Position numbers and translations under genes: made by a program
Sequence record: NC_019399.1
DNA from: Escherichia phage vB_EcoM_ACG-C40
Strand: one strand, 5' to 3'
Length of the DNA stretch: 64,000 bases
Notes under the pieces: generated by a model
What the model was told of the DNA's origin: nothing
Seen by the model: the letters and a program-made list of their open reading frames with translations, nothing else
Database searches by the model: none
Part shown: positions 1 through 64,000 of the stretch, in pieces
How positions within the stretch are numbered: position 1 is the stretch's first letter
Layout: each line of letters starts with the position of its first letter

Positions 1-1
1 T

Positions 2-136
2 GACATGCGATTAGCATCTGAAGTGTTTTCAAAAGAGCTTCAAGATATGGGGGATGAATACGCTCCAGTTATATTTGTCGATTCGGTTCATTCTGCTGAG
101 TATGTTCCAGTATCTCATGGTATGTCAATGGTATAA
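2..136 (+). CDS. 3' end of upstream CDS (partial); by position probably large terminase subunit gp17
   Basis: Open frame from window start to TAA at 134-136 (...VIFVDSVHSAEYVPVSHGMSMV*), directly upstream of gene 18 as in T4 order 17-18. Confidence 0.5.
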   Translation, partial: DMRLASEVFSKELQDMGDEYAPVIFVDSVHSAEYVPVSHGMSMV

Positions 137-139
137 ATA
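132..139 (+). promoter_or_regulatory. T4-type late promoter TATAAATA for gene 18
   Basis: Exact TATAAATA about 30 nt upstream of the gene 18 ATG. Confidence 0.6.
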
Positions 140-167
140 TATTAAAGCATATTAAAGAGGATTAAAA

Positions 168-2147
168 ATGACTTTATTATCTCCGGGCATTGAGCTCAAA
201 GAAACTACGGTTCAAAGCACCGTGGTTAATAACTCTACTGGTACAGCAGCTTTGGCCGGTAAATTCCAGTGGGGTCCTGCTTTTCAGATTAAACAGGTTA
301 CAAACGAAGTAGATTTAGTTAATACTTTTGGTCAACCTACAGCTGAAACTGCTGACTATTTTATGTCTGCAATGAATTTCTTACAATATGGAAATGATTT
401 GCGAGTTGTGCGCGCTGTCGATAGAGATACCGCTAAAAACTCATCTCCGATTGCTGGTAATATTGAATACACAATTTCTACCCCAGGTAGTAACTACGCG
501 GTTGGAGATAAAATCACGGTCAAATATGTTTCAGAAGATGTTGAAACAGAAGGTAAAATTACCGAAGTAGATGCTGATGGAAAAATTAAGAAAATTAATA
601 TTCCTACTGCAAAAATTATTGCTAAAGCTAAAGAAGTTGGCGAATACCCAACATTAGGTTCTAACTGGACTGCAGAAATTTCTTCATCTTCTTCCGGTTT
701 AGCTGCAGTAATAACTCTTGGAAAAATTATTACTGATTCCGGTATTTTATTAGCTGAAATTGAAAATGCTGAAGCTGCTATGACAGAGGTTGACTTTCAA
801 GCAAATCTCGAAAAATACGGAATTCCAGGAGTAGTAGCTCTCTATCCAGGCGAATTAGGCGATAAAATTGAAATTGAAATCGTATCTAAAGCTGACTATG
901 CGAAAGGCGCTTCTGCATTACTGCCAATTTATCCAGGCGGTGGTACTCGTGCATCTACTGCTAAAGCTGTATTTGGATATGGGCCGCAGACTGACTCGCA
1001 GTACGCTATTATAGTTCGTCGAAATGATGCTATTGTTCAAAGCGTTGTTCTTTCAACTAAGCGTGGTGAAAAAGATATTTACGATAGTAACATCTATATT
1101 GATGACTTTTTCGCAAAAGGTGGTTCAGAATATATTTTCGCAACTGCGCAAAACTGGCCAGAAGGCTTCTCTGGAATTTTAACTCTGTCTGGTGGATTAT
1201 CATCAAATGCTGAAGTAACAGCAGGAGATTTAATGGAAGCCTGGGACTTCTTTGCTGACCGTGAATCTGTTGACGTTCAGTTGTTTATTGCGGGTTCTTG
1301 TGCCGGTGAATCTTTAGAAACAGCATCTACTGTCCAAAAACACGTCGTTTCAATTGGGGATGCTCGCCAGGATTGCTTAGTATTGTGCTCACCACCGCGC
1401 GAAACTGTAGTTGGAATTCCTGTAACTCGTGCAGTAGATAATTTAGTTAACTGGAGAACTGCGGCAGGTTCATATACTGATAATAACTTTAATATTAGTT
1501 CAACCTACGCAGCAATTGATGGTAACTACAAATATCAGTATGACAAATATAATGATGTCAATCGCTGGGTTCCATTAGCAGCTGATATTGCCGGTTTATG
1601 TGCAAGAACCGATAACGTTTCTCAGACTTGGATGTCTCCAGCTGGTTATAATCGTGGTCAGATTCTTAACGTTATTAAACTTGCTATTGAAACTCGCCAA
1701 GCTCAGCGCGACCGTTTATATCAAGAAGCTATCAACCCAGTAACTGGTACAGGTGGTGATGGTTACGTATTGTATGGTGATAAAACAGCTACTTCTGTTC
1801 CTTCTCCATTTGATCGTATTAACGTTCGTCGTCTGTTTAATATGTTGAAAACGAATATCGGACGTAGTTCAAAATATCGTTTGTTCGAATTAAACAACGC
1901 GTTTACTCGTTCATCATTCCGCACAGAAACTGCCCAATACTTACAGGGAATTAAAGCTCTCGGTGGAATTTATGAATATCGTGTAGTTTGCGATACAACA
2001 AATAACACTCCGTCAGTAATTGATAGAAATGAGTTTGTTGCAACATTCTACATTCAACCGGCGCGCAGTATAAATTATATCCAGCTTAACTTCGTAGCAA
2101 CTGCTACTGGTGCAGATTTCGATGAGTTAACTGGTCTTGCTGGTTAA
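168..2147 (+). CDS. 18: Contractile tail sheath protein gp18
   Basis: 659-aa ORF starting MTLLSPGIELKETTVQS, matching recalled T4 gp18 sequence and length. Confidence 0.95.
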   Translation: MTLLSPGIELKETTVQSTVVNNSTGTAALAGKFQWGPAFQIKQVTNEVDLVNTFGQPTAETADYFMSAMNFLQYGNDLRVVRAVDRDTAKNSSPIAGNIEYTISTPGSNYAVGDKITVKYVSEDVETEGKITEVDADGKIKKINIPTAKIIAKAKEVGEYPTLGSNWTAEISSSSSGLAAVITLGKIITDSGILLAEIENAEAAMTEVDFQANLEKYGIPGVVALYPGELGDKIEIEIVSKADYAKGASALLPIYPGGGTRASTAKAVFGYGPQTDSQYAIIVRRNDAIVQSVVLSTKRGEKDIYDSNIYIDDFFAKGGSEYIFATAQNWPEGFSGILTLSGGLSSNAEVTAGDLMEAWDFFADRESVDVQLFIAGSCAGESLETASTVQKHVVSIGDARQDCLVLCSPPRETVVGIPVTRAVDNLVNWRTAAGSYTDNNFNISSTYAAIDGNYKYQYDKYNDVNRWVPLAADIAGLCARTDNVSQTWMSPAGYNRGQILNVIKLAIETRQAQRDRLYQEAINPVTGTGGDGYVLYGDKTATSVPSPFDRINVRRLFNMLKTNIGRSSKYRLFELNNAFTRSSFRTETAQYLQGIKALGGIYEYRVVCDTTNNTPSVIDRNEFVATFYIQPARSINYIQLNFVATATGADFDELTGLAG

Positions 2148-2241
2148 TACGGTGCATTCTAAAGGCCTGTTTCGGCAGGCCATATAAATACACTATATCC
2201 TTAATTCTTTAATTCTATATGCCCTAGGTTAAACATAGGGA

Positions 2242-2249
2242 TATAAATA
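2242..2249 (+). promoter_or_regulatory. Late promoter TATAAATA for gene 19 (second copy at 2183-2190)
   Basis: Exact TATAAATA 15 nt upstream of ATG 2264; another copy about 75 nt upstream. Confidence 0.55.
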
Positions 2250-2263
2250 CTACAGAGGCTAAT

Positions 2264-2755
2264 ATGTTTGTAGATGATGTAACACGAGCGTTTGAATCTG
2301 GTGATTTTGCTCGACCTAACTTATTCCAAGTAGAAATTTCTTATCTTGGACAAAATTTTACATTCCAATGTAAAGCCACTGCTTTACCAGCTGGTATTGT
2401 AGAAAAAATTCCAGTCGGATTTATGAACCGTAAAATTAACGTAGCAGGCGATCGTACATTCGATGACTGGACTGTTACAGTAATGAACGATGAAGCTCAT
2501 GATGCTCGCCAGAAGTTTGTTGATTGGCAAAGCATTGCTGCTGGTCAAGGAAACGAAATTACTGGTGGAAAACCTGCAGAGTATAAAAAGAGCGCTATTG
2601 TTCGTCAATATGCTCGTGATGCTAAAACAGTAACAAAAGAAATTGAAATTAAAGGTCTGTGGCCTACTAACGTGGGTGAACTTCAATTAGATTGGGATTC
2701 AAACAATGAAATCCAAACCTTTGAAGTAACTCTTGCTCTCGATTATTGGGAATAA
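2264..2755 (+). CDS. 19: Tail tube protein gp19
   Basis: 163-aa ORF, position after gene 18, length matches T4 gp19. Confidence 0.95.
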   Translation: MFVDDVTRAFESGDFARPNLFQVEISYLGQNFTFQCKATALPAGIVEKIPVGFMNRKINVAGDRTFDDWTVTVMNDEAHDARQKFVDWQSIAAGQGNEITGGKPAEYKKSAIVRQYARDAKTVTKEIEIKGLWPTNVGELQLDWDSNNEIQTFEVTLALDYWE

Positions 2756-2787
2756 AATGAATGGGGAGAAATCCCCATCCTGCTTAA

Positions 2788-4412
<1,625 letters not shown>

Positions 4413-4413
<1 letters not shown>

Positions 4414-4652
4414 TGGAAGGTTTAATTGAAGCTATTAAATCAAACGACCTCGTAGCCGCTCGTAAATTATTTGCTGAAGCCATGGCTGCAAGAACGACTG
4501 ATTTAATTAAAGAAGAAAAAATCGCTATCGCTCGTAATTTCTTAATCGAAGGTGAAGAACCTGATGACGAGGATGATGACGAAGACGAAGATAGTGATGA
4601 TAAAGACGACAAAAAAGACAAAGACTCTGACGAAGACGAGGATGATGAATAA
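4413..4652 (+). CDS. 67: Prohead core protein gp67 with acidic C-terminal tail
   Basis: 79-aa ORF ending in a long D/E run; ATGA overlap with gene 20 stop; T4 synteny. Confidence 0.8.
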
Positions 4653-5077
4653 TGCTTCTGATCCCTGAAACTCATGAATTAGTTCTCGAGAATGTCGAAG
4701 CACTTATTCCTGAAGCACAGGGTCGCTTTGACGAATTGTCTTCTGCTTTAAATAAAGACGATATAAATACAATTGTCGAGAATATGCTTGATGATGAAAC
4801 TGATTTAGCGGTTGCATTAGCTTCTATTAATGAAAATATGCCGTTAAATGAATTTATCGTTAAACATGTTTCTGCCCGTGGTGAAATTACTCGCACTAAA
4901 GATCGCAAAACCCGCGAACGTAATGCATTTCAAACTACCGGGTTGTCTAAAGCAAAACGTAGACAAATTGCTCGTAAAGCTACCAAAACGAAGATTGCCA
5001 ATCCAGCAGGTCAATCTCGTGCTCAGCGTAAGCGTAAAAAAGCTCTTAAACGCCGTAAGGCATTAGGATTAAGCTAA
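4652..5077 (+). CDS. 68: Prohead core protein gp68
   Basis: 141-aa ORF, basic C-terminus, position between 67 and 21. Confidence 0.8.
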
Positions 5078-5715
5078 TGAATGAACCCCAATTACTAATT
5101 GAAACTTGGGGTCAACCTGGCGAAATTATTGATGGCGTACCAATGCTTGAATCTCATGATGGAAAAGACTTAGGTTTAAAACCGGGTTTATACATCGAAG
5201 GAATATTCATGCAAGCGGAAGTCGTCAATAGAAATAAACGTCTTTATCCAAAACGTATATTAGAAAAAGCGGTAAAAGACTATATTAATGAGCAAGTTTT
5301 AACTAAACAAGCTCTCGGAGAATTAAATCATCCTCCACGCGCTAATGTTGACCCGATGCAAGCCGCTATCATTATAGAAGATATGTGGTGGAAAGGAAAT
5401 GACGTATACGGACGAGCTCGTGTTATTGAAGGTGACCACGGTCCTGGAGATAAATTAGCAGCTAATATTCGTGCCGGATGGATTCCAGGAGTTTCTTCTC
5501 GTGGATTAGGTTCATTGACTGACACAAATAAAGGTTATCGTATCGTAAACGAAGGATTCAAATTAACTGTAGGTGTTGATGCAGTATGGGGTCCAAGTGC
5601 TCCAGATGCATGGGTAACTCCTAAGGAAATTACCGAATCACAGACGGCGGAAGCCGATACAAGTGCCGATGACGCCTATATGGCTCTCGCAGAGGCCATG
5701 AAAAAAGCGTTATAA
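5077..5715 (+). CDS. 21: Prohead core scaffold protein and protease gp21
   Basis: 212-aa ORF, length and position match T4 gp21. Confidence 0.9.
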   Translation: MNEPQLLIETWGQPGEIIDGVPMLESHDGKDLGLKPGLYIEGIFMQAEVVNRNKRLYPKRILEKAVKDYINEQVLTKQALGELNHPPRANVDPMQAAIIIEDMWWKGNDVYGRARVIEGDHGPGDKLAANIRAGWIPGVSSRGLGSLTDTNKGYRIVNEGFKLTVGVDAVWGPSAPDAWVTPKEITESQTAEADTSADDAYMALAEAMKKAL

Positions 5716-5718
5716 ATA
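5711..5718 (+). promoter_or_regulatory. Late promoter TATAAATA for gene 22
   Basis: Exact TATAAATA about 28 nt upstream of ATG 5746. Confidence 0.55.
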
Positions 5719-5745
5719 TTATTATCTAAACAACAGGACTACAAA

Positions 5746-6555
5746 ATGCTTAAAGAACAACTGATTGCTGAAGCGCAAAAAATTGATGCTTCCGTTGCTC
5801 TTGATAGTATTTTCGAATCAGTTAATATTTCTCCGGAAGCAAAAGAAACTTTCGGCACTGTATTCGAAGCTACCGTCAAGCAGCACGCCGTTAAATTAGC
5901 TGAATCTCATATCGCTAAAATTGCTGAAAAAGCAGAAGAAGAAGTAGAAAAAAATAAAGAAGAAGCAGAAGAAAAAGCTGAGAAGAAAATCGCTGAGCAA
6001 GCTTCTAAATTCCTTGACCATCTTGCAAAAGAATGGCTCACTGAAAATAAATTAGCAGTAGATAAAGGTATCAAAGCCGAACTGTTTGAATCCATGCTTG
6101 GTGGATTGAAAGAGCTCTTCGTTGAACACAACGTTGTTGTTCCAGAAGAATCAGTTGATGTTGTAGCTGAAATGGAAGAAGAACTGCAAGAACATAAAGA
6201 AGAATCAGCTCGTCTGTTCGAAGAACTCAATAAGCGTGACGCATATATCAATTATGTGCAGCGTGAAGTGGCATTGAGCGAAAGTACTAAAGATCTGACT
6301 GAGTCTCAAAAAGAAAAAGTCTCTGCTCTGGTCGAAGGTATGGATTATTCAGATGCATTCTCAAGTAAATTGAGTGCAATCGTAGAAATGGTGAAGAAAT
6401 CTAATAAAGATGAAAGCACTATTACTGAGAGTATAAATACTCCTGATACTGAAGCAGCCGGACTGAATTTCGTCACTGAAGCTGTAGAAGATAAATCTGC
6501 ACAAGGTGCAGAAGATATTGTAAGTGTATATGCGAAAGTCGCATCTCGTTTCTAA
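5746..6555 (+). CDS. 22: Major prohead scaffolding core protein gp22
   Basis: 269-aa acidic coiled-coil-like ORF, matches T4 gp22 length and position. Confidence 0.9.
   Translation: MLKEQLIAEAQKIDASVALDSIFESVNISPEAKETFGTVFEATVKQHAVKLAESHIAKIAEKAEEEVEKNKEEAEEKAEKKIAEQASKFLDHLAKEWLTENKLAVDKGIKAELFESMLGGLKELFVEHNVVVPEESVDVVAEMEEELQEHKEESARLFEELNKRDAYINYVQREVALSESTKDLTESQKEKVSALVEGMDYSDAFSSKLSAIVEMVKKSNKDESTITESINTPDTEAAGLNFVTEAVEDKSAQGAEDIVSVYAKVASRF
6432..6439 (+). promoter_or_regulatory. Late promoter TATAAATA inside gene 22, upstream of gene 23
   Basis: Exact TATAAATA about 135 nt upstream of the gene 23 start. Confidence 0.5.
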
Positions 6556-6573
6556 TTTTAAAGGTTAACACAA

Positions 6574-8133
6574 ATGACTATCAAAACTAAAGCTGAACTT
6601 TTGAACAAATGGAAGCCATTACTGGAAGGTGAAGGTTTACCGGAAATTGCTAATAGCAAACAAGCGATTATCGCTAAAATCTTTGAAAACCAGGAAAAAG
6701 ATTTCCAGACAGCTCCGGAATATAAAGACGAAAAAATTGCTCAGGCATTCGGTTCTTTCTTAACAGAAGCTGAAATCGGTGGTGACCACGGTTACAATGC
6801 TACCAACATCGCTGCAGGTCAGACTTCTGGAGCAGTAACTCAGATTGGCCCAGCTGTTATGGGTATGGTACGTCGTGCTATTCCTAACCTGATTGCTTTC
6901 GATATTTGTGGTGTTCAGCCAATGAACAGCCCGACTGGCCAGGTATTCGCACTGCGCGCAGTATATGGTAAAGACCCAATCGCTTCCGGTGCTAAAGAAG
7001 CATTCCACCCAATGTATGGTCCAGATGCAATGTTCTCTGGTCAGGGTGCTGCTAAGAAATTCCCAGCTCTGGCTGCTAGCACACAAACCACAGTAGGTGA
7101 TATCTATACTCACTTCTTCCAGGACACTGGTACTGTGTATCTGCAAGCTTCTGCTAAAGTAACAATTAGCGCAACTGACGCAGCTAAATTAGATGCTGAA
7201 ATTAAGAAACAAATGGAAGCTGGTGTACTGGTAGAAATCGCTGAAGGTATGGCTACTTCTATCGCTGAACTCCAGGAAGGTTTCAATGGTTCTACCGATA
7301 ACCCATGGAATGAAATGGGCTTCCGTATCGATAAGCAAGTTATCGAAGCTAAATCTCGTCAGCTGAAAGCTGCTTACTCTATCGAATTAGCACAGGACCT
7401 CCGCGCTGTTCACGGTATGGATGCTGATGCTGAACTGTCTGGCATTCTGGCTACAGAAATTATGTTGGAAATCAACCGCGAAGTTGTTGATTGGATTAAC
7501 TACTCAGCTCAGGTTGGTAAATCTGGTATGACCCTGACTCCGGGTTCTAAAGCTGGTGTATTTGACTTCCAGGACCCAATCGATATTCGTGGTGCTCGCT
7601 GGGCAGGTGAATCCTTTAAAGCTCTGTTGTTCCAGATTGACAAAGAAGCAGTTGAAATTGCTCGTCAGACTGGTCGCGGCGAAGGCAACTTCATTATCGC
7701 TTCCCGTAACGTAGTTAACGTTCTGGCTTCAGTTGATACCGGCATTTCTTATGCTGCACAGGGTCTGGCTACCGGCTTTAACACTGATACTACCAAGTCA
7801 GTATTTGCCGGTGTTCTGGGCGGTAAATACCGTGTATATATCGACCAGTATGCTAAACAGGATTATTTCACTGTAGGTTATAAAGGTCCGAACGAAATGG
7901 ATGCTGGTATTTACTATGCTCCATATGTAGCTCTGACTCCGCTGCGTGGTTCCGATCCGAAGAACTTCCAACCGGTAATGGGATTCAAAACTCGTTACGG
8001 TATCGGTATCAACCCATTTGCAGAATCCGCTGCTCAGGCTCCGGCTTCTCGCATCCAGAGCGGTATGCCTTCTATTCTGAATAGCCTTGGTAAAAACGCT
8101 TACTTCCGCCGTGTATATGTTAAAGGTATCTAA
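6574..8133 (+). CDS. 23: Major capsid protein gp23
   Basis: 519-aa ORF starting MTIKTKAELLNKWKPLLEGEGLPEIANSKQ, near-identical to recalled T4 gp23 (521 aa). Confidence 0.97.
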   Translation: MTIKTKAELLNKWKPLLEGEGLPEIANSKQAIIAKIFENQEKDFQTAPEYKDEKIAQAFGSFLTEAEIGGDHGYNATNIAAGQTSGAVTQIGPAVMGMVRRAIPNLIAFDICGVQPMNSPTGQVFALRAVYGKDPIASGAKEAFHPMYGPDAMFSGQGAAKKFPALAASTQTTVGDIYTHFFQDTGTVYLQASAKVTISATDAAKLDAEIKKQMEAGVLVEIAEGMATSIAELQEGFNGSTDNPWNEMGFRIDKQVIEAKSRQLKAAYSIELAQDLRAVHGMDADAELSGILATEIMLEINREVVDWINYSAQVGKSGMTLTPGSKAGVFDFQDPIDIRGARWAGESFKALLFQIDKEAVEIARQTGRGEGNFIIASRNVVNVLASVDTGISYAAQGLATGFNTDTTKSVFAGVLGGKYRVYIDQYAKQDYFTVGYKGPNEMDAGIYYAPYVALTPLRGSDPKNFQPVMGFKTRYGIGINPFAESAAQAPASRIQSGMPSILNSLGKNAYFRRVYVKGI

Positions 8134-8148
8134 TCTTTGACGATTTAA

Positions 8149-8177
8149 GGGACCTTCGGGTCCCTTTAGTTGTTTTT
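8149..8177 (+). terminator. Rho-independent terminator after gene 23
   Basis: GGGACC-TTCG-GGTCCC hairpin followed by TTTAGTTGTTTTT. Confidence 0.75.
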
Positions 8178-8181
8178 ATGG

Positions 8182-8189
8182 TATAAATA
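8182..8189 (+). promoter_or_regulatory. Late promoter TATAAATA for gene 24
   Basis: Exact TATAAATA about 28 nt upstream of ATG 8217. Confidence 0.55.
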
Positions 8190-8216
8190 AATCATATAAA
8201 CTGAAAGGAAAGCGCA

Positions 8217-9500
8217 ATGGCTAAAATCAACGAACTTCTGCGCGAATCAACCACAACGAATAGCAACTCAATCGGTCGCCCAAATCTCGTTGCTTTGACT
8301 CGCGCTACCACTAAATTAATATATTCTGACATTGTAGCAACGCAAAGAACTAATCAACCTGTTGCTGCTTTTTATGGTATCAAATACCTTAACCCGGATA
8401 ACGAATTTACATTTAAAACTGGTGCTACTTACGCTGGCGAAGCTGGGTATGTAGACCGAGAACAAATCACAGAATTAACAGAAGAGTCTAAATTAACTCT
8501 CAATAAAGGCGATTTATTCAAATATAATAATATCGTTTATAAAGTATTAGAAGATACACCATTTGCTGATATTGAAGAAAGCGATTTAGAATTAGCTCTT
8601 CAGATTGCAATCGTTCTTTTAAAGGTTCGTCTATTTTCTGATGCTGCAGTAACAAGCAAATTTGAAAACTCTGATAGCGAAATTGCGGATGCTAGATTCC
8701 AGATTAATAAATGGCAAACCGCAGTTAAATCTCGTAAACTTAAAACTGGCATCACAGTTGAATTAGCACAAGATTTAGAAGCAAACGGATTCGATGCTCC
8801 TAATTTCTTGGAAGATTTGCTTGCAACTGAAATGGCGGATGAAATCAATAAAGATATTCTGCAGTCTTTGATTACAGTATCAAAACGCTATAAAGTTACA
8901 GGAATTACTGATACTGGATTCATTGATTTGAGTTATGCATCTGCACCTGAAGCTGGTCGTTCATTATACCGAATGGTGTGTGAAATGGTTTCACATATCC
9001 AGAAAGAATCAACTTATACAGCAACGTTCTGTGTTGCTTCAGCTCGTGCCGCTGCGATTCTTGCTGCATCAGGTTGGTTAAAACATAAACCAGAAGATGA
9101 CAAATATCTTTCACAAAATGCCTACGGGTTCTTAGCTAATGGTTTACCGCTTTATTGCGATACCAACAGTCCATTAGATTATGTAATCGTTGGCGTAGTA
9201 GAAAATATTGGTGAAAAAGAAATTGTTGGATCAATTTTCTATGCTCCGTATACAGAAGGTCTTGACTTAGATGACCCTGAACATGTAGGTGCATTTAAAG
9301 TTGTTGTTGATCCAGAAAGCTTACAACCGTCTATCGGTTTATTAGTTAGATATGCTTTATCAGCAAATCCTTATACCGTAGCAAAAGATGAAAAAGAAGC
9401 AAGAGTAATTGATGGTGGAGATATGGATAAAATGGCGGGTCGTTCAGATTTGTCTGTTTTATTAGGTGTTAAGCTACCAAAAATTATCATTGATGAATAA
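8217..9500 (+). CDS. 24: Head vertex protein gp24
   Basis: 427-aa ORF with capsid-protein-like sequence; T4 length and position. Confidence 0.95.
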   Translation: MAKINELLRESTTTNSNSIGRPNLVALTRATTKLIYSDIVATQRTNQPVAAFYGIKYLNPDNEFTFKTGATYAGEAGYVDREQITELTEESKLTLNKGDLFKYNNIVYKVLEDTPFADIEESDLELALQIAIVLLKVRLFSDAAVTSKFENSDSEIADARFQINKWQTAVKSRKLKTGITVELAQDLEANGFDAPNFLEDLLATEMADEINKDILQSLITVSKRYKVTGITDTGFIDLSYASAPEAGRSLYRMVCEMVSHIQKESTYTATFCVASARAAAILAASGWLKHKPEDDKYLSQNAYGFLANGLPLYCDTNSPLDYVIVGVVENIGEKEIVGSIFYAPYTEGLDLDDPEHVGAFKVVVDPESLQPSIGLLVRYALSANPYTVAKDEKEARVIDGGDMDKMAGRSDLSVLLGVKLPKIIIDE

Positions 9501-9506
9501 AACAAA

Positions 9507-9530
9507 GGGACCGAAAGGTCCCTTTTTTAT
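9507..9530. terminator. Bidirectional rho-independent terminator between convergent gene 24 and rnlB
   Basis: GGGACC-GAAA-GGTCCC hairpin flanked by T-runs on both strands. Confidence 0.75.
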
Positions 9531-10535
9531 TTAACTTACCAATTCAATCCAAGCCGGACGAAGTACATCTTGTACCATTTTAACTAATTCCTTCTTAATC
9601 AAAGAAGGATTATCCGCTTGAGTTAGAGTAATACCTTCACGAGAAGTTTCTTCCAAAATATCTTGAACAGTTAGCCCCATCACCTTTCCAAAATCTTTTG
9701 GACCAATTTCACCAATTTTAGAAATAACGTTATTTACTCGGTTCAGTGTAACGTAGCAAGCTAAAATTCCCACCAATTTGTTATCAGCTTCTGATAGTTC
9801 AACTTTAGCTTTAATAGGCTTATCAGACTTTTTCTTTTCACTAAATTTGGAATTCTTGCATTTGATGGCTACACGATTTCCATTATGAAGTCAAGAAGGA
9901 TAACAAGGTTTCAATACATATCCTTCAGCGGTAAATACTTCGCCTTTGGCTTCAGCTTTCCAAACACATTTGTTAGCGTCAACTAATCCAGCATGGTCTA
10001 CTGTAAAATTATAATCTTGGACGACAGAATCTAAATCATTTGGCAATTTAATAAGCTCTTCAAATTTACCGCGACCTAAAAGTGGAGCCATTTTAAATTT
10101 AAATGTATTACAAAATGATTCCATCATATAATCATCGACATAAGTCACATCACCACTTTCTGTAGTGACAATAATGTCAAATACATAAAAATCTTTATCG
10201 CCATAATCGACATTCTTCTGAATGCCAGGTCCAGCGAATTCGCCAAAGACTTGATAAGATACAACCGCTGAGGTTTCCATAATATCTTGTACTGCTTTAA
10301 TAGAATCTTCGTAATTCTTTAGAATAATTTCATACCCAAAGAAATCTTCAGCAGGAAGAATCGGTCCAGTACGTTTAGCGCAAGTTACTTTATCACGCTC
10401 AATAATCAATGAGAAATTTGTGCCGTGAATCTTTTCACGAGCTACCCACTCCCCACCAGTCAATCCCAAGCTATAAAGTTTTTCAATAAATTTAGAGTTG
10501 TAATGATTTTCAAGACTGCTATACTTTTTAAACAT
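9531..10535 (-). pseudogene. rnlB: RNA ligase 2 (rnlB) interrupted by an in-frame TGA
   Basis: ORFs 9891..10535 (214 aa, KIHGTN adenylyltransferase motif) and 9531..9776 are in the same frame; a single TGA at 9891-9893 separates them; 214+1+38+81 = 334 codons, the recalled T4 Rnl2 length. Confidence 0.8.
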
Positions 10536-10544
10536 AATTAATCC

Positions 10545-10823
10545 TCAAAATGTAATTTCTAACCAATCACCATCACGCTGATCACTATTGACTTTAAAGC
10601 TGAATCCTTCTTTTCTCAGCCAATCACCAATTTCTTCAGTAATCAATTTATCACGAGCAATACAATAATAACTAAAATGTGTTTTACCTTGTTCAGCTGC
10701 TTTATTAGCAAGTTCCGAAAAATCTTTAATAAAACACTCTAGCTTAAACTGTTTACTTTTAAGTGCTTTTTCGCGCAATTGATTAGCAAAAGATTCATTT
10801 TCATAAAGATCATACTGTTCCAT
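10545..10823 (-). CDS. Hypothetical protein (24.2-like position)
   Basis: 92-aa ORF in the rnlB-hoc operon direction; start not verified. Confidence 0.55.
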   Translation of the reverse strand: MEQYDLYENESFANQLREKALKSKQFKLECFIKDFSELANKAAEQGKTHFSYYCIARDKLITEEIGDWLRKEGFSFKVNSDQRDGDWLEITF

Positions 10824-11025
10824 TTTTCACCTTTTTATTGATATGTCTTTTTCTATAGACGACTTTTTCTCGAGTTTCAAATTTATTTTTAGCAGTCATA
10901 GCTCGAGCCCATAATACAGCCACTTCTTTTGCCTGTAAGTTTAATTCACGAGCAATTTCAATGAATGACTTTCCAGACTCATGAAGAGTAAACACCACAA
11001 CCTCAGTTCTCATAATCAATCTCAT
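10810..11025 (-). CDS. Hypothetical small protein (24.3-like position)
   Basis: 71-aa ORF; start not verified. Confidence 0.45.
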   Translation of the reverse strand: MRLIMRTEVVVFTLHESGKSFIEIARELNLQAKEVAVLWARAMTAKNKFETREKVVYRKRHINKKVKNGTV

Positions 11026-11081
11026 GTTATCGAGTTGATGCCATTATATACATCATTTTCTGAGTATGTTTTGTGTGCTTT

Positions 11082-11109
11082 CAAAATGAAGAAAGGGGCC
11101 GAAGCCCCT
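11082..11109 (-). terminator. Rho-independent terminator downstream of hoc
   Basis: On minus strand GGGGC-TTCG-GCCCC hairpin followed by TTTCTTCATTTT. Confidence 0.6.
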
Positions 11110-11126
11110 TATGATTATGATTATGA

Positions 11127-12258
11127 TTATGGATAGGTGTAGATGATACCAGTTTCTAAAGCAGTTTTATGAATGATGTATCCATTGCGTGATTCTTGAA
11201 CATCAACTTCTGGATAGTCTTTCATCATCTTCTGAAGAGTGTAACGATGCAGGTAGTATTTACTGTCTGGATCTTCAGTTTTCCAATCTTTACCTTCTTC
11301 GGTCATTTTTTGGATTTCATCCATAACCCACCAACCGCACCAGATATAAGCTGAAGTACGATGTGGAAGAGGATGAACATAAGGTAGTTCACCTTCTGGT
11401 TCTGGAGCAACTTTATCAGTTACCTGAACTTGACCTTCTGCTGTAATAGTTTTGCTATCATAATCAGTTGCAGTAACGACAGCAGTAACTTCAATAGTTT
11501 GACTTCCAACAGATGAGGTATCGACAGTATATACGTTAGTTGACCCTTCTACAGGAGAAGAATCTTTCTTCCATGAGTAAGTAATTTGTGCTTCTTCTGG
11601 AGCACCCGTAACATTAGCCGTAAATGTAGCCGAAGCATCTTGCTGAACATTAATAGAAGGAGGAGTCAATGTAACCTGTGGATTCATTGTCTTCTTATTA
11701 ACTGTCAATGATACTTCATTAGAAGTAACTTCCTTTTCATTGTAATTTTCAGCAGTTACTTGCGCTACACACTTGATTTTTTTTAACTCCACTTGTGTCA
11801 GGAGTGTAATTGAATGTAGCGTCAGTTGCTTTGTCTACAGGAGAACCGTCAACGTGCCATTGATACGTAGGGTTTGCACCTGATGGCTGTGAAGCTAAGG
11901 CAGCGGTAAATTCAATTGGAGTTCCAATCACTCCAGCATCAGGGCTACCAGGAGTTACAGCTAAAGTAGTTGTTTGTGTCTTATTTTGAACTGTGATAGT
12001 TGTACTAATTTCTGCTGTTTCAGGTTCAGATTCTGCAACTTGATTGGTTGCAACTACTTTAATAGTCTTTTGACCGGCAGGTCCTTTTAGTACATAACTA
12101 AAAGTTGCTGACGTTTCTTCCTGTGGAGCGTCGTCTACAGTCCAAGCATATGTAATAGATCCATCTCCAGTTTGACCACTGGGTGTAGCAGTAAACTGCT
12201 GAGTCTGATCTATAACTCCAGTAGGTGTTTTAGGAGTTATATCAACTGTAAAAGTCAT
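11127..12258 (-). pseudogene. hoc: Head outer capsid protein Hoc, frame broken by a +1 shift in a homopolymer
   Basis: N-terminal ORF 11749..12258 (169 aa, MTFTVDITPKTPTG...) and C-terminal ORF 11127..11792 (221 aa) overlap in different frames; the junction is a run of 8 T at 11777-11784; removing one base joins them. Confidence 0.75.
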
Positions 12259-12267
12259 AAGTTATCC

Positions 12268-12948
12268 TTATTTTAATGTTACGAAAGAAGAGTTGCGTGT
12301 TTCACGAATTAAAACTGATCCGTCACGGTTAATGTAATAAATTAAGCTAAATAAAGTTTGGTGTGCTGACGCATGTTCAAAACTAGTTGGGTGAGATTTC
12401 CAATCAGGAGTTTCAGCAATCCATTGATAAATCCACCAAGGAACAGTACAGAATCCTGGATTTTTTCCAATCAACTGAAGATTCGGGCTAAAGTTTTCCG
12501 GAAGAGTAAATACAGACGGCTTTTCAGATTCAATAATCTCAGCTACAGCCTGTTCAAATTTTTCTTCAACAAATGGAGTATCTTCAATCAAAACATCGGT
12601 ATTTTCAGGAATTTTATCTGTTTCTACTACTTCAATTTTAATGTCAGATTTAACCGGAGAATCAATCAAAAGTGCTGCTTCTGGATTGACTTCTTCATCG
12701 TCATATTTTAACCCCTCTGCAGCATCAGCAGCATCAATTAAGTCTTTAATAGATAACCCATCAGTCTCCGGCATAGGTTCACTAGCGAGCTTCTGGAGGG
12801 CTTCTTCAATATCAACAACGATATTATCAAAAGATTTATTCTTTTTGACCTTTATACCAAACTGTTCAGCATATTCAGCTAATTTAGCTTTAGCTTCTTT
12901 GTTATCATCAAGAGCCTTCAGCTCTGCAATATAATCTTTATCTATCAT
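12268..12948 (-). CDS. inh: Inh-like protein (inhibitor of prohead protease), by position
   Basis: 226-aa acidic ORF between hoc and segE; synteny-based. Confidence 0.65.
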   Translation of the reverse strand: MIDKDYIAELKALDDNKEAKAKLAEYAEQFGIKVKKNKSFDNIVVDIEEALQKLASEPMPETDGLSIKDLIDAADAAEGLKYDDEEVNPEAALLIDSPVKSDIKIEVVETDKIPENTDVLIEDTPFVEEKFEQAVAEIIESEKPSVFTLPENFSPNLQLIGKNPGFCTVPWWIYQWIAETPDWKSHPTSFEHASAHQTLFSLIYYINRDGSVLIRETRNSSFVTLK

Positions 12949-12997
12949 AATATTTCCTCAGTATAAATATAGATATATTTATTACTCGGAAAATAGT

Positions 12998-13615
12998 ATG
13001 TACCACTTTGTATATGAAACAACAAATCTAATAAATGGTAAAAAGTATATAGGAAAACACTCTACTGATGACTTGAATGATGGTTACCTTGGTTCCGGTA
13101 AGGCAATTCAGCAGGCTATAAAGAAATATGGTGAAAACAATTTCTCTAGAACAATACTAAAAGAGTTTAAAACTTCCGAAGAAGCGTACATGTATGAAGA
13201 AGAAATTATAACTCCTGAAATAATAAAAAGCAAAAATTATTATAATATGAAACCTGGCGGAATTGGTGGAATTGTTATGACTACAGAGGTTATAGCAAAG
13301 ATGAAAGAATCTTCCGCTAAGAGATTTGAAAACTCACCGGGCACGGTATTAGGTACAACTTGTTACACTAATGGAACTAAAAATATTTTTATTAAGCCTG
13401 GAGAACTTGTTCCAGAAGGATTTGTAAAAGGGATGGTTCATCCTAATAGAAAGTCCAGAAAAGGATGTAAAGTCAAACCGACTACCACAGGAACTTTTTG
13501 GGTCAATAATGGTGCAATAAATAAATTAATACAACCAGACGGTATTATTCCCGACGGATTTATTAAAGGTCGTCTCATGAAAAGAGATTCTAAAGGCAAA
13601 TTTAGTAAGGCATAA
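12998..13615 (+). CDS. segE: GIY-YIG homing endonuclease SegE-like
   Basis: 205-aa ORF with N-terminal YHFVYETTNLINGKKYIGKH (GIY-YIG motif); T4 has segE between hoc and uvsW; late promoter TATAAATA at 12962-12969. Confidence 0.8.
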   Translation: MYHFVYETTNLINGKKYIGKHSTDDLNDGYLGSGKAIQQAIKKYGENNFSRTILKEFKTSEEAYMYEEEIITPEIIKSKNYYNMKPGGIGGIVMTTEVIAKMKESSAKRFENSPGTVLGTTCYTNGTKNIFIKPGELVPEGFVKGMVHPNRKSRKGCKVKPTTTGTFWVNNGAINKLIQPDGIIPDGFIKGRLMKRDSKGKFSKA

Positions 13616-13617
13616 TT

Positions 13618-15126
13618 ATGGATATTAAAGTACATTTTCACGACTTCAGTCATGTACGCATCGATTGTGAAGAGAGCACGTTCCACGAATTAAGAGATTT
13701 CTTTTCGTTTGAGGCCGATGGATATAGATTTAACCCTCGCTTCAGATATGGCAACTGGGATGGACGAATTCGTCTTTTAGATTATAATCGCCTTCTTCCA
13801 TTCGGTTTAGTCGGGCAAATTAAAAAGTTCTGCGATAACTTTGGCTATAAAGCCTGGATTGACCCACAGATTAACGAAAAAGAAGAATTATCAAGAAAAG
13901 ATTTTGATGAATGGCTTTCTAAATTAGAAATCTATTCAGGAAATAAAAGAATTGAACCGCATTGGTATCAAAAAGATGCAGTGTTCGAAGGATTAGTTAA
14001 TCGTCGTAGAATTCTTAATCTTCCAACATCCGCAGGTAAATCTTTAATTCAAGCTTTGCTTGCTCGGTATTATTTGGAAAATTATGAAGGCAAAATTCTT
14101 ATTATTGTTCCAACAACTGCTCTGACAACTCAGATGGCTGATGACTTTGTTGACTATCGTTTATTCAGTCATGCAATGATAAAGAAAATCGGTGGTGGAG
14201 CATCAAAAGATGATAAATATAAAAATGATGCACCGGTCGTTGTTGGTACATGGCAAACTGTAGTAAAACAACCGAAAGAATGGTTCTCACAGTTTGGAAT
14301 GATGATGAATGATGAATGTCATCTTGCTACAGGAAAAAGTATTTCATCTATCATATCAGGTTTAAATAACTGCATGTTCAAATTCGGTTTGTCTGGTTCA
14401 TTACGTGATGGCAAAGCCAATATCATGCAGTATGTTGGAATGTTCGGTGAAATATTTAAGCCAGTAACGACCTCTAAATTAATGGAAGATGGACAAGTAA
14501 CTGAGTTAAAAATTAATAGTATTTTTCTTCGCTATCCCGATGAGTTCACTACTAAATTAAAGGGAAAAACTTATCAAGAAGAAATAAAAATTATTACTGG
14601 GCTTAGTAAAAGAAATAAATGGATCGCTAAATTAGCTATTAAGCTTGCGCAAAAAGATGAAAACGCTTTTGTCATGTTTAAACATGTATCGCACGGTAAA
14701 GCTATTTTCGATTTAATTAAAAATGAATACGATAAAGTTTATTACGTATCAGGGGAAGTTGATACCGAAACCCGCAATATAATGAAAACCTTAGCTGAAA
14801 ATGGTAAAGGAATAATTATAGTAGCGAGTTATGGTGTATTTTCTACTGGTATTTCAGTTAAAAATCTGCATCATGTTGTTTTAGCGCACGGTGTTAAATC
14901 TAAAATTATTGTATTGCAAACAATAGGTCGCGTATTACGTAAGCATGGTTCTAAGACAATAGCAACAGTCTGGGACCTCATAGATGACGCGGGCGTGGTT
15001 TCTAAATCAAAAACATCTTCTAAAAAATACTCGCATTTAAACTATCTTTTAAAACATGGACTTGATCGTATTCAGCGTTATGCTGATGAAAAGTTTAATT
15101 ATGTGATGAAAGAGGTTAAACTTTGA
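13618..15126 (+). CDS. uvsW: UvsW DNA/RNA helicase
   Basis: 502-aa ORF starting MDIKVHFHDFSHVRIDCEESTFHEL with helicase motifs; matches T4 UvsW. Confidence 0.95.
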   Translation: MDIKVHFHDFSHVRIDCEESTFHELRDFFSFEADGYRFNPRFRYGNWDGRIRLLDYNRLLPFGLVGQIKKFCDNFGYKAWIDPQINEKEELSRKDFDEWLSKLEIYSGNKRIEPHWYQKDAVFEGLVNRRRILNLPTSAGKSLIQALLARYYLENYEGKILIIVPTTALTTQMADDFVDYRLFSHAMIKKIGGGASKDDKYKNDAPVVVGTWQTVVKQPKEWFSQFGMMMNDECHLATGKSISSIISGLNNCMFKFGLSGSLRDGKANIMQYVGMFGEIFKPVTTSKLMEDGQVTELKINSIFLRYPDEFTTKLKGKTYQEEIKIITGLSKRNKWIAKLAIKLAQKDENAFVMFKHVSHGKAIFDLIKNEYDKVYYVSGEVDTETRNIMKTLAENGKGIIIVASYGVFSTGISVKNLHHVVLAHGVKSKIIVLQTIGRVLRKHGSKTIATVWDLIDDAGVVSKSKTSSKKYSHLNYLLKHGLDRIQRYADEKFNYVMKEVKL

Positions 15127-15815
15127 ATTATAAATTAATATATGATAATTTAATTAATAGAGCCCAGAATCGGGCTCGCCTTAATGGATACACTGAAACT
15201 CATCATATAATTCCTAGATGTATGGGTGGTACAGATGATAGGTGTAATTTAGTAGAACTAACAGCTGAAGAACATTTTATAGCCCATAAACTTTTAGCTA
15301 AAATTCATCCAAATCATTACGGTATAATTAAAGCCGTTATATGTATGGGAATGAACTCAAAGACTCATGAAAGACACGTTAATAAATCTTACGCATGGGA
15401 ACGTCGTAAAATGGCAGAACTTCAATCCGGTGAAGGTAATCCATTTTACGGAAAACACCATACGGAAGAACATAAACAATATATGTCAAAACTCATGAAA
15501 AGTCGTCCAATTACATGGGGAAATAAAATTAGTAAAACTAAAAGAATGAACCCAACAAAATGGACCGAAGAAGCTAAAAGATTACATTCAATCAATCAAT
15601 CGGGTAAAAATAATGGCATGTATGGAAGGAAACATTCCGCTAAATCTATTCAGAAAATTAAAGATAACATGCCAGATAATTCAGGAGCTAATAACCCAGC
15701 TGCTAAACCTATAGAAGTAAATGGTGTTAAATATAAATGTATGAAAGACGCTTCTAAAGCTACTGGATTATCAATGTACAAACTAAGAATACTCAGAAAA
15801 ACAGTTAATTTATAA
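15123..15815 (+). CDS. HNH homing endonuclease (free-standing), TTG start
   Basis: 230-aa ORF with HNH motif THHIIPRCMGG...N...EEHFIAH, repeated GxxN(P)xYGKxHS motifs and a C-terminal helix-turn-helix-like segment; no in-frame ATG before the HNH motif; TTG at 15123 overlaps the uvsW TGA and lies 7 nt after AGAGG. Confidence 0.8.
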   Translation: MNYKLIYDNLINRAQNRARLNGYTETHHIIPRCMGGTDDRCNLVELTAEEHFIAHKLLAKIHPNHYGIIKAVICMGMNSKTHERHVNKSYAWERRKMAELQSGEGNPFYGKHHTEEHKQYMSKLMKSRPITWGNKISKTKRMNPTKWTEEAKRLHSINQSGKNNGMYGRKHSAKSIQKIKDNMPDNSGANNPAAKPIEVNGVKYKCMKDASKATGLSMYKLRILRKTVNL

Positions 15816-15830
15816 GGGCTTCGGCCCTTT
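15816..15830 (+). terminator. Short hairpin after the HNH gene (possible terminator or processing site)
   Basis: GGGC-TTCG-GCCC followed by TTT, immediately before the uvsW.1 Shine-Dalgarno. Confidence 0.4.
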
Positions 15831-15840
15831 GGAGAAAAAG

Positions 15841-16071
15841 ATGTTACTAGAATTTAAACAATTTCTTTATGAAGCTTCTATTGATGAATTTATGGGTAAA
15901 ATTGCCTCTTGTCAAACATTAGAAGGTTTAGAAGAACTTGAAGCTTATTATAAGAAAAGAGTTAAAGAAACTGAATTAAAAGATACTGATGACATCTCAG
16001 TCAGAGATGCTTTGGCAGGAAAAAGAGCTGAATTAGAAGATTCAGACGATGAAGTAGAAGAAAGCTTTTAA
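15841..16071 (+). CDS. uvsW.1: UvsW.1 small acidic protein
   Basis: ORF-track start 15829 is TTG; ATG at 15841 gives 76 aa (MLLEFKQFLYEAS...), the recalled T4 UvsW.1 length; GGAG upstream. Confidence 0.7.
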   Translation: MLLEFKQFLYEASIDEFMGKIASCQTLEGLEELEAYYKKRVKETELKDTDDISVRDALAGKRAELEDSDDEVEESF

Positions 16072-16126
16072 ATTAAAAAAGGCCCAACCAAAAAGGAAGG
16101 GCCAAAACTATAGACTAAAGGTCACA

Positions 16127-16294
16127 CTATAGCAAAAGTTGCGTTTCATTTAATTGTTCTTCCGAACTTTCTGAAACTGGTAGTTCTTTAATGTAATTAT
16201 AGCAAGGCCCAGGATGTACAGGACCTTTGTCTGTTTCAACAACCAATGCAGAATCGATTGGAGTTTTACAGACAACACAAATCTTATCTGACAT
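16127..16294 (-). CDS. Hypothetical 55-aa Cys-containing protein
   Basis: ATG at 16294 preceded by GGAG at 7 nt; MSDKICVVCKTPIDS...; minus-strand TATAAATA at 16320-16327; hairpin plus T-run downstream at about 16075-16103. Confidence 0.4.
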   Translation of the reverse strand: MSDKICVVCKTPIDSALVVETDKGPVHPGPCYNYIKELPVSESSEEQLNETQLLL

Positions 16295-16322
16295 GATTGT
16301 CTCCTCTGAATTATATATCTAT

Positions 16323-16547
16323 TTATACAACTCTCATATGCATATCAATGCCCATATCTTTAGAATAAAAATATTCATCAAGATATCCGGCAAATTTTCC
16401 TTTAATATAAAGAACATCTTCACCGCACGGGTGGTCGGCCAGGATACGAATATCCTGACGCTTGAGATTATACTTTTTCATTAAGAATTGAATTTCCGTT
16501 TCGAATTCTTCTTCATAATTAAAAGCATCATCAATGCTATATTTCAT
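16323..16547 (-). CDS. Hypothetical protein (uvsY.-2-like position)
   Basis: 74-aa ORF downstream of uvsY, ATGA-type overlap with uvsY stop. Confidence 0.55.
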   Translation of the reverse strand: MKYSIDDAFNYEEEFETEIQFLMKKYNLKRQDIRILADHPCGEDVLYIKGKFAGYLDEYFYSKDMGIDMHMRVV

Positions 16548-16960
16548 TATTTTCCAGCCTCAAATGCTCGCATGTCTTGAATATGCTTAATAGCAAATCC
16601 GCGTGATTTAATAGCATCAAGAGCTCCGCTACAGAAATCCAATAAAATCCCCCAATACTGCAACGAGGTATCAACCTTTAAAACATCCTTATCAGCTGAT
16701 AGAACTGTCTTCATTTCTGATTTCTCGTAACGATCCATACTAAATTCATCACCATCTCCTCGTCCCGAGTAGTAGTCTAATTTAGCTTTAAGAGCAACTT
16801 TTTTCTGTGCATCAATTCTAAGCATTTCCTTTTTAATACTTGAATGCTTATTAAGCCATTTACTATATAACATCACATTATTAGCTGCTTCATACTGTAA
16901 TTTAGTCGAATCTATAAACACATCTTTCTTCAATTCTTCTTGAAGATCTTCTAATCTCAT
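16547..16960 (-). CDS. uvsY: UvsY recombination mediator
   Basis: 137-aa ORF MRLEDLQEELKKDVFIDSTKLQYEAANN..., matches T4 UvsY. Confidence 0.95.
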   Translation of the reverse strand: MRLEDLQEELKKDVFIDSTKLQYEAANNVMLYSKWLNKHSSIKKEMLRIDAQKKVALKAKLDYYSGRGDGDEFSMDRYEKSEMKTVLSADKDVLKVDTSLQYWGILLDFCSGALDAIKSRGFAIKHIQDMRAFEAGK

Positions 16961-17026
16961 ATTGTTCTCTATTCAATTGTTATTGGATGGACTTAGATTC
17001 ATTATACCACGTTTATACGTGAAGCA

Positions 17027-17425
17027 TTATACTCTATTACTGGAAGCCAGTTGTAGTTTTATCTGCTCAATATCATCAGGGTTATCGATGACTGAAAAGC
17101 GTATTTCTACTATCAAAGTATAATCATCATAAACCGGTATTACATTAACTGCTAATTTATCAATACGTGGCTCATAGTTTCTTACTGCGCTTTCGATATT
17201 ACGCTCAACCGTGTCAGCAGTAAGAGGAGTCATATTCTCAAAAAGTTGGTCAGATAAATCGCATCCAAATTCAGGGTCAAACGGTCTTGAACCTTTTCTT
17301 GTTGTAATAATTCCTAAAAGACTATTTTTAATTGACCTTAATCCAAGTGATCTTGAAACGTCTTTGTTCCAATCCATTTTCATCTCTGGGTCAATATCAG
17401 AATAAAGCTTATTAATATTTGCCAT
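17027..17425 (-). CDS. 25: Baseplate wedge protein gp25
   Basis: 132-aa ORF, lysozyme-like fold family by recalled homology; T4 length and position. Confidence 0.9.
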   Translation of the reverse strand: MANINKLYSDIDPEMKMDWNKDVSRSLGLRSIKNSLLGIITTRKGSRPFDPEFGCDLSDQLFENMTPLTADTVERNIESAVRNYEPRIDKLAVNVIPVYDDYTLIVEIRFSVIDNPDDIEQIKLQLASSNRV

Positions 17426-18051
17426 TACAATAGCTCAAAGAATTCTTTGAGTCCTCTTATTACATGAGCGTGAGTTTTTCCACACTCTGGACACTTAATT
17501 GGAACAGCCAAATAAACAGTAGGCTTTAAAAGCATATCTTTTATAGCTACAATATCTGACTCTGTGATGATAGAATATAAATCTTCTAGTTCCTTTTCAT
17601 TTAAGTCTTCAACTGGAATGCTTTCCCCGTTAGCATGAATCGTTTCTATACATGATACTATCATGTGGGCTATATTTTTATCATCAAAAATTTTAGGGTA
17701 TCGGAATTTAATTTTAATGTCACCCAGTGTATACCAAAGGTCTTCTGGTGCATCTATTTGTGTATGTAATAGATTTATATGGGTTGGTATTTCAGTTCCG
17801 CAGGTGCACTTCCAGGAGTTTTCGTGATTAACTTCTCCAAGAGAATGCGCCCATAAATGAATCAACAATAGTTCTGATTCTTGGCGATTTAAATCTTTTG
17901 CATTTGTACAGTCTTTGATTAGCTTTTTAACAATCTCTTCTACTGAACCATTCTTTTTAGCAGTAATAAGTTCTAGATATTCTTTAAGAGTAAATGCGCG
18001 ACAGTTGATTATTTTAGAACCAACTCTCACATCAAATTTGTATTCATACAT
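17425..18051 (-). CDS. 26: Baseplate hub protein gp26
   Basis: 208-aa ORF, T4 length and position. Confidence 0.85.
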
Positions 18052-18072
18052 ATTTAGCTCCTTTATTTATCA

Positions 18073-18084
18073 TATTTATAAATA
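18073..18084. promoter_or_regulatory. Overlapping divergent late promoters (palindrome TATTTATAAATA) for genes 26 and 51
   Basis: TATAAATA on plus at 18077-18084 and on minus at 18080-18073, between divergent starts 18051 and 18102. Confidence 0.55.
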
Positions 18085-18101
18085 GAATAAAAGGAGCATC
18101 T

Positions 18102-18854
18102 ATGGCAAACATTATTCGTTGTAAATTACCAGATGGTGTTCATCGTTTTAAACCATTTACGGTAGAAGATTATCGAGATTTTTTGTTAGTTCGAAACGAT
18201 ATAGAACATCGGTCACCACAAGAACAAAAAGAAATAATTACTGATTTAATTGATGATTATTTTGGAGACTATCCGAAGACTTGGCAACCATTTATATTTT
18301 TGCAGGCATTTGTAGGTTCAATAGGTAAAACTAAAGTACCAGTCACATTTGTATGTCCAAAATGTAAAAAAGAAAAGACAGTTCCATTTGAAATATATCA
18401 AAAAGAATTAAAGGAACCTATTTTTGATGTAGCTAATGTTAAAATTAAATTAAATTTTCCTTCTGAGTTTTATGAAAATAAAGCAAAGATGATTACTGAA
18501 AATATTCATTCTGTTCAAGTAGATGAAATGTGGTATGATTGGAAGGAAATTAGTGAATCGAGTCAAATAGAACTTGTTGACGCCATCGAGATAGAAACAT
18601 TAGAAAAAATTCTCGATGCAATGAATCCTATTAATTTAACATTGCACATGTCGTGTTGTGATAAGTACATTAAAAAATACACTGATATAGTAGATGTGTT
18701 TAAGCTATTAGTTAATCCAGATGAGATATTTACTTTTTATCAAATTAATCACACGCTTGTAAAAAGTAATTATAGCTTAAATTCAATAATGAAAATGATT
18801 CCTGCCGAGCGCGGATTCGTATTAAAACTGATTGAGAAGGATAAACATCAATGA
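18102..18854 (+). CDS. 51: Baseplate hub assembly protein gp51
   Basis: 250-aa ORF, Cys-rich motifs, T4 position. Confidence 0.85.
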
Positions 18855-20023
18855 GTATGTTACAACGTCCTGGATATCCAAATCTCAGCGTTAAATTATT
18901 TGAGAGTTATGACGCTTGGAGTAATAATAGATTTGTTGAATTAGCTGCTACTATTACCACATTAACTATGCGTGACTCTCTTTATGGTCGAAATGAAGGA
19001 ATGCTGCAGTTTTATGATTCTAAAAATATCCACACAAAAATGGATGGAAATGAAATAATTCAAATTTCTGTAGCTAATGCAAACGATATTAATAATGTTA
19101 AAACACGAATTTATGGATGCAAGCATTTTTCCGTGTCAGTAGATTCAAAAGGCGATAACATCATTGCTATTGAATTGGGAACTATTCATTCTATAGAAAA
19201 TCTTAAATTTGGTAGACCATTTTTCCCTGATGCAGGTGAATCTATAAAAGAAATGCTTGGTGTCATTTATCAAGACCGCACATTATTAACTCCAGCAATA
19301 AATGCTATAAATGCTTATGTTCCTGATATTCCATGGACTAGTACATTTGAAAATTATTTGTCCTATGTAAGAGAAGTTGCTCTAGCTGTAGGAAGTGACA
19401 AATTTGTATTTGTGTGGCAAGACATCATGGGAGTTAACATGATGGACTATGATATGATGATAAATCAAGAACCATATCCAATGATTGTAGGTGAGCCAAC
19501 TTTAATAGGTCAATTCGTCCAAGAATTGAAATATCCATTAGCATATGATTTTGTTTGGTTGACTAAATCAAACCCGCATAAACGTGATCCAATGAAAAAT
19601 GCTACTATCTATGCTCATTCGTTTTTAGATTCTTCACTGCCAATGATTACTACAGGAAAGGGTGAAAACTCTATTGTAGTGTCAAGGTCAGGTGCTTATT
19701 CTGAAATGACTTATAGGAATGGCTATGAAGAAGCTATTCGTCTTCAAACTATGGCGCAATATGATGGCTATGCTAAATGTTCTACTGTCGGTAATTTTAA
19801 CTTGACTCCTGGTGTTAAAATTATTTTTAATGATAGTAAAAACCAATTTAAAACAGAATTTTACGTTGATGAAGTTATCCATGAATTATCAAATAATAAT
19901 TCAGTAACTCATCTATATATGTTCACTAATGCAACGAAACTGGAAACAATAGACCCAGTTAAGGTTAAAAATGAATTTAAATCTGATACTACCACTGAAG
20001 AAAGTAGTTCTTCCAATAAGTAA
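18851..20023 (+). CDS. 27: Baseplate hub protein gp27
   Basis: 390-aa ORF starting [17 protein letters not shown], matches recalled T4 gp27. Confidence 0.9.
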
Positions 20024-20504
20024 TAAAGAAGTTTCTATTCCTAAGATGGGTCTTAAACATTATAACATTTTAAAAGATGTTAAAGGTCCTGATGAAAATT
20101 TAAAACTTCTTATTGATTCTATTTGTCCGAATTTATCACCGGCAGAAGTTGATTTCGTTTCTATTCATTTATTGGAATTTAATGGAAAGATTAAATCTCG
20201 TAAAGAAATAGATGGTTATACTTATGATATTAATGACGTTTATGTATGTCAAAGATTGGAATTTCAATACCAAGGAAATACATTTTATTTTAGACCTCCT
20301 GGAAAATTTGAACAATTTTTAACGGTGAGCGATATGTTATCTAAATGCTTGCTTAAGGTCAACGATGAAGTTAAAGAAATTAATTTTCTTGAGATGCCAG
20401 CATTCGTTTTAAAATGGGCAAATGATATTTTTACAACTTTAGCAATTCCTGGCCCTAATGGTCCAATAACTGGAATTGGCAATATTATTGGATTATTTGA
20501 ATGA
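19971..20504 (+). CDS. 28: Baseplate hub distal subunit gp28
   Basis: 177-aa ORF, T4 length and position. Confidence 0.85.
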
Positions 20505-22273
20505 AAAAGCCACAAGAAATGCAAACGATGCGTAGAAAAGTTATTTCAGATAATAAACCAGTTCAGGAAGCGGCTAAATCCGCTTCTAACACTTTATCTG
20601 GGCTTAATGACATTTCTACAAAATTGGATGATGCTCAAGCTGCTTCTGAATTAATAGCTCAAACCGTTGAAGAAAAATCGAATGAAATAATTGGAGCAAT
20701 TGACAATGTAGAAAGCGCAGTGAGTGATACTACTGCTGGTTCTGAGTTAATTGCTGAAACTGTAGAAATTGGCAACAATATTAATAAAGAAATCGGTGAA
20801 TCACTCGGAAGTAAATTAGATAAATTAACGAGTTTACTAGAACAAAAAATTCAAACAGCTGGAATTCAACAGACAGGAACCAGCTTAGCTGTAGTCGAAA
20901 GTGCTATTCCCGTTAAAGTTGTTGAGGATGATACAGCTGAATTTGTTGGTCCATTATTACCAGCTCCTGAAGCAGTTAATAATGATCCTGACGCTGATTT
21001 TTTCCCTGCCCCTCAACCAGTTGAACCTAAGCGAGAGTCACCGGAAGAAAAACAGAAAAAAGAAGCATTTAATTTAAAATTATCTCAAGCTTTAGATAAA
21101 TTAACAAAGACTGTTGATTTTGGATTTAAAAAATCCATTTCAATTACTGATAAAATATCAAGCATGCTATTTAAGTATACTGTCAGTGCTGCTATTGAAG
21201 CTGCTAAAATGGTTGCATTAATAATGGCTGTTGTTATTGGAATAGACCTACTGATGGTTCATTTTAAATATTGGTCAGATAAATTTTCAAAAGCCTGGGA
21301 TTTGTTTAGCACTGATTTTAAAACTTTTTCAAGCGAAACCGGAACTTGGGGTCCTTTATTACAGAGCATCTTTGAATCTATTGATGAAATTAAAAAGTTC
21401 TGGGAAGCGGGAGATTGGGGCGGTTTGACGGTAGCTATTGTAGAAGGGCTTGGAAAGGTTCTTTATAATTTAGGAGAACTTATTCAGCTTGGAATGGCTA
21501 AATTATCAGCAGCAATTCTTCGAGTTATTCCTGGTATGAAAGATACTGCTGACGAAGTAGAAGGAAGAGCACTGGAAAATTTCCAAAATTCTACTGGAGC
21601 ATCTCTCAATAAAGAAGACCAGGAAAAAGTTGCGAATTATCAAGATAAACGAATGAATGGAGACCTTGGTCCGATAGCAAAAGGATTAGACAAAATTGCG
21701 AACTGGAAAACTCGTGCATCTAACTGGATTCGTGGTGTTGATAATAAAGAAGCATTGACAACTGATGAAGAACGCGCAGCAGAAGAAGAAAAATTAAAGC
21801 AGCTTTCACCAGAAGAAAGAAAAAATGCTTTAATGAAGGCTAATGAAGCCCGTGCCGCGATGATTCGTTTTGAAAAATATGCTGATTCAGCTGATATGAG
21901 TAAAGACTCAACAGTTAAATCAATTGAAGCTGCTCATGAAGACCTTAAAAAACGAATGAATGATCCGGATTTAAATAATTCACCAGCAGTTAAAAAAGAA
22001 CTTGCTTCTAGATTTGCTAAAATTGATGCCACTTATCAAGAGCTCAAGAAAAATCAACCTGAAGCAAAACCTGAAACTTCTGCTAAATCACCAGAAGCAA
22101 AACAGGTCCAGGTGATTGAAAAGAACAAAGCACAACAAGCTCCTGTTCAACAAGCATCTCCTTCAATCAATAATACTAATAATGTTATTAAGAAAAATAC
22201 TGTCGTTCATAATATGACACCTGTCACAAGCACAACTGCTCCTGGTGTATTTGGTGCGACGGGAGTTAATTAA
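20501..22273 (+). CDS. 29: Tail length tape measure / baseplate hub protein gp29
   Basis: 590-aa ORF, T4 length and position. Confidence 0.9.
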   Translation: MKKPQEMQTMRRKVISDNKPVQEAAKSASNTLSGLNDISTKLDDAQAASELIAQTVEEKSNEIIGAIDNVESAVSDTTAGSELIAETVEIGNNINKEIGESLGSKLDKLTSLLEQKIQTAGIQQTGTSLAVVESAIPVKVVEDDTAEFVGPLLPAPEAVNNDPDADFFPAPQPVEPKRESPEEKQKKEAFNLKLSQALDKLTKTVDFGFKKSISITDKISSMLFKYTVSAAIEAAKMVALIMAVVIGIDLLMVHFKYWSDKFSKAWDLFSTDFKTFSSETGTWGPLLQSIFESIDEIKKFWEAGDWGGLTVAIVEGLGKVLYNLGELIQLGMAKLSAAILRVIPGMKDTADEVEGRALENFQNSTGASLNKEDQEKVANYQDKRMNGDLGPIAKGLDKIANWKTRASNWIRGVDNKEALTTDEERAAEEEKLKQLSPEERKNALMKANEARAAMIRFEKYADSADMSKDSTVKSIEAAHEDLKKRMNDPDLNNSPAVKKELASRFAKIDATYQELKKNQPEAKPETSAKSPEAKQVQVIEKNKAQQAPVQQASPSINNTNNVIKKNTVVHNMTPVTSTTAPGVFGATGVN

Positions 22274-22281
22274 GGAATAAT

Positions 22282-23376
22282 ATGGCAATTGTTAAAGAAA
22301 TAACTGCTGATTTAATTAAAAAGTCCGGTGAAACAATTTCAGCCGGACAGAGTACTAAATCAGAAGTAGGAACTAAAACATACACAGCCCAGTTTCCAAC
22401 TGGGCGTGCTAGTGGTAATGACACTACAGGGGACTTCCAGGTAACAGATCTATATAAGAATGGATTATTATTTACTGCATACAATATGTCATCTAGGGAT
22501 TCTGGAAGTCTTAGAACGATGAGATCTAACTACTCTTCTTCATCTTCGAGTATTTTACGTACAGCCAGAAACACTATCAGTAATACAGTATCAAAACTAT
22601 CAAATGGACTAATATCAGATAATAATTCAGGAACAATAAGTAAAGTTCCTGTTGCAAATATTCTTTTACCTAGATCTAAATCTGACGTCGATACGTCATC
22701 ACATAGATTTAATGATGTTCAAGATAGTCTTATTACAAAAGGTGGAGGTACTGCTACTGGTGTGCTAAGCAATATGGCTTCAACCGCAGTATTTGGAGCG
22801 CTGGAAAGTATAACACAAGGTATAATGGCTGATAATAATGAACAGATTTATACGACAGCCAGAAGCATGTACGGCGGTGCTGAAAATAGAACTAAAGTGT
22901 TCACTTGGGATTTGACTCCGCGCTCAACAGAAGATTTAATGGCTATTATTAATATCTATCAGTATTTTAACTATTTTTCTTACGGTGAAACTGGTAAATC
23001 TCAATATGCTGCTGAAATAAAAGGATATTTAGATGAGTGGTACCGTTCTACTTTTATTGAGCCGTTAACTCCAGAAGATGCAGTTAAAAATAAGACGTTA
23101 TTTGAGAAAATGACATCGAGTTTAACTAACGTTCTTGTAGTTTCAAACCCGACAATTTGGATGGTGAAAAACTTTGGTGCAACATCTAAGTTTGATGGAA
23201 AAACGGAAATATTCGGTCCATGTCAAATCCAGAGTATCAGATTTGATAAAACACCTAATGGTAACTTTAACGGATTAGCTATTGCTCCAAATCTCCCTAG
23301 TACATTTACTCTCGAGATTACTATGAGAGAAATTATCACGTTAAACCGTGCTTCTTTATATGCGGGGACTTTTTAA
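22282..23376 (+). CDS. 48: Baseplate tail tube cap gp48
   Basis: 364-aa ORF, T4 length and position. Confidence 0.9.
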   Translation: MAIVKEITADLIKKSGETISAGQSTKSEVGTKTYTAQFPTGRASGNDTTGDFQVTDLYKNGLLFTAYNMSSRDSGSLRTMRSNYSSSSSSILRTARNTISNTVSKLSNGLISDNNSGTISKVPVANILLPRSKSDVDTSSHRFNDVQDSLITKGGGTATGVLSNMASTAVFGALESITQGIMADNNEQIYTTARSMYGGAENRTKVFTWDLTPRSTEDLMAIINIYQYFNYFSYGETGKSQYAAEIKGYLDEWYRSTFIEPLTPEDAVKNKTLFEKMTSSLTNVLVVSNPTIWMVKNFGATSKFDGKTEIFGPCQIQSIRFDKTPNGNFNGLAIAPNLPSTFTLEITMREIITLNRASLYAGTF

Positions 23377-24341
23377 TGTATTCTTTAGAGGAATTTAATA
23401 ATCAAGCAATAAACGCAGATTTCCAACGTAATAATATGTTCAGCTGTGTTTTTGCTACAACTCCATCAACTAAAAGCTCTTCGTTGATAAGTTCAATTAG
23501 CAACTTTTCTTATAATAACTTGGGCCTAAATTCAGATTGGTTAGGATTAACTCAAGGCGATATTAATCAGGGAATTACTACGCTAATTACAGCTGGCACA
23601 CAAAAACTGATAAGAAAATCAGGGGTTAGTAAATATCTTATTGGTGCCATGAGTCAACGTACAGTTCAAAGTTTATTAGGCTCATTTACAGTTGGTACAT
23701 ATTTAATTGACTTCTTTAACATGGCATATAACTCATCTGGATTGATGATATACTCTGTAAAAATGCCAGAGAATAGATTATCCTATGAAACTGACTGGAA
23801 CTATAATTCTCCTAATATTCGTATAACTGGGAGAGAATTAGACCCTTTGGTTATTTCATTCAGAATGGATTCAGAAGCTTGTAACTATCGTGCAATGCAA
23901 GACTGGGTTAACGCTGTTCAAGACCCAGTAACTGGATTGCGTGCTTTGCCGCAAGATGTCGAGGCAGATATTCAGGTTAATCTTCATTCTCGCAATGGAT
24001 TACCACATACTGCGGTGATGTTCACTGGATGCATTCCAGTGTCCGTAAGCGCTCCTGAGTTATCATATGATGGAGATAACCAAATAACTACATTTGATGT
24101 TACTTTTGCGTATAGAGTGATGCAGGCTGGAGCAGTTGATAGACAAGCTGCCCTTGAATGGCTTGAATCTGCTACTATAAATGGTATTCAAAGCGTTCTC
24201 GGAAATAGTGGAGGTGTTACTGGACTATCTAATTCGCTTTCACGACTTAGTAGATTAGGGGGAACTGCAGGAAGCATTTCAAATATTAATACTATGACAG
24301 GAATTGTCAATTCGCAGAGTAAAATATTAGGAGCAATATAA
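23376..24341 (+). CDS. 54: Baseplate tail tube initiator gp54
   Basis: 321-aa ORF, tube-protein-like, T4 position. Confidence 0.9.
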   Translation: MYSLEEFNNQAINADFQRNNMFSCVFATTPSTKSSSLISSISNFSYNNLGLNSDWLGLTQGDINQGITTLITAGTQKLIRKSGVSKYLIGAMSQRTVQSLLGSFTVGTYLIDFFNMAYNSSGLMIYSVKMPENRLSYETDWNYNSPNIRITGRELDPLVISFRMDSEACNYRAMQDWVNAVQDPVTGLRALPQDVEADIQVNLHSRNGLPHTAVMFTGCIPVSVSAPELSYDGDNQITTFDVTFAYRVMQAGAVDRQAALEWLESATINGIQSVLGNSGGVTGLSNSLSRLSRLGGTAGSISNINTMTGIVNSQSKILGAI

Positions 24342-24345
24342 CAAT

Positions 24346-24374
24346 GGGGACCTTTCGGTCCCCATATTTTTATT
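24346..24374. terminator. Bidirectional rho-independent terminator between gene 54 and the convergent minus-strand ORF
   Basis: GGGGACC-TTTC-GGTCCCC hairpin with T-rich flanks. Confidence 0.7.
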
Positions 24375-24660
24375 TACGGAATGAAATGAAAGCAGAAACT
24401 GAAGCAACTAAACTGTCTTCAATATAAACTTCAATTTTTACCGGAGCTTCTGACTCAAATTTACCTGTTACTACACCTTGGAAAATACTTTCAGTCTGTT
24501 CTGGTTTTGAAAAATTTTCAGAAGGAAAAATTCCGAACTTTTTATCTGTTCCAAAAATTTTAATAAATTCATCGTAAACTGCTTCATTAAAAGCATTATC
24601 AGCAGGAATAACGCCTTCAACGACGAGCTCTTGGCCTAAAAAGCGTAAAGAAGATTTCAT
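24370..24660 (-). CDS. Hypothetical protein (alt.-3-like position)
   Basis: 96-aa ORF; GAGGAA Shine-Dalgarno inside the upstream 53-bp repeat element. Confidence 0.6.
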   Translation of the reverse strand: MKSSLRFLGQELVVEGVIPADNAFNEAVYDEFIKIFGTDKKFGIFPSENFSKPEQTESIFQGVVTGKFESEAPVKIEVYIEDSLVASVSAFISFRK

Positions 24661-24668
24661 TTTGTGTT

Positions 24669-24721
24669 CCTCATGTTATGTCAGTAAGACTACTGTAACA
24701 CAACACGAGGGACTTGTAAAC
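24669..24721 (-). promoter_or_regulatory. Early-promoter-like cassette with inverted repeat (copy 1 of a 53-bp repeat)
   Basis: Minus strand reads GTTTAC-18 nt-TACAGT, then CATGAGG Shine-Dalgarno region; 53/53 identical to 38376-38428. Confidence 0.6.
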
Positions 24722-25078
24722 TACATTTTGAACTTTTTAGTACGCGTAATAGGCATGCGTCGATTTTATACTGTTTCATTGTTTGAAGAGCAGTATCAAA
24801 AACAGCATTAATGACACCAATTGGATTTCCACCCAAGTTTTTAAGCTTAACTAATGATAGTTTCTCATTAACACCTATCATTACGATATGCATCATTTTG
24901 TCGCCTGGTTTAACGTTTTATCTGTATCACCGCCAGAGGTGTATGTACAAAATCTAAATCCAGGAAGCACGCTTTCTTCGCCGGCTTGAATAGCAAAAAT
25001 TTGTGGTATTTTATGCTTAGGATTTAAGTTAACAACCGGCGCCGAAGCGCCGTCAAATAATTATGTAATAAGTTCCAT
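24690..25078 (-). pseudogene. Degenerate duplicate of the alt 5' coding region
   Basis: Begins ATGGAACTTATTACATAA (MELIT*), continues with alt-like sequence (...NLNPKHKIPQIF...GFRFCTYTSGGDT...), 1-nt deletion, then a 68-aa ORF 24690..24896 (MMHIV...QYKIDACLLRVLKS) paralogous to Alt residues about 64-130. Confidence 0.7.
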
Positions 25079-25081
25079 GAT

Positions 25082-27133
25082 TTATCCTTGAACGAACTTG
25101 TAAGGCATGTTTGCAATATCTATGCAAGACGCAATAATTCCAAGAGATGATTCTACTTTCTGTTTAACATTTGATGAAACAAATGATGCAAAGTCAACTC
25201 TGTCTTCTATATCACCTGTCATTGTAACCAATTCACCAGTTTCCATTAAATGGTCTCCGTCATAGATTACCGATTCGGTGAGTTCTTCTGTGGTCATAAC
25301 TTCAGCTTGAATAAGCTTGTTGTTAGTTCTAACTGTTCCATCGTTGTAAGATGCATCGGTTATTTTATTAACTTTGACCATTAATCCACGTGGCAAAATG
25401 ACTTCCATTTCATTTGAAGGCGCTAAACTTCCACCGGGTAAAACAACATTAACCTTATCAGCCCCAGTAATAACCCATCCAATTCCAACTAAATTATCGC
25501 TAGAATTTACTAGTCCTTCATCAGTTTTATCAATAGAAACACTTAGACGCTTTTCGTCTGGTAAAACACCCACAGATGAATCAGTCATCCAAGTACCAAA
25601 AATATTTGGATATAATGATGTTGACACAAAGTTTCTAAAATAAAAAACTCGATTTTTTACCATTGCTTCGTATATTGAAGGTAACATTCGTTGTGAACGA
25701 TACAAAGTAATACCTTTTGGTAATCGTTCACCATTTTTAAAGGCTGAATCTAAATTATCAATGGCTTGTTCTATTTCAGGTGCTGTTAAAATACTTGTAC
25801 GCTCATCTGGATTATATAATCCCAAAAGAGCATTATTTATGTCTACATATCCTGAACCTACGTATTCACGAATTCCGCGTTTTTGTGCTGGTGTGTATTT
25901 AGATGAATCTTTATTTTCGACTATAGGATGTAATGACCATCCAGCGGTAAGAGCATATCCACGTAATTCTCTTCGAATAATCTTTGTTTTTATTGCATTC
26001 CAAGAATTTTGTACTAACTCATTTGCAGCATCTTGGTTTAAATGCGAATGTCTGTTAATATTTCTTTCAAACCAAGCACCTTTATATTTTTCTAAAGTAT
26101 CATCGACGATAGAAGCAATAGTTTCTAAAGTTTTTATTGAAGTAATAGATTCTTTTCGTAATTTTTCTAAAGCTTTATTTTTTATTTCTGCATTAATAAT
26201 GGATTCTTTATCTTCAGGAATTATAGAAGCTTCTCTGAATGCCATCCCAGCTGTAACACTGCTAAGAGCATTCTCTAGTGCAAATCCTGAAGTAGAAATT
26301 ACCGTTAATTCATTAGAATCAGAAATTAAAGGAGCGTCCGCTGGTTTATTTAATTCTGCCGCTGAAGCCTCAAATTTTTGAAACATCGGTGTTTCAAATC
26401 TAGAAGATTCCAACGACTGACTTTGTGCAATTGCTCTACGGGAAATTTTAACTTTAACGATTACAGCTTGATCAGAACGTTTATCATTTTCTTGTGCAAT
26501 AGATGCTGCAATTGCCTCATTTTTAGTTACTTGAGCTCCAGTATCTTTATTGATATAAACATCACCGACCTTCGATTCAACTTTAGTAAAGAGCTCGGTA
26601 CTAATTTCCGGAACCCCTGGAATGTCTTCTAGTGATACATTTTTGCGATGTATAAGAATATATGCATACTTTTTATCATAATCCCAGAGTTCCTTAAGAA
26701 GGACGTATCTGCCACCTGAACGACTACGGATAAGTCTATCAGCAATAACTTGAATTTGTCGAGCTTGACCAGCGGTTTTAGACTTAAGAATACGGAGCAT
26801 ACAGGCATCAATTTTATACTGACGCATCGTTTGCATTGCAACAGTAAAAACCGAATTGATATAATTAATTGGGCTTGGACCAAGACCTTTCAATTTAGCA
26901 ATTGAACCTTTAGCGGTTAATGTAAAAGGAACAATATGCATCATTTTATCGCCCATCTTTAAATCACGATTAGTATCACCTCCAGATGTATAGGTACATA
27001 AACGAAAGCCTGGTTGTTCAATTGCGTCATCAACATGAACTGAAAAAATTTGCGGTATTTTCTTCTTTGGATTTAAGTTTGTAATCGGAAGAGTAGTATC
27101 TTCGTCAAATAATTCTGTAATTAGTTCCATCAT
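25082..27133 (-). CDS. alt: Alt ADP-ribosyltransferase (virion-packaged)
   Basis: 683-aa ORF starting MMELITELFDEDTTLPITNLNPKKK, matches recalled T4 Alt. Confidence 0.9.
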   Translation of the reverse strand: MMELITELFDEDTTLPITNLNPKKKIPQIFSVHVDDAIEQPGFRLCTYTSGGDTNRDLKMGDKMMHIVPFTLTAKGSIAKLKGLGPSPINYINSVFTVAMQTMRQYKIDACMLRILKSKTAGQARQIQVIADRLIRSRSGGRYVLLKELWDYDKKYAYILIHRKNVSLEDIPGVPEISTELFTKVESKVGDVYINKDTGAQVTKNEAIAASIAQENDKRSDQAVIVKVKISRRAIAQSQSLESSRFETPMFQKFEASAAELNKPADAPLISDSNELTVISTSGFALENALSSVTAGMAFREASIIPEDKESIINAEIKNKALEKLRKESITSIKTLETIASIVDDTLEKYKGAWFERNINRHSHLNQDAANELVQNSWNAIKTKIIRRELRGYALTAGWSLHPIVENKDSSKYTPAQKRGIREYVGSGYVDINNALLGLYNPDERTSILTAPEIEQAIDNLDSAFKNGERLPKGITLYRSQRMLPSIYEAMVKNRVFYFRNFVSTSLYPNIFGTWMTDSSVGVLPDEKRLSVSIDKTDEGLVNSSDNLVGIGWVITGADKVNVVLPGGSLAPSNEMEVILPRGLMVKVNKITDASYNDGTVRTNNKLIQAEVMTTEELTESVIYDGDHLMETGELVTMTGDIEDRVDFASFVSSNVKQKVESSLGIIASCIDIANMPYKFVQG

Positions 27134-27153
27134 ATCCTCTCTAGTGTTTATTC

Positions 27154-27161
27154 TATTTATA
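27154..27161 (-). promoter_or_regulatory. Late promoter TATAAATA for alt
   Basis: Minus-strand TATAAATA about 20 nt upstream of the alt start. Confidence 0.55.
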
Positions 27162-27166
27162 AAATT

Positions 27167-27184
27167 AAAGGCCCGAAGGCCTTT
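27167..27184 (-). terminator. Terminator hairpin upstream of the alt promoter
   Basis: AAAGGCC-TTCG-GGCCTTT on minus strand followed by AATTTTAT. Confidence 0.55.
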
Positions 27185-27371
27185 AGTAATCTAGTGGTAA
27201 GAGAGTACGATATATTTCAAACTTTGGTCCTTTTTCATAGGCATCAAATGCTTCTGTGAATTTATTATAAGCGTATGCATCTACAAATTCGAGAATGACT
27301 TGTGATACAGAAGTAGAAACATCTCCACCTTCTTTTTGAGCAATGACAATTGTTTCTAAGTAAGCTTTCAT
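27183..27371 (-). CDS. Hypothetical small protein
   Basis: 62-aa ORF between ligase and alt; start overlaps ligase stop. Confidence 0.5.
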   Translation of the reverse strand: MKAYLETIVIAQKEGGDVSTSVSQVILEFVDAYAYNKFTEAFDAYEKGPKFEIYRTLLPLDY

Positions 27372-28831
27372 AAACCAGTTACCTCATGAAAATCACCAAA
27401 TACATCTTCGAACGTATTAGCTTTAGTTTTATCTTCGCGTAAACGAATCGCAATCGGAAGAAATAATTTAACGTAATCAGTGCGGCCATCAGATTTTAAC
27501 CAACCGTTGCATTCGCACTCTAGAATTTTTCCAATATAATAATTTTGGTTTTCCATAATGCGAGTACGGTCAAGTTCATGCGATTTTACACCGGCTTTAT
27601 CTTTTAAGCCTGAACCAGCATTTACTTTAATTTTTCCACACTCTGACTCAAGAATAAATCCGCCTGCTTTAGTAGGGTCTTTACGGTGAGGATAAATTCC
27701 TACAATTTTTAAATCAACATCAATTACTTCTTTAAATTTATAGAGATTTTTTGAACGGGCATTTTCCCATAACCCATCAACGTTTTTGAGAATAATACCT
27801 TCAAGACCTTGGTCAATATACTTTTTGTAAATTACCTTAGCTTCATCTAGGTTATTTACTACCTGGTTTTCAATTAAAATTACTTTATCACAGCCTGATG
27901 TCATTTGTTCTAGTTTAGAAAAACGTACATCATACTTTAAACGAAATGCAGGAAGACCATATATTTCTACTAATGGAACATAATCCCAGACCTGAAACTT
28001 CATGCATTGAGCTTCTTTTTCTGAAATAGTTCCCTTTAAAGATTTATTAGCGATTCCATTAGAAGCAGTACGTGATTCAGCTACTTCGGCGAATTCTTTA
28101 GCTTTACTAATTTCAGGATAAGCATCAAAAAGAAAATCTAGGCCTTCTGGCTCCTTTTTAACTTGCTCATGGTATACCAATTCGCCATCAATTAACACGC
28201 CTTCTGGATGAATCTGGCGGGCTTCAGCGGTCATTTTGATTAATTCTTCCTTAAGAAGATCTAATCCTAGATATTCATTACCGGCTCGTGATAAAAGACG
28301 AACATCATCTAATTCATCACCTCTGACTTCGGCAAAGCACCGAGCCCCATCAGCTTTTAACTGGGCAAAGGCTGGAAATTTGATATTCTTATTAATGCCT
28401 TTTTCATCATAAGAACTTGCAAGCATTTGAGGTTGTTCAGGAATTAAACCTGGCCAAACTTTGTTTGCAATAGATACTGAAGCACCACATTCAAGGTCTC
28501 GCATCATCACTCGACGCAAAACTTCAACATCATCTTTTTTACCGTCAGTAATATATCCAGTTAATTCCTCAATTGCTGCATTTCCAGTCAATTTCCGAGT
28601 AGCTAATGTGAATTCAATGAAGTCAAGCATATCGGTAAGAGTCAACATTCCAAAACTCTGGGTAGCAATACCAGGTTTAGGCCATTTCTTGATATAATAC
28701 TGCAGCCCACGAGAATAAGTCAGACGATATACTCGTTTAAGCAATTCATTATCTTTATTCTTTTCAAGAATTGCTTGCTTCTGCTTAGTTGAACCAATAG
28801 ATGCTATTTCGTTCAGAATTTTAAGAATCAT
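27368..28831 (-). CDS. 30: ATP-dependent DNA ligase gp30
   Basis: 487-aa ORF starting MILKILNEIASIGSTKQKQAILEKNKDNELLKRVYRLTYSRGLQYYIKKW, matches T4 DNA ligase. Confidence 0.95.
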   Translation of the reverse strand: MILKILNEIASIGSTKQKQAILEKNKDNELLKRVYRLTYSRGLQYYIKKWPKPGIATQSFGMLTLTDMLDFIEFTLATRKLTGNAAIEELTGYITDGKKDDVEVLRRVMMRDLECGASVSIANKVWPGLIPEQPQMLASSYDEKGINKNIKFPAFAQLKADGARCFAEVRGDELDDVRLLSRAGNEYLGLDLLKEELIKMTAEARQIHPEGVLIDGELVYHEQVKKEPEGLDFLFDAYPEISKAKEFAEVAESRTASNGIANKSLKGTISEKEAQCMKFQVWDYVPLVEIYGLPAFRLKYDVRFSKLEQMTSGCDKVILIENQVVNNLDEAKVIYKKYIDQGLEGIILKNVDGLWENARSKNLYKFKEVIDVDLKIVGIYPHRKDPTKAGGFILESECGKIKVNAGSGLKDKAGVKSHELDRTRIMENQNYYIGKILECECNGWLKSDGRTDYVKLFLPIAIRLREDKTKANTFEDVFGDFHEVTGL

Positions 28832-29097
28832 TGTTCATCCTTTAGAGTTTGGTTTACAGCTCTATTATAAATCAATTCATCATTAAGCTCAGTCAAAGAC
28901 TTATGATATGTGGTTCTAACTTTATTTCCTTGCATCCAGTGCTTGACGTAAATGAAACCTTGCTCTACGCATTTTTTAAAAATTCGTTCGTCTTTTTGAG
29001 CTCGGAATTCTGGATTGCATCTAAAAAATTGATTTACGTGACCGTAATCACGTGTAGTATTACCTTCATTTTCATAAATAGTGTGAACAACAAACAT
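28828..29097 (-). CDS. Hypothetical protein (30.1-like)
   Basis: 89-aa ORF, overlap-coupled to neighbours. Confidence 0.55.
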   Translation of the reverse strand: MFVVHTIYENEGNTTRDYGHVNQFFRCNPEFRAQKDERIFKKCVEQGFIYVKHWMQGNKVRTTYHKSLTELNDELIYNRAVNQTLKDEQ

Positions 29098-29933
29098 TAG
29101 AATGCTCCTTGGAAAATATTATCACCACAAGTAGGTCTATTATACAAATACTCTATGCCACCGGGTTTAATATAGTTCCATGTCTGAAACGGATGCGTCT
29201 GATATGGATGATATGGATTATAAGGATTAAATCCAGGAGTTCTCCAGGTAGTGTTCCAAGGAAAAGAATCGTTTTTAATCATCTTTTCAATTACATCTTT
29301 TATAGCTTTTTCACTATCAAAACTTTCTTTATTTTCCTTCGGTGAAAAAAGCTTATTTTCTACATCATTCCATGTATAAACTCGCTGAGCAGTTTTTGGA
29401 ATATTGTCACGCTCTCCTCGAGCCATCCAATAAACAGGAACATTTAATATTTCACTCGCATGATCGCAGTGGTGAGCGAGATCGTCAATATAACAAATTA
29501 CGTTATATTTCTCTTTTGCCTTTTTGAACAGCTCTTCTTTTGAAGAATCATGACCACACATCAGTACTTCTGAGAAGGCACCAGGAAAAAGAGCATTCAA
29601 ATTAAATTGACGATTCAGCAGAGCGTCAATAGAATCACCCAGCGCTGTAACAGCTACAAAATTATAATCTTCTTTTAATTTGTTAATTACACACAGAGCA
29701 TCTTTATATGGAGACAAGTAACGAATAAAATCTGAACGATTGTATTTTTCAATTAACTTGACACCAAGTTCTTCATCACAATTAAAAAGTTTACCAGGAG
29801 AAATAAATTTTTCATCTTGGATCATTTTTAAAATATGTTCCAACGGAAGATTATATTTCTGAGCAAAATAAGGAAGGCCTGATTGCCAGCTTAAACATAC
29901 TCCATCAATATCAGTTAAAATAGTAGGCTTCAT
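29097..29933 (-). CDS. HAD-superfamily hydrolase-like protein (30.2-like)
   Basis: 278-aa ORF with N-terminal LTDIDGV (HAD motif I DxDG) and later IDD; Pro/Tyr-rich C-terminus. Confidence 0.55.
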   Translation of the reverse strand: MKPTILTDIDGVCLSWQSGLPYFAQKYNLPLEHILKMIQDEKFISPGKLFNCDEELGVKLIEKYNRSDFIRYLSPYKDALCVINKLKEDYNFVAVTALGDSIDALLNRQFNLNALFPGAFSEVLMCGHDSSKEELFKKAKEKYNVICYIDDLAHHCDHASEILNVPVYWMARGERDNIPKTAQRVYTWNDVENKLFSPKENKESFDSEKAIKDVIEKMIKNDSFPWNTTWRTPGFNPYNPYHPYQTHPFQTWNYIKPGGIEYLYNRPTCGDNIFQGAF

Positions 29934-30394
29934 AGAGAGTCTCTTAATAGGTTTAACACATCAATAAATTCAGCTTCGGTTAGTATTGTATCATCTTTTG
30001 TTAGACCACTAGCCATGCTGTGCTTCAAAACTTTTCCTTTCGAGGCTTGTAATGCATCGCGAAAGCCCTTGTTTTGAATCGCTGCTTCAAAATATGCATT
30101 TGTGTATAATTCTTTCCACGCCGGGGAGTATCTTGAAAACGGAACTCCAAGCCAGAAGAGGGTCCCACGGTCCTGAGCTCTAGCATAAGACCTTCCAGCT
30201 TGTTGAGCGGCAAGCCCGGATAACCCAAATATACGTTTTTGTTGTTCAACGTTTTTCACCTTGCATCCTTGGAGGAATCCTTCAAGACCTCCAAATTGAA
30301 TACCATCCATAACGAAAGGCCATTGGGCGAAATTACTTAATGCACATGATGGCCACCTAAAATTGCTTCTAATCTCTAACTCAGACATTTTCAA
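29930..30394 (-). CDS. NADAR/YbiA-like domain protein (30.3-like)
   Basis: 154-aa ORF with LSNFAQWPF...DG...EGFLQGCK, resembling the FSNF...DG...EHYFQAQK signature recalled for E. coli YbiA. Confidence 0.5.
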   Translation of the reverse strand: MKMSELEIRSNFRWPSCALSNFAQWPFVMDGIQFGGLEGFLQGCKVKNVEQQKRIFGLSGLAAQQAGRSYARAQDRGTLFWLGVPFSRYSPAWKELYTNAYFEAAIQNKGFRDALQASKGKVLKHSMASGLTKDDTILTEAEFIDVLNLLRDSL

Positions 30395-30587
30395 TGCTTA
30401 TAATTTCAACATCAGCCCAATGACCATAGCAAGGAAGACGAAATTCAACTGGCCAGTTAGGGTCCTTTTCTAATATAATAGACTTAACTTGTGGTTCTTC
30501 ATGTTCATCAGTATATGGATTTTTATCTGTTACTTTATATGTGACCTTAATGTACTGAATTCCAAAAATCTTATTAATTATATTCAT
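30381..30587 (-). CDS. Hypothetical small protein
   Basis: 68-aa ORF in the 30.x cluster. Confidence 0.45.
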   Translation of the reverse strand: MNIINKIFGIQYIKVTYKVTDKNPYTDEHEEPQVKSIILEKDPNWPVEFRLPCYGHWADVEIISIENV

Positions 30588-30781
30588 ACTAGTTCCTTTA
30601 ATCCGTAAATAGGAGATAATTCATCACCCATACGAAGGTCTTCATTTCCATCTACCCAGGAAACAATATAAGCCTCTTTTATTTGAACACCACTCCATTT
30701 AAATGGAGGTAGAACCTTAGAAATTAATCCAGGTATACCAATTCCCTTTAATTCAACAGTTTGACCTAAAAAGAATTTCAT
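30584..30781 (-). CDS. Hypothetical small protein
   Basis: 65-aa ORF, overlap-coupled. Confidence 0.45.
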   Translation of the reverse strand: MKFFLGQTVELKGIGIPGLISKVLPPFKWSGVQIKEAYIVSWVDGNEDLRMGDELSPIYGLKELV

Positions 30782-31068
30782 TAGAACCTCATCTGAAAAC
30801 CGTGCGATTTAACATTACCGCCGCCAATATCAGAGATATTAATTTCGCGCGCAATTGTAGGGTCAATGTCAATTTCACGATTGAGTTTAGTGATAGCTAA
30901 AGTATCGCGCCCATTTACAGTACGAAACTCTAAAGGACAAACCACATCAACGTAGTTTTTAATCGATTCACTGGTAGGCTGCAAATGAGCAGGAAGGTCT
31001 TTAGGCGCCTTTGAGAAAACCACTTCACAGAAATTTTTGCGGGTATCAAAATAAGTAGTCATAAACAT
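30781..31068 (-). CDS. Hypothetical protein
   Basis: 95-aa ORF in the 30.x cluster. Confidence 0.5.
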   Translation of the reverse strand: MFMTTYFDTRKNFCEVVFSKAPKDLPAHLQPTSESIKNYVDVVCPLEFRTVNGRDTLAITKLNREIDIDPTIAREINISDIGGGNVKSHGFQMRF

Positions 31069-31109
31069 AGTATTTTCCTCAGTAAGGGGCCGAAGCCCCT
31101 CATTTTATT

Positions 31110-31475
31110 TTAAATATCAAATTCGTTAAGAACTACATCAAAGATTGCTTCAAGATGCTCAGGTTTAGCTCTGTTACTCAGAATATGACGAATCCAAGTT
31201 TTAACCAGAAGCTTGCGATTAACGCCATTCCAGCAAGGATGAGTCCCTAAATCGCGTTGACGAAAATCATCATCCAAAGCAATTTTGAAGTTGGAACCTT
31301 CCATTGTGATTGAAACCGTGATGCCATTTTCAAATCGCATATAAACGTAGTTAGGAGTCATATACTGTTCAATTTCGCATACTGATCCATTTTGATGTTT
31401 CCAAAGGCAAATAGTATCAATAGAACCTGCAATACCATTAGAAACATATTTACGTTCAAAGTTGATGTAGTTCAT
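31110..31475 (-). CDS. Hypothetical protein
   Basis: 121-aa ORF in the 30.x cluster. Confidence 0.5.
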   Translation of the reverse strand: MNYINFERKYVSNGIAGSIDTICLWKHQNGSVCEIEQYMTPNYVYMRFENGITVSITMEGSNFKIALDDDFRQRDLGTHPCWNGVNRKLLVKTWIRHILSNRAKPEHLEAIFDVVLNEFDI

Positions 31476-31543
31476 TTTTATTCTCCGAGATGTTTAATTG
31501 CGGTACAGGTATATAATATCATATCCTGTACCAAAGTAAACAA

Positions 31544-31876
31544 TTATTTTACTACTTTCCAGTGCTGCATGTCAAGTTTACCAACTTTTTTCATCTTCTC
31601 AATTAAGCGTTCGGCGCGTTGGCGAGCTGTAACATAATACCATTCACCTAATTCATTTTGTTCAATTTTTCCAACGATTACTGTGTTCAATTCATAAATC
31701 CAACCAGTAAAGAAATTATGAACTTGAATTGTAAAGGTGAAATCTGTTCCCATGCCTTCTGTTGTTTCTACTTCAATAATATCACCTTCAACTGCCATTA
31801 AGAACCACATAGTTTCATCATATTTACCGTTGAAGCATTTAGTTTTAACTGCAGCGTTCAGATTAATCGTTTTCAT
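31544..31876 (-). CDS. Hypothetical protein
   Basis: 110-aa ORF with an upstream early-promoter-like element. Confidence 0.5.
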   Translation of the reverse strand: MKTINLNAAVKTKCFNGKYDETMWFLMAVEGDIIEVETTEGMGTDFTFTIQVHNFFTGWIYELNTVIVGKIEQNELGEWYYVTARQRAERLIEKMKKVGKLDMQHWKVVK

Positions 31877-31884
31877 TTTATTCT

Positions 31885-31933
31885 CCTTTGTTTGTGTAAG
31901 ATAATACTATCACAAAGGAACCATACTGTAAAC
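31885..31933 (-). promoter_or_regulatory. Early-promoter-like element with -10 inside a stem-loop
   Basis: Minus strand GTTTAC (31933-31928), 18-nt spacer, TAGTAT; stem CCTTTGT/ACAAAGG (31885-31891 with 31912-31918) encloses the -10. Confidence 0.5.
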
Positions 31934-31953
31934 AACTTTGTGCAATCTTTGGA

Positions 31954-31982
31954 AAATAAAAAAGGACTCCCGAAGGAGTCCT
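31954..31982 (-). terminator. Rho-independent terminator after the 30.9-like ORF
   Basis: On minus strand GGACTCC-TTCG-GGAGTCC followed by TTTTTTATTTT. Confidence 0.7.
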
Positions 31983-31986
31983 CAAC

Positions 31987-32163
31987 TTATGCTTTCTGCT
32001 TACCAAAACGAGAAGCATCATCTCGAAGAACCGCACGTGCTCGGCGCATGATCTTCTCAACAGTTTGATTGATACGAGAGTTCGACCCACGCTTGTAGCC
32101 AGCGCGTTTAGAATCACCAACTTTCTTTTCAACTGCTTTCTTTGCTTTAGCTTGTTTTGCCAT
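31987..32163 (-). CDS. Hypothetical basic small protein (30.9-like)
   Basis: ATG at 32163 (MAKQAKAKKAVEKK...) preceded by AAGAG; the longer track ORF probably starts too far upstream. Confidence 0.5.
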   Translation of the reverse strand: MAKQAKAKKAVEKKVGDSKRAGYKRGSNSRINQTVEKIMRRARAVLRDDASRFGKQKA

Positions 32164-32205
32164 TATAAATTCTCTTTTAAATGAAAATGCAGGACTTATT
32201 GGCAT

Positions 32206-32560
32206 TGCCTGCGAAAGCCCTCAAGGGGGTACTTAGGTTTTGAGTATTTACCGACAGGATAACCATAAACCCGTCATCATACCTTATAGCTCTTATCTGT
32301 TGCACACCGTTAGCTTAAAGGTTCCGGGTTCGATTTCTCGAGGATAAGATATATACTGATGGATATATAGGCCTTGAGGCGTACTCCCGATTGGCCATCA
32401 CCTCGGGGTAGCATGCACTTGCCGCTATAAGAATAACATTCAAGAGGTACACCGTAAAACTGCCGGGGTCTTAAAACTATAATGATTCGCAAATCATTAA
32501 TCAGACAGTTCGACGGCTCCTCGATTTTAGCTCACACTAAGGCAGTGAATCTCCAATAAA
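32206..32560. other. ORF-free 355-bp gap, locally GC-rich, with inverted repeats and a tRNA T-arm-like motif
   Basis: No ORF of 60 codons or more with an ATG start; by manual count about 54 percent GC over 32371-32470; GGTTCGATT at 32327-32335; hairpin TAATGATT-CGCA-AATCATTA at 32480-32499. Confidence 0.4.
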
Positions 32561-32809
32561 TTACTTCAGTGTTACCACAAAGTGACGAACTGCTTTTCGT
32601 GCAGCAGAAGCCAGAGGCTTAGCATATTTAAGTTCATCTTTTTCCTGAAGCTCAGCAGCTAATGCAGTTTGAGCAGGATTCAGATGTTTGAAATAACGCA
32701 GGATTTCAAGAGCTTCGGCTTCAACATCAATAGATGCGCCATAGTTTTCGTGACCATTATTCCATGCGTTTCGTTGCAGTTCAAGAGCGTGTTGTAATTG
32801 TTTAATCAT
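32561..32809 (-). CDS. rIII: rIII lysis-inhibition accessory protein
   Basis: 82-aa ORF MIKQLQHALELQRNAWNNGHENYG..., matches recalled T4 rIII. Confidence 0.8.
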   Translation of the reverse strand: MIKQLQHALELQRNAWNNGHENYGASIDVEAEALEILRYFKHLNPAQTALAAELQEKDELKYAKPLASAARKAVRHFVVTLK

Positions 32810-32948
32810 TTAAAAATTCTCGTTAGAGATTAAAACTCGGTAGTCACGTTCTTCTGAATTTCATCTTCTTTCGACAGATCTCTCAGTTGTAGACTACCAC
32901 ATAGAATTGTTCGGTTAACTTATTATTCCGACACCCAATTCATATTAT

Positions 32949-32956
32949 TATTTATA
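32949..32956 (-). promoter_or_regulatory. Late promoter TATAAATA downstream of gene 31, upstream of rIII
   Basis: Minus-strand TATAAATA immediately after the gene 31 stop. Confidence 0.45.
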
Positions 32957-33292
32957 TCACTTATAAAGACACGGAATAGCTTTATAGTGACAGGTAACGA
33001 ATTTTTGTTTAATTTCTTTTGGCTGCTTAAGACCCAGAGCTACAAAAGGATGCGGAACATTTCGAATTTGACCAACTGGAAGAGAAGTCAAATCGCCAAC
33101 TTCGCAGAAACCTTCAGGAACATCAGGACCGACAGAGTGAACTACACACAGTTCAGGAACTTCACCTTGAACACGTTTACCGATAATAAGTCCTGATTCT
33201 GTAACTTCTTCATCACCGGCTTGTGCAGGTTCAGAAACTAAAATAACATATTCACCGACAGCACGAATTGGTAGCTGTTGTACTTCAGACAT
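32957..33292 (-). CDS. 31: Co-chaperonin gp31 (GroES-like)
   Basis: 111-aa ORF starting [19 protein letters not shown], matches recalled T4 gp31. Confidence 0.9.
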
Positions 33293-33348
33293 CGTTTTTC
33301 CTTTTTGTTAGCAGATGAATTAATAATAACAAATAATTCTTAAAGCAT

Positions 33349-33657
33349 TTATTTACCAATAAATTGAAGCAAATGCTCAACTTTCATACCATTAACAGAA
33401 ATCAATTTGTCAATAGAAAAACCTCGCCATGCACCAAGCTCAACATCAAATACTGGAATCATATCAGTAGATTCTTTCCGAGCAGATTCAGTCAATTTAC
33501 CAGTTTGCATGGTTGGCATAAAGTCTGCATCACGAGTACCTTTCATAACACGAATAGTACCGTCAGACTTTTCAAAAACTACGTTTGAAACACCCATGGA
33601 CAATTTAGTTTTCAAAATTTCACGAATTGCTACTTTTTGTTCAGTCGTCAGTTTCAT
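33349..33657 (-). CDS. Hypothetical protein (31.1-like)
   Basis: 102-aa ORF. Confidence 0.5.
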   Translation of the reverse strand: MKLTTEQKVAIREILKTKLSMGVSNVVFEKSDGTIRVMKGTRDADFMPTMQTGKLTESARKESTDMIPVFDVELGAWRGFSIDKLISVNGMKVEHLLQFIGK

Positions 33658-33894
33658 TTATTTACCTATTACAGTTTTAATATGAGTTGTTCCACGTTCT
33701 TTAAGAGTGGAAAGTAATTTTTGGCATTTTTCTAAATCAGATTTCCAACTATGTGGTCTATCAATACAAACCCATTCTGACTTATAATACTGTTTCCATT
33801 TAGAGAAAAAATACTTCTTATACTCTACAGCAAATGAAATGTTCTCGTTAGAATAAGAACTAATTGCTGTGAGCTGTACCAAACGAAATTTCAT
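33658..33894 (-). CDS. Hypothetical protein (31.2-like)
   Basis: 78-aa ORF. Confidence 0.5.
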   Translation of the reverse strand: MKFRLVQLTAISSYSNENISFAVEYKKYFFSKWKQYYKSEWVCIDRPHSWKSDLEKCQKLLSTLKERGTTHIKTVIGK

Positions 33895-34475
33895 TATTCA
33901 CCACAGAATTCGTTGATATTTTCCCAGTTTAACTTATTCAAGTTTTTCTTAGGAACATTAAACACTTCAATACCTGCATTTCGCAGAATATCATCCCAGC
34001 CAGGTTTATTCTTATCGTATGTTTCGCAATAAACCAGCTTTTTAATTCCAGATTGAGCTATCGCTTTTGCACAATCCGGACAAGGAGAAAGTGTTACATA
34101 CATAGTAGCACCTTCAATTGAAGAACCGTTTCGTGCAGCAAACAAAATAGCATTTAGTTCAGCATGAATTTCATTTTTAGACGACCATTCAGAGTGCGCG
34201 CTACGATGTTCTTTCGCCAATACAAAACGATCAGTTGAACCAAATGATACACATTCAGGCTTATGACCTTGAATGATAGTATGTTTAGGTTTATTCAGCA
34301 ACCAACCTTGCTCAGCAGCATAATCACAACAGTTCACACCCCCTGCAGGTGAACCATTATACCCAGTAGAAATAATACGTCCATTCTTTTCAATTACTGC
34401 TCCTACCTTCCAGGAGCAACATTTTGATTCTTGTGATACTAAATATGCAATTTGAAGTACTGTACTCGCTTTCAT
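33894..34475 (-). CDS. cd: dCMP deaminase
   Basis: 193-aa ORF with zinc-ligand motifs HAE...PCxxC (HAELNAILFAA ... SPCPDCAKAI). Confidence 0.95.
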   Translation of the reverse strand: MKASTVLQIAYLVSQESKCCSWKVGAVIEKNGRIISTGYNGSPAGGVNCCDYAAEQGWLLNKPKHTIIQGHKPECVSFGSTDRFVLAKEHRSAHSEWSSKNEIHAELNAILFAARNGSSIEGATMYVTLSPCPDCAKAIAQSGIKKLVYCETYDKNKPGWDDILRNAGIEVFNVPKKNLNKLNWENINEFCGE

Positions 34476-34810
34476 TTCATAATCACCAGATAAGCAGATT
34501 TAGCAGTTTCAACACGATAAATTTCGTGACGAAGTTTAGTTATACTTTTAATAACAGAACTAATTATATTCTGCCCATCTTTAAAGCGGTTTTTCTTATC
34601 AATAAAAATTGCGCCAACCATCTTTTTGTGAAGCTCAACTGGATACTTCGTCACAATAATAGCATCATACACAGAAGGATGAATACTATTCACTAGAGTG
34701 TCATTCATTAAAGTTATTCTAATGAACTGTGCTGTTTCAGAGTCAAGCGCTCTATGATCGCCAGTATCATTTTCAAGACAATTATCAATTATATCAGTTA
34801 AATTCATCAT
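34472..34810 (-). CDS. Hypothetical protein (cd.1-like)
   Basis: 112-aa ORF. Confidence 0.5.
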   Translation of the reverse strand: MMNLTDIIDNCLENDTGDHRALDSETAQFIRITLMNDTLVNSIHPSVYDAIIVTKYPVELHKKMVGAIFIDKKNRFKDGQNIISSVIKSITKLRHEIYRVETAKSAYLVIMK

Positions 34811-35043
34811 AGTACGCCATACACCCTTTGTGCTTCAACTAATCCATCAAAATCCAATTTGAGATGTGTTATTTGGTCACCATCACCTGGATTCACAATT
34901 ACTAATACTGAACGAGGAGTTTCGGTAATAACGCGAACCGATGTTTCCGGAAATCGTTCAGAAACCTTATTTACCAATTCCTGGGCAAATAGTTTAACTT
35001 TTTCTTGGAATTCTTTAACAGTAATTGGTTTTTCACTTAGCAT
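34807..35043 (-). CDS. Hypothetical protein (cd.2-like)
   Basis: 78-aa ORF. Confidence 0.5.
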   Translation of the reverse strand: MLSEKPITVKEFQEKVKLFAQELVNKVSERFPETSVRVITETPRSVLVIVNPGDGDQITHLKLDFDGLVEAQRVYGVL

Positions 35044-35064
35044 TTTGTTTTCCTCATTCGTTTT

Positions 35065-35103
35065 GGTAGAGCTATAATATCACAACTCTACCATAAAGTA
35101 AAC
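35065..35103 (-). promoter_or_regulatory. Early-promoter-like element with -10 inside a stem-loop
   Basis: Minus strand GTTTAC (35103-35098), 18-nt spacer, TATTAT; stem GGTAGAG/CTCTACC (35065-35071 with 35086-35092). Confidence 0.5.
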
Positions 35104-35105
35104 TG

Positions 35106-35381
35106 TTAAATTGCTTTGAATTCTGATGTCTGTGATTCAAAACGAATATCACCTTTGATGACTAGCTCAGCATCAAGACCGAATACGACAATGATATGCG
35201 CGGAACCTGGATACAACGTAATGGCAATAGAATCCACCTGGTCTGGAAGCAAAGTATTCAATACATGAGTCACTTGAGCATGAATTCGAAGCTCGGCTGC
35301 GTTATCAAGCTTTTCAAACATATTATTAGCAATAATTTGGCTAAACACTACTTCTACGATTTTAGAATAAGTCGGAAACAT
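35106..35381 (-). CDS. Hypothetical protein (cd.3-like)
   Basis: 91-aa ORF. Confidence 0.5.
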   Translation of the reverse strand: MFPTYSKIVEVVFSQIIANNMFEKLDNAAELRIHAQVTHVLNTLLPDQVDSIAITLYPGSAHIIVVFGLDAELVIKGDIRFESQTSEFKAI

Positions 35382-35383
35382 AT

Positions 35384-35584
35384 TTACCTCACATAATTTT
35401 CTTCAAGCCAATCAATAACATCCAACGCATTATCAAAAGTTGAACCATCTACTTTGTCTTCTGTTTCATAATCAAGAACATCTAAGCCTACTCTTCCATC
35501 AACAATAGGCCATAAACAAAATAGATATTTCTTTTCTTTTTCAATTTTATCACAAAGACGATAAATCTTTTCTAGGTTATTCAT
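35384..35584 (-). CDS. Hypothetical protein (cd.4-like)
   Basis: 66-aa ORF. Confidence 0.45.
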   Translation of the reverse strand: MNNLEKIYRLCDKIEKEKKYLFCLWPIVDGRVGLDVLDYETEDKVDGSTFDNALDVIDWLEENYVR

Positions 35585-35773
35585 ACGTTTTCCATGGTAA
35601 AGGCAGTTTAGTTTTCTTTACTACTAGTTCAACATCAGGATTCTTTTCTCTTAATTTAAGGCATTCCTCCCATGCTCTATTTTCACTAGTAAATACACAA
35701 AATTGCCCATTACTAGTACCAACTAAACTGCTATTTACAATAACAATAGCCCAAGTTTCATGGTGCCAAGCCA

Positions 35774-35774
<1 letters not shown>
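35577..35774 (-). CDS. Hypothetical protein (cd.5-like)
   Basis: Internal ATG at 35774 overlaps the pseT stop by 1 nt; the track start at 35804 is probably too far upstream. Confidence 0.4.
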
Positions 35775-36995
<1,221 letters not shown>

Positions 36996-36999
<4 letters not shown>

Positions 37000-37226
37000 T
37001 TATTTTTCTCAACCAATGATTGAATATAATCATGCAGGTCTTTAGATGCTTTACCCCACTTATTTTGATATTCATTTTTAAGATTAGCACGTGATTGAGC
37101 TAATAAAACATCATTAGTTGGAGGTAAAGATTCTAATCGCTGAATCTGGCGTCCATAAATCATTGCAGCCATCTCGGATTCATAAATCAATCCTTTGAGA
37201 TGTTCAAATTGATGCCATGAAATCAT
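36996..37226 (-). CDS. Hypothetical protein
   Basis: 76-aa ORF. Confidence 0.45.
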
Positions 37227-37522
37227 TTACATTTATCCTCTTTTAACTCTTGACGATAATAACATATCATAGTTTTCTGATCATGTACATATCGTTTTAC
37301 ATCATTAAGCCAAATACGAAATTCCTGGGAATCTTCGAATGGCATACCGACCCAAGCTTTACCATCAATAACTTTAACTTGCCAAGATAATTTAGCTTCG
37401 TCATATGACTTTATTTGTACAGGCCAATTAGGATGAACTGTTTCTTTCTTTACTTCTAGAGGCTTTGTCGAACAACCAACTAGAAGACCAATAGATAATA
37501 TTACTGCTGATAGTTTAATCAT
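37223..37522 (-). CDS. Outer-membrane lipoprotein, candidate o-spanin
   Basis: 99-aa ORF with signal peptide and lipobox LLVGC; overlaps and follows the candidate i-spanin. Confidence 0.7.
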   Translation of the reverse strand: MIKLSAVILSIGLLVGCSTKPLEVKKETVHPNWPVQIKSYDEAKLSWQVKVIDGKAWVGMPFEDSQEFRIWLNDVKRYVHDQKTMICYYRQELKEDKCK

Positions 37523-37872
37523 TTAGAAAGGTCCTGGATGTCTTCTGCGAACTTGTTGAAGGAGTTGTTGATTTGTTTTTCAACCAATCCTGGCTTATGA
37601 GCCACCACATCCGCCTTCTTTGCGTCTTTGCGCAGTTTTTCATTTTCACGCTCAATAGCAGCAATTGCCTCACGATTTTTATTATTCATCGCATCAATAT
37701 AATTATACTGAATTCGCAAATTATTTAATGCTAAGGCGTTTTCATTGGCCGTTTTTGTAATTTCAGTAACTGATGTTTCTAATCTTTCTACCTTATTTTT
37801 TAAAATAATAGATGTTCCGCCAAATGCTATTACAAGTAATAGCAATCCAGCTGTAAAATTACTTACATGCAT
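37519..37872 (-). CDS. Type II membrane protein with coiled coil, candidate i-spanin
   Basis: 117-aa ORF; N-terminal TM segment GLLLLVIAFGGTSIIL then heptad-rich periplasmic part. Confidence 0.7.
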   Translation of the reverse strand: MHVSNFTAGLLLLVIAFGGTSIILKNKVERLETSVTEITKTANENALALNNLRIQYNYIDAMNNKNREAIAAIERENEKLRKDAKKADVVAHKPGLVEKQINNSFNKFAEDIQDLSK

Positions 37873-38366
37873 AAAGTTTTAATAACCTCTATAATATCGT
37901 CTTGAGAAAGACCGTTAATTAAAATATGATGTTCAGCCGGAGATTTAGAAATTTTAAAGCACGCCGCAACATCTTCTGCCATATCCGATGCGCTACGATT
38001 TGGATTACTAATTCCAAGACGATGCTTTCCTGTCAAAGGATTAACGATGATATAGCATTTGCAGCTATTGATATGAACATTAGGTTGAGTCTGATTAATA
38101 AACACTTCACAATCATACTTAGCGAGTTGATTTTCTAAAAAGACTTTCATCTCCTCAACCGCATCAGGAAGCATATCACGGGCTTGCTCAAGACGACGAT
38201 TTCGATATTCTTTAATGGTTGTTTTCCGCTTTACTTGCTTAGCTAAATCTTTCTTAAGATCGGTGATATATCCAACTCGACGATTTCCTTTGAATACAGA
38301 AATCCCATCTGTAGTATCACCGTATGCTTCAACGACCATTTCAGTAGTAATGAGCTGCAAATCCAT
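37863..38366 (-). CDS. alc: Alc, inhibitor of host transcription
   Basis: 167 aa from MDLQLITTEMVVEAYGD; GAGGGA Shine-Dalgarno inside the upstream repeat; track start at 38381 is in frame 5 codons earlier. Confidence 0.85.
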   Translation of the reverse strand: MDLQLITTEMVVEAYGDTTDGISVFKGNRRVGYITDLKKDLAKQVKRKTTIKEYRNRRLEQARDMLPDAVEEMKVFLENQLAKYDCEVFINQTQPNVHINSCKCYIIVNPLTGKHRLGISNPNRSASDMAEDVAACFKISKSPAEHHILINGLSQDDIIEVIKTLCM

Positions 38367-38375
38367 CATAAAGTC

Positions 38376-38428
38376 CCTCATGTTATGTCAGTAAGACTAC
38401 TGTAACACAACACGAGGGACTTGTAAAC
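38376..38428 (-). promoter_or_regulatory. Early-promoter-like cassette with inverted repeat (copy 2 of the 53-bp repeat)
   Basis: Identical 53-mer to 24669-24721; stem GTCCCTC/GAGGGAC perfect in this copy. Confidence 0.6.
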
Positions 38429-38431
38429 AAC

Positions 38432-40019
<1,588 letters not shown>

Positions 40020-40026
40020 AATAAAA

Positions 40027-40042
40027 TGGGCCTTGCGGCCCA
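40027..40042 (-). terminator. Hairpin after nrdB (terminator-like)
   Basis: On minus strand GGGCC-GCAA-GGCCC followed by ATTTTATTAT. Confidence 0.5.
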
Positions 40043-40046
40043 CTCC

Positions 40047-41225
40047 TTAAAAGTATTTTTTAAAACTCATCATAACTTTATCATCAACATCATTATCAAT
40101 CTGTGCAACAAGATAAGATGACAGTTCTACTTCTTGTGGCGCTGATTGAACATTATCAGAATTAAGATATTCACGAATCCAAGGATATGGATGTTTAACC
40201 GGAGCATCGGTAATTGGGCATGGAAGACCACACTGTTTCATACGAGATACAGTTAAGTAATCAATAAAGCTCCACATGCTATTTGTATTTAATCCAGGAA
40301 CATCGCCATCTTTAAATAAATGAACTGCCCAATCTTTTTCTTGGCGGTTAACTTCCATGAAAATATCAACTGCTTCTTGTTCACACTCTTGAGCAATTTT
40401 AACCCATTGATCGCCATCAGTACCAGATTGAAGTTGACGAATAATATATTGGGTGCCTTTAAGGTGAAGCTGTTCATCGCGTGCAATGAACTTCATAATC
40501 TTGGCATTACCTTCCATGATTTCCATGTTCTTATGGAAGTTAAAGGTACATGCAAAAGATACATAAAAACGAATAGCTTCCAATGCGTTGATTACATGCA
40601 AACAGAGGTAAAGAGATTTCATTAGCTCACGCTTCCAATATGTCTCATGCTCAATAGCATCTTCAATAACGTCTTCGTCTGCGTTAATTTCTTTTTGGTA
40701 TTCGATATCAGCTTTAGCGTTTTCCCAATAACGAGTTTTAATCAGAACATCATCATAATAACGTCCAATGGATTCAGCACGTTTCATAATAGCTTCATCT
40801 AATACAATTTCATCAAATACCTTCGATGGATCAGTATAAAGATTTCGCATGATATGAGTATATGAACGACTGTGAATAGTTTCACTAAAAGTCCATGTAG
40901 CAGCCCATGTATCAAGACTTGGGTCTGAAATTAATGACATAAGTACAGCAGACGGCGCACGACCCTGAATGCTATCTAAAAGTGATTGATACTTCAGGTT
41001 GTTAGTAAAAATATTTTGCTGGTACTGAGGAAGCTTATTAAACTGTGCAGCATCCATCATCAAGTTTACTTCTTCAGGACGCCAGAAAAATGATAATTGC
41101 TTTTCGGTTAAATCTTCAAAAACTTTATGACGTTGAATATCATAACGCGCAATACCAAGACCTGAACCAAAAAACATAGGTTCTTTTAAAACATCAACTG
41201 GATTTGTATTAAAAACTGTGCTCAT
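40047..41225 (-). CDS. nrdB: Ribonucleotide reductase small subunit NrdB (uninterrupted)
   Basis: Continuous 392-aa ORF starting MSTVFNTNPVDVLKEPMFFGSG; no intron. Confidence 0.95.
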   Translation of the reverse strand: MSTVFNTNPVDVLKEPMFFGSGLGIARYDIQRHKVFEDLTEKQLSFFWRPEEVNLMMDAAQFNKLPQYQQNIFTNNLKYQSLLDSIQGRAPSAVLMSLISDPSLDTWAATWTFSETIHSRSYTHIMRNLYTDPSKVFDEIVLDEAIMKRAESIGRYYDDVLIKTRYWENAKADIEYQKEINADEDVIEDAIEHETYWKRELMKSLYLCLHVINALEAIRFYVSFACTFNFHKNMEIMEGNAKIMKFIARDEQLHLKGTQYIIRQLQSGTDGDQWVKIAQECEQEAVDIFMEVNRQEKDWAVHLFKDGDVPGLNTNSMWSFIDYLTVSRMKQCGLPCPITDAPVKHPYPWIREYLNSDNVQSAPQEVELSSYLVAQIDNDVDDKVMMSFKKYF

Positions 41226-41276
41226 AAATTTTCCGCTTAGTTAATAGTTGGTGACTCGTCCGTGAGTCAAATTATA

Positions 41277-43541
41277 TCATAATTTACAGGATGAACAATC
41301 TTCAGCTTTTGGAGTTTCTATTTCATAATCATCAGTACCAGAACCATCGCGGGTATTATGATAATAGAAATTTTTTCCGCCAAAATACCAAAAATACAAA
41401 AGGTCATCAATCATTATTGACATTGGAACCTTTCCTTTTGGAAAAATCTGCGGGTCATAATATGTATTCGCTGAAGCTGATTGACATACCCATTTCAGCA
41501 TAATAGCTACCTGCGTAAGATAAGGTTTATTACCTTTCTTAGCTAATTTCCATGTATAATCATATAGGTCTATGTTATGCTCAATATTGGGCACGACTTG
41601 ATTAAAGGAGCCCTCTTTTGATTCTTTAACAGAGACTGGTCCACGTGGAGGCTCGATACCGTTTGTACTGTTAGAAACTTGGGAAGATGACTCACATGGC
41701 ATAAGTGCTGATAATGTGCTATTACGGATGCCAAAGAGCTTAAGGTCTTCCCGCAGCGCCGACCAGTCACAAACGTATTTTGGAGCTGCGATTTGGTCAA
41801 TCTTTTTATTGTACCAGTCGATAGGTAATTCGCCTCGAGACCAACGAGTGTCTGAATAATATTCGCAAGGTCCTTTTTCTTTGGCGAGCTTAATGGATGC
41901 TTTAATGAGTCCATACTGTAATCTCTCAAATAGTTCATGTGTTAAATCATTAGCATCTTCATAAGAAGCAAAGTTACTTGCCAGCCAAGCTGCATAGTTG
42001 GTAACACCTACACCGAGGTTACGACGCTTTTTAGCTTTTTCTGCTTCAGGAACTGGATATCCTTGGTAATCCAACAGATTATCAAGAGCACGAACTTGAA
42101 CTTCTGCCAATTCATTAATTTTATCTTGGTCTTGCCAGTCAAAATTATCTAGTACGAATGCAGAGAGAGTACACAATCCAATTTCAGCATCAGGACTATT
42201 CACATCATTTGTTGGAATAGCAATTTCACAGCACAAGTTACTCTGACGAATAGGCGCCTTTTCACGAATAAACGGAGTATAGTTATTCGTATTATCAATG
42301 AACTGCACATAAATCCTTGCGGTTCCTGAACGTTCAGTCATGAGCAATTCAAATAGTTCACGGGCTTTAATACGCTTTTTACGAATATTAGGGTCTTTTT
42401 CTGCTGCTTCGTATAATTCACGGAAACGGTTTTGGTCTTTAAAATAAGAATAATAAAGTTCGCCACCCATTTCATGCGGACTGAACAAAGTAATGTAATC
42501 ATTCTTTCCGAATCGTTCCATCATTAGGTCATTCAGTTGAACGCCATAATCCATATGACGGATACGGTTTTCTTCTACGCCTTTGTTATTTTTCAAAACG
42601 AGAAGATTTTCAACTTCCAAATGCCAAATAGGATAATAAGCAGTAGCAGCGCCGCCACGAATTCCACCCTGTGAGCATGATTTAACTGCAGTCTGAAAAT
42701 GTTTCCAAAAAGGAATAACACCAGTATGGCGTACTTCACCCATGCCAATCTTAGAACCTTCAGCACGAATCATACCAACGTTAATACCAATTCCAGCGCG
42801 TTTAGAGATATATTCAACAATTGAAGCGGAAGCCTTGTTGATAGACTTTAATGAATCACCTGCCTCAATAACAACACATGAACTAAACTGTCGAGTCGGA
42901 GTACGACAACCAGCCATAATAGGAGTTGGTAATGAAATCTGTCGAGTAGATACTGCTTCATAAAAACGGATAACGTGTTTTAATCTATCAACAGGTTCAT
43001 CTTGATGCAATGCCATTCCAATAGTCATAAATGCAAACTGTGGAGTTTCATAAATTTGACCAGTGGTTTTATCTTTAACTAGATATTTTTCTTTTAATTG
43101 CATCGCCCCGGAATAAGTAAATTCCATATCCCGTTCGTGCTTAATTTTTGATTCTAAAAATGTAATTTCTTCTGCTGAATATTTTGACAACAGTTCAGGG
43201 TCGTATTTACCTTCATTTACACAGTAAGAAATATGGTCAATAAATGAACGCGGTTCATACTGCCCATAAACATGCTTACGAAGAGCGAACATTAGACAAC
43301 GTGCAGCTACATATTGATAATCAGGCTCTTCAACCGAAATAGAATTCGCAGCGGCCTTAATGACAATAGTCTGAATATCATCAGTTGTCATTCCATCACG
43401 GAGATAAGATTTAATATTTTCATATAATTCATAAGGATCTACTGATGTTCCCTCAGCTGCCCAAGATAAAACTTTAATAATTTTTTGTGGGTCAAAGCTC
43501 TGAGAAACACCACTACTTTTGATAACATTAATTAATTGCAT
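41277..43541 (-). CDS. nrdA: Ribonucleotide reductase large subunit NrdA
   Basis: 754-aa ORF with ATP-cone N-terminus; only 51 bp separate it from nrdB. Confidence 0.95.
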   Translation of the reverse strand: MQLINVIKSSGVSQSFDPQKIIKVLSWAAEGTSVDPYELYENIKSYLRDGMTTDDIQTIVIKAAANSISVEEPDYQYVAARCLMFALRKHVYGQYEPRSFIDHISYCVNEGKYDPELLSKYSAEEITFLESKIKHERDMEFTYSGAMQLKEKYLVKDKTTGQIYETPQFAFMTIGMALHQDEPVDRLKHVIRFYEAVSTRQISLPTPIMAGCRTPTRQFSSCVVIEAGDSLKSINKASASIVEYISKRAGIGINVGMIRAEGSKIGMGEVRHTGVIPFWKHFQTAVKSCSQGGIRGGAATAYYPIWHLEVENLLVLKNNKGVEENRIRHMDYGVQLNDLMMERFGKNDYITLFSPHEMGGELYYSYFKDQNRFRELYEAAEKDPNIRKKRIKARELFELLMTERSGTARIYVQFIDNTNNYTPFIREKAPIRQSNLCCEIAIPTNDVNSPDAEIGLCTLSAFVLDNFDWQDQDKINELAEVQVRALDNLLDYQGYPVPEAEKAKKRRNLGVGVTNYAAWLASNFASYEDANDLTHELFERLQYGLIKASIKLAKEKGPCEYYSDTRWSRGELPIDWYNKKIDQIAAPKYVCDWSALREDLKLFGIRNSTLSALMPCESSSQVSNSTNGIEPPRGPVSVKESKEGSFNQVVPNIEHNIDLYDYTWKLAKKGNKPYLTQVAIMLKWVCQSASANTYYDPQIFPKGKVPMSIMIDDLLYFWYFGGKNFYYHNTRDGSGTDDYEIETPKAEDCSSCKL

Positions 43542-43858
43542 AAGTCCTCAACTTGAAAATCGTCTTTAAACAATCGGTTAACTATATGAGCTATTATATC
43601 ACCATGACACGGCTTTGGTTTACATGTGCATCCTAGCCTCATTCCACGTAAAGGCTCTAAATGTGCTTTAGTTATTTCTCCGGATTTAATTCGACGTATA
43701 AAATCTTTTTTGAATAATTCAATGGCAGCCTCCCGGCTGCCAGCATCTTTACCGACGTAATTTCCCCAAAATGTACCACGGTGAATATTCACATCAAAGT
43801 CGGATTTGTATTTATTCACTACCCGACATAGACGGCCCGCGCGGTGATAATTCGGCAT
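43532..43858 (-). CDS. Hypothetical protein (nrdA.1-like)
   Basis: 108-aa ORF. Confidence 0.5.
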
Positions 43859-44075
43859 ATTGTTTTTCCGTTAAAACAGTAATATCGTAGTAACAGTCAG
43901 AAGAAGTTTTAACTGTGGAAATTTTATTATCAAAATACTCACGAGTCATTTTATGAGTATAATATTTTTTGCCATAAATGATAATAGGCTGATTTGGTCC
44001 TGGAACTTCTAACTCACTTGGGTTAGGAAGTGTAAAAAGAACTACACCAGAAGTATCTTTAAATCGTAAAATCAT
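43812..44075 (-). CDS. Hypothetical protein (nrdA.2-like)
   Basis: 87-aa ORF. Confidence 0.5.
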
Positions 44076-44098
44076 AAATCCTCACAATTAAATTAAAA

Positions 44099-44410
44099 TT
44101 ACACCGCCATTTTTCCTTTCAAGACGCCGTGGGACTGATAATCTTTGAGAACGAAATCTTTAGGCCTGAGTTTAAGAATGTATTCCAATTGTTCTTTAGT
44201 AGAAAGATAGCGGAATTTATAAGGCAATCCGCCTATTACCAGTTCACAAAGCTCTTTAGGTTCACGACGCAAAATTTCTTTACATTGTTCTACGTGATTC
44301 ATATAGATATGAGTATTACCACCGGAAAATATCAAATCTCCCGGAATAAGATTACACATCTTAGCTACAATATGAACTAACGTAGCATATGATGCAATAT
44401 TAAATGGAAG
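44099..44410 (-). CDS. td: Thymidylate synthase, exon 2
   Basis: LPFNIASYATLVHIVAKMCNLIPGDLIFSGGNTHIYMNHVEQ...; exon starts right after intron 3' end ...ATAATG. Confidence 0.9.
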   Translation of the reverse strand, partial: LPFNIASYATLVHIVAKMCNLIPGDLIFSGGNTHIYMNHVEQCKEILRREPKELCELVIGGLPYKFRYLSTKEQLEYILKLRPKDFVLKDYQSHGVLKGKMAV

Positions 44411-45426
44411 CATTATGTTCAGATAAGGTCGTTAATCTTACCCCGGAATTATATCCAGCTGCATGTCACCATGCAGATCAGACTATATCTCCAACTTGTT
44501 AAAGCAAGTTGTCTATCGTTTCGAGTCACTTGACCCTACTCCCCAAAGGGATAGTCGTTAGGCATTTATGTAGAACCAATTCCATTTATCAGATTTTACA
44601 CGATAAGTAACTAATCCAGACGAAATTTTAAAATGTCTAGCTGCATCTGCTGCACAATCAAAAATAACCCCATCACATGAAATCTTTTTAATATTACTAG
44701 GCTTTTTACCTTTCATCTTTTCTGATATTTTAGATTTAGTTATGTCTGAATGCTTATGATTAAAGAATGAATTATTTTCACCTGAACGATTTCTGCATTT
44801 ACTACAAGTATAAGCAGAAGTTTGTATGCGAACACCGCACTTACAAAACTTATGGGTTTCTGGATTCCAACGCCCGTTTTTACTTCCGGGTTTACTGTAA
44901 AGAGCTTTCCGACCATCAGGTCCAAGTTTAAGCATCTTAGCTTTAACAGTTTCAGAACGTTTCTTAATAATTTCTTCTTTTAATGGATGCGTAGAACATG
45001 TATCACCAAACGTTGCGTCAGCAATATTGTATCCATTAATTTTAGAATTAAGCTCTTTAATCCAAAAATTTTCTCGTTCAATAATCAAATCTTTCTCATA
45101 TGGAATTTCTTCCAAAATAGAACATTCAAACACATTACCATGTTTGTTAAAAGACCTCTGAAGCTTTATAGAAGAATGGCATCCTTTTTCTAAATCTTTA
45201 AAATGCCTCTTCCATCTCTTTTCAAAATCTTTAGCACTTCCTACATATACTTTATTGTTTAAAGTATTTTTAATCTGATAAATTCCGCTTTTCATAAATA
45301 CCTCTTTAAATATAGAAGTATTTATTAAAGGGCAGTCCTACAATTTAGCACGGGATTGTCTACTAGAGAGGTTCCCCGTTTAGATAGATTACAAGTATAA
45401 GTCACCTTATACTCAGGCCTCAATTA
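44411..45426 (-). mobile_element. Group I self-splicing intron in td, carrying I-TevI
   Basis: 1016 nt between td exons; 5' end reads TAATTGAGGCCTGAGTATAAGGTGACTTATACTTG..., as recalled for the T4 td intron; exons join in frame to 286 aa. Confidence 0.9.
44558..45295 (-). CDS. I-TevI: Intron-encoded GIY-YIG homing endonuclease I-TevI
   Basis: 245-aa ORF starting MKSGIYQIKNTLNNKVYVGSAKDFEKRWKRHF. Confidence 0.95.
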   Translation of the reverse strand: MKSGIYQIKNTLNNKVYVGSAKDFEKRWKRHFKDLEKGCHSSIKLQRSFNKHGNVFECSILEEIPYEKDLIIERENFWIKELNSKINGYNIADATFGDTCSTHPLKEEIIKKRSETVKAKMLKLGPDGRKALYSKPGSKNGRWNPETHKFCKCGVRIQTSAYTCSKCRNRSGENNSFFNHKHSDITKSKISEKMKGKKPSNIKKISCDGVIFDCAADAARHFKISSGLVTYRVKSDKWNWFYINA

Positions 45427-45974
45427 ACCCAAGAAAACATCTACTGATCGTTGATACCACTGCAAATCCAAATAGCCATTACGCACATTAAACTGATAGA
45501 ACATATGACAAGGCGGTAATGCCATCTGCTTGAGTTCAGCTGGATTCCATGCTGAAACAATTTGACGCCTATCATTTGGCAGTTTTTTAATACGATCAAT
45601 AACTTCTATAATTTGGTCTACACCACCAAAATCACGCCACTGTTTTCCATAAATTGGACCAAGTTCACCGCTATGGTATCCTAAATCTTTTGCTTGATTT
45701 TCGTAATTTTCATCCCAAACTGTTTTGCCTTGGATTAACGAATCATGTTGAATTAATCGCAAATCATTGACATTTGTGCTTCCCGATAAAAACCAAAGCA
45801 GCTCAGCAATGCAAGCTTTCCAGGCGAGCTTCTTAGTTGTTACTGCAGGAAAACCTTTAGTTAAATCCCAGCGTAATTTAGTACCGAACAAAGCAATTGT
45901 TCCTGTGCCTGTTCGGTCATCGGTTTCGTAGCCATTTTCCAGGATATCTTTAATTAAAAATTGGTATTGTTTCA

Positions 45975-45975
<1 letters not shown>
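45427..45975 (-). CDS. td: Thymidylate synthase, exon 1
   Basis: 183 codons from MKQYQFLIKDILENGYETDDRTGTG to ...SVDVFLG, then intron. Confidence 0.9.
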
Positions 45976-47004
<1,029 letters not shown>

Positions 47005-47014
47005 ATTATTTTCC

Positions 47015-47257
47015 TTAAACAGACTTTTTCACAATTTTCCAATCAGCTTTAAACTGCTCGACGTCAGAATGGTAAATCCAAAATCCTGCGCTTTCTCCGT
47101 CTTCATAAAGAGGACATCCATCACATTCATCTTCCCATCCCATGTCACGTAAAAGATGTTCAGCTTTTTCAACAAGTTCAGAATCTTTACCGATGATATT
47201 AAAATACCATTTACCTCTAACTTCCGAATCTTTAATGCTCTGACGTTGTAATCTCAT
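47015..47257 (-). CDS. Hypothetical protein (frd.2-like)
   Basis: 80-aa ORF. Confidence 0.55.
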   Translation of the reverse strand: MRLQRQSIKDSEVRGKWYFNIIGKDSELVEKAEHLLRDMGWEDECDGCPLYEDGESAGFWIYHSDVEQFKADWKIVKKSV

Positions 47258-47267
47258 TTTATTCTCC

Positions 47268-47336
47268 TTAGCAAGCTTTAATCAAAAGATATAAACAAAC
47301 CAACATAACTGCTGCCATAATATAAGGTGCTAACAT
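47268..47336 (-). CDS. Candidate 22-aa hydrophobic peptide
   Basis: ATG 47336 preceded by GGAG at 8 nt; MLAPYIMAAVMLVCLYLLIKAC; its TAA overlaps the Shine-Dalgarno of the next ORF. Confidence 0.3.
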   Translation of the reverse strand: MLAPYIMAAVMLVCLYLLIKAC

Positions 47337-47361
47337 TTTCTTTTCTCCATTAGTTTTGATA

Positions 47362-47396
47362 GGGTAATAGTATCACACTACTACCCTGCTGTAAAC
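47362..47396 (-). promoter_or_regulatory. Early-promoter-like element with -10 inside a stem-loop
   Basis: Minus strand GTTTAC (47396-47391), 18-nt spacer, TACTAT; 8-bp stem GGGTAGTA/TATTACCC at 47362-47386. Confidence 0.5.
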
Positions 47397-47797
47397 TACT
47401 TTTTGAAAGTTTTTCGCAAAAGTTCAATGATTTCATCTACATTGTTTTCGTCAACAATGCAGTGAATTTTTGTTACGCCAGAAACCTTGTCTTTGACTTC
47501 ATCTTCTTCAGAAGTTGGTTCTTTATATTCGCGGAAACAATAAAACTCTTCTTCACTAAGTTCAAAATAATCATCACCCATACCATCATCATTATAGATT
47601 TCACCATTAGCACAAATGATTTCGGTTACATAATCAAAGCCATCTAAACTTGATATTGATTTAACTTCAAACCAACCGCCATTTTCTTGAATGATGCCGA
47701 CCATACTAGCATTTGATGAACTAATATCAATGAAAGATTTAATACGGTGTGGATTTAACTCGTATTTTTTGCCGATTTCCATTTTGATTTTCCTCAT
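47396..47797 (-). CDS. Hypothetical protein (frd.3-like)
   Basis: 133-aa acidic ORF. Confidence 0.5.
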   Translation of the reverse strand: MRKIKMEIGKKYELNPHRIKSFIDISSSNASMVGIIQENGGWFEVKSISSLDGFDYVTEIICANGEIYNDDGMGDDYFELSEEEFYCFREYKEPTSEEDEVKDKVSGVTKIHCIVDENNVDEIIELLRKTFKK

Positions 47798-47827
47798 TTT
47801 AATAGGGGCTTAATAGCCCCTTGATAA

Positions 47828-48055
47828 TTATTGTTCAATCATTCCCATGTAAAATTCTGTGTCTTCAGCATCCATACCATCACAATATTCATTAGCCATA
47901 AAGCGGGTGAGGTCTTCAAGAGGACCTTCAATAACGATTTGAATACTCCAAAACTTAGAATCTTGCACGCTTGTGATACTAAGTTCAGGATAACGATTAC
48001 GAATAATTTCTTCAATATATTCAAAATCAACGATGTCAATATCAACTTTAGCCAT
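47828..48055 (-). CDS. Hypothetical protein
   Basis: 75 aa from internal Met [16 protein letters not shown]; the track ORF extends upstream to 48181. Confidence 0.45.
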
Positions 48056-48150
48056 ATTATTTTCCTCTTTAATTATCAGCAGTATTGCCGATAGTTGTAT
48101 AGTACCATGGAAGGACAAGGATGTAAACAGTTTTGTGAAAAAATTTTTGA

Positions 48151-48178
48151 AATAAAAAAAAGGGACCTCTAGGGTCCC
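48151..48178 (-). terminator. Rho-independent terminator after gene 32
   Basis: On minus strand GGGACC-loop-GGTCCC followed by TTTTTTTTTATTT. Confidence 0.75.
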
Positions 48179-48201
48179 CAATTAATTAGTAATATAATCT
48201 G

Positions 48202-49107
48202 TTAAAGGTCATTCAAAAGGTCATCTAGGTCCGTGTCATCAGCACTAGATGAACTGCCAGAGCTTGAGCTCATAAAATCATCTTCAGTTTTTGTTTTGAA
48301 GTCATCAACATTGAATGCATCCAAATCATCAGCAACTTTATCAGCTTTCTTAGCGGCAGTTGCAGCGGCACCACCCATTGCAGCAGTTCCCATAACTTGA
48401 CTGAACTTAGTGCTCAGTTCTTCAAATGATTTGAATTTATCTTTAGAAGTCATTTCAGAAAGGTCAACCATTTGTTCGAACAGTTCTTTCTGGAAAGATT
48501 CATCGTCAATGTTTGGAATCGCAGATTGATTCAGGAATTTAGATTCGTCGTAGTTACTAAATCCAGAAACCTGTTTAACTTTCAGTACAAAGTTAGCACC
48601 TTCCCACGGACAAGTTACATCAACCGGAGTTTCACCCATTTCAACATCAACTGCAATCATTGCATTGATTTTATCCCAGATTTTCTTACCGAAACGATAT
48701 TTAAATACTTTACCTTCGTTTTCTGGAGCAGCTGGGTCTTTTACAACAAGAATATTAGCCCAGTAAGAAGTTTTACGTTTAACAAGACTGTACTCTTTAT
48801 TGTCAGTGTTGTACAGATCATTTTTACTGATGTACTGACATACTGGACAAGAATCGTAATCACCATGGGTAGATGAACATGTTTCAATATACCATTTACC
48901 ATTTTTCTTGAAACCGTGATTTACAAGAATTGCGAATGGTGCTTGTTCATCATTTTTAGACGGAAGAAAACGAATTACTGCTTGACCGTTACCCGCATTA
49001 TCGAGTTTCAGTTTCCACTCGCCTTTATCTTCAGAAGAAAAACCTTTATTGCCATTCAGTTTAGCCATTTGTGCAGCAAGTTCAGCAGTAGATTTACGTT
49101 TAAACAT
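48202..49107 (-). CDS. 32: Single-stranded DNA-binding protein gp32
   Basis: 301-aa ORF starting [49 protein letters not shown], acidic Ser-rich C-terminus. Confidence 0.97.
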
Positions 49108-49190
49108 TTTATTTCCTTTTTAATTTAATTTAATTTAATTAACAGTTGGTGCTATGACACTTTACCTCATAGCTGGCATAATTCGCAATA
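49108..49190 (-). promoter_or_regulatory. Gene 32 translational operator (UUAAA repeats plus upstream structured region)
   Basis: Minus strand upstream of ATG: ...GUUAAUUAAAUUAAAUUAAAUUAAAAAGGAAAUAAA-AUG, preceded by ...AUGCCAGCUAUGAGGUAAAGUGUCAUAGCACC, the segment recalled as the gp32 autoregulatory pseudoknot. Confidence 0.7.
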
Positions 49191-49799
49191 CTCTGGGTCT
49201 TCGAGAGGTATCCAACCTGAGTTGAAATACTTTACCATCGATTTAGCAGTTGTATCAGTTATATTTATATTACCTTTAACTCTTCGCCATCCGGGAGTTT
49301 TACCGTACAGATTAGAGGATAATAATAACACATAATTCTCGTAAGCAATATGAGATAATTTCCAAGACTCTATATTAGCTCGTGATGTTTTCCAAGGTCT
49401 AAAATCGTCACGGTTCATATAATTAGCCAATCTCATATGCTCTCTAACTTCCGGGTCTTTGGCTGGATGAGTTTCACCACTCACACCAAATCCACCACCA
49501 GCATATACCAGATTAAAATAGTCTGGATTATCTCTGGCATTTACTTCAAGTTGGTATTTTCGTTCTGCTTCAATAACATCCAAGTCATCATCAATTTGAA
49601 TTATTTTAACGCTCGGTTTTTGAAGCATTAGCGCATTCAAAAATCTTTTTTGTTTACATGAGCTCCAGTATTCCTTTCCGGAAGAGTCATATATTATTCC
49701 GTTCTCAAATGAGCAATTTAATTTACTACCGATATAGTAGTATGGCGGAGTCTTATTTTTGACACGGTCTTCAAATGTAAACCAATATACTATATTCAT
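49167..49799 (-). CDS. Seg-like GIY-YIG homing endonuclease (segG position)
   Basis: 210-aa ORF between 59 and 32 with IVYWFTFEDRVKNKTPPYYYIGSK (degenerate GIY...YIG); T4 has segG here. Confidence 0.5.
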   Translation of the reverse strand: MNIVYWFTFEDRVKNKTPPYYYIGSKLNCSFENGIIYDSSGKEYWSSCKQKRFLNALMLQKPSVKIIQIDDDLDVIEAERKYQLEVNARDNPDYFNLVYAGGGFGVSGETHPAKDPEVREHMRLANYMNRDDFRPWKTSRANIESWKLSHIAYENYVLLLSSNLYGKTPGWRRVKGNINITDTTAKSMVKYFNSGWIPLEDPEYCELCQL

Positions 49800-49800
49800 A

Positions 49801-50454
49801 TCAATACTTACAAGATTTCACAGTTTCAATGAAAACATTTTTAGCTTTCTGTGAATCAATATTTAAAATTTTTCTATAAGCCTTTAACTTTATAGAATAA
49901 TTATTCCAGACTAAATTATCAGTCTGTTCATCGTGTTTATCAATTATATTTAAAAACGAATCAAGCAAGATAAACGTTTCAAACGAAATTATATTCGATT
50001 GAAGTAGTTTAAAAATATAACTTGATTGAACTTTTGGATTATACTCAAAGATTTCTTTAAAAGCAGAAACTCCAACTTTCTTACTAAAATAATAAATGTT
50101 GCGAATATCTTCTTCAAACTTAAATTTAATTTGCTTTAAGCGTCCGATATATTCACGATAAAACACAAGTGCATCAGCGTCAGAGATGTCGCCAATCCAA
50201 GCATCCTGGTTAGCAACAAGATTGCTTATAAAGATTAAAGCAAGTTCCTTTAATTTATATTTTTCTGATAACTTCTGGAAAAAATACTTATCCCTTCGCT
50301 TTTGATAAGCGGCATCAGACACCCGCATGCACCAATTATACTTAATAACATCATACTTTCCATTCATATGTTGTTTTATCATTAAGTATAATTTATAAAC
50401 TGATTTACCATCAATGTATCTTTCACCACCAGCAGGCATGCGGAGTTTAATCAT
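49801..50454 (-). CDS. 59: Helicase loader gp59
   Basis: 217-aa ORF starting MIKLRMPAGGERYIDGKSVYKLYLMIKQHMNGKYD. Confidence 0.9.
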   Translation of the reverse strand: MIKLRMPAGGERYIDGKSVYKLYLMIKQHMNGKYDVIKYNWCMRVSDAAYQKRRDKYFFQKLSEKYKLKELALIFISNLVANQDAWIGDISDADALVFYREYIGRLKQIKFKFEEDIRNIYYFSKKVGVSAFKEIFEYNPKVQSSYIFKLLQSNIISFETFILLDSFLNIIDKHDEQTDNLVWNNYSIKLKAYRKILNIDSQKAKNVFIETVKSCKY

Positions 50455-50789
50455 AGTAGAAAATCTAATGTATTAGTTTTTTCACAACGAACAACAGAAG
50501 GACGTAAAAGATTTTCGTCAATGGCTTCTGACTGAATTTTTTCAATTATACCCGAAGGAATAAATTTAGCAAATTGAGTTTCAGGAATAGAGTTTTCTTC
50601 TAAGAATGCTGTTGTAGCTTCAAGATAACTCATTCCAAACTCTTCTACCATTTTTTCAATAATAAATCCATTTTCTTGACGATCAAGAAGCTTTGCTATT
50701 TCATCCTTTTCTTTCTTGATTGAAAGTTCTTTTTCTGAAAGACCGGTCTCATCGACCGGACGAATGTCATTTAGAGAAAACTGTGTCAT
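50451..50789 (-). CDS. 33: Late transcription co-activator gp33
   Basis: 112 aa from MTQFSLNDIRPVDETGLSEKEL; track start is 3 codons upstream. Confidence 0.85.
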   Translation of the reverse strand: MTQFSLNDIRPVDETGLSEKELSIKKEKDEIAKLLDRQENGFIIEKMVEEFGMSYLEATTAFLEENSIPETQFAKFIPSGIIEKIQSEAIDENLLRPSVVRCEKTNTLDFLL

Positions 50790-51036
50790 AAAGTTCAACT
50801 ACCTCTTCAGTTTCAGCTTCAAACACATCACGGTTATCTTTATGATACAAAGCTAATAGACGATTAAACATCTTACCATCAACGCCAAGTTCATCTTTGG
50901 CACGAATTCGAATATCTTTAATCAGTTCATTATAACCGGAAATTTTCAGTTTATGGTCAGATGCTTCTTTAATAAATTTAGCCAAGTCTTCGCCATGGAT
51001 AGCTTCATCAAATTCAACCATTTCTTTTTTAGCCAT
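50767..51036 (-). CDS. dsbA: Double-stranded DNA-binding protein DsbA
   Basis: 89-aa ORF, T4 length and position. Confidence 0.8.
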   Translation of the reverse strand: MAKKEMVEFDEAIHGEDLAKFIKEASDHKLKISGYNELIKDIRIRAKDELGVDGKMFNRLLALYHKDNRDVFEAETEEVVELYDTVFSK

Positions 51037-51044
51037 TATTCACC

Positions 51045-51962
51045 TCAAAATTCATTAATGCTATTAGTTAATTTAGAAAGACCCGCTTTTACAAAATATG
51101 AATAAATTTTGCCACGCGGTGGTAATTTATATGAATTATAGTAATTCACAATGTTTGAAGCAATATTATCAGGAATATAATCAAAATCAATTAGAACTAA
51201 ATTTTCTTTATAACGATTATACTCAGATTCTGAGAGAAGCACCTTAGCTTGCTCACGATCATTAGCAATAGCTTCAACGATTGAAGTTTTCATTGAAGGA
51301 GTCCGTTCACCTTCAACTCTGGTAAACCAAAAGTCAGAACGTACTTTAACTGAAGCAACGTTATCCTTTTTGTCACCCTTAAGAATTTTAGTCATACAAT
51401 CAATTTCAGCAGAACCGCTTTTAATTTTAACCCATTTCTTGTGCATCGGTGACCATTGCTTAACATTTGGATATTTGTGAAGTTGAGTAAAGTCACCGTC
51501 CGATGAAATGATTAAAATCTTATGTCCTTCTAAAGAGAACTTTTTAACAAGAACAGCAATGTGGTCATCTGCTTCATACTTATCAATATCCATAACAATG
51601 TATGGCATATAAGCTTTCAATTCATCTATAACTTTATGACTGGATTCAAAATAACCTTCCCAGTCCCAAGTAGATTCTTCTCGTGCTTTTCCACGGTTTT
51701 TCTTATAATAATAAGCGAAATCACGACGCCAGTATCCAGATTTCGCGTTATCAATACACAGTACAATTTTAGTGTATCCAAGCGTTTTTGCTTTTTTGAC
51801 ATTAAACTTAATTGAGTTCAATATCAAATGACGAACCATTGATAAATTAATTTTTTCTTTATCTGGGAAGTTTACCAGAGCAGTTGAAAGAGCAATTTGA
51901 CTAAAGTCAATAAAGCAAATTCCTTCTTTGTAATCTTCATCCAGCATCATTTCTAAATCCAT
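51045..51962 (-). CDS. rnh: RNase H (5'-3' exonuclease, FEN-1 family)
   Basis: 305 aa from MDLEMMLDEDYKEGIC; the track start at 51977 is a TTG. Confidence 0.9.
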   Translation of the reverse strand: MDLEMMLDEDYKEGICFIDFSQIALSTALVNFPDKEKINLSMVRHLILNSIKFNVKKAKTLGYTKIVLCIDNAKSGYWRRDFAYYYKKNRGKAREESTWDWEGYFESSHKVIDELKAYMPYIVMDIDKYEADDHIAVLVKKFSLEGHKILIISSDGDFTQLHKYPNVKQWSPMHKKWVKIKSGSAEIDCMTKILKGDKKDNVASVKVRSDFWFTRVEGERTPSMKTSIVEAIANDREQAKVLLSESEYNRYKENLVLIDFDYIPDNIASNIVNYYNSYKLPPRGKIYSYFVKAGLSKLTNSINEF

Positions 51963-51991
51963 ATGAACCTCGTTCAATTAGTGAGATTTCT

Positions 51992-52021
51992 ATTATATAC
52001 TATCTAAATCTTAAAGTAAAC
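51992..52021 (-). promoter_or_regulatory. Early promoter for rnh
   Basis: Minus strand GTTTAC, 18-nt spacer, TATAAT; AGATTT/AAATCT inverted repeat around the -10. Confidence 0.6.
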
Positions 52022-52024
52022 AGG

Positions 52025-52032
52025 TATAAATA
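52025..52032 (+). promoter_or_regulatory. Late promoter TATAAATA for gene 34
   Basis: Exact TATAAATA about 35 nt upstream of ATG 52067, abutting the divergent rnh -35. Confidence 0.6.
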
Positions 52033-52066
52033 CTTATTATTGAAAACACAATAGGAGCCCGGGAGA

Positions 52067-55000
52067 ATGGCCGAGATTAAAAGAAAGTTCAGAGCAGAAG
52101 ATGGTCTGGACGCAGGTGGCGATAAAATAATCAACGTAGCTTTAGCTGATCGTACCGTAGGAACTGACGGTGTTAACGTTGATTACTTAATTCAAGAAAA
52201 CACAGTTCAGCAATATGATCCAACTCGTGGATATTTAAAAGATTTTGTAATCATTTATAATAATCGTTTTTGGGCAGCAACGGATAATATTCCAAAACCT
52301 GCTGGAAATTTTAATAGAATTCGTTGGAAAGCATTACGTACTGATGCCGTATATACAACCGTATCATCTGGACCATATCAATTAAAATCCGGAGAAGCAA
52401 TTTCAGTAGATACATCAGTTGGCAATGACATTGAGTTTACTTTACCATCTTCTCCGCTTAATGGAGAAACCGTAATAATTCAAGATATCGGTGGAAAACC
52501 TGGCATAAATCAGGTTAAAATAAATTCTTCAAATCAGAGTATTGTCAATTTTAGAGGTGAACAGGTACGTTCAGTTTTAATGACTCATCCAAAGTCACAG
52601 ATGGTATTCATTTTTAATAATCGTTTGTGGCAAATGTATATTGCTGATTATAGCAGAGAAGCTGCGATTGTTACTCCATCGACTGCGTATCAAGCACAAT
52701 CTAATGATTTTATCGTACGTAGATTTACTTCTGCTGCACCAATTAATGTTAAACTTCCGAGATTTGCTAATCATGGCGATATTATTAATTTCGTTGATTT
52801 AGATAAACTGAATCCACTTTATCATACAATTGTTACTACATACGATGAAACGACTTCAGTACAAGAAGTTGGAACTCATTCCATTGAAGGCCGTACATCG
52901 ATTAACGGTTTCTTGATGTTTGACGATAATGAGAAATTGTGGAGATTGTTTGACGGGGATAGTAAAGCACGTTTACGCATTATAACAACTAATTCAAATA
53001 TTCGTCCAAATGAAGAAGTCATGGTATTTGGCGCGAATAATAGAACAACCCAAACAATTGAACTTCAGCTTCCGACTGATATTTCTGTTGGTGATACTGT
53101 TAAAATTTCCATGAATTACATGAGAAAAGGACAAACAGTTAAAATCAAAGCTGCTGGTGAAGATAAAATTGCTTCTTCAGTTCAATTGCTGCAATTCCCA
53201 AAACGTTCAGAATATCCGCCTGAAGCTGAATGGGTAACAGTTCAAGAATTAGTTTTTAACGGTGAAACTAATTATGTTCCAGTTTTACAACTTGCTTATA
53301 TAGAAGATTCTGATGGAAAATACTGGGTTGTACAGCAAAACGTTCCAACTGTAGAAAGAGTAGACTCTTTAAATGCTTCTACTAGAGCAAGATTAGGCGT
53401 AATTGCTTTAGCTACGCAAGCTCAAGCAAATGCTGATTTAGAAAATTCTCCGCAAAAAGAATTGGCAATTACTCCAGAAACGTTAGCTAATCGTACTGCT
53501 ACAGAAACTCGCAGAGGTATCGCAAGAATAGCAACTACTGCTCAAGTAAATCAGAACACTACATTCTCTTTTGCTGATGACCTTATCATCACTCCTAAAA
53601 AGCTGAATGAAAGAACTGCTACAGAAACTCGCAGAGGTGTTGCTGAAATTGCTACGCAGCAGGAAACTAATACAGGTATCGATGATACTACAATCATCAC
53701 TCCTAAAAAGCTTCAAGCTCGTCAAGGTTCTGAATCATTATCTGGTATTGTAACTTTTGTATCTACCGCAGGAGCTACTCCAGCTTCTAGTCGTGAATTA
53801 AATGGTACGAATGTTTATAATAAAAACACTAATAATTTAGTTGTTTCACCTAAAGCTTTGGATCAGTATAAAGCTACTCCAACGCAACAAGGCGCAGTAA
53901 TTTTAGCAGTTGAAAGTGAAGTAATTGCTGGACAAAGCCAAGAAGGATGGGCAAATGCGGTTGTAACGCCAGAAACGTTACATAAAAAGACATCAACTGA
54001 TGGAAGAATTGGTTTAATTGAAATTGCTACGCAAAGTGAAGTTAATACAGGAACTGACTATACTCGTGCAGTCACTCCTAAAACTTTAAATGACCGTAGA
54101 GCAACTGAAAGTTTAAGTGGTATAGCTGAAATTGCTACGCAAGTTGAATTCGACGCAGGCGTCGACGATACTCGTATCTCTACACCATTAAAAATTAAAA
54201 CCAGATTTAATAGTACTGATCGTACTTCTGTTGTTGCTCTATCTGGATTAGTTGAATCAGGAACTCTCTGGGACCATTATACCCTTAATATTCTTGAAGC
54301 AAATGAGACACAGCGTGGTACACTTCGTGTAGCTACACAAGTTGAAGCTGCTGCAGGAACATTAGATAATGTTTTAATAACTCCTAAAAAGCTTTTAGGT
54401 ACTAAATCTACCGAATCGCAAGAAGGTGTTATTAAAGTTGCAACTCAGTCTGAAACTGTGACTGGAACGTCAGCAAATACTGCTGTATCTCCAAAAAATT
54501 TAAAATGGATTGTGCAGAGTGAACCTACTTGGGCAGCTACTACTGCGATAAGAGGTTTTGTTAAAACTTCATCTGGTTCAATTACATTCGTTGGTAATGA
54601 TACAGTCGGTTCTACACAAGATTTAGAACTGTATGAGAAAAATAGCTATGCAGTATCACCATATGAATTAAACCGTGTATTAGCAAATTATCTGCCGTTA
54701 AAAGCAAAAGCTGTAGATAGTAATTTATTGGATGGTCTAGATTCATCTCAGTTCATTCGTAGGGATATTGCACAGACGGTTAATGGTTCACTAACCTTAA
54801 CCCAACAAACGAATCTGAGTGCCCCTCTTGTATCATCTAGTACTGCTACGTTTGGTGGTTCAGTTTCGGCAAATAGTGTACTAACTATTTCTAATACTGG
54901 AACAGAAACTCATCTGATTTTTGAGAAAGGACCTCAAACTGGAACTAACCAAGCACAGACGGTGACTATTAGAGTGTGGGGTAATCAATTTAGTGGGGAA

Positions 55001-55936
55001 TCAGATACAACACGTTCTACTGTATTTGAAGTTGGTGATGAAACGTCTAATCACTTTTATTCTCAGCGCAATAAAGCTGGAAATATAACATTTAATATCA
55101 ACGGTACAGTAACACCTATAAATGTTAATGCTTCAGGAACATTGAATGCAAATGGTGTAGCAACATTTGGTAATTCAGTCACTGCAACTGGTGAAATTAT
55201 TTCTCGAAGCGCAAATGCTTTCCGTTCTATTAACGGAAATTATGGTTTCATTGTTCGCAATGATGGATCAGTAACGAATTTTATGCTTACTGCATCGGGT
55301 GATCAGACTGGCGGATTTAATGGATTGCGTCCTTTAGCTATTAATAATGCATCTGGCCAAGTAACGATTGGTGAAAGCTTAATCATTGTCAAAGGTGCTA
55401 CTATAACTTCAGGTGGTTTAACTGTTAACTCGAGAATTCGTTCTCAGGGTACTAAAACATCTGACTTATATACCCGTGCGCCAACATCTGATACTGTAGG
55501 ATTCTGGTCAATCGATATTAACGATTCAGCCACTTATAACCAGTTCCCGGGTTATTTTAAAATGGTTGAAAAAACTAATGAAGTGACTGGACTTCCATAC
55601 TTAGAACGTGGCGAAGAAGTTAAATCTCCTGGTACATTGACTCAGTTTGGTAATACACTTGATTCGCTTTACCAAGATTGGATTACTTATCCAACGACCC
55701 CAGAAGCGCGCACCACTCGCTGGACACGTACATGGCAGAAAACCAAAAACTATTGGTCAAGTTTTGTTCAGGTATTTGACGGAGGTAACCCTCCTCAACC
55801 ATCTGACATCGGTGCTTTACCATCTGATAATGCTATAATGGGTAATCTTACTATTCGCGATTTCTTACGAATTGGTAATGTTCGCATTATTCCTGACCCA
55901 GTGAATAAAACTGTTAAATTTGAATGGGTTGAATAA
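52067..55936 (+). CDS. 34: Long tail fibre proximal subunit gp34
   Basis: 1289-aa ORF, T4 length and position. Confidence 0.95.
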   Translation: MAEIKRKFRAEDGLDAGGDKIINVALADRTVGTDGVNVDYLIQENTVQQYDPTRGYLKDFVIIYNNRFWAATDNIPKPAGNFNRIRWKALRTDAVYTTVSSGPYQLKSGEAISVDTSVGNDIEFTLPSSPLNGETVIIQDIGGKPGINQVKINSSNQSIVNFRGEQVRSVLMTHPKSQMVFIFNNRLWQMYIADYSREAAIVTPSTAYQAQSNDFIVRRFTSAAPINVKLPRFANHGDIINFVDLDKLNPLYHTIVTTYDETTSVQEVGTHSIEGRTSINGFLMFDDNEKLWRLFDGDSKARLRIITTNSNIRPNEEVMVFGANNRTTQTIELQLPTDISVGDTVKISMNYMRKGQTVKIKAAGEDKIASSVQLLQFPKRSEYPPEAEWVTVQELVFNGETNYVPVLQLAYIEDSDGKYWVVQQNVPTVERVDSLNASTRARLGVIALATQAQANADLENSPQKELAITPETLANRTATETRRGIARIATTAQVNQNTTFSFADDLIITPKKLNERTATETRRGVAEIATQQETNTGIDDTTIITPKKLQARQGSESLSGIVTFVSTAGATPASSRELNGTNVYNKNTNNLVVSPKALDQYKATPTQQGAVILAVESEVIAGQSQEGWANAVVTPETLHKKTSTDGRIGLIEIATQSEVNTGTDYTRAVTPKTLNDRRATESLSGIAEIATQVEFDAGVDDTRISTPLKIKTRFNSTDRTSVVALSGLVESGTLWDHYTLNILEANETQRGTLRVATQVEAAAGTLDNVLITPKKLLGTKSTESQEGVIKVATQSETVTGTSANTAVSPKNLKWIVQSEPTWAATTAIRGFVKTSSGSITFVGNDTVGSTQDLELYEKNSYAVSPYELNRVLANYLPLKAKAVDSNLLDGLDSSQFIRRDIAQTVNGSLTLTQQTNLSAPLVSSSTATFGGSVSANSVLTISNTGTETHLIFEKGPQTGTNQAQTVTIRVWGNQFSGESDTTRSTVFEVGDETSNHFYSQRNKAGNITFNINGTVTPINVNASGTLNANGVATFGNSVTATGEIISRSANAFRSINGNYGFIVRNDGSVTNFMLTASGDQTGGFNGLRPLAINNASGQVTIGESLIIVKGATITSGGLTVNSRIRSQGTKTSDLYTRAPTSDTVGFWSIDINDSATYNQFPGYFKMVEKTNEVTGLPYLERGEEVKSPGTLTQFGNTLDSLYQDWITYPTTPEARTTRWTRTWQKTKNYWSSFVQVFDGGNPPQPSDIGALPSDNAIMGNLTIRDFLRIGNVRIIPDPVNKTVKFEWVE
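53384..54500 (+). repeat. In-frame tandem protein repeats inside gene 34
   Basis: About 7 units of a roughly 40-aa motif (e.g. TATETRRGIARIATTAQVN...TPKKL / TATETRRGVAEIATQQETNTG...TPKKL). Confidence 0.6.
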
Positions 55937-55944
55937 GAGGTATT

Positions 55945-57060
55945 ATGGAAAAATTTATGGCAGAGTTTGGACAAGGATATGTCCAAACGCCATTTTTATC
56001 GGAAAGTAATTCAGTAAGATACAAAATAAGTATAGCGGGTTCTTGCCCGCTTTCTACTGCAGGACCATACGTTAAATTTCAGGATAATCCTGTAGGAAGT
56101 CAAACATTTAGCGCAGGCCTTCATTTAAGAGTTTTTGACCCTTCTACGGGAGCATTAGTTGATAGTAAGTCATATGCTTTTTCTGCTTCAAACAATACAA
56201 CATCTGCCGCTTTTGTCAGTTTCATGAATTCTTTGTCAAACAATAGACTTGTTGCTATATTAACTAGCGGAAAGGTTAATTTTCCTCCTGAAGTGGTATC
56301 TTGGTTAAGGGGAGCAGGAACTTCAGTTTTTCCATCAGATTCAGTATTGTCAAGATTTGACGTGTCATATGCTGCTTTTTATACTTCTTCTAAAAGAGCT
56401 ATTGCATTAGAGCATGTTAAACTAAGTAATAGAAAAAGCACAGATGATTATCAAACTATTTTAGATGTTGTATTTGATAGTTTAGAAGACGTCGGAGCTA
56501 CAGGATTTCCTAAAAGAACATACGAAAGCGTTGAGCAATTTATGTCTGCGGTTGGAGGAACTAATAATGAAATTGCGCGATTGCCAACTTCAGCTGCTAT
56601 AAGTAAACTTTCTGACTATAATTTAATTCCTGGTGATGTTCTTTATCTTAAAGCACAACTATATGCTGATGCTGATTTACTTGATCTTGGAACTACAAAT
56701 ATATCTATTCGTTTTTATGATGCATCAAATGGATATATTTCCTCGACCCAAGCTGAGTTTACTGGGCAAGCTGGGTCTTGGGAATTAAAAGAAGATTATG
56801 TAGTTGTTCCTGAAAATGCAGTAGGATTTACGATATATGCACAAAGAACTGCTCAAGCAGGTCAAGGCGGCATGAGAAATTTAAGTTTTTCTGAAGTATC
56901 AAGAAATGGCGGCATTTCAAAACCTGCCGAATTTGGCGTCAACGGTATTCGCGTTAATTATGTCTGTGAATCGGCTTCACCTCCAGATATAATGGTACTT
57001 CCTACACAAGCCTCTTCTAAAACTGGCAAAGTGTTTGGACAGGAATTTAGAGAAGTTTAA
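55945..57060 (+). CDS. 35: Long tail fibre hinge protein gp35
   Basis: 371-aa ORF, T4 position. Confidence 0.9.
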   Translation: MEKFMAEFGQGYVQTPFLSESNSVRYKISIAGSCPLSTAGPYVKFQDNPVGSQTFSAGLHLRVFDPSTGALVDSKSYAFSASNNTTSAAFVSFMNSLSNNRLVAILTSGKVNFPPEVVSWLRGAGTSVFPSDSVLSRFDVSYAAFYTSSKRAIALEHVKLSNRKSTDDYQTILDVVFDSLEDVGATGFPKRTYESVEQFMSAVGGTNNEIARLPTSAAISKLSDYNLIPGDVLYLKAQLYADADLLDLGTTNISIRFYDASNGYISSTQAEFTGQAGSWELKEDYVVVPENAVGFTIYAQRTAQAGQGGMRNLSFSEVSRNGGISKPAEFGVNGIRVNYVCESASPPDIMVLPTQASSKTGKVFGQEFREV

Positions 57061-57065
57061 ACTGA

Positions 57066-57092
57066 GGGAGCCTTCGGGTTCCCTTTTTCTTT
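57066..57092 (+). terminator. Rho-independent terminator after gene 35
   Basis: GGGAGCC-TTCG-GGTTCCC followed by TTTTTCTTTAT. Confidence 0.7.
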
Positions 57093-57099
57093 ATAAATA
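57092..57099 (+). promoter_or_regulatory. Late promoter TATAAATA for gene 36
   Basis: Exact TATAAATA about 24 nt upstream of ATG 57123. Confidence 0.55.
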
Positions 57100-57122
57100 A
57101 TATTAAAATAAAGGGGCATATA

Positions 57123-57773
57123 ATGGCTGATTTAAAAGTAGGTTCAACTGTGGGTGGATCTGTCATTTGGCATCAAGGAAATTTTCCATTGAATTCAGCC
57201 GGTGACGATGTACTCTACAAATCATTTAAAATATATTCAGAATATAATAAACCGCAGGCAGCTGATAACGATTTCGTTTCTAAAGCTAATGGTGGTACTT
57301 ACGCCGGTCCAATTACTATTAATTACGGGGTAAATAGTTATCTTCAATTAAGTAATAATGAAACCCCTATCCGAATTCGTTCTGGTGGCGGCACTGGTAA
57401 TACTCTTGTAGTTGGTGGCTCTTCTGGCGGTATTAGTTTTAGACCAGCAGGTAGTGAAATCACTACTGGACAAATTACTATTACGCCAGAAGGTTTGACA
57501 ACATTTACCAAAGCTGTAACGGCTCCATCTGTAACTGTTACATCTACTCCTTCCGCAGCATCTGATGTTACTCGTAAAGATTATGTTGATGGAGCAATAA
57601 ATACTGTTACAGCAAATGCAAACTCTAGGGTATTACGCTCTGGAGACACTATGACAGGAAATTTAACTGCGCCAAACCTTTTTTCACAGAATCCTGCATC
57701 TCAACCTTCACACGTTCCACGATTTGACCAAATCGTAATTAAGGATTCTGTTCAAGATTTCGGCTATTATTAA
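57123..57773 (+). CDS. 36: Long tail fibre distal connector gp36
   Basis: 216-aa ORF, T4 position. Confidence 0.9.
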
Positions 57774-57781
57774 GAGGACTT

Positions 57782-60700
57782 ATGGCTACTTTAAAACAAA
57801 TACAATTTAAAAGAAGCAAAACTGCAGGTCAACGTCCTGCTGCTTCAGTATTAGCCGAAGGTGAATTGGCTATAAACTTAAAAGATAAAACAATTTTCAC
57901 AAAAGATGACTCAGGTAGTGTTATAGAATTAGGTTTAAAATATGGAGGAACTATAAATGGGTCTTTAGAGGTTACAGAAAATATAACTGGAACTTTAATT
58001 GGAAATTCTAGCACAGCTACTAAATTGCAAACACCTAGGAAAATTAATGGTATATCTTTTGATGGGTCAAAGGACATTACCTTAACTCCATCTGACATAA
58101 ATGTCAATAGCACAACATTTATAAAAAATAATGGCGAATTACCTACTGATGCTAATTTAGATACGTATGGGCCCATTGAAGAATATCTTGGTGTTTGGTC
58201 GAAATCTACTTCAACAAATGCGCAACCAGCAAATAAATTCCCAGAAGAAAATGCCGTAGGTGTACTAGAAGTATTTGTGGCCGGCCAATTTGCTGGCACT
58301 CAGCGTTATACTGTAAGATCTGGTAACGTCTATATTCGTTCCTTATCTGCTAAATGGAATGGCGTCGATGGTCCATGGGGTGTGTGGCGTAATGTTCAAG
58401 CGTCAACTCGTCCACTTTCACAAACGATTGACCTTGATAGCTTGGGAGAATTAGAACATTGTGGCTTATGGAGAAACAGTTCAAGCGCAATCGCATCATT
58501 TGATCGCCATTATCCAGAAGAAGGATCAGCCGCACAAGGATTTTTAGAAATATTTGAAGGTGGTTTATACACAAGAACGCAGCGTTATACTACCCGCATG
58601 GGTATGGTTTATACTCGTTGTCTCGCTGCTGCATGGGATGCTAGTGCACCTAAGTGGGAGGAATGGAAGCAGGTTGGTCATGGCACACCAGCGACTTTCT
58701 ATGATGGAGATCTGAATGATTTTAAAACTCCTGGGTTATATAACATTTTAGGCACTGATGCCGTTATTAACTGTCCTACTGGTGAAGGTTTACCAGCCGT
58801 TATTGTTGGTTTGCTGGAAGTTAAACAGCGTGCTTCTGGTGGTGCTATTTTCCAAAAATTTACTACTGCCGGAACGGGTGCAACTACTCGCGATCGTATT
58901 TTTGAGCGTGCATATACTGGTGGTGCGTGGGGTGCATGGAACGAAGTATATACATCTTATTCTCTTCCAATTACTTTGGGTATGGGTGGTATTAAAGCTC
59001 AATTAGCGGAGTTAGATTGGCAAACCTTTGATTTTGTTCCTGGTAGTATGTTTAGCGTTCCTTTGAACAAAATAAAGAACATGCCAGCAAATATGGATTG
59101 GGGGACGATTGACGGAAACCTGGTTATGTTTTCCGTTGGTCCTAGTGAACACACTAGCACAGGGCGTACTGTTCAGGTTTGGCGCGGTACTGTATCCCAG
59201 ACAAACTACCGTTATTTTGTCGTTCGTGTGTTCGGTAATTCTGGAAATAGAACTTGCACAGTCCGCCGTGTTGTTCTTGAAGATGGTCGCCACACATGGA
59301 CAGATCAACAAGATTTTAATGGTGCTGTTAACTTCGGTGCTCCTACCAATTTTAACTCTACTGTTAACCTTAATAACACTACCACATTTAAAACAGAAGT
59401 TAAATTCCGCTCATCTAATGCATTCCGTATGTATAGCGGAAAATTTGGTACAATTTTCCGTAATGATGGAGAGAGTCTTTATATTCTTTCCACCGACGAA
59501 AATGATCAAGATGGAAACTTTAATACAAATAGACCTTTCCGTTATGAATTAAGAACTGGTGATGTTACTTTGGGTGGTACTAGTGGTGCTAACGTTTTAA
59601 AATTAAAACGCGATTCTCTCACCGCATTTTTTGGTGGTGATATTAATATAAAAGGCTTGATGACTTTTGATGCCGGACGTTTAGGATCACGAGATTATTT
59701 TAAATTTAACCATTGGGGTGATAGTAATAATGCGCGCGATAACATTATTCAGTTAGAAGACAGCAAAGGCGTTCATTTTTCCACTGAACGTACTTTAGCG
59801 ACTGGTGCAATTAAAACTCGTTTCTTTGGCGAAACATTCACTGATGGTACATTATACCTAAATCAGATGAATAATAGCTCTGAACGATTCCATATCAATA
59901 ATTGGGGAAATTCAGAAGTTGGTCGCGCGGCAGTGATGGAAATCGGTGATTCCAAAGGTTATCACTTCTATACTGAACGCAGGACAGATAACAGTTTGGC
60001 GTTTGATGTTGCTGGCGCTTTTACTGTGCATGGACCTAACGGAATAACCATCAAAAACTCAGCGGGTGCACGCCATATCTGGTTTAAAGATGATAGCGAT
60101 ACAGAAAAGGCTGTTATTTGGGCGACCGATGATGGCATGTTACATATACGAAATAATAACGAGGGTTCATTTAGTCATCACTTCCAGGGCGCAATGATTA
60201 GACTGGAAGGGCGTGTTCCTTATGGTGCAGCAAAGGGGCTTCTCCGTGGTGAAGTTGATGGTGGTGCATATGTTGCATGGAGAGACCGCCCTGCTGGTTT
60301 GTTGGTTGACTGCCAGAAAAGTATTGACAGTGCTCATGCTGTTTGGAAAGCGGTTGATTGGGGGCGTCAATATATCGCTGCGATGGACGTTCATTGTCCG
60401 GGTGATGGTAATAATACCGCAGCCGCTGTTCTTCATGTTCAGGCTGCTGATTATCAATTCCACGCAAGCGGAGAATTTCATGCCACTGGTAACGGAAACT
60501 TTAACGATGTGTATATTCGTTCTGATCGTCGTCTTAAAGACAATATAGAAGATTATACCGGAAATGCGTTAAGTTTGATTGGTAAGCTGAAAGTGAAAAC
60601 TTACGATAAAGTTAAATCTCTTAAGGACCGTGAAATTATCGGTCATGAGATTGGCATTATCGCACAGGATTTACAAGAAATATTACCGGAAGCTGTGAAA

Positions 60701-60874
60701 TCTTCAAAAGTTGGCAATCTTGATAATCCAGACGATGTTCTGACAATTTCTAACTCGGCAGTGAATGCTCTTTTAATTAAGGCTATTCAGGAAATGAGTG
60801 AAGAAATTAAAGAATTGAAAACTCCTTTCTTTACTAAAATTGCTCGCAAAATTAGTAAATATTTTAAATTCTAA
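57782..60874 (+). CDS. 37: Long tail fibre distal subunit gp37 with C-terminal intramolecular chaperone domain
   Basis: 1030-aa ORF; C-terminal ...[26 protein letters not shown]...[15 protein letters not shown]... resembles the endosialidase-type autoproteolytic chaperone (S-D-x-R-x-K-x-N-I). Confidence 0.9.
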
Positions 60875-60910
60875 CAACAAGGGGGAAATGCCCCCTTTGG
60901 AGTATAAATT

Positions 60911-61711
60911 ATGGCAGTAGTTGGTGTTCCTGGTTGGATTGGAAGTTCAGCCGCAAATGAAACAGGACAGCGCTGGATGAGTCAAGCGGCTGGTCAATTA
61001 AGATTGGGTGTTCCTTGCTGGATGAGTCAATTTGCAGGTCGCTCACGAGAAATTATTCACACGCTTGGAGCAGACCATAACTTCAATGGTCAATGGTTCC
61101 GAGATAGATGTTTTGAGGCAGGTAGTGCACCTATAGTATTTAATATTACAGGTGATTTAGTATCATATTCTAAAGATGTACCGCTTTTCTTTATGTATGG
61201 TGACACTCCTAACGAATACGTTGTCCTTAATATTCATGGTGGTGTCCATATGTGGGGTCGAGGTGGTAATGGTGGATACACTCACTCAGGTGGAGATGGT
61301 AACGGTACACAAGGCGGTCATGTTATTCAAAATGATATCGGTGGACGGCTTCGTATTTGGAACTACGGTGTTATAGCTGCTGGCGGTGGTGGCGGTGGTG
61401 GTATTGCATATCGTCCACACTCAGGGGCAAACTGGCAAGATATCGGTGGCGGTGGCGGTCGACCTTTCGGTGGTGCAGGTGGTGGTGGTTATTCCGGTGG
61501 CGCTGCTTCTTATGAAGGTCCGGGTGGTGGTTATGACTATGGTAACGCACACTCCGGCGCAGGTGGTAATGCTGGTGCTGCTGGTCAGAATGCATGGTCT
61601 GACGGCGGTAAAGTTCTTAAAGTTGGTGTTGGTGGTGCGTCTGGTCATGCAGTGTTTGGGTCTTCTCCAACTTGGGGTGCTGTTGGAACAATTTACGGAC
61701 CAAGAGTATAA
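60911..61711 (+). CDS. 38: T2-type gp38 tail fibre adhesin with glycine-rich motifs
   Basis: 266-aa ORF with several poly-Gly stretches separated by short variable segments ([40 protein letters not shown]...); unlike the 183-aa T4 gp38 chaperone. Confidence 0.85.
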
Positions 61712-61741
61712 TTTGAATAAATATCCTTAAAAGGAGGGTCT

Positions 61742-62398
61742 ATGGCAGCACCTAGAATATCATTTTCGCCCTCTGATATTCTATTTGGTGTTCTAGATCG
61801 CTTGTTCAAAGATAATGCTACCGGGAAAGTTCTTGCTTCCCGGGTAGCTGTTGTAATTCTTTTGTTTATAATGGCGATTGTTTGGTATAGGGGAGATAGT
61901 TTCTTTGAGTACTATAAGCAATCAAAGTATGAAACATACAGCGAAATTATTGAAAAGGAAAGAAATGCACGCTTTGAATCTGTCGCCCTGGAACAACTCC
62001 AGATAGTTCATATATCATCTGAGGCAGACTTTAGTGCGGTATATTCTTTCCGCCCTAAAAACTTAAACTATTTTGTTGATATTATAGCATACGAAGGAAA
62101 ATTACCTTCAACAATAAGCGAAAAATCACTTGGAGGATATCCTGTTGATAAAACTATGGATGAATATGCAGTTCATTTAAATGGACGTCATTATTATTCC
62201 GACTCAAAATTTGCTTTTTTACCAACTAAAAAGCCTACTCCCGAAATAAACTACATGTACAGTTGTCCATATTTTAATTTGGATAATATCTATGCTGGAA
62301 CGATAACCATGTACTGGTATAGAAATGATCATATAAGTAATGACCGCCTTGAATCAATATGTGCTCAGGCGGCCAGAATATTAGGAAGGGCTAAATAA
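61742..62398 (+). CDS. t: Holin T
   Basis: 218-aa ORF starting MAAPRISFSPSDILFGVLDRLFKDNATGKVLASRVAVVILLFIMAIVWY, single N-terminal TM segment. Confidence 0.95.
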   Translation: MAAPRISFSPSDILFGVLDRLFKDNATGKVLASRVAVVILLFIMAIVWYRGDSFFEYYKQSKYETYSEIIEKERNARFESVALEQLQIVHISSEADFSAVYSFRPKNLNYFVDIIAYEGKLPSTISEKSLGGYPVDKTMDEYAVHLNGRHYYSDSKFAFLPTKKPTPEINYMYSCPYFNLDNIYAGTITMYWYRNDHISNDRLESICAQAARILGRAK

Positions 62399-62671
62399 TT
62401 ATTTGTTCGTATACATTTCTAGATATCGATATACACCCTCAAAACCCTCGTTGAATTCATCGATGAGGGTTTTCTTATCTTCTTGAGTTAATTCAGAAAC
62501 AATTTTACGAAATGAATTCTGATTTAACTTTCTACCTTCATGCGTTACTCCAATCTCATTAAGAAATGCAATAAAATTAGCACGATTCTCAACAATATCT
62601 TCTCTGGAAAATTTAATCAAAATAGATGCAACAGTAATAATTTCACGAACTGTATCAATGTTTTTATTCAT
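62399..62671 (-). CDS. asiA: Anti-sigma-70 factor AsiA
   Basis: 90-aa ORF MNKNIDTVREIITVASILIKFSREDIVENRANFIAFLNEIG... Confidence 0.95.
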   Translation of the reverse strand: MNKNIDTVREIITVASILIKFSREDIVENRANFIAFLNEIGVTHEGRKLNQNSFRKIVSELTQEDKKTLIDEFNEGFEGVYRYLEMYTNK

Positions 62672-62683
62672 TAACTATACCAC

Positions 62684-62836
62684 TCAATTAGTTGACTTTG
62701 TTATAATATCATCAGACGCTTGATTTGTAAACTGGTCTGTGTTATTTTCTTCAAAAATTTTTTCTACGAATTCCTTGAACGACTCGCGTTCCTGAGCTAC
62801 ATTATGCTCGATTACCATTTCAAGATTATGACTCAT
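62684..62836 (-). CDS. Hypothetical 50-aa acidic protein (asiA.1 position)
   Basis: ATG 62836 overlaps the arn stop as ATGA; MSHNLEMVIEHNVAQERESFKEF... Confidence 0.4.
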   Translation of the reverse strand: MSHNLEMVIEHNVAQERESFKEFVEKIFEENNTDQFTNQASDDIITKSTN

Positions 62837-63111
62837 TCGAAATAATCTTCAATTTCGTAATCATGGACATAAATCATTATAGTTTTTAATACATCATCAA
62901 TACTTTTTCCTGGAGCTGGAATTACGTAAAAATATCCTGCTTTTGAGAGGTCTTTATAAGTTCCAATCAAGAAATCATTATTCTCAAGATGTAACTCTTC
63001 AACTAATTCATTGACAATTGAATGGTATAGGTTTGGTAGAAACTTATATAGCTTTTCTAGAATATCAATTTTGATTGTGTATTGAACCACGGACTGAGAA
63101 TCAATAATCAT
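62833..63111 (-). CDS. arn: Arn-like protein (anti-restriction nuclease, inhibitor of McrBC in T4)
   Basis: 92-aa ORF at the T4 arn position downstream of asiA. Confidence 0.7.
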   Translation of the reverse strand: MIIDSQSVVQYTIKIDILEKLYKFLPNLYHSIVNELVEELHLENNDFLIGTYKDLSKAGYFYVIPAPGKSIDDVLKTIMIYVHDYEIEDYFE

Positions 63112-63194
63112 AGACCTTCCCCTTATGTTTCTGTTTGCGATTAGATTCTTTAAACGCTTTCTTCTTATCCTTATGAACAGAAGCTTTATTAAAA

Positions 63195-63413
63195 TTATGT
63201 TTTGCGACTAAATTGTTCATAGTGCTGAATTACCTCTCTTAAACATTTGCATGTGAATGAAAACTTTTTAGCTACACCACATTCAAATATATGTTCTCTT
63301 AAATCACGTGTATCAGTATATCCCATCTCAACAATAAAATGCCTTATTAGATTTTTATCTTTATCATTGAGAGAATTAAAATAATCAGATTTTGAATTAA
63401 TTTCCCTGGCCAA
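63195..63413 (-). CDS. Hypothetical protein (arn.x-like)
   Basis: 72-aa ORF. Confidence 0.45.
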   Translation of the reverse strand: MAREINSKSDYFNSLNDKDKNLIRHFIVEMGYTDTRDLREHIFECGVAKKFSFTCKCLREVIQHYEQFSRKT

Positions 63414-63693
63414 ATTGAATCACCTTCAGTTGACGTTTTAGTTCTTTTATCATTTCTTCGTTCATCGCAATATAAAGATCGCGTAAAGCAGGTTTTAACA
63501 TTCCATTTACTGGAGAACTAAATGGACATACATAATCTTTTCCTACGAGCTTTTTGGTGAATTCCATATCACAGAACTGAAATGCCGGTTCATTGGCATA
63601 AATTCCCCAATTAGTTGACATCATTTTATTGGCATATTCCAACGCCTGGATTTGATTCTTAATTCCATCAATTTGAAACTTTTTAATATTCAT
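63397..63693 (-). CDS. Hypothetical protein (arn.x-like)
   Basis: 98-aa ORF. Confidence 0.45.
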   Translation of the reverse strand: MNIKKFQIDGIKNQIQALEYANKMMSTNWGIYANEPAFQFCDMEFTKKLVGKDYVCPFSSPVNGMLKPALRDLYIAMNEEMIKELKRQLKVIQFGQGN

Positions 63694-63988
63694 TAGTAAA
63701 GGTCCTCAGAGTAAAGTTCTTTTTCACTACCACCACGTTCAATACGCACTTGTCCAGCGTAAGTTGCAATAATCATTGCTTCTTCACGTGTCCAGTAATT
63801 GCTATACTGGTCAATAAATCCTTGGTCTTCACCACAAACATGGTCTGATACAAGTTTATCACTTACCTGGTCAAGAACTTCAGCCATATCTTTAGAATAA
63901 TGACGAGCACCAGGAATAACCAGAGTCCCACCATCTTTTAACTTAAAGCGGTTGGCTGCACACACAATTCGACGTTGATATTTTTCAT
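63693..63988 (-). CDS. Hypothetical protein
   Basis: Track start 63965 is TTG; in-frame ATG at 63988 gives [16 protein letters not shown]... (98 aa); start uncertain near window edge. Confidence 0.4.
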
Positions 63989-64000
63989 TATTGTTCCAAT

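Follow-up and report, generated by a model that had tools for sequence, protein, structure and literature searches.

The DNA analysed here (the window) is a stretch of 64,000 nt from the genome of Escherichia phage vB_EcoM_ACG-C40 (NC_019399.1), a T4-type phage of the genus Tequatrovirus. Over positions 24300-25400 it is 97.5% identical to T4 and at most 98.4% identical to other isolates. The segment under study lies between an intact alt gene, encoding an ADP-ribosyltransferase, and an intact alt.-3 gene downstream, and the order 30 / alt.1 / alt / remnant / alt.-3 / 54 is the same in the window and in T4. Alt carries an ADPrib_exo_Tox domain (PF03496) at residues 375-615 (Pfam, E 1.4e-34), and T4 annotation begins the gene at its second ATG, at 27130, not at the first. 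Genes 54, 48 and 29 are encoded on the plus strand and converge upon the alt/alt.-3 block. In this analysis, "alt2" is the name that we use for a second full-length alt gene of related phages, of which the segment appears to be a remnant; coordinates of the relevant features are collected in Table 1.

Table 1. Features of the alt region and of the repeated cassette in the window
Feature	Position	Strand	Remarks
DNA ligase (gene 30)	27368-28831	-	
alt.1	27183-27371	-	
alt, intact ADP-ribosyltransferase gene	25082-27133	-	ORF of 683 aa from first ATG; PF03496 match
5' segment of putative alt2 pseudogene (T4 ORF alt.-1)	24893-25078	-	alt2 codons 1-55, then frameshifted tail
TAA nonsense, codon 6	25061-25063	-	G>T at 25063; GAA in T4, PP01 and RB33
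-1 frameshift	24916-24919	-	A4 where intact alt2 has A5; splits alt.-1 from alt.-2
68-codon ORF (T4 alt.-2)	24690-24896	-	ORF residues 1-56 = alt2 codons 61-116; then 13 codons
Putative deletion junction	24732-24740	-	Direct repeat of 9 nt, CTAAAAAGT, left in one copy
Last 11 nt of alt2 CDS	24721-24731	-	TCAAAATGTAG; includes original stop TAG (24721-24723)
53-nt cassette, copy 1 (alt2/alt.-3 intergenic)	24669-24721	-	Starts at G of old alt2 TAG
alt.-3 (DUF5498), intact, downstream of remnant	24370-24660	-	Pfam PF17602, E 5e-64
53-nt cassette, copy 2 (between rnlA and alc)	38376-38428	-	

Several candidate regulatory elements flank these genes. Between the convergent genes 54 and alt.-3 lies a 9-bp GC-rich palindrome with T runs on both strands (24344-24365), which looks like a bidirectional terminator and is so annotated in phage e11/2. 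Between alt.1 and alt, a GC-rich hairpin followed by a T run (27166-27185, minus strand) is terminator-like, and directly after it the sequence TATAAATA (27154-27161, minus strand) equals the T4 late-promoter consensus. The position of this motif upstream of alt would fit a late timing for Alt, a protein packaged in the phage particle. Ahead of the remnant there is no motif of this kind; the remnant starts 3 nt past the alt stop and must be co-transcribed with alt.

Three nucleotides past the alt stop (TAA, 25082-25084), the minus strand restarts as ATGGAACTTATTACA, with an ATG at 25076-25078; the minus-strand sequence that begins at this point is ATGGAACTTATTACATAA. The earlier note, made from the sequence alone, had described an alt-like start immediately after the alt stop and a TAA at its sixth codon, and both are present. 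In a blastn search of the whole window, 24690-25078 matched the 5' end of alt at 70.5% identity over 200 nt (E 2.4e-20), with an additional 59-nt piece. One further partner was significant, namely 35 nt at the second copy of the cassette (38397-38431), and there was no third. Against the window's own Alt, blastx aligned the segment in two pieces and two frames, to Alt residues 2-63 and 57-118 (joint E 5e-36). The similarity to alt is real and lies far above chance. In-frame homology to Alt stops at approximately residue 118; the 68-codon ORF that the note had reported is there, while the range that it assigned to this ORF (Alt residues of about 64-130) extends too far.

Profile searches gave a corresponding picture. 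T4 Alt.-1 matches PHROG 802 (Alt-like ART) at profile positions 2-60, and the 68-codon ORF covers positions 64-120 of the 674 in the same profile, in addition to matching PHROG 15247, the alt.-2 family (E 9e-50). No Pfam domain was found in the 68-aa ORF, and the PF03496 ART domain is absent from it, while Alt and the Alt2 protein of phage PP01 were positive in the same scan. The remnant aligns with T4 without gaps over 521 nt at 97.7% identity. Three ORFs on the plus strand (24662-24811, 24811-24957 and 24888-24989; all shorter than 50 aa) are unannotated in related records and were taken as chance ORFs. An Rfam scan of 24300-25200 returned no match at the remnant or the cassette, the sub-threshold ones being located around the terminator between gp54 and alt.-3.

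Comparison with phages that carry two alt genes, among them T2, T6, RB14, RB33, PP01 and AR1, places an intact gene at the same locus. In PP01, RB33, T2 and T6, alt2 is 2058 nt long (685 aa), is annotated as an Alt-like ADP-ribosyltransferase, and is situated between alt and alt.-3 with its start 3 nt past alt. Aligned from end to end, Alt and the Alt2 of PP01 agree at 41% of residues, and both contain PF03496, which occupies residues 416-620 in Alt2. The dN/dS ratio of alt2 is 0.03-0.05 in all six pairs among four alleles. These values point to strong purifying selection in intact carriers and thereby argue that alt2 is a real gene, since lost from the window's lineage. The intact gene has the same flanks as the window's remnant (the alt stop 3 nt upstream; cassette and alt.-3 downstream) and contains 1690 nt more than the window's dead copy, the PF03496 domain included.

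Over its first 348 nt, the remnant is approximately 95.5% (95-96%) identical to alt2 and only 67-70% identical to alt. When its N-terminus was reconstructed and used in a protein search, it gave a one-piece match at 95-97% identity in hundreds of Tequatrovirus genomes. The suggestion that the segment is the footprint of a largely removed alt paralogue is supported. To call it a tandem duplicate derived from the 5' end of alt is not, since the fragment is closest to the alt2 of PP01 and RB33 and keeps the last 20 nt of that gene. A related scheme, in which the first ~390 nt of the phage's own alt were copied in tandem and then decayed, would account for the alt-like character of the fragment and is the one described in the older T4 RefSeq note, according to which the beginning of alt was duplicated long ago and a stop codon came into the copy. 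It has next to no probability: its predicted parent is much the more distant of the two genes, the retained alt2 3' end past the junction is refuting evidence in the form of a split alignment to intact alt2, and the later annotation of T4T has already replaced this reading. A 3-nt gap relative to alt likewise proves to be an alt2 character, as it separates Alt from Alt2 in intact genes also (DEDTTLP in Alt, D-GASAP in Alt2). The 3-nt indel that the earlier note had listed is therefore a difference between paralogues and no sign of decay.

The site of the loss can be located to the nucleotide. Aligned with PP01 by blastn, window positions 25120-24600 (minus strand) give two matches, to 4459-4848 (95.6%) and 6539-6679 (95.0%), which overlap in the query by 9 nt, namely CTAAAAAGT. 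The remnant follows alt2 to codon 116 and resumes 20 nt ahead of the alt2 stop; the left repeat copy corresponds to alt2 codons 114-116, and the right copy lies 20 nt before the stop. In RB33 (L004) the repeat is found 9/9 at both breakpoints (4840-4848 and 6539-6547), and in PP01 the left site agrees at 8/9 positions. The difference between the alleles amounts to 1699 bp, made up of the 1690 nt that separate the repeats plus one of the repeats itself; it is not a multiple of three and includes the whole ART domain of alt2. Because the repeat copies stand in different reading frames, the residual ORF continues past the old alt2 stop as SKCSLQVPRVVLQ. These last 13 codons consist of the out-of-frame alt2 3' end and the intergenic cassette: after ...LRVLKS, the ORF crosses the old stop and ends at a TAG (24690-24692) in the top of the intergenic hairpin.

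This junction is shared. A 76-nt query spanning it is 100% identical in T4 records, and the junction was present in 88 records; in intact-alt2 phages, the match to this query breaks in two at its positions 36-44, precisely the 9 bases of the repeat. The 1101-nt query (24300-25400) is covered to at least 80% by 89 records, and at least 80% of the 1690 nt absent from the window is contained in 402, with 485 records having the alt/alt2 boundary. Practically every genome thus carries either an intact alt2 or this one deletion. The deletion allele makes up ~18% of sequenced Tequatrovirus genomes.

Taken from the comparison of alleles, the loss of alt2 is best described as a microhomology deletion between direct repeats. 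Deletion between short direct repeats is the classic pattern for spontaneous deletions in T4, and the window fits it, having the repeat at both ends in the ancestral form and one copy left, with nothing unusual. For deletions of this type, PMC4122927 cites Albertini et al. 1982. Repeats of at least 9 nt are numerous in the gene, where 17 families occur in 2.3 kb. With so many in an AT-rich gene, the repeat explains the site of the deletion and not its retention, and the CTAAAAAGT deletion was one among many possible slippage events.

The earlier note had taken the end of the similarity, and hence the junction, to coincide with the 53-bp cassette and had the paralogue removed by recombination there. 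The junction lies instead at 24732-24740; it is followed by 10 nt of the alt2 3' end (24722-24731), and the cassette begins only at 24721. Cassettes of this general kind are known in T4-type phages as PeSL, or "promoter-early stem-loop", elements (Arbiol 2010, PMC2839356; Comeau 2014, PMC4122927), and have been proposed in the same papers to mediate indels. That proposal, together with a distance of just 10 nt from the junction, gives some appeal to the idea that homologous or PeSL-type recombination at the cassette excised the paralogue. The identity of the cassette copies in the window, PP01 and RB33, variant bases included, adds a hint of occasional gene conversion. We nevertheless regard a cassette-mediated loss as extremely unlikely. 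The repeat that forms the junction belongs to coding sequence and not to the cassette, and phages with intact alt2 have the cassette at the same spot. A genome has only two cassette copies, neither of them at the left breakpoint, and no cassette-like sequence was found at alt2 codons ~114-116 in the four intact alleles inspected. A crossover joining the two copies that do exist would cost the phage 13.7 kb, genes 30 and 31 included.

The distribution of the cassette leads to the same assessment. It directly follows the alt2 stop in PP01, RB33, T2 and T6, and it occurs twice per genome whether alt2 is intact or not (1002 places in 505 records). Given that it keeps its place beside an intact alt2 and is present in two copies in ~500 genomes, copy 1 is the ancestral alt2/alt.-3 intergenic region and not a deletion scar. 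In the window, the two copies are exactly alike over 53 nt and 97% identical over 59 nt (copy 1: 24666-24724). Copies are identical within the window (TACAGT in both; 24692-24697 and 38399-38404), within PP01 (TATAATAATC in both) and within RB33, and differ at 3-6 positions in T2, T6, Shigella phage sb1 and pSe_SNUABM_01. Concerted evolution of the copies was rejected on account of these 3-6 differences. The shared variants may reflect gene conversion, at most occasional, over a distance of 13.7-15.4 kb, or else recombination that brought in both copies together. Other repeats in the window comprise three diverged 68-nt direct repeats at 53468, 53588 and 54071 (span 53468-54138; 65-72% identity) and, at 4554-4648, repeated acidic codons (GAA/GAT/GAC) in a row; genes for structural proteins with repetitive interiors presumably account for both.

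Cassette copy 1 contains a motif resembling T4 early promoters, with a -35 element TTTACA (24715-24720), a 17-nt spacer and a -10 element TACAGT (24692-24697), the latter being TATAGT in T4 and TATAAT in PP01. A predicted 21-bp hairpin (24666-24713) overlaps this motif. Across the two copies, the hairpins have 21-23 bp, with folding energies of -24.6 and -33.1 kcal/mol and z-scores of -4.2 and -5.8. The apical pair is C:G in the window and U:A in T4. In a covariation test, 95% of cells were paired and 255 of 500 shuffles reached the observed score, there being little variation to test, so the hairpin is a thermodynamic prediction. On the alc side, the window reads GAGGGAC (38373-38375) where T4, PP01, RB33, T2 and T6 read GAGGAC; with one G more, the lower stem loses its bulged C and pairs perfectly, with the value of -33.1 kcal/mol.

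The 3' arm of the hairpin carries the Shine-Dalgarno (SD) sequence GAGG of the downstream gene, either alt.-3 (24669-24672) or alc. The SD would be sequestered in read-through RNA and free in RNA started from the internal promoter, an arrangement for which sequestration in read-through RNA of T4 e, soc, 49 and I-TevI provides precedent (PMC3014915). In T4, alt.-3 and alc yield early RNA and early protein (PMC9697503, Table S2), which fits with a new early unit beginning at the cassette if its promoter is used. The cassette resembles PeSLs in its early-promoter-like motif, stem-loop, downstream SD and repetition in the genome. Measured against the PST/T4 PeSL promoter consensus (TTTACW-N17-TAYWAT; PMC4122927), the -35 element and spacing agree and the -10 element TACAGT has one mismatch. 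The arrangement is different, however, as the stem-loop of a PeSL is upstream of the promoter, whereas the hairpin here overlaps the promoter-like motif and would sequester the SD.

Beyond the deletion, the remnant bears further lesions. An exact 61-mer with the codon-6 TAA was found in 43 phage records, T4 not being among the carriers, and this number identifies the TAA as a real allele and no sequencing error. The A4 frameshift is common to the window, T4, e11/2, BGP, F25 and pSe_SNUABM_01. The two lesions assort among deletion carriers: T4, e11/2 and BGP have the frameshift and no TAA, pSe_SNUABM_01 has both, FL12 (L007, 1201-1620) has the TAA and no frameshift, and F25 (L008, 2501-2920) has the frameshift, no TAA, and an extra -1 in the A run of the junction. 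This last change produces a 74-codon alt.-2 with a different tail, abutting alt.-3. Deletion carriers are 97-100% identical to one another, and it is visible that recombination with intact alleles has supplied their polymorphisms. Such an assortment would fit a neutral remnant reshuffled by recombination with other phages. Phage sb1 (L015) was left out as evidence on pseudogenization, given that its alt2, rnlA and several other genes are each split in two ORFs; the pattern points to numerous frameshift errors in the assembly and away from independent pseudogenization.

It could be argued that the remnant ORFs (alt.-2 in the window; alt.-1 and alt.-2 in T4) have been kept because they encode small working proteins that descend from the N-terminal part of Alt2. 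An open alt.-2 is seen in the window, T4, e11/2, BGP, FL12 and pSe_SNUABM_01, and of 8 deletion carriers inspected, 7 have this ORF intact; both ORFs have separate PHROGs families, and the region is transcribed in T4. We consider this very unlikely. With 2-3% divergence among carriers, the openness of alt.-2 means little, as chance would give the same result and the carriers are too alike for ORF retention to be informative. The nonsense codon closes alt.-1 in 43 records, the window included, and the F25 frameshift alters the C-terminal tail of alt.-2.

The signals for translation also argue against a functional product. In T4, the ATG of alt.-2 overlaps the stop of alt.-1 (ATGA), and coupled translation is conceivable. 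That coupling is lost in the window, where ribosomes loading at the good alt.-1 SD (AAGGA) would halt after five codons, 165 nt upstream of the 68-codon ORF, whose own SD is a weak AGG. In T4 omics data, the alt, alt.-1 and alt.-2 RNAs fall in the class "middle", and neither Alt.-1 nor Alt.-2 protein was detected (PMC9697503, Table S2), although non-detection in one proteome is weak evidence for peptides of ~60 aa. Expression of the 68-codon ORF in this phage, which the earlier note had allowed for, is unlikely in the light of the early alt.-1 stop, the AGG-only SD and the proteome in which neither peptide appears. We rate as very unlikely the more specific idea that the ORF (Alt2 residues ~61-116 with a new 13-residue tail) was co-opted as a small protein and that the deletion allele persists for this reason and not by drift. 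If true, such a protein might, for example, disturb how enzymes of the Alt family are packaged or act, those of co-infecting alt2 phages included.

The reading that we prefer, and hold with high confidence, is that the segment is a dead remnant of alt2, an ordinary pseudogene left by the loss of 1699 bp at a 9-nt repeat without involvement of the cassette. As the history is reconstructed here, alt2 is a tandem full-length paralogue of alt that Tequatrovirus had ancestrally and that most of its members retain intact. On the way to T4 and this phage, 1699 bp were lost between the CTAAAAAGT copies, probably by replication slippage or illegitimate recombination. The deletion took the whole ADP-ribosyltransferase domain and shifted the frame, and the residual ORF reads past the old stop into the intergenic hairpin as a result of that shift. 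Further disabling hits are, in no set order, a -1 slip in the A5 run and, in the sub-lineage to which the window belongs, the change of codon 6 from GAA to TAA. Judging from the T4 data, the remnant is presumably transcribed passively as a 3' extension of the alt mRNA and would yield no functional protein. The cassette is the pre-existing region of alt.-3 with the promoter-like motif, hairpin and SD, and had no part in the deletion.

The remnant as such is already known from T4, where alt.-1 and alt.-2 (NP_049810 and NP_049809; in T4T, ADJ39920 and ADJ39919) occupy the same locus and have the same 1699-bp junction and -1 frameshift as the window. Nolan et al. 2006 (PMC1524935) gave both as alt paralogues, and the T4T GenBank note states that they arise from a deletion and a further frame shift in the second copy of alt. 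The T4 alt.-1 is open, with 61 codons, whereas that of the window is closed at codon 6, an extra lesion and no sign of another origin; a handful of point differences also separate the two remnants. What is added here is the exact junction with its 9-nt microhomology, a census of the alleles, and the TAA allele. The junction is that of a textbook microhomology deletion and corrects the idea that a repeated cassette caused the loss. Most T-even phages keep a second ADP-ribosyltransferase of the Alt type, conserved and under selection, which is missing from T4 and this relative, and since T4 has no Alt2, work on phage ADP-ribosylation carried out in T4 only misses one enzyme.

Follow-up and report, generated by a model that had tools for sequence, protein, structure and literature searches.

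What does the non-coding gap between rIII and 30.9 of a T4-like phage contain? The window, that is, the whole 64,000-nt stretch of Escherichia phage vB_EcoM_ACG-C40 DNA that was analyzed (NC_019399.1), is a T4-like (Tequatrovirus-type) segment in which cd, 31.2, 31.1, 31, rIII, 30.9, and 30.8 lie in this order on the minus strand. A sequence-only reading had noted an ORF-free, locally GC-rich stretch between 30.9 and rIII, and had listed as its possible content a small structured RNA, a decayed tRNA, an intron fragment, or the remnant of an excised element.

The gap between rIII and 30.9

The ORF-free gap was confirmed at 32206-32560, where 355 nt are bounded by rIII and by the longest form of the 30.9 ORF (31987..32205, minus strand). 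We set the 30.9 start as in T4, which annotates the gene as 58 aa, corresponding to an ATG at 32163-32161 that is conserved in other genera; the true non-coding gap is therefore 32164-32560 (397 nt). The claim that this is the longest ORF-free stretch holds in practice, although in a mechanical scan for stretches free of ATG ORFs of 50 aa or more in any of the six frames the gap ranked second to 9501-9890, which is longer but is rnlB coding sequence. That rnlB sequence is broken by an in-frame TGA. The local GC richness was also reproduced: the best 100 nt (32371-32470) contain 54% GC, matching the earlier estimate, and the gap as a whole (44.2% GC, compared with 46.9% for its core and 36.3% for the window) stands at the 96th percentile among 355-nt windows. 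The features of the locus are as follows.

32561..32809, minus strand: rIII, lysis-inhibition accessory protein (phrog_1457, E=4.7e-44, and annotations of matching records), the upstream neighbor of the cassette in the direction of transcription
32480..32499, minus strand: 8-bp hairpin in ordinary T4-type spacer just past rIII, outside the conserved RNA
32283..32435, minus strand: cassette holding the entire structured RNA (153-bp clean indel relative to T4 and RB14; match to covariance model R1)
32164..32282, minus strand: T4-type spacer from the cassette to the 30.9 start, common to T4 and RB14
31987..32163, minus strand: gene 30.9, 58-aa basic protein (phrog_1427, E=2.3e-31; T4 annotation and alignment), the downstream neighbor of the cassette

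A T4-type spacer carrying a 153-bp cassette

When the gap was compared by BLAST with 50,697 phage records, most Tequatroviruses matched its two ends only and about 180 records matched it throughout, while the middle ∼135-145 nt matched phages of other genera at 91-96% identity. In the alignment with T4 and RB14, all 153 cassette columns were gapped in both phages and the flanks were nearly identical to T4, whose empty site reads GAATGT/GAATGATG. The gap is thus the normal T4 rIII-30.9 spacer plus a 153-bp cassette, and covariance model R1 matched it at 32281-32433 with 189.5 bits (E=2.5e-50). The suggestion of an excised-element remnant has the polarity reversed: T4 and RB14 represent the empty site, and the window holds the intact insertion.

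The perfect 8-bp hairpin that had drawn attention at 32480-32499 (TAATGATT-CGCA-AATCATTA) does exist, and it is identical in the cassette-less T4 and RB14. On the other side of the cassette, the spacer at 32164-32282 contains a GACGGG..CUGUC hairpin and a GGUAAAUA..CAAAAC box, together with the hairpins GUACCCCC-UUGA-GGG at 32217-32232 and GCAGG..CCUGC at 32189-32212. A module of this box and hairpin adjoins the RNA, to one of its two sides, in most lineages that carry it at the rIII locus, and the position of the RNA relative to the module in the rIII-30.9 spacer differs between genera. In the window and in Jiaodavirus, the cassette lies 110-125 nt from the rIII stop. Searches of the window revealed no sigma-70-type promoter or intrinsic terminator of the cassette's own, and no terminator after P1; the RNA is presumably transcribed within the rIII-to-30.9 message. 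The sequence TTTACG-N17-TATTCT spans the 5' junction of the cassette and might be an early-type promoter, but it is too weak to call.

Distribution of the cassette at two loci

By BLAST, the core matched 406 phage records, at one place in each. The RNA is found in at least 12 genera, and its presence or absence differs between close relatives. Carriers at the rIII/30.9 locus include Dhakavirus and Gaprivervirus-type phages and a minority of the Tequatroviruses; Jiaoda-, Moon-, Kanagawa-, Karam-, Marfa-, Muldoon-, Roskilde-, and Kagamiyamavirus; and Erwinia phage COW86c and Yersinia phage fHe-Yen9-01. All of them have the RNA in the rIII-30.9 interval, in sense orientation. Genera follow the record taxonomy or, for some named phages (e.g., JS10 and SP18), their usual classification. 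The Tequatro-, Dhaka-, and Gaprivervirus-type records show 99-100% RNA identity, a level that could come from recent horizontal transfer rather than from selection. Model R1, which was built from 25 sequences, found the RNA in 20 of 50 IMG/VR rIII loci; the remaining 30 yielded nothing below E=1 with the filters of the covariance model search turned off.

BLAST and the model also uncovered a second locus, located after uvsY/uvsY.-2 and a small ORF and facing uvsW.1/uvsW, that is occupied in Yersinia phage JC221, Slopekvirus (mtp5, phiEap-3, and CPRSA), and Pseudotevenvirus (EC-F2 and GAP161). The copies found there are divergent (73-89 bits). Clean indels were again apparent, in phiEap-3 relative to a KP15-like contig and in GAP161 relative to RB43/RB16-like contigs, and the alignments showed no target-site duplications at the empty sites of either locus. 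This second site is a convergent intergenic region in which the RNA precedes a bidirectional terminator. A late-promoter-like box (TATAAATA in phiEap-3, CATAAATA in JC221 and mtp5, AGTAAATA in EC-F2) is situated 9-11 nt upstream of the RNA and suggests late expression at this locus; transcripts begun at the box would be without most of the P1 5' strand. The GUACCC hairpin alone comes after the RNA in second-locus lineages, and JC221 and Slopekvirus have in common the order promoter-like box, RNA, GUACCC hairpin, and conserved micro-ORF.

Downstream of the RNA, at a distance of 45-190 nt, there is usually a small ORF, namely 30.9 at the rIII locus and the conserved micro-ORF in several second-locus phages; GAP161 and EC-F2 have no micro-ORF of the JC221/phiEap-3 type. 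On the upstream side, the RNA of Moon, Cronus, GAP161, and phiEap-3 begins 5-15 nt past the stop codon of the preceding gene. Host copies were sought by blastn in 5,426 E. coli genomes without a match, and an invariant 20-mer had no exact match in 185,579 GTDB species genomes. Pattern scans of metagenomes and IMG/VR returned T4-like contigs only, besides three chance matches (L027, L035, and L043).

Fold of the RNA

The cassette specifies an RNA of ∼149 nt. Comparative analysis assigns to it a closing helix P1 and a four-way junction, along with helices P2-P6 and a kissing interaction of L2 with L3. Its elements are given here from 5' to 3', with RNA numbering that refers to window positions 32281-32433 on the minus strand.

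32424..32431, minus strand: P1 5' strand CUUAUAGC (nt 3-10), paired with 32283-32290
32413..32423, minus strand: near-invariant GGCAAGNGCAU (nt 11-21), invariant in alignments A3 and A5
32379..32412, minus strand: P2 hairpin (nt 22-55), a 10-bp stem of nt 22-31 with 44-55 that has bulged A49 and C53
32370..32378, minus strand: CUCAAG, the 3' side of the internal loop, and GCC, the PJ 3' strand (nt 56-64), conserved in the alignments
32350..32369, minus strand: P3 hairpin (nt 65-84), a 6-bp stem of nt 65-70 with 79-84
32343..32349, minus strand: P4 5' strand UCUUAUC (nt 85-91), paired with 32291-32297
32330..32341, minus strand: P5 hairpin UCGA-GAAA-UCGA (nt 93-104), nt 93-96 with 101-104; its plus strand is part of GGTTCGATT
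32298..32329, minus strand: near-invariant 3' domain ACCCGGAACCUUUAAGCUAACGGUGUGCAACA (nt 105-136), from invariant alignment blocks
32291..32297, minus strand: P4 3' strand GAUAAGA (nt 137-143), covarying
32283..32290, minus strand: P1 3' strand GCUAUAAG (nt 144-151), covarying closing helix

P1, PJ, P3, and P4 abut without linker nucleotides and so form a perfect four-way junction. All six inner pairs of P1 show two-sided changes across the family. PJ consists of G11, G12, and C13 with G62, C63, and C64 (GGC pairing with the GCC at 32370-32372); its 13-62 pair is C-G, with one U-G variant and one U-A (fHe-Yen9-01). From PJ the arm runs via a conserved internal loop, in which A14-U21 (AAGNGCAU, 5' side) face C56-G61 (CUYAWG), into P2, where 8 of 10 pairs changed on both sides and 98% of the cells are paired. 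L2 comprises nt 32-43 (32391-32402), with the kissing strand UGAUGG at 32395-32400. The P3 stem is 100% paired, with two-sided changes in four pairs, and its 8-nt loop L3 (nt 71-78) contributes the kissing strand CCAUCA at 32357-32362, such that nt 34-39 meet nt 72-77. P4, in which 5 of 7 pairs changed on both sides (e.g., to UCCGUG/CACGGA in Slopekvirus), leads into a second junction, which contains P5 and P6 as well as a 32-nt segment that is nearly invariant.

Within the second junction, all four P5 pairs changed on both sides. The P5 loop is variable (GAAA, GUAA, UAAA, AUU, UUUA, and U6), as is the length of P5, and we regard P5 as peripheral because its loop varies. P6 joins CCG at 32325-32327 to CGG at 32307-32309 (nt 107-109 with 125-127) across a 15-nt loop, which carries an insertion in EcS1, and it covaries to CCA/UGG in fHe-Yen9-01 and to CUG/CAG in Slopekvirus and Pseudotevenvirus. 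Several pairings that we considered were discarded. The 5' hairpin initially proposed by RNAalifold (GGCA/UGCU) and a small GGC/GCC stem inside L2 were each broken in divergent members, and PJ and the kissing loop took their place; the P5 loop, not being conserved, was also rejected as a GNRA tetraloop that contacts a receptor.

The fold also accounts for two of the motifs seen earlier in the single sequence. The inverted repeats, which are far above chance, are helices P1-P6 of the covarying RNA. The GGTTCGATT motif that had been likened to a tRNA T-arm is present at 32327-32335 but is no T-arm: it is the complement of the P5 3' strand and the beginning of the conserved 3' domain, and hence antisense to the RNA.

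Covariation, strand, and constraint

In 25 sequences aligned with MAFFT, 95.6% of the cells in the model helices were paired and 25 of 41 pairs had changed on both sides. None of 500 shuffles reached the observed pairing, and slid controls gave 30-43%. The 27 sequences from both loci yielded 97.6% paired cells, two-sided changes in 30 of 39 pairs, and a covariation score of 0.59 against 0.20, figures to be read with the caveat that this alignment was fitted to the covariance model. PJ and P6 show compensatory changes in the most divergent members. L2 and L3 are complementary over 6-7 bp in all 15 representatives, through six distinct sequence pairs (CGAUGG/CCAUCG, UGAUGG/CCAUCA, CUAUGG/CCAUAG, CAAUGA/UCAUUG, UUGUAUU/AAUACAA, and UGCAUUU/GAAUGCA), compared with only 6.5% of shuffled loops that reached 6 bp. 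Wobbles were confined to the gene-sense strand, with 16 G-U cells versus 0 A-C cells; the molecule is therefore RNA read from the minus strand of the window.

About 70 unpaired nucleotides are nearly invariant, although such "invariant" positions may overstate the constraint, since the sampled family covers a shallow phylogenetic range (Straboviridae of enteric hosts). At the nucleotide level, the RNA was 77-93% identical to that of the window in 7 of 8 genera, compared with 67-75% for the rIII coding sequence and 60-73% for that of gp31; the exception was the EcS1 RNA with its insertion, at 70%. A short protein gene, the alternative allowed for earlier, is not consistent with these data. No conserved ORF was detected in the RNA: each of the six frames has stops in at least 9 of 10 representatives and none is open in more than one. 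Its indels measure 1, 2, 7, and 8 nt, which are not multiples of three, and its substitutions are compensatory rather than three-periodic. The small structured RNA among the earlier candidates is thus strongly supported, with compensatory changes in a 149-nt multi-helix molecule with a kissing loop in at least 12 phage genera. From this comparative evidence, the cassette is judged to encode a structured RNA of a new and strongly supported family; its fold is complex, and its carriers belong to a classic group of phages.

Searches for known RNA families

None of the 4227 Rfam 15 models matched the 64-kb window at gathering thresholds, and even at E ≤ 10 no match to the element was obtained in the window or in eight divergent homologues. 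The families covered include group I and II introns, hammerhead, twister, twister-sister, pistol, hatchet, HDV-like, and hairpin ribozymes, riboswitches, RNase P, 6S, and tmRNA. The same threshold gave no tRNA model match to the element, and ARAGORN detected no tRNA or tmRNA gene in the whole window. The sequence-only reading had proposed to judge the gap by structured-RNA matches and by conservation in relatives; the former were indeed missing from Rfam and would have misled, whereas conservation and covariation are present and decisive.

Specific relationships were also tried and rejected. With filters off, R1 scored at most 6.2 bits (E>0.8) across T4 69000-74000, which gives no indication of homology to rnaC/rnaD. 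A fragment or mimic of RNase P RNA was rejected in both directions, R1 being negative on rnpB and the Rfam RNase P models negative on the element. The element and E. coli M1 RNA have in common the 10-mer GUGCAACAGA and a few 7-8-mers (p about 0.03-0.05 versus shuffles); we consider the CGAUGGCC match to M1 RNA coincidental because it lies in the covarying kissing loop. Nor is the element a PeSL/PmSL cassette, as there is one copy per window or record and no promoter-like site inside it. No description of this RNA was found in the literature by a search that included sequence strings, a result of incomplete coverage that amounts to absence of evidence only.

Possible functions of the cassette RNA

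We consider it somewhat better than an even chance (roughly 0.55) that the cassette RNA is an autonomous portable module that binds a conserved partner, and is accessory rather than a regulator of rIII or 30.9. A binding function is suggested by the conservation pattern together with the portability, and close relatives retain the same neighboring genes without the RNA. The invariant unpaired nucleotides would form a pocket or surface that recognizes the partner. This partner would be shared by infections of Enterobacterales and might be a protein, an RNA, or a small molecule, of the host or of the phage. Such an RNA might work by itself as an accessory module, for instance as a decoy, sponge, or cofactor, that would be gained or lost whole via recombination between co-infecting T4-like phages.

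More speculatively, the cassette may represent an unrecognized functional RNA class, either a new self-cleaving ribozyme or a decoy or sponge for a conserved Enterobacterales factor or immune signaling molecule; we hold this possibility only tentatively. It would be compatible with a fold that has no counterpart, an unpaired core that hardly varies, and a patchy occurrence of the accessory kind. As a decoy or sponge, it could be an RNA-based accessory or counter-defense gene traded among T4-like phages as a 150-bp module. The lack of the RNA in T4 and RB14 would explain why it was never studied.

A new class of ribozyme, self-cleaving or with another catalytic activity, appears unlikely. In this alternative the kissing loop would hold the P1-closed multi-helix fold together, the conserved internal loop and 3' domain would be placed as an active site, and the polycistronic transcript would be cut between its genes. 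The architecture resembles that of small ribozymes: a helix closes the junction, two loops make a tertiary contact, unpaired nucleotides are conserved, and the peripheral stems vary. Hammerhead, twister, pistol, and hatchet ribozymes of phages are portable, patchy, gene-oriented, and free of promoters and terminators, and the element likewise is portable and patchy, has the orientation of the flanking genes, and lacks a promoter or terminator of its own in the window. However, no Rfam 15 ribozyme model matched any of nine members, even at E ≤ 10; the ∼70 conserved nucleotides far exceed the needs of known small self-cleaving ribozymes; and the sequence alone names no candidate cleavage site.

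We give a similarly low probability to a cis-acting leader, riboswitch-like or protein-binding, that would control translation or stability of the downstream small gene (30.9 or the second-locus micro-ORF). At the rIII locus the RNA is always upstream of a small ORF on the same strand, within 45-190 nt; the order of elements in JC221 and Slopekvirus also speaks for a leader; and the fold, although it points to no particular ligand, is aptamer-like, being a P1-closed junction with invariant joining strands. Against this, no conserved expression platform (terminator or RBS-sequestering helix) was found, and the spacers from RNA to ORF differ in length over that range and are unrelated in sequence. 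The promoter-like box module intervenes between RNA and ORF in Tequatro-, Moon-, and Karamvirus, COW86c, and EcS1. Furthermore, the downstream genes are unrelated between the two loci, the micro-ORF of JC221 and phiEap-3 is missing downstream in GAP161 and EC-F2, and close relatives with the same downstream genes do without the RNA.

An mRNA stability or processing element is improbable. Here the compact fold would stop exonucleases or guide cleavage by an RNase, so that the rIII or uvsY-operon message would receive its 3' end. This reading would fit the start of the RNA 5-15 nt past the upstream stop in four of the phages named above and its place ahead of the bidirectional terminator at the convergent second locus. 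Simple hairpins suffice for such a task, however, and one would expect neither a kissing loop that covaries nor unpaired nucleotides that are invariant by the dozen; in the window and Jiaodavirus the RNA is also 110-125 nt from the rIII stop. In T4, which is without the RNA, rIII expression is normal.

Still less probable is an element whose repeats would matter as DNA. It could be a miniature mobile element bounded by terminal inverted repeats, a site of recombination or homing, or an origin of replication. In favor of this reading are the inverted repeats at both ends, the gain and loss as a cassette, and the proximity of the second locus to uvsY, a region in which T4 has an origin. The terminal repeats covary, however, rather than being conserved, as do the internal helices and the loop-loop pseudoknot, and the one-strand G-U wobbles (16 versus 0) indicate a single-stranded sense RNA; moreover, there is a single copy per genome, and empty sites at both loci are without target-site duplications. 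A decayed tRNA, group I intron fragment, or short protein gene, as entered in some GenBank records, is scarcely credible: the T-arm-like GGTTCGATT on the plus strand and the "hypothetical protein" CDSs annotated across the RNA in several records speak for it, but ARAGORN and the Rfam tRNA and intron models (the latter even at E ≤ 10 on nine family members) were negative, GGTTCGATT lies on the strand opposite to the RNA, each frame is open in at most one member, and the changes are compensatory rather than three-periodic.

The element matters in several ways. T-even phages are among the best-studied genomes, yet the RNA was overlooked, apparently since T4 has the empty site, and automatic pipelines either label it "hypothetical protein" or annotate nothing there. 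A covariance model would correct hundreds of GenBank annotations, however modest the role of the RNA may be. The cassette stands for a 150-bp unit that phage genera exchange horizontally, and nature provides isogenic pairs in T4 versus carriers, KP15-type phages versus phiEap-3, and RB43/RB16-type phages versus GAP161. Should the RNA turn out to be a catalyst or to bind a host or immune factor, the arms race between phages and hosts would include an accessory gene made of RNA alone, and structural biology would gain a new fold.

Comparison with known systems

Among phage elements, PeSL (promoter-early stem-loop) cassettes are simple stem-loops with an early promoter that occur in many repeats per genome (PMC4122927). 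The present cassette is similarly short, non-coding, and associated with indels and the shuffling of modules in the hyperplastic regions that T4-like genomes have (PMC4122927, PMC2839356). It differs in that it occurs once per genome, encodes a multi-helix RNA of 150 nt whose loops make a pseudoknot-type contact, and contains no recognizable sigma-70-type promoter. T4 rnaC/rnaD (species 1 and 2, 119-139 nt) are comparable as phage-encoded stable RNAs of this size with no assigned function, but they reside in the tRNA cluster, whereas the cassette RNA is absent from the T4 rIII-30.9 locus.

The loop-loop contact invites two further comparisons. Purine and lysine riboswitch aptamers have kissing loops, and the cassette RNA resembles them in its closing P1, conserved joining strands, and neighboring hairpins locked loop-to-loop; unlike them, it has no expression platform, the identity and distance of its downstream gene vary, and it is dispensable in close relatives with the same genes. 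Like the hammerhead, the four-way-junction hairpin ribozyme, and twister-sister, it combines a helix junction, a loop-loop contact that clamps the arms, and conserved internal-loop nucleotides, and like small self-cleaving ribozymes, which are often found in phage DNA, it has sense orientation. It is larger and much more conserved than these ribozymes, and the known catalytic cores (CUGANGA...GAAA) are absent.

Also close are the orphan structured ncRNA motifs of phages and bacteria that come from comparative genomics of the Breaker/Weinberg type. Unlike the orphan motifs in Rfam, this RNA is a 150-bp present-or-absent cassette at two loci and, within the sampling, is limited to Straboviridae of Enterobacterales. 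It is the same as such motifs in being defined by covariation, in having a P1-closed multi-helix structure with invariant junction nucleotides and no assigned biochemical function, and in being carried by phages.

Sequences adjoining the structured RNA at the rIII/30.9 locus

In most lineages carrying the RNA at the rIII locus, a conserved non-coding module adjoins one or other end of it; T4 has the module too. The elements at this locus (L-numbers here and below denote comparison sequences) are as follows.

Window 32164-32282, also L001, L003, L017-L020 and L109: conserved non-coding module
Window 32217-32232: GUACCC(C)-loop-GGG(G)CUU hairpin of the module
Window 31962-31983, minus strand: strong intrinsic-terminator-like hairpin, GAGGACUCC-UUCG-GGAGUCCUU, then a U-tract

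The module consists of a hairpin with GGUUAUCC at its end, a CGUUAAAUA..CAAAAC box and the GUACCC(C)-loop-GGG(G)CUU hairpin, and it may represent a promoter together with a 5'-leader hairpin. The 30.9 gene has two possible starts, an ATG at 32205 giving 72 aa (as annotated in RB14) and one at 32163 giving 58 aa (as annotated in T4), and a short form is likewise annotated, of 59 aa in PEi20 and of 56 aa in Moon. Given the short 30.9 in these three phages, the left boundary of the ORF-free gap, which the sequence-only reading had set at 32206, probably lies about 42 nt too far right. The terminator-like hairpin directly follows 30.9 and probably marks the end of the rIII-30.9 transcription unit.

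Sequences adjoining the RNA at the uvsY.-2/uvsW.1 locus

At the second locus, the GUACCC hairpin is the only part of the module that comes after the RNA. Two further elements are found in this spacer.

L103:1476-1483, also L100, L099 and L101: T4 late-promoter-type box just upstream of the RNA
L099:1589-1699, L103:1627-1776 and L113:1860-1928, minus strand: conserved micro-ORF

The late-promoter-type box lies 9-11 nt ahead of the invariant GGCAAG and reads TATAAATA in phiEap-3, CATAAATA in JC221 and mtp5, and AGTAAATA in EC-F2; a KP15-like relative that lacks the RNA retains the TATAAATA box. The micro-ORF sits downstream of the RNA site in JC221, phiEap-3 and RB43-like phages, with the C-terminal end ...LLRRP(I/M)EFTFG(G/E)VI(D/G)(K/N)IPS(S/I)KG(Q/M), and carries no annotation in the JC221 and phiEap-3 records inspected.

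Reading frames across the RNA and in rnlB

Several GenBank records (PQ537375.1, PP597396.1, MN395284.1 and others) contain "hypothetical protein" CDSs of 34-45 aa spanning the RNA, and these are very likely mis-annotations. The sole ORF-free stretch exceeding the rIII/30.9 gap arises from an in-frame stop in rnlB.

Window 9531-10535, minus strand: RNA ligase 2 (rnlB), in-frame TGA at about 9891-9893

The surrounding residues are KPCYPS*LHNGNRV, and T4 Rnl2 has Trp at the TGA position (KPCYPSWLRNGNRV). Past the TGA, the frame is open up to the normal C-terminus. Possible readings of the TGA are a nonsense allele, an error in the sequencing or a codon that is read through.

Comparison with RNase P RNA

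No model-level similarity was found between the RNA and E. coli RNase P RNA. The two do share one 10-mer exactly: GUGCAACAGA, which is invariant in the RNA (window 32298-32306), also occurs in E. coli rnpB (125-134). Taken with a few 7-8-mers common to both, this overlap is only marginally above chance (p about 0.03-0.05).

Follow-up and report, generated by a model that had tools for sequence, protein, structure and literature searches.

PeSL (promoter-early stem-loop) cassettes have been described in T4-type phages (Arbiol 2010, PMC2839356; Comeau 2014, PMC4122927). Their stem-loops lie in the stretch from the -35 box to the -10 box or overlap these boxes, and one such stem-loop cut lacZ expression as strongly as rrnB T1 (PMC2839356). 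Elements at the internal-protein (IP) loci of T-even phages, which combine T4 early promoters with weaker, AT-rich stems, were termed analogs rather than homologs (PMC2839356). PeSLs have also been catalogued for the PST/T4 pair, with stem-loops that are positioned immediately upstream of the promoter according to the figure legend (PMC4122927). Inhibitory hairpins are also known from the T4 genes e, soc, 49 and I-TevI, where they pair the Shine-Dalgarno (SD) sequence or AUG in long transcripts that start upstream (PMC3014915).

The T4 early promoters themselves form a defined class, and extra conserved regions are mentioned where their consensus is described (PMC2988021, PMC1524935). The parts of the reviews and comparative papers that deal with these promoters do not mention intramolecular pairing (Hinton 2010, PMC2988021; Nolan 2006, PMC1524935). 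A literature search on T4 transcript-end maps and on dyad symmetry in early promoters found nothing relevant.

Here we analyzed a window of 64,000 nucleotides from Escherichia phage vB_EcoM_ACG-C40 (NC_019399.1). An initial annotation of this window had pointed to minus-strand elements with the layout GTTTAC-18-TAnnnT in which the -10 is enclosed in a hairpin. We focus on the element at 35103-35064 (minus strand) and compare it with the other early promoters of the window, with those of T4, and with their orthologs.

A known T4-type early promoter with a hairpin around its -10

Nucleotide comparison identifies the window as a Tequatrovirus (T4-like) genome. About 480 Tequatrovirus genomes are 95-99% identical to the 2-kb stretch around the focal element, and the local gene order (pseT-cd.5-cd.4-cd.3-cd.2-cd.1-cd) is the same as in phage T4. 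At the orthologous site, between cd.2 and cd.3, the T4 record names the early promoter Pe133295. By sequence and position, the focal element upstream of cd.2 is the ortholog of Pe133295 and thus a known, annotated T4-type early promoter. The other elements are likewise orthologs of T4 early promoters, so the initial description of them as "early-promoter-like" was well chosen. Window and T4 differ at three positions in the focal stretch, one of which is the outermost stem pair, and the T4 14-mer orthologous to the focal loop is annotated as inverted in an older T4 sequence.

The focal cassette (all features on the minus strand) is bounded upstream by the stop codon of cd.3, which ends at 35106. 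The -35 element GTTTAC occupies 35098-35103, as assigned by the motif match and by orthology with Pe133295. The promoter spacer holds the 5' arm TGGTAGAG (35086-35093, about -26 to -19). This arm is followed by a 14-nt loop, ttgtgaTATTATag (35072-35085), which contains the extended -10 (TGn) followed by TATTAT as the -10 hexamer (35079-35074), and by the 3' arm CTCTACCA (35064-35071, about -4 to +4). The stem first noticed as GGTAGAG/CTCTACC is therefore present, and spans 8 bp as TGGTAGAG/CTCTACCA. The SD sequence of cd.2, GAGG (35055-35052), and its ATG (35043-35041) are located downstream of the hairpin. Judged from the usual 7-nt distance to the -10, transcription would start at the A at 35067, inside the 3' arm, so the promoter's own RNA is expected to lack the 5' arm.

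A promoter scan returned TG-extended sigma-70 matches at 35102, 31932, 31540, and 38427. The focal-site sequence ttgTGaTATTAT bears the TGn directly upstream of the -10. Further upstream, at about -40 to -60, the sequence cagaattcaaagcaatttaaca is the coding end of cd.3; it is moderately A-rich and differs from the aaaattttttcacaaa type found in other copies of the promoter. Five near-identical loci were found among the IMG/VR relatives of Cd.2, four of them with an inserted ORF in place of the promoter. No Rfam family was detected anywhere in the window.

The RNA fold of the focal element is a 13-bp stem of -17.2 kcal/mol (z -5.2 versus shuffles) that includes three G·U pairs. UUGUG and UAUAG in the loop pair through G·U, so that an AUAU tetraloop remains. 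As single-stranded DNA, the stem gives a 9-bp hairpin of -6.7 kcal/mol. The main stem stops 9 nt short of the SD sequence of cd.2, and a weak CUUUA/UGAGG extension is predicted. The predicted probability that this SD sequence is unpaired is 0.31 in read-through RNA and 0.82 in the promoter's own RNA. The tail that follows the stem, AAAACGAA, contains no U-tract.

Early promoters of the window

The motif search recommended in the initial annotation (GTTTAC-N18-TAnnnT) returned 8 matches in the 64 kb, every one of them on the minus strand. Dinucleotide shuffles predict 1.01, and none of 100 shuffles reached the observed count. The eight strict matches sit on the early-gene strand, and every one lies just upstream of a minus-strand ORF, the placement that had been reported for the listed elements. 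If a 17-nt spacer is allowed, a ninth promoter appears, at 31541.

This ninth promoter (31502-31541, minus strand; GTTTAC-17-TATTAT) is located upstream of 30.7. Its 8-bp arms are GGTACAGG (31532-31525) and CCTGTACC (31509-31502), with z -5.05. The element at 31541-31502 is the best example in the window, and it was absent from the initial list.

The promoter upstream of 30.8 (31884-31933, minus strand) has the predicted stem, here as 8-bp arms TCCTTTGT (31919-31912) and ACAAAGGA (31891-31884) around a 20-nt loop, and its fold is moderately unusual (z -1.8). The 3' arm ACAAAGGA is the SD sequence, whose predicted probability of being unpaired rises from 0.00 in read-through RNA to 0.85 in own-promoter RNA. 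An intrinsic terminator, GGACTCCTTCGGGAGTCC followed by a T run (31962-31983, minus strand), lies just upstream of this promoter.

Upstream of frd.2 (47361-47396, minus strand; z -4.4), the RNA stem AGGGUAGUAGUG/UACUAUUACCCU has 12 bp, including two G·U pairs. This is longer than the 8-bp stem first proposed, GGGTAGTA/TATTACCC, which contains one G·T; the arms are perfectly complementary only over AGGGTA/TACCCT. The -10, TACTAT, is located in the 3' arm. The original picture of a -10 held in the loop of a stem is thus an approximation, as RNA stems extend into the -10 and at 47396 the 3' arm overlaps it.

Two promoters share the 53-bp repeat that had been noted at the outset. Its copies, 24721-24669 and 38428-38376, are identical and 13.7 kb apart. 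Copy 2 belongs to the promoter upstream of alc (38371-38428, minus strand; ATG at 38369), whose RNA hairpin reaches -32.8 kcal/mol (z -8.1) and pairs the spacer AAGTCCCTC... with ...GAGGGACTT, the SD sequence. Copy 1 belongs to the promoter upstream of alt.-3 (24666-24721, minus strand). It forms the same inner hairpin with a weaker outer stem (-24.3 kcal/mol, z -5.6).

The stem reported for the rnh promoter (51992-52021, minus strand), the 6-bp A/T repeat AGATTT/AAATCT, is unsupported. It is not above chance, its fold has z +1.2, and it is absent in RB69. We attribute it to chance, since 6-bp repeats enclose 25% of random points and the stem is missing from RB69. Among the four stems named in the initial annotation, those at 35103 and 47396 are therefore strong, that at 31933 is moderate, and the one at 52021 falls away. 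RNA folding revealed no hairpin around the -10 at 48128 and 62732, and the two window promoters with which a transcription unit begins, those of rnh and asiA, are without a hairpin.

Complementarity is enriched across T4 early promoters

We extended the analysis to all 41 strict minus-strand motifs of the whole T4 genome. Perfect inverted repeats of at least 7 bp surround the -10 at 16 of the 41 promoters, compared with 8.2% of random positions (binomial p 6e-8). Repeats of at least 8 bp do so at 8 of the 41, compared with 2.7% (p 1.4e-5). When the spacer and downstream halves were swapped between T4 promoters, only 3.2% (at least 7 bp) and 0.5% (at least 8 bp) of the combinations paired, an excess of 10- to 40-fold for the native pairs. 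The pairing is thus specific to each promoter and is not derived from the consensus.

The inverted repeats are also positioned. Twelve of their centers fall in the 10-nt bin that holds the -10, where genome density would predict 1.85. The dyad axis of the tight class is at about -11.5, which is no more than the middle between the closest free positions flanking TGn and the -10. RNA folding agrees with the repeat counts. With z-scores computed from RNA folds against shuffles and a strong hairpin defined as z below -3, 46% of T4 early promoters qualify, versus 3% of decoys with one mismatch and 6% of random background windows. T4 late promoters (TATAAATA) are intermediate at 19%, in agreement with the known late-promoter hairpins. 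As a class, the hairpin architecture is real and non-random. Such a hairpin is missing from about half of the early promoters and is thus dispensable for promoter function.

Orthologs retain pairing while arms and flanks change

Seven phages from four genera (T4, RB69, F2, JS98, C6, TH22, and CJ20) preserve the 30.7 stem, with a length of 8-12 bp. In the orthologs GGTACAGG/CCTGTACC is retained and lengthened to 10-12 bp, and loop and flanks are variable. The alc promoter pairs its spacer with the SD sequence in four lineages through differing arms (z -4 to -8): AAGTCCCTC/GAGGGACTT in the window, TCTCCTCAT/ATGAGGAGA in JS98 and C6, TCTCCATTTGGTT/AACCAAATGGAGA in CF1, and ATCCTCATCA/TGATGAGGAT in W14-2. 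RB69 and F2 show no such pairing at alc, and in TH22 and CJ20 the promoter itself is missing from this site. Within Tequatrovirus, substitutions in the alc hairpin replace G·U by A-U and C-G by U·G, among others.

The focal stem varies in a similar manner. An A to G change turns A-U into G·U in RB69 and F2, and U-A has become U·G in RB51. In JS98, CGGTAGGACT/AGTCCTACCG occupies these columns, and three of the pairs are altered in both partners. GEP001 has a disruptive G to A, and in C6 and CJ20/TH22 the 5' arm is replaced and a short hairpin is confined to the spacer. In an alignment of 10 sequences, 84% of the cells are paired, versus 35-53% with slid partner columns. The covariation score was equalled in 54 of 500 shuffles, with only three pairs changed on both sides, so this evidence is suggestive only. 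At stem ends G·T outnumbers A·C (15 versus 8), a difference that is not significant by itself. Across these comparisons, the aligned sequences suggest that changes in orthologs tend to keep pairing, through G·U or compensatory changes.

The same loci show signs of recombination. Directly downstream of the focal promoter, some genomes have a 528-bp ORF that others lack, PhiZZ6 shows a hybrid joint at this site, and the RB69 promoter of 30.8 resembles T4 65413 and carries the downstream half of the 30.7 promoter. The cassettes could accordingly be read, along the lines of the PeSL model, mainly as homology patches or hairpin targets for shuffling small genes, with the hairpin as a recombination signal or by-product. 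The exact 53-bp repeat, the promoter halves that are mosaic between loci and phages, the ORF indel with its joint, and the reported PeSL mini-circles and loop crossovers (PMC2839356), together with the PST/T4 PeSLs (PMC4122927), all fit this idea. It does not account for the arms. Homologous exchange requires direct repeats, not intramolecular complementarity, yet the arms remain complementary while varying between promoters and lineages. Neither the strand asymmetry nor the SD involvement described below is predicted, and the indel joint of the focal cassette falls in the segment from the SD sequence to the ATG, outside the stem. We consider recombination unlikely as the main role and compatible with the RNA-based explanation as a secondary consequence. 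The initial suggestion that the elements serve as homology for illegitimate recombination thus agrees with the 53-bp repeat and the indel joint, and leaves the complementarity of the arms unexplained.

The hairpin probably acts in RNA rather than DNA

In the set of 41 T4 promoters, sense strands have a mean minimum free energy of -12.25 kcal/mol and antisense strands one of -9.34 kcal/mol (Wilcoxon p 2e-4); in the background, the two strands differ by only -0.5. The better folding of the sense strand is due to G·U pairs. We compared read-through RNA started 72 nt upstream of +1 with the promoter's own RNA started at the presumed +1. In partition-function predictions, the probability that the SD sequence is unpaired is 0.00-0.04 in the former and 0.4-0.88 in the latter, with part of the lower accessibility in long RNAs being a general effect of length. 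The window promoters at 38428 and 31933 and about ten T4 promoters fit this pattern of predicted SD sequestration.

Genomic context gives the same indication. Strong hairpins (z below -3) occur at 12 of the 19 promoters with a -35 no more than 25 nt from the stop codon upstream, compared with 5 of the 22 others (Mann-Whitney p 0.02; distances are ORF-based and approximate). They occur at none of the six T4 promoters preceded by an intrinsic terminator. Together with the substitutions in orthologs, the sense-strand bias, the SD-containing arms, and this context argue for an RNA hairpin in read-through transcripts and against a DNA structure. Strand bias, conservation of pairing, and avoidance of terminators all point to a read-through RNA hairpin.

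An alternative at the DNA level is that the inverted repeat is extruded as a cruciform, or folds into a hairpin once the DNA is unwound, and in this way masks or uncovers the -10 and makes promoter activity dependent on supercoiling. An engineered cruciform promoter with such dependence was reportedly obtained by Horwitz and Loeb in 1988. The dyad axis of the tight class clusters at about -11.5, as such a model would have it. Some T4 promoters, such as 65799 and 57990 with 14 bp each, carry long perfect palindromes around an 8-nt loop, and these fold equally well on both strands. In addition, the shut-off of early promoters has been described as incompletely understood (PMC3014915). A cruciform, however, needs both strands to fold, and in the set as a whole folding is better for the sense strand than for the antisense strand. 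The focal stem, which has 7-8 Watson-Crick pairs and a 12-14-nt loop, reaches only -6.7 kcal/mol in single-stranded DNA, much too little for competition with the duplex. Many 3' arms are ribosome-binding sites, which have meaning in RNA only, and the free positions closest to TGn and the -10 suffice to explain where the axis lies. We therefore rejected the cruciform-regulated promoter on energetics and strand asymmetry, and regard this reading as quite improbable.

The initial annotation had proposed that promoter use is coupled to DNA or RNA structure. The RNA form of this proposal gains from the better sense folds, from ortholog changes that keep pairing, and from the several 3' arms that are ribosome-binding sites; the DNA form is not favored.

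Intrinsic termination was also considered. A terminator scan called no intrinsic terminator at the -10-enclosing stems, and no U-tract follows any of them, so this candidate was rejected.

Short inverted repeats are common in A+T-rich DNA and could have been picked by eye, as the 25% of random positions enclosed by a 6-bp repeat with a loop of up to 40 nt, the rnh example that fails every test, and the z of only -1.8 at 31933 illustrate; for the class this reading is refuted, and we give it hardly any credence, in view of the enrichment (p 1e-5 to 6e-8, 10- to 40-fold over swaps, with a peak at the -10), decoys at background level, and stems conserved across genera, and it holds for the window promoter at 52021. 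The initial annotation was to be abandoned if the stems proved unconserved or no more frequent than chance; the class has conserved stems above chance frequency, and the rnh stem has neither property. Similarly remote is the reading of the dyad as an operator at which a dimeric repressor of phage or host origin would turn early promoters off, which the symmetry centered on the -10 and the recurrence of GGTA...TACC in several arms would suit, but which we rejected because the arms share no motif (GGTAGAG, GGTACAGG, GACAAGACTA, GGGACCA, AATTGTGA), their spacing ranges from 8 to 18 nt, TACC is part of the downstream consensus and also occurs partnerless (T4 166807), and pairing that depends on G·U is irrelevant for a protein site on DNA.

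Proposed mechanism

Our preferred explanation, which we consider probable as a whole, is that these elements are genuine sigma-70 early promoters whose spare positions have acquired complementarity that acts as RNA in read-through transcripts. The promoter frame consists of GTTTAC at -36 to -31, TGn, and a TAnnnT -10, and the focal copy would drive cd.2. In about 40% of early promoters, the positions that RNA polymerase does not need are mutually complementary, the spacer at about -26 to -16 being matched by -7 to +8 or by the downstream SD sequence. As T-even early genes are arranged head to tail on one strand, transcripts started upstream would cross internal promoters. Such read-through transcripts would bear both arms and form a stable hairpin. 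A transcript from the internal promoter would start in the 3' arm or in the loop and so lack the 5' arm.

Two types may be distinguished. In type B (38428, 31933, and 24721), the 3' arm is the ribosome-binding site, so read-through RNA would be silent for the downstream gene, and translation would occur only from the promoter's own RNA. In type A (35103, 31541, and 47396), the hairpin is placed tightly around the -10, between the upstream stop and the downstream ribosome-binding site. Type A most likely represents an intercistronic insulator on read-through RNA, either an attenuator or a barrier to decay or processing, as has been claimed for PeSL stem-loops. Alternatively, once the RNA is cleaved, as by RegB at the GGAG of the ribosome-binding site downstream (PMC3014915), the hairpin may shield the upstream message. 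The focal element might also partially occlude its SD sequence through the predicted CUUUA/UGAGG extension. Attenuator activity of type A is putative, as U-tract and terminator call are both lacking, and the distribution complementary to that of terminators is only indirect support.

More tentatively, these hairpins could impose "promoter-of-origin" control on a large fraction of T-even early genes, such that translation or message stability is granted only to own-promoter RNA. We regard this broader possibility as doubtful at present. If true, a gene would be silent or insulated on abundant read-through RNA, and the embedded hairpins would be a compact substitute for a separate terminator. 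This would amount to a general, so far unquantified layer of early regulation, extend a mechanism known for a few late or middle cases, and explain the many closely spaced early promoters of T4.

The non-contact positions of a strong promoter can hold a second, RNA-level code, as seen for about 40% of T4 early promoters. For annotation and engineering, this means that shifting or deleting such a promoter alters the folding of read-through mRNA and sometimes the translation of the next gene. Promoter cassettes also mark indel joints.

Comparison with known systems

The finding is a rediscovery, in a genome of the T4 genus, of a published kind of element. Added here are the enrichment statistics, the sense-strand bias, the anti-SD subclass with its lineage-specific arms, and the inverse relation with terminators. 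The gain is therefore in quantification and in a clear call for RNA versus DNA, with no new mechanism.

With regard to the T4 early class (UP element, GTTTAC -35, TGn, and -10; PMC2988021, PMC1524935), both the sequence elements and the orthologous positions match. The hairpins resemble intrinsic terminators in forming a stable stem at the end of the upstream gene, and differ from them in having no U-tract.

The likeness to the hairpins of e, soc, 49, and I-TevI is closer. There, too, a promoter lies inside the hairpin and its own transcript lacks the 5' arm, a geometry that the focal element would share given its probable start. The promoters at 38428 and 31933 and about ten T4 early promoters are predicted to sequester the SD sequence, as those hairpins do, whereas at 35103 the SD sequence is outside the main stem. 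The documented cases have a late or middle promoter inside the hairpin, which delays expression. In the elements studied here this promoter is an early one, so the two RNAs would be produced simultaneously.

Together with these hairpins, the PeSL cassettes are the nearest published parallel. Like them, the elements combine a strong early promoter with a stem-loop in the short gap from a stop codon to the SD sequence and ATG, and the focal cassette fits this plan. Repetition of cassettes, small non-essential ORFs downstream, and borders at indels are also shared, in this genome as the 53-bp repeat and the 528-bp ORF indel. The stems themselves differ. Those of RB49 are made of a G-run and a C-run, one of them terminator-like, whereas the stems described here are diverse and moderately AT-rich, have no U-tract, wrap TGn and the -10 tightly or reach the SD sequence, and rely on G·U pairs.

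Rearrangements at the focal promoter

The T4 record NC_000866 annotates the 14-mer at 133300-133313 as the 'inverted complement of previously reported sequence'. This 14-mer is precisely the loop of the -10-enclosing hairpin in the focal early promoter between cd.3 and cd.2 (window 35085-35072; 7301-7314 in the fetched sequence L001), bounded by the 7-bp arms GGTAGAG/CTCTACC. The coincidence of the annotated segment with the loop indicates that in the older T4 sequence, or in the clone behind it, the loop between the two repeat arms was inverted. With the loop inverted, TATAAT would sit 13 nt from the -35 element and the promoter would be killed. We infer that the inversion was either a sequencing artefact or a product of selection against a strong, toxic promoter when the region was cloned.

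At window 35139-35011 (minus strand), the sequence covering the -35 region and the first part of the spacer (GUUUACUUUA) is partially complementary, via G·U pairs, to the common ribosome-site sequence UGAGGAAAAC, and in the long RNA this pairing is predicted to lengthen the focal hairpin over a 7-nt internal loop.

Downstream, an ORF of ~528 bp resembling JS98 orf212 separates the promoter from cd.2 in T6, GEP001, ECML-134, JS98, C6 and CJ20, as well as in most of the best BLAST hits (indel site, window 35043-35060; compared in L019, L020, L024, L012, L014, L016 and L023). The window, T4, RB51 and Sf24 are without it. In PhiZZ6, the Shine-Dalgarno segment of this ORF (gaggaaattgaaATG) is joined straight to cd.2, which places the indel joint within the Shine-Dalgarno-to-ATG part of the focal cassette. 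Four metagenomic IMG/VR contigs (L002-L005) encode a Cd.2 that is 97-99% identical; in these, coding sequence reaches the cd.2 start (…taaggagctgggatcaacATG) and replaces the promoter.

Hairpins at other early promoters

The best conserved stem is that of the promoter upstream of 30.7 (window 31541-31502, minus strand; 8 bp, GGTACAGG/CCTGTACC), which the initial annotation did not list. A plus-strand promoter-like match, GTTTAA-19-TATCAT, lies at window 31492 because the 30.7 promoter region is palindromic. Upstream of alt.-3 and of alc lie two copies of one promoter cassette, a direct repeat whose 53 bp from GTTTAC to GAGG are identical (window 24721-24669 and 38428-38376). Only the alc copy completes a 9-bp outer stem with its own Shine-Dalgarno sequence.

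Hairpins also occupy other positions. A second repeated promoter family, with aaaattttttcacaaaac upstream and TACTATacaactatc(a/g)... downstream, has no -10-enclosing hairpin at window 48128-48070 (minus strand) or at its six T4 sites (167086, 163673, 146875, 70696, 55384 and 27080); the 5' leader of the window copy instead contains an 8-bp hairpin (UAUCGGCA AUAC UGCUGAUA). In a third placement, the hairpin is confined to the spacer and the TGn of the extended -10 terminates its 3' arm (CACC..GGTG, CCACAaggaTGTGG; L016 6096-6157, L014 6032-6101; T4 2458, 50973 and 167086). At the focal position of CJ20, TH22 and C6, such a hairpin takes the place of the stem around the -10.

Terminators and late promoters in T4

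Among the 41 T4 early promoters, a strong hairpin (z below -3 for the RNA fold against shuffles) was found at 0/6 preceded by a terminator and at 12/19 abutting the upstream ORF (-35 within 25 nt of its stop codon, ORF-based distances being approximate). At these promoters, a hairpin embedded in the promoter and a separate intrinsic terminator upstream of it tend to be mutually exclusive.

The late promoters were taken as all TATAAATA sites of the T4 genome (L007-L010). A z below -3 was obtained for 19% of them, against 3% of decoys, and 16% are enclosed by a repeat of 8 bp or more, against 2% of decoys. This excess agrees with the known e, soc and 49 cases of T4 and suggests that there are further cases of that type.

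Follow-up and report, generated by a model that had tools for sequence, protein, structure and literature searches.

Ten serial units in the quasi-repeat region of the proximal long-tail-fibre protein gp34 of Escherichia phage vB_EcoM_ACG-C40

Introduction

The proximal subunit of the long tail fibres of phage T4, gp34, is a parallel homotrimer that is attached to gp9 of the baseplate and whose folding is aided by gp57A (PMC3004832). In work to which Leiman et al. (2010; PMC3004832) refer, this protein is described as having 'seven quasi-repeats, residues 438-797', and a rod of ~400 Å in the proximal half-fibre correlates with this repeat cluster at residues 438-797 (PMC3004832). Granell et al. 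(2017; PMC5537660; PDB 5NXH and 5NXF) added to the set of repeats and established its structure, solving the fold for T4 gp34 residues 744-877. The three units in the crystal structure are trimeric mixed alpha/beta fibrous domains and are resolved in 5NXH at residues 744-776 (the first unit resolved, unit 8 in the numbering used below), 780-812 (unit 9) and 822/823-868 (unit 10); an additional repeat was placed at residues 552-598 by structure-based alignment (PMC5537660). Each unit consists of a tight turn, a beta-strand that starts at a conserved Gly with a 90 degree turn, a short helix and a variable loop, after which Ser/Thr-Pro caps the central helix of a three-helix bundle on the three-fold axis (PMC5537660).

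The same sequence unit occurs in the short tail fibre protein gp12 of T4 (PDB 5IV5, 5LYE and 9F4B; PF09089), and the gp34 units superimpose on the gp12 repeat at residues 182-215 (PMC5537660). gp12 differs from gp34 in that it has fewer units (six according to PMC3004832, and 2-4 stretches detectable in the present analysis) and belongs to a different fibre with a receptor-binding C-terminus of its own. Serial modules in a surface-exposed virion protein are likewise found in the BACON-domain repeats of crAss-like phages (PMC6949934). Unlike variable-number repeats, of which the BACON repeats are an example (PMC6949934), the units of gp34 have a fixed copy number, are old and diverged in their DNA, and bear no sign of recent duplication.

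Here we analyse the repeats of gp34 in Escherichia phage vB_EcoM_ACG-C40, using a stretch of 64,000 nucleotides (accession number NC_019399.1), which in its entirety is referred to as the window, and starting from a preliminary description of this DNA. We interpret the array as the known quasi-repeat region of T4-like gp34, a series of trimeric rod domains with an old and fixed architecture, and assign to this reading a probability of about 0.93. The array carries little weight as a discovery, since for T4 the repeats themselves, the fold that they adopt and their function as modules of the rod have already been published; what is useful is a register-based map of ten units (7 + spacer + 3) and a check across the family, in which the number of units is fixed and the loops vary.

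Identity of the gene

The repeats are encoded by gene 34 (52067..55936, plus strand; 1289 aa plus stop), the gene for the long-tail-fibre proximal subunit gp34; the phage is T4-like (a Tequatrovirus). At the DNA level, the gene shares 97% identity with genes annotated as 'long-tail fiber proximal subunit' in many Tequatrovirus phages, with the best match in Escherichia phage 232Ecol030PP (97%). The protein was aligned by phmmer with T4 gp34 chain 9x3r_M over residues 1-1289 and with the T4 crystal chain 5nxh_A over residues 726-1289 (E=0 in both cases), and phrog_972 ('tail fiber protein proximal subunit') matches residues 1-1289 in the PHROGs database. The C-terminus contains the Pfam domains Gp34_trimer (PF21446; 110.1 bits) and Gp34_2nd (PF21560; 127 bits), each with a cutoff of 27. 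A literature search for PDB code 9X3R found nothing relevant, and in a 2026 preprint on T4 the protein is modelled and the repeats are unmentioned.

The neighbouring open reading frames are rnh (51045-51977, minus strand), 35 (55945-57060), 36 (57123-57773) and 37 (57782-60874). The gene order rnh (upstream, on the opposite strand)/34/35/36/37/38 is that of T4 and is the same in the closest relative (accession number PP355090.1), and the order around gene 34 is also shared by six distant phages. On the opposite strand, no open reading frame of at least 100 aa was found across the repeat region. The matches of DNA, protein and domains and the conserved synteny, with T4 homology extending over the full length of the protein, therefore bear out the identification of the gene as gp34 in the preliminary description. 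Given its near-identity to the T4 protein, gp34 of this phage is probably also a parallel homotrimer that is bound to gp9 of the baseplate and folds with the assistance of gp57A.

Unit map of the array

Counting by register on the conserved Gly and Ser/Thr-Pro gave an array at 53378..54676 (plus strand; aa 438-870) that comprises ten units of 36-49 aa plus one spacer. Eight units are canonical and two (units 4 and 10) have long loop insertions. Units 1-7 are contiguous (aa 438-714) and are followed by a spacer of 30 residues and by units 8-10 (aa 745-870). All units are on the plus strand. Unit 1 (53378..53497; aa 438-477, 40 aa; HMM iE 7.7e-13) was not among the seeds of the initial profile, and is followed by unit 2 (53498..53617; aa 478-517, 40 aa; iE 1.1e-17), unit 3 (53618..53725; aa 518-553, 36 aa; iE 6.1e-18) and the degenerate unit 4 (53726..53872; aa 554-602, 49 aa), which has a long loop insertion but keeps Gly and Ser-Pro in register. 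Unit 5 (53873..53992; aa 603-642, 40 aa; iE 9.7e-14), also a non-seed unit, precedes unit 6 (53993..54100; aa 643-678, 36 aa; iE 5.6e-18) and unit 7 (54101..54208; aa 679-714, 36 aa; iE 2.2e-16). The non-repeat spacer between units 7 and 8 (54209..54298, plus strand; aa 715-744, 30 aa) has no HMM match. It is followed by unit 8 (54299..54406; aa 745-780, 36 aa; iE 1.7e-14), unit 9 (54407..54514; aa 781-816, 36 aa; iE 2.2e-16) and unit 10 (54536..54676; aa 824-870, 47 aa), which has a long beta-hairpin insertion and again keeps Gly and Ser-Pro in register.

The initial HMM was built from six obvious units and recovered the non-seed stretches aa 438-477 (iE 4e-7) and 603-642 (iE 6e-4) and the C-terminal half of aa 554-602 (iE 0.04). 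When iterated over 120 homologues, it found eight gp34 units at iE values of about 1e-13 to 1e-18; in unit 4, the C-terminal half alone was scored, and weakly. Units 4 and 10 were placed by the Gly/Ser-Pro register and from the literature because they are too degenerate for the HMM alone. Units 4, 8, 9 and 10 coincide with the units of Granell et al.

The consensus of the unit is ATExxxGxxxxATQxE...[loop]...[ST]PKxL, with VTPKxLxxR as a fuller form of the C-terminal part. G7 and P33 are invariant in 10/10 units, every unit has Ser or Thr immediately before the invariant Pro, and at least 90% of the units have L36. The order Gly, variable loop and then Ser/Thr-Pro is the signature of the fibrous repeat of gp34 and gp12, and both motifs singled out in the preliminary description, TATETRRGxAxIAT and TPKKL, are present in the protein. 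Compared with T4 gp34, in which protein, residue numbering, consensus and the insertion-bearing units (552-598 and 822-868) are the same, there is no material difference apart from the count, which is ten by register here versus seven in the older publication.

The same comparison applies to the original estimate of 'seven or so' units, which agrees with the older published count and falls short of the ten counted by register. The tandem arrangement of 40-residue units assumed at that stage describes the array approximately, as the units measure 36-49 aa and their run is broken by the spacer at aa 715-744. The range proposed for the array, 53384-54500, takes in units 1-8 and most of unit 9; since the array spans 53378-54676, it runs beyond this end, so that unit 9 had been cut and unit 10 missed.

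A profile of the ten units matched 10 stretches in full-length T4 gp34, a count that is partly circular because the profile was built from the near-identical protein of the window; independent matches are limited to the crystal fragment (5nxh_A, 726-1289), with 3 stretches, and the gp12 chains, with 2-4 stretches. The gp12 chains 5iv5_O, 9f4b_FG and 5lye_A were matched by the array at E values of 1e-10 to 1e-14 and by the unit profile at 1e-15 to 1e-23. In a six-frame scan of the whole 64-kb window with the unit HMM, the repeat was found in no open reading frame besides gp34. Pfam has no dedicated model for the gp34 repeat: a scan of full-length gp34 left aa 438-870 without any family, the repeat region submitted alone gave a sole match to PF09089 (gp12-short_mid; 27.9 bits, cutoff 25), and no generic 'phage tail fibre repeat' family was returned for gp34 in these scans.

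Unit number among relatives

A search of a collection of 5.8 billion proteins yielded 120 listed cluster representatives that stand for ~1,880 member sequences, down to 45% identity. Eight canonical HMM matches with a span of ~376 aa were found in all listed representatives except one (P0043). In the alignment of 126 sequences, the array is 429-453 aa long in 123, and all insertions and deletions other than that of P0043 are at variable-loop positions or in the spacer. When the array was compared by tblastn with 50,697 phage records, 1499 records matched, and in 1461 of these at least 80% of the query was covered in one place. In a spread sample of 60 of these matches, the match extends over exactly 1353 nt in near relatives (at least 83% identity) and over 1329-1404 nt in other genera, with longer matches of 1479-1545 nt in phages of Vibrio.

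Six distant gp34s (two from Vibrio Schizotequatrovirus, two from Aeromonas phages, one from an Acinetobacter Lazarusvirus and one from an E. coli Dhakavirus) were read directly. The layout of 7 + spacer + 3 is kept in 6/6, with the insertion-bearing units at the same positions and a spacer of 31-39 aa at the same place in each. The Vibrio proteins owe their added length to longer loops, among them one with a large insertion in unit 1. Units of the window protein matched best to the unit of the same number in eight of ten cases both for Aeromonas phage Aes012 and for Acinetobacter phage AB-Navy1, the exceptions being near ties, and judged by these comparisons the units are mostly positional orthologues that have not been homogenised. 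No gain or loss of a whole unit was found in the 120 listed representatives or the six distant gp34s. A comparison of repeat number among T4-like phages, which had been proposed as a check on the array, thus gives a number that is fixed at ten and does not vary among these sequences. The conserved 7 + 3 layout, the positional orthology and the restriction of length changes to loops therefore indicate that the array was assembled before the family diverged and has had ten units since.

The exceptional representative is a gp34 of 1260 aa from a JGI metagenome (contig of 6.2 kb) in which 31 residues are deleted inside unit 5 (equivalent to aa ~609-639, nt ~53891-53983 of the window). The deletion may be genuine or may have arisen in assembly, and was not counted as a contraction of the array, as it is not unit-precise and occurs on a single metagenomic contig of this length.

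The gp34 orthologue of Vibrio phage PVA23 (accession number ON190025.1; 1645-5352) occupies the position of gene 34, where it adjoins the RNase H gene, and has the full ten-unit array, but is annotated as 'short tail fiber protein'. This label is probably an error that goes back to the repeats which gp34 has in common with gp12.

Structure and role of the units

Between aa 438 and 870, about 8 of the 433 residues differ from T4 gp34 in the phmmer alignment, of which about 2 are within T4 residues 744-877. With so few differences across the array, the published structure therefore applies directly. The preliminary description had taken the repeats to be modules of the fibre shaft, a view that gains support from this near-identity, from the match of the repeat cluster to the rod (PMC3004832) and from the solved fold (PMC5537660). 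Units 1-7 probably share the fold of units 8-10, to judge from the sequence register and the published alignment.

In the trimer, the three gp34 chains would run parallel, and the three copies of each unit would pack around the three-fold axis, with the central helices forming a three-helix bundle and each trio of units forming a single small fibrous domain of mixed alpha/beta type. A series of ten of these domains (7 + 30-residue spacer + 3) would make up much of the stiff rod of the fibre 'thigh', flanked by the N-terminal domain that binds the baseplate and by the beta-helix and prism domains of the C-terminus. The array most likely arose by duplication before the Straboviridae diverged, after which the units evolved as positional orthologues with variation in length restricted to surface loops. 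For the engineering of fibre length or the choice of splice points in chimeric fibres, the unit boundaries are natural module borders, seemingly unexploited by nature.

Units 4 and 10 may have another function, in which their long loops dock the retracted fibre on the tail sheath and the 7 + 3 layout serves to space the contacts. Density that connects fibre and sheath was seen at the insertion at residues 836-857, and the same was suggested for the insertion in residues 552-598 (PMC5537660); moreover, units 4 and 10 keep their positions in distant phages, and a fixed number of units fits a geometric constraint. Against this, the sheath contact is a published suggestion from density of low resolution; in addition, insertions and deletions within the array are most frequent in these insertion loops, and this speaks against an interface that is tightly conserved. 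We consider docking a possible but doubtful explanation of the layout.

DNA similarity between units

The reading as an old series of rod domains also agrees with the DNA of the units, which are 26-61% identical over 102 core nucleotides. Tandem Repeats Finder (52000-57500, minimum score 30) reported 0 DNA tandem repeats, and seed-and-extend repeat finding gave just short families whose similarity (60-90% identity) stems from the common protein motif. The repetition in gp34 thus exists at the protein level only, and the DNA of the units is a poor substrate for slippage or homologous exchange. The longest exact word common to units is 24 nt (ACTGCTACAGAAACTCGCAGAGGT), and occurs on the plus strand at the start of unit 2 (53495..53518) and, 120 nt (40 codons) further downstream, at that of unit 3 (53615..53638); the next longest is ~21 nt (53585 and 53693, 108 nt apart).

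Units 2 and 3 encode TATETRRG by eight identical codons, including the CGC-AGA pair for arginine, and the 24-nt word is present at both positions in the closest relative (PP355090.1) as well. Aeromonas phage Aes012 and Dhakavirus FB have TATETRRG in both units with synonymous differences between the units, and the 24-nt repeat could therefore mark a conversion tract. The identity may reflect such a short tract or chance. That it represents a short gene-conversion tract of Tequatrovirus, or a low-frequency route to a unit-precise deletion of 40 residues, is in our estimate improbable; if the deletion route were real, it would lead to a proximal half-fibre that is shorter but functional.

Less probable still is a dynamic tandem repeat, in which whole units are gained or lost in frame by recombination or slippage and the length of the fibre changes. 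The suggestion in the preliminary description that the array could expand or contract in frame amounts to this, and is not supported, given the low DNA identity of the units and their constant number among relatives. Two exact direct repeats (24 nt and ~21 nt) that lie in register one unit apart could mediate a rare unit-precise deletion, and the metagenomic protein that lacks 31 residues of unit 5 suggests that some contraction may be tolerated. These points are opposed by the null result of Tandem Repeats Finder and the core DNA identity of 26-61%, by the absence of whole-unit changes from the 120 listed representatives and the six distant family members, by the uniform match of 1353 nt in all near relatives (at least 83% identity) of the tblastn spread sample, and by the positional orthology of the units; the metagenomic deletion itself is not unit-precise and is found on one short contig. 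Variable-number tandem repeats are recognised by a DNA identity between neighbouring units that is high enough for slippage or homologous recombination and by copy-number variation among close relatives, and neither was found here. As a natural source of variation, the dynamic repeat is largely refuted, which leaves the fixed series of old rod domains as the preferred reading.

Protein-level periodicity

A self dot-plot of gp34 (BLOSUM62, windows of 15 residues, score of at least 30) gave 372 off-diagonal matches, compared with 6.9 +/- 4.3 (maximum 17) in 20 composition-preserving shuffles. The matches cluster at aa ~440-820, which is the range originally described, and the periodicity expected of a repeat array in gp34 is therefore present. 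That the periodicity is merely a compositional artefact of a fibre protein rich in Thr, Ala and Gly, for which nothing speaks except the general composition bias of fibre proteins, can be dismissed with near certainty and was rejected in view of the shuffle test, the recovery of non-seed units by the HMM, the invariant Gly and Pro columns, and the presence of the same unit in the gp12 structures, which the ten-unit profile matches.

Other regions of the fibre genes

The N-terminal part of gp34 contains a weak recurring motif, with the variants VIIYNNRFW (52247-52273; aa 61-69), VFIFNNRLW (52604-52630; aa 180-188) and FDDNEKLW (within ~52913-52966; aa 283-300). Local alignments of these regions are marginal by sequence when compared with shuffles (z 2.8-4.0), and the motif may reflect repeated small domains in the baseplate-proximal part of the protein. 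In the C-terminal triple beta-helix, aa 900-1000 and 1000-1100 (nt ~54767-55366) are weakly similar to each other (local score 57, z = 3.5), which agrees with the account by Granell et al. of a beta-helix that is repetitive but poor in motifs (PMC5537660).

In gp37, aa 68-89 (57983-58048) gave a partial match, to the C-terminal half of the unit, that was not significant (iE 0.67, single-sequence search), and a single repeat near gp37 residues 88-104 is described in the literature. gp37 has 1030 aa in this phage (57782-60874) versus 994 aa in the closest relative (PP355090.1; 11217-14201), whose gp37 is annotated as AR1 gp37-like and whose gp38 is annotated as S16-like. The distal, receptor-binding half-fibre therefore appears to be mosaic compared with the conserved proximal half.

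Follow-up and report, generated by a model that had tools for sequence, protein, structure and literature searches.

The stretch of DNA analysed here (the window) comprises 64,000 nt of Escherichia phage vB_EcoM_ACG-C40 (NC_019399.1), and its positions 57782–61711 contain two adjacent long tail fibre genes, both on the plus strand and both exactly where the preliminary description of this DNA had placed them. The first, g37 (57782–60874), encodes a gp37 of 1030 aa, and the second, g38 (60911–61711), a gp38 of 266 aa, with a 36-nt gap between the g37 stop codon and the g38 start. The holin gene t (61742–62398) is next after g38, and the gene order g34-g35-g36-g37-g38-t is the same as in T-even phages. 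The window belongs to a Tequatrovirus, with 97.7% identity across 25 kb to Yersinia/Escherichia T-even phages. The earlier characterization of the surrounding sequence as T4-like was loose, the fibre proteins gp34–36 showing 98% identity to T6 versus 68–96% to T4.

Nearly all of gp37 (residues 1–1025) matched phrog_1699, “long tail fiber protein distal subunit” (E = 1.2e-236). Residues 1–913 (57782..60520, +) correspond to the predicted mature protein, which would form the shaft and tip of the distal half-fibre and end in ...DVYIR913. Two internal segments stood out in this part. Direct self-comparison revealed a tandem duplication of approximately residues 120–205 and 212–298 (58139..58675, +), whose copies shared 40% identity (E = 1e-20); in the same comparison a third copy was possible but not significant. 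A match to phrog_4618, “tail collar fiber protein”, covered residues 112–325. Further downstream, residues 523–587 (59348..59542, +) formed a segment common to the C-terminal trimerisation domain of gp34, as indicated by the Pfam Gp34_trimer profile (E = 7.2e-14), by PDB matches to the T4 gp34 structures 4UXE, 5NXF and 5NXH, and by BLASTP against gp34 of the same window (31% identity, E = 5.7e-13).

The last 117 residues of gp37 (914–1030, with the stop codon 60521..60874, +) consisted of a Peptidase_S74 domain followed by a C-terminal helix, as delimited by Pfam PF13884 and alignments. The profile was matched over its entire length (positions 1–58 of 58) by residues 914–973 (E = 2.9e-15, 56.8 bits at a cut-off of 22), and the match began exactly at Ser914. 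Sequence matches of the C-terminus in the PDB were the S16 gp37 construct 6F45_A, the MYRF chain 7DC3, an S74-type self-cleaving domain, and the tail fibre 8JOV; the SDRRLK sequence aligned with SDRRIK of S16 and SDERLK of 8JOV. The claim that gp37 ends in an endosialidase-type chaperone was borne out by the whole-profile match together with these PDB matches. The catalytic pair of S74 domains, as in endosialidase, is a Ser at the beginning of the domain and a Lys five residues further on, and such a Ser-x4-Lys pair was present here (S914-D-R-R-L-K919) within the sequence ...NFNDVYIR913-S914DRRLK919DNIEDY.... The S16 gp37 cleavage site, DLNVS^SDRRIKK (PMC7917993), aligned with DVYIR^SDRRLKD, and from this alignment self-cleavage of gp37 would be expected between Arg913 and Ser914 (DVYIR^SDRRLK), with Ser914 and Lys919 as the putative pair. 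Self-cleavage near this motif had been proposed earlier; the motif was indeed present, but the proposed cut point (YIRS/DRR) lay one residue too late, as the cut should precede Ser914.

It is very improbable that the S74-like domain is a degenerate, uncleaved remnant and that the fibre tip is built in another way, because the VYIRSDxRLK sequence, including the Ser/Lys pair, was invariant in nine T-even gp37 proteins (T2 among them) while the adjoining tip varied widely, and because the Pfam profile was covered in full and well above its cut-off. Furthermore, processing has been documented for S16 gp37 (PMC7917993) and for the C-terminus of T2 gp37, the latter by Drexler et al. 1986 as cited in PMC3157838. 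The domain of gp37 resembles the other endosialidase-type chaperones, such as those of K1F endosialidase and MYRF, in its full profile, its Ser-x4-Lys pair and its C-terminal position after a trimeric fibre. It differs from K1F endosialidase in being attached to a tail fibre rather than to a tailspike enzyme, and, unlike in the endosialidase type, its release would uncover the site where a separate adhesin docks.

The sequence of gp38 was rich in glycine (26% overall and 36% in residues 115–266), which formed runs of seven (158–164), five (179–183), four (190–193) and three residues (205–207) with non-Gly segments between them. In alignments of 9, 10 and 59 sequences, these runs and other invariant Gly columns were flanked by variable blocks, confirming the earlier reading of gp38 as a 266-aa protein whose poly-Gly motifs are split by short variable segments. 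Residues 47–266 matched the whole GP38 profile (PF05268, positions 1–218 of 218; E = 1.1e-67, 228.5 bits at a cut-off of 25), residues 1–42 matched Gp38_N (PF21721; E = 1.5e-19, 70.1 bits, cut-off 25), and the protein belonged to phrog_2056, “tail fiber protein; host specificity” (E = 6.5e-110). The Pfam matches of both proteins were far stronger than expected by chance. Sequence matches in the PDB were 9V85 (PP01 gp38; E = 2.7e-65, residues 38–266) and 6F45_D (S16 gp38; E = 1.4e-42, residues 5–263). The same two entries were the only ones that Foldseek returned from the PDB for the AlphaFold model of gp38, with E = 4.7e-26 and a target-normalised TM-score of 0.88 for 9V85, and E = 1.1e-20 and 0.80 for 6F45_D. 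The model (pLDDT 87.5) predicted the fold of 6F45_D and 9V85, which comprises a helical bundle, a beta-helix and a polyglycine sandwich; confidence was low at residues 1–14, as expected because the docking helix was modelled without its partner.

These results agree with the assignment of gp38 in the preliminary description to the T2/T6-type adhesins rather than to T4 gp38, with which the best BLASTP alignment covered 7 residues (E = 3.6) and global identity was 14%. T4 gp38 is an unrelated assembly factor of 183 aa, and a T4-type assembly-chaperone identity of the present gp38 was rejected on this lack of similarity. That gp38 nevertheless acts as an assembly chaperone as in T4, with gp37 itself reading the receptor, is scarcely conceivable: the gene lies downstream of g37, as it does in T4, and this shared position is all that speaks for such a role, whereas both sequence and predicted fold place gp38, over its full length, in the adhesin family. 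The two gp37 proteins also differ at their ends. T4 gp37 carries its own receptor-binding tip (Pfam Collar and Phage_fiber, residues 816–937) and no S74 domain, whereas gp37 of the window has neither Collar nor Phage_fiber and ends in the S74 chaperone instead; identity between the two is 75% over the first 64 aa, beyond which they have diverged strongly.

Four regions could be distinguished in gp38. The N-terminal attachment domain (residues 1–45; 60911..61045, +; Pfam Gp38_N) contained Trp9, Trp22 and Trp37, conserved in 58, 57 and 49 of 59 homologues, respectively, and aligned with the tryptophans of S16 gp38, which in the S16 structure are three prongs inserted into gp37 pockets (PMC6851490). 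A conserved beta-helix region followed (residues 46–115; 61046..61255, +; alignment and AlphaFold), with 90–100% identity to gp38 of Ox2, RB32, FL08, M1 and T6, and with short strands modelled at a pLDDT of ~94–97. The specificity domain (residues 116–250; 61256..61660, +) was defined by the alignments as the glycine-rich motifs GRM1–5 alternating with the hypervariable segments HVS1 (123–157), HVS2 (165–178), HVS3 (188–217) and HVS4 (226–240). The conserved C-terminal strand (residues 251–266 with the stop codon; 61661..61711, +) carried PTW..VG.IYG.RV, which was kept in every adhesin aligned.

Taken together, the two genes very likely specify a T2/T6/S16-class receptor-binding tip for a T-even long tail fibre, with a predicted S74 self-cleavage, a predicted 3:1 docking of gp37 to gp38, and OmpA as the predicted receptor. 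According to this model, the 1030-aa gp37 would be a precursor whose C-terminal Ser914–Phe1030, the Peptidase_S74 chaperone, assists three gp37 chains in folding to a trimeric fibre before it cuts itself off between Arg913 and Ser914 by means of Ser914 and Lys919, so that the tip comes to end in ...DVYIR. A single gp38 would next sit on this tip as a cap, attached by its N-terminal helical domain, with W9, W22 and W37 plugged into three equivalent pockets of the gp37 trimer. The C-terminal half of gp38 would form the polyglycine sandwich, its core made of the conserved glycine-rich motifs, and the hypervariable segments would be distal loops that touch the receptor. The S16 gp37-gp38 tip (6F45) has the same architecture, in which a trimeric gp37 stops at the boundary with an S74 chaperone that autocleaves ahead of SDRR(I/L)K, and a single gp38, built from a beta-helix, a polyglycine sandwich and three Trp prongs, forms the cap, although its gp38 shares only ~41% identity in the Foldseek alignment and has unlike loops, and its gp37 tip is unlike in sequence except around the cut. 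The PP01 gp38 receptor-binding domain (9V85) was the best structural and sequence match to gp38 of the window, but it has other hypervariable loops and binds OmpC of O157 (PMC12892980). No contradiction to the proposed architecture was found.

The receptor was predicted from the hypervariable segments. The earlier suggestion that receptor specificity is determined by the variable segments of gp38 is in line with genetic studies (PMC3157838, PMC12032242, bioRxiv 10.64898/2026.04.02.716166), including a gp38 swap from HVS2 onward that switched a phage to OmpA (bioRxiv 10.64898/2026.04.02.716166). Alignment of these segments with adhesins of known receptor, a comparison also suggested in the preliminary description, gave a clear result and placed gp38 in the Ox2/type 1 OmpA class. 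Gp38 of Ox2, an OmpA phage (GenBank X05675, receptor-recognising protein), likewise has 266 aa and was identical at 261 of 266 positions; the five substitutions from the window to Ox2 were A14S, A15V, N174K (HVS2), G193R (in the HVS3 segment 188–217) and A257V. HVS1 and HVS4 were identical and HVS2 and HVS3 differed by one residue each (100, 92, 96 and 100% identity for HVS1–4, respectively). Identity of the segments to those of RB32, FL08 and AV119 was 80–93%. It was 0–57% to FL18, M1, T6, T2 and Ac3, a set of Tsx, FadL/OmpF and other OmpA-type adhesins, and fell to 0–27% when HVS2–4 alone were compared. The adhesins of FL08 and AV119 (Lutz et al. 2025) and of RB32/RB33 share with gp38 of the window the HVS set, the YR(V/P)HSGANW loop, R184 and R265, and differ by several substitutions in GRM4, GRM5 and the C-terminus. 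Ox2 has been reported to bind OmpA loops (PMC12032242), and OmpA is required by RB32 (PMC3157838) and by FL08 and AV119 (PMC12032242). With an HVS set entirely of the Ox2/RB32/FL08 type, gp38 is predicted to use OmpA most probably as its primary receptor, as a member of the “type 1” OmpA adhesin group.

Small changes in these loops can redirect related adhesins. A Q206L substitution in a gp38 loop of RB51/RB68 changed the receptor from OmpF to OmpW (bioRxiv 10.64898/2026.04.02.716166), a few HVS2/HVS3 residues altered the specificity of the T6-like/T2-like adhesins of PST and SV76 (PMC3157838), and, by the account given in PMC12892980, Henning's group obtained Ox2 variants whose receptor specificity was altered through changes in the hypervariable regions. 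Ox2 and RB32 are also reported to depend on LPS composition (PMC3157838), and OmpA may not be the sole requirement. A tip of the same architecture that uses a receptor other than OmpA, or one in addition to it, with N174, G193, A257 or the differing tip of gp37 redirecting it to LPS or a further outer-membrane protein, is nevertheless unlikely. All four segments were 92–100% identical to those of Ox2, and FL08 and AV119, both OmpA-dependent, likewise carry N174 and G193, whereas among the aligned adhesins K174 was restricted to Ox2 and RB32 and R193 was unique to the Ox2 record. The window therefore has the common state of the type 1 OmpA group at both positions.

The arrangement of an S74-ending gp37 with an adhesin gp38 is already known and is textbook knowledge for T-even phages, among which it is stated to predominate, with T4 as the exception (PMC3157838 and PMC6851490). 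Its architecture, self-cleaving chaperone, polyglycine fold and link between HVS and receptor were described in the Henning-group work of 1986–1991, as cited in PMC3157838 and PMC12892980, and in Trojet 2011 (PMC3157838), the 6F45 structure (PMC6851490), PMC12032242 (2025) and PMC12892980 (2026). The present locus opens no new question, and the value of the analysis lies mainly in annotation, as the primary receptor (OmpA) can be predicted from sequence; this prediction would be useful for choosing phages for cocktails and for anticipating resistance by loss of ompA.

The locus is also one more natural case of tail-fibre gene reshuffling at conserved flanks. Compared with the metagenome contig L010, which carries the same gp38, the window showed a single mismatch in 57000–57900 and another in 60761–63900, with hundreds between; the contig was otherwise identical outside this exchanged g37 cassette (57900..60760, no strand assigned; approximately residues 40–993). 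The cassette matched phage U115, from which the window differed by 11 mismatches between 57782 and ~61175, and the g37 DNA was 99.3% identical to U115 g37. Identical gp38 was found in six public contigs, all six with g38 right after an S74-ending g37, whose product was always 982 or 988 aa long. Neither the phage collection nor the public contigs examined contained the pairing of a U115-type 1030-aa gp37 with an Ox2-type gp38, and the exact gp37 sequence was not on record in public assemblies. The locus is thus a mosaic, in which a U115-type g37 cassette lies in a backbone that elsewhere pairs the same g38 with a shorter g37, and it very likely originated by homologous exchange at the conserved flanks. 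Upstream of VYIR, Ox2 gp37 has a tip of another sequence type (67% identity in the last 160 residues). It is conceivable, although quite doubtful, that the new gp37 tip or N174/G193/A257 alters the choice of OmpA loop variants or of a second receptor; if true, this would be a natural case of host-range change through cassette exchange.

Finally, we searched the locus for transcription and RNA signals. The T4-type late promoter consensus TATAAATA had one exact match upstream of g36 (57092..57099, +) and no second match from g35 to the end of g38 (none in 57100–61711). By analogy with T4 late promoters, this element is probably the start of the late g36-g37-g38-t transcript. A late promoter of its own was rejected for g37 and for g38, since the consensus was absent before either gene; a TATAAAT sequence directly 5′ of the g38 ATG was not counted, being too near the start codon to serve g38. 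Sigma-70-like promoters were fewer than in shuffled sequence (18 versus a mean of 23.7) and were uninformative, and Rfam at gathering thresholds together with a tRNA scan detected no RNA genes in the whole window. In the g37/g38 gap, folding of 60872–60913 (−14.7 kcal/mol, z = −3.3) revealed an intergenic stem-loop, GGGGG-AAAUG-CCCCC (60881..60895, +), with a Shine-Dalgarno sequence GGAG (60899–60902, +) on its 3′ side, and a stem-loop was also present at the equivalent g37/g38 position in Ox2, U115, Sf21, RB32, T6, T2 and T4.

The tail-fibre tip is encoded by g37 (57782-60874, + strand, 1030 aa) and g38 (60911-61711, + strand, 266 aa), which in the ORF list follow g34 (52067-55936), g35 (55945-57060, the fibre hinge protein) and g36 (57123-57773) and lie upstream of the holin gene t (61742-62398), a gene order common to the window, T4, T2 and T6. 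The window comes from a Tequatrovirus; over 25 kb it was 97.7% identical to several T-even phages of Yersinia and Escherichia, and its gp34, gp35 and gp36 were 98% identical to those of T6, compared to 91%, 96% and 68%, respectively, for T4. Residues 58-112 of gp35 matched the Pfam family ILEI (interleukin-like EMT inducer, PF15711; E 7.9e-8, above the curated cut-off), and the same match is precomputed for gp35 homologues on public contigs.

The preliminary description placed an endosialidase-type chaperone at the end of gp37, and database searches bore this out. Residues 914-973 covered the whole Pfam profile Peptidase_S74 ("chaperone of endosialidase"; E 2.9e-15), and the last 190 residues, as well as a profile made from the C-termini of nine T-even gp37 proteins, matched the S16 gp37 construct in the PDB (6F45_A, E 1.9e-11), the same queries also matching 7DC3, a MYRF chain, and 8JOV, a further tail fibre. 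Every defining feature of an S74 intramolecular chaperone that could be checked was found in gp37. The Peptidase_S74 match began exactly at Ser914 (...NFNDVYIR913-S914DRRLK919DNI...), and VYIRSDxRLK was invariant in all nine gp37 proteins compared (window, U115, Sf21, SHFML-11, RB32, fFiEco06, T6, T2 and Ox2), with a highly variable tip just upstream. The reported S16 cut, DLNVS^SDRRIKK, which releases 113 residues (PMC7917993), aligned with DVYIR^SDRRLKD of the window, and by this analogy cleavage would be expected between Arg913 and Ser914, freeing 117 residues. The expected bond is one residue before the slash in the proposed YIRS/DRR. For T2 gp37, Drexler et al. 1986 (cited in PMC3157838) demonstrated processing at the C-terminus.

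Resemblance of gp37 to its T4 counterpart was limited to the first 64 residues (75% identity), and it had neither of the T4 tip domains, Collar and Phage_fiber. Residues 523-587 formed a segment also found in the gp34 C-terminal trimerisation domain. The shaft also contained a tandem duplication (window 58139-58675; residues 120-205 and 212-298, 40% identity, E 1e-20) of a module of roughly 90 aa per copy; a possible third copy at residues 301-395 looked alike by eye at its WxxW end and was not significant by BLAST.

The second component, gp38, was matched end to end by PF05268 (GP38 adhesin, E 1.1e-67) and PF21721 (Gp38_N, E 1.5e-19). It also matched phrog_2056 ("tail fiber protein; host specificity", E 6.5e-110) and two solved structures, the receptor-binding domain of PP01 gp38 (9V85, E 2.7e-65) and S16 gp38 (6F45_D, E 1.4e-42, residues 5-263). 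With 59 homologues as input, AlphaFold gave a model (mean pLDDT 87.5) that matched only these two structures in the PDB (9V85, E 4.7e-26, target-normalised TM-score 0.88; 6F45_D, E 1.1e-20, 0.80). W9, W22 and W37 correspond to the tryptophan trio through which S16 gp38 docks into the gp37 trimer (PMC6851490), and are kept in 58, 57 and 49 of the 59 homologues. Glycine made up 36% of residues 115-266, and its runs (G7, G5, G4 and G3) occupied invariant columns alternating with variable blocks, in line with the poly-Gly motifs noticed in this 266-aa protein; this layout of glycine-rich motifs and hypervariable segments (HVS) was described by Trojet et al. (PMC3157838). Each of the gp38 adhesin family's defining features that could be checked was present, in agreement with the T2/T6-type assignment. 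A T4-type identity was rejected, as no similarity to T4 gp38 was found (E 3.6).

With the cleavage site corrected by one residue, the preliminary observation is confirmed and its interpretation supported. The finding itself is already known biology: an S74-chaperone gp37 with a gp38 adhesin is the predominant arrangement in T-even phages, T4 being the exception (PMC6851490; PMC3157838), and this gp38 barely differs from a protein that was characterised in the 1980s, an identical protein being already public. What our analysis adds is a predicted receptor, OmpA.

By tblastn, gp38 was 99.6% identical to that of Shigella phage Sf21 and 98.1% identical to that of the OmpA phage Ox2 (X05675, 266 aa), from which it differed at five positions (A14S, A15V, N174K, G193R and A257V; window residue first). 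Alignment with adhesins of known receptor, suggested at the outset, revealed OmpA-type segments: identity to Ox2 was 100%, 92%, 96% and 100% for HVS1 to HVS4, compared to 80%, 85-92%, 80-83% and 86-93% for RB32, FL08 and AV119, and 36-57%, 0-14%, 15-27% and 0-20% for FL18, M1, T6, T2 and Ac3. Ox2 binds the extracellular loops of OmpA (PMC12032242), RB32 requires OmpA, with LPS composition also mattering (PMC3157838), and FL08 and AV119 require OmpA and define the "type 1" OmpA adhesins (PMC12032242). Since the segments resemble those of these OmpA-dependent phages, OmpA is quite probably the primary receptor. The "type 1" contacts, around R165-A170, R181 and R262, correspond to R168-A173 (YRPHSGA), R184 and R265 in the window, and residues 174 and 193 of the window's gp38 agree with FL08 and AV119 and differ from the Ox2 record. 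Replacing gp38 from HVS2 onward alone switched a T6-like phage to OmpA (bioRxiv 10.64898/2026.04.02.716166). Some doubt persists because single loop substitutions can redirect such adhesins (bioRxiv 10.64898/2026.04.02.716166; PMC3157838). A gp38 98.9% identical to the window's occurs in OR584013.1 ("Pseudomonas phage PsgM02F", listed with the host Pseudomonas coronafaciens), and another adhesin cluster (P0046) has the source name Bacillus cereus; on E. coli-type T-even adhesins, both labels look like the result of a misassigned host or of contamination.

Comparison with related genomes pointed to a mosaic locus. The window differed from U115 by 11 mismatches between 57782 and about 61175 and diverged beyond, U115 gp38 having T6-type, Tsx-like hypervariable segments. 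Conversely, a metagenome contig, L010 (ENA ERZ27314019 k141_12348), carried an identical gp38 beside a 982-aa gp37, with a single mismatch in each of 57000-57900 and 60761-63900 (2 in about 4 kb), and was very different over 57900-60760 (gp37 residues about 40-993). The identical gp38 occurred on 14 public contigs, adjoining a 982- or 988-aa gp37 in all six shown; exact look-up found no public record of the window's gp37, and no phage record spanning the whole 3.9 kb at >92.7% identity was found. As judged from sequence comparison, L010 and the window represent a natural, cleanly bounded replacement of a cassette, limited to g37. We read the window as an L010-like genome with a U115-type g37 cassette, with putative exchange points in two conserved places, the 5' end of g37 and the C-terminal end of the chaperone. 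In the experiments of Trojet et al. (PMC3157838), variable tail-fibre cassettes were likewise exchanged at their conserved flanks.

The sole match to the T4-type late-promoter consensus TATAAATA near g37 and g38 was located between g35 and g36, just 5' of g36 (57092-57099), directly preceded by a terminator-like hairpin (57064-57085) and T-run; therefore, g36-g37-g38-t look like one late transcription unit. A further TATAAATA copy was present at 52025, ahead of g34. A long inverted repeat resembling a terminator (14 pairs, 62441-62473) lay within a minus-strand ORF (62399-62671) whose position is annotated as anti-sigma factor AsiA in U115, Sf21, RB32 and T4.

A GC stem-loop, GGGGG-AAAUG-CCCCC (60881-60895), separated the g37 stop codon from the g38 Shine-Dalgarno, the surrounding 60872-60913 folding at -14.7 kcal/mol (z -3.3). 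A stem-loop occupied the equivalent spot in Ox2, U115, Sf21, RB32, T6, T2 and even T4, whose g38 is an unrelated gene; pairing was kept while stem and loop bases varied, T4 and T2 having UUCG loops. The T6 record AP018814.1 (10711-11508) annotates the g38 start four codons upstream (MEKI-MAVVG...), overlapping the hairpin, whereas the start in every other record is the MAVVG methionine.
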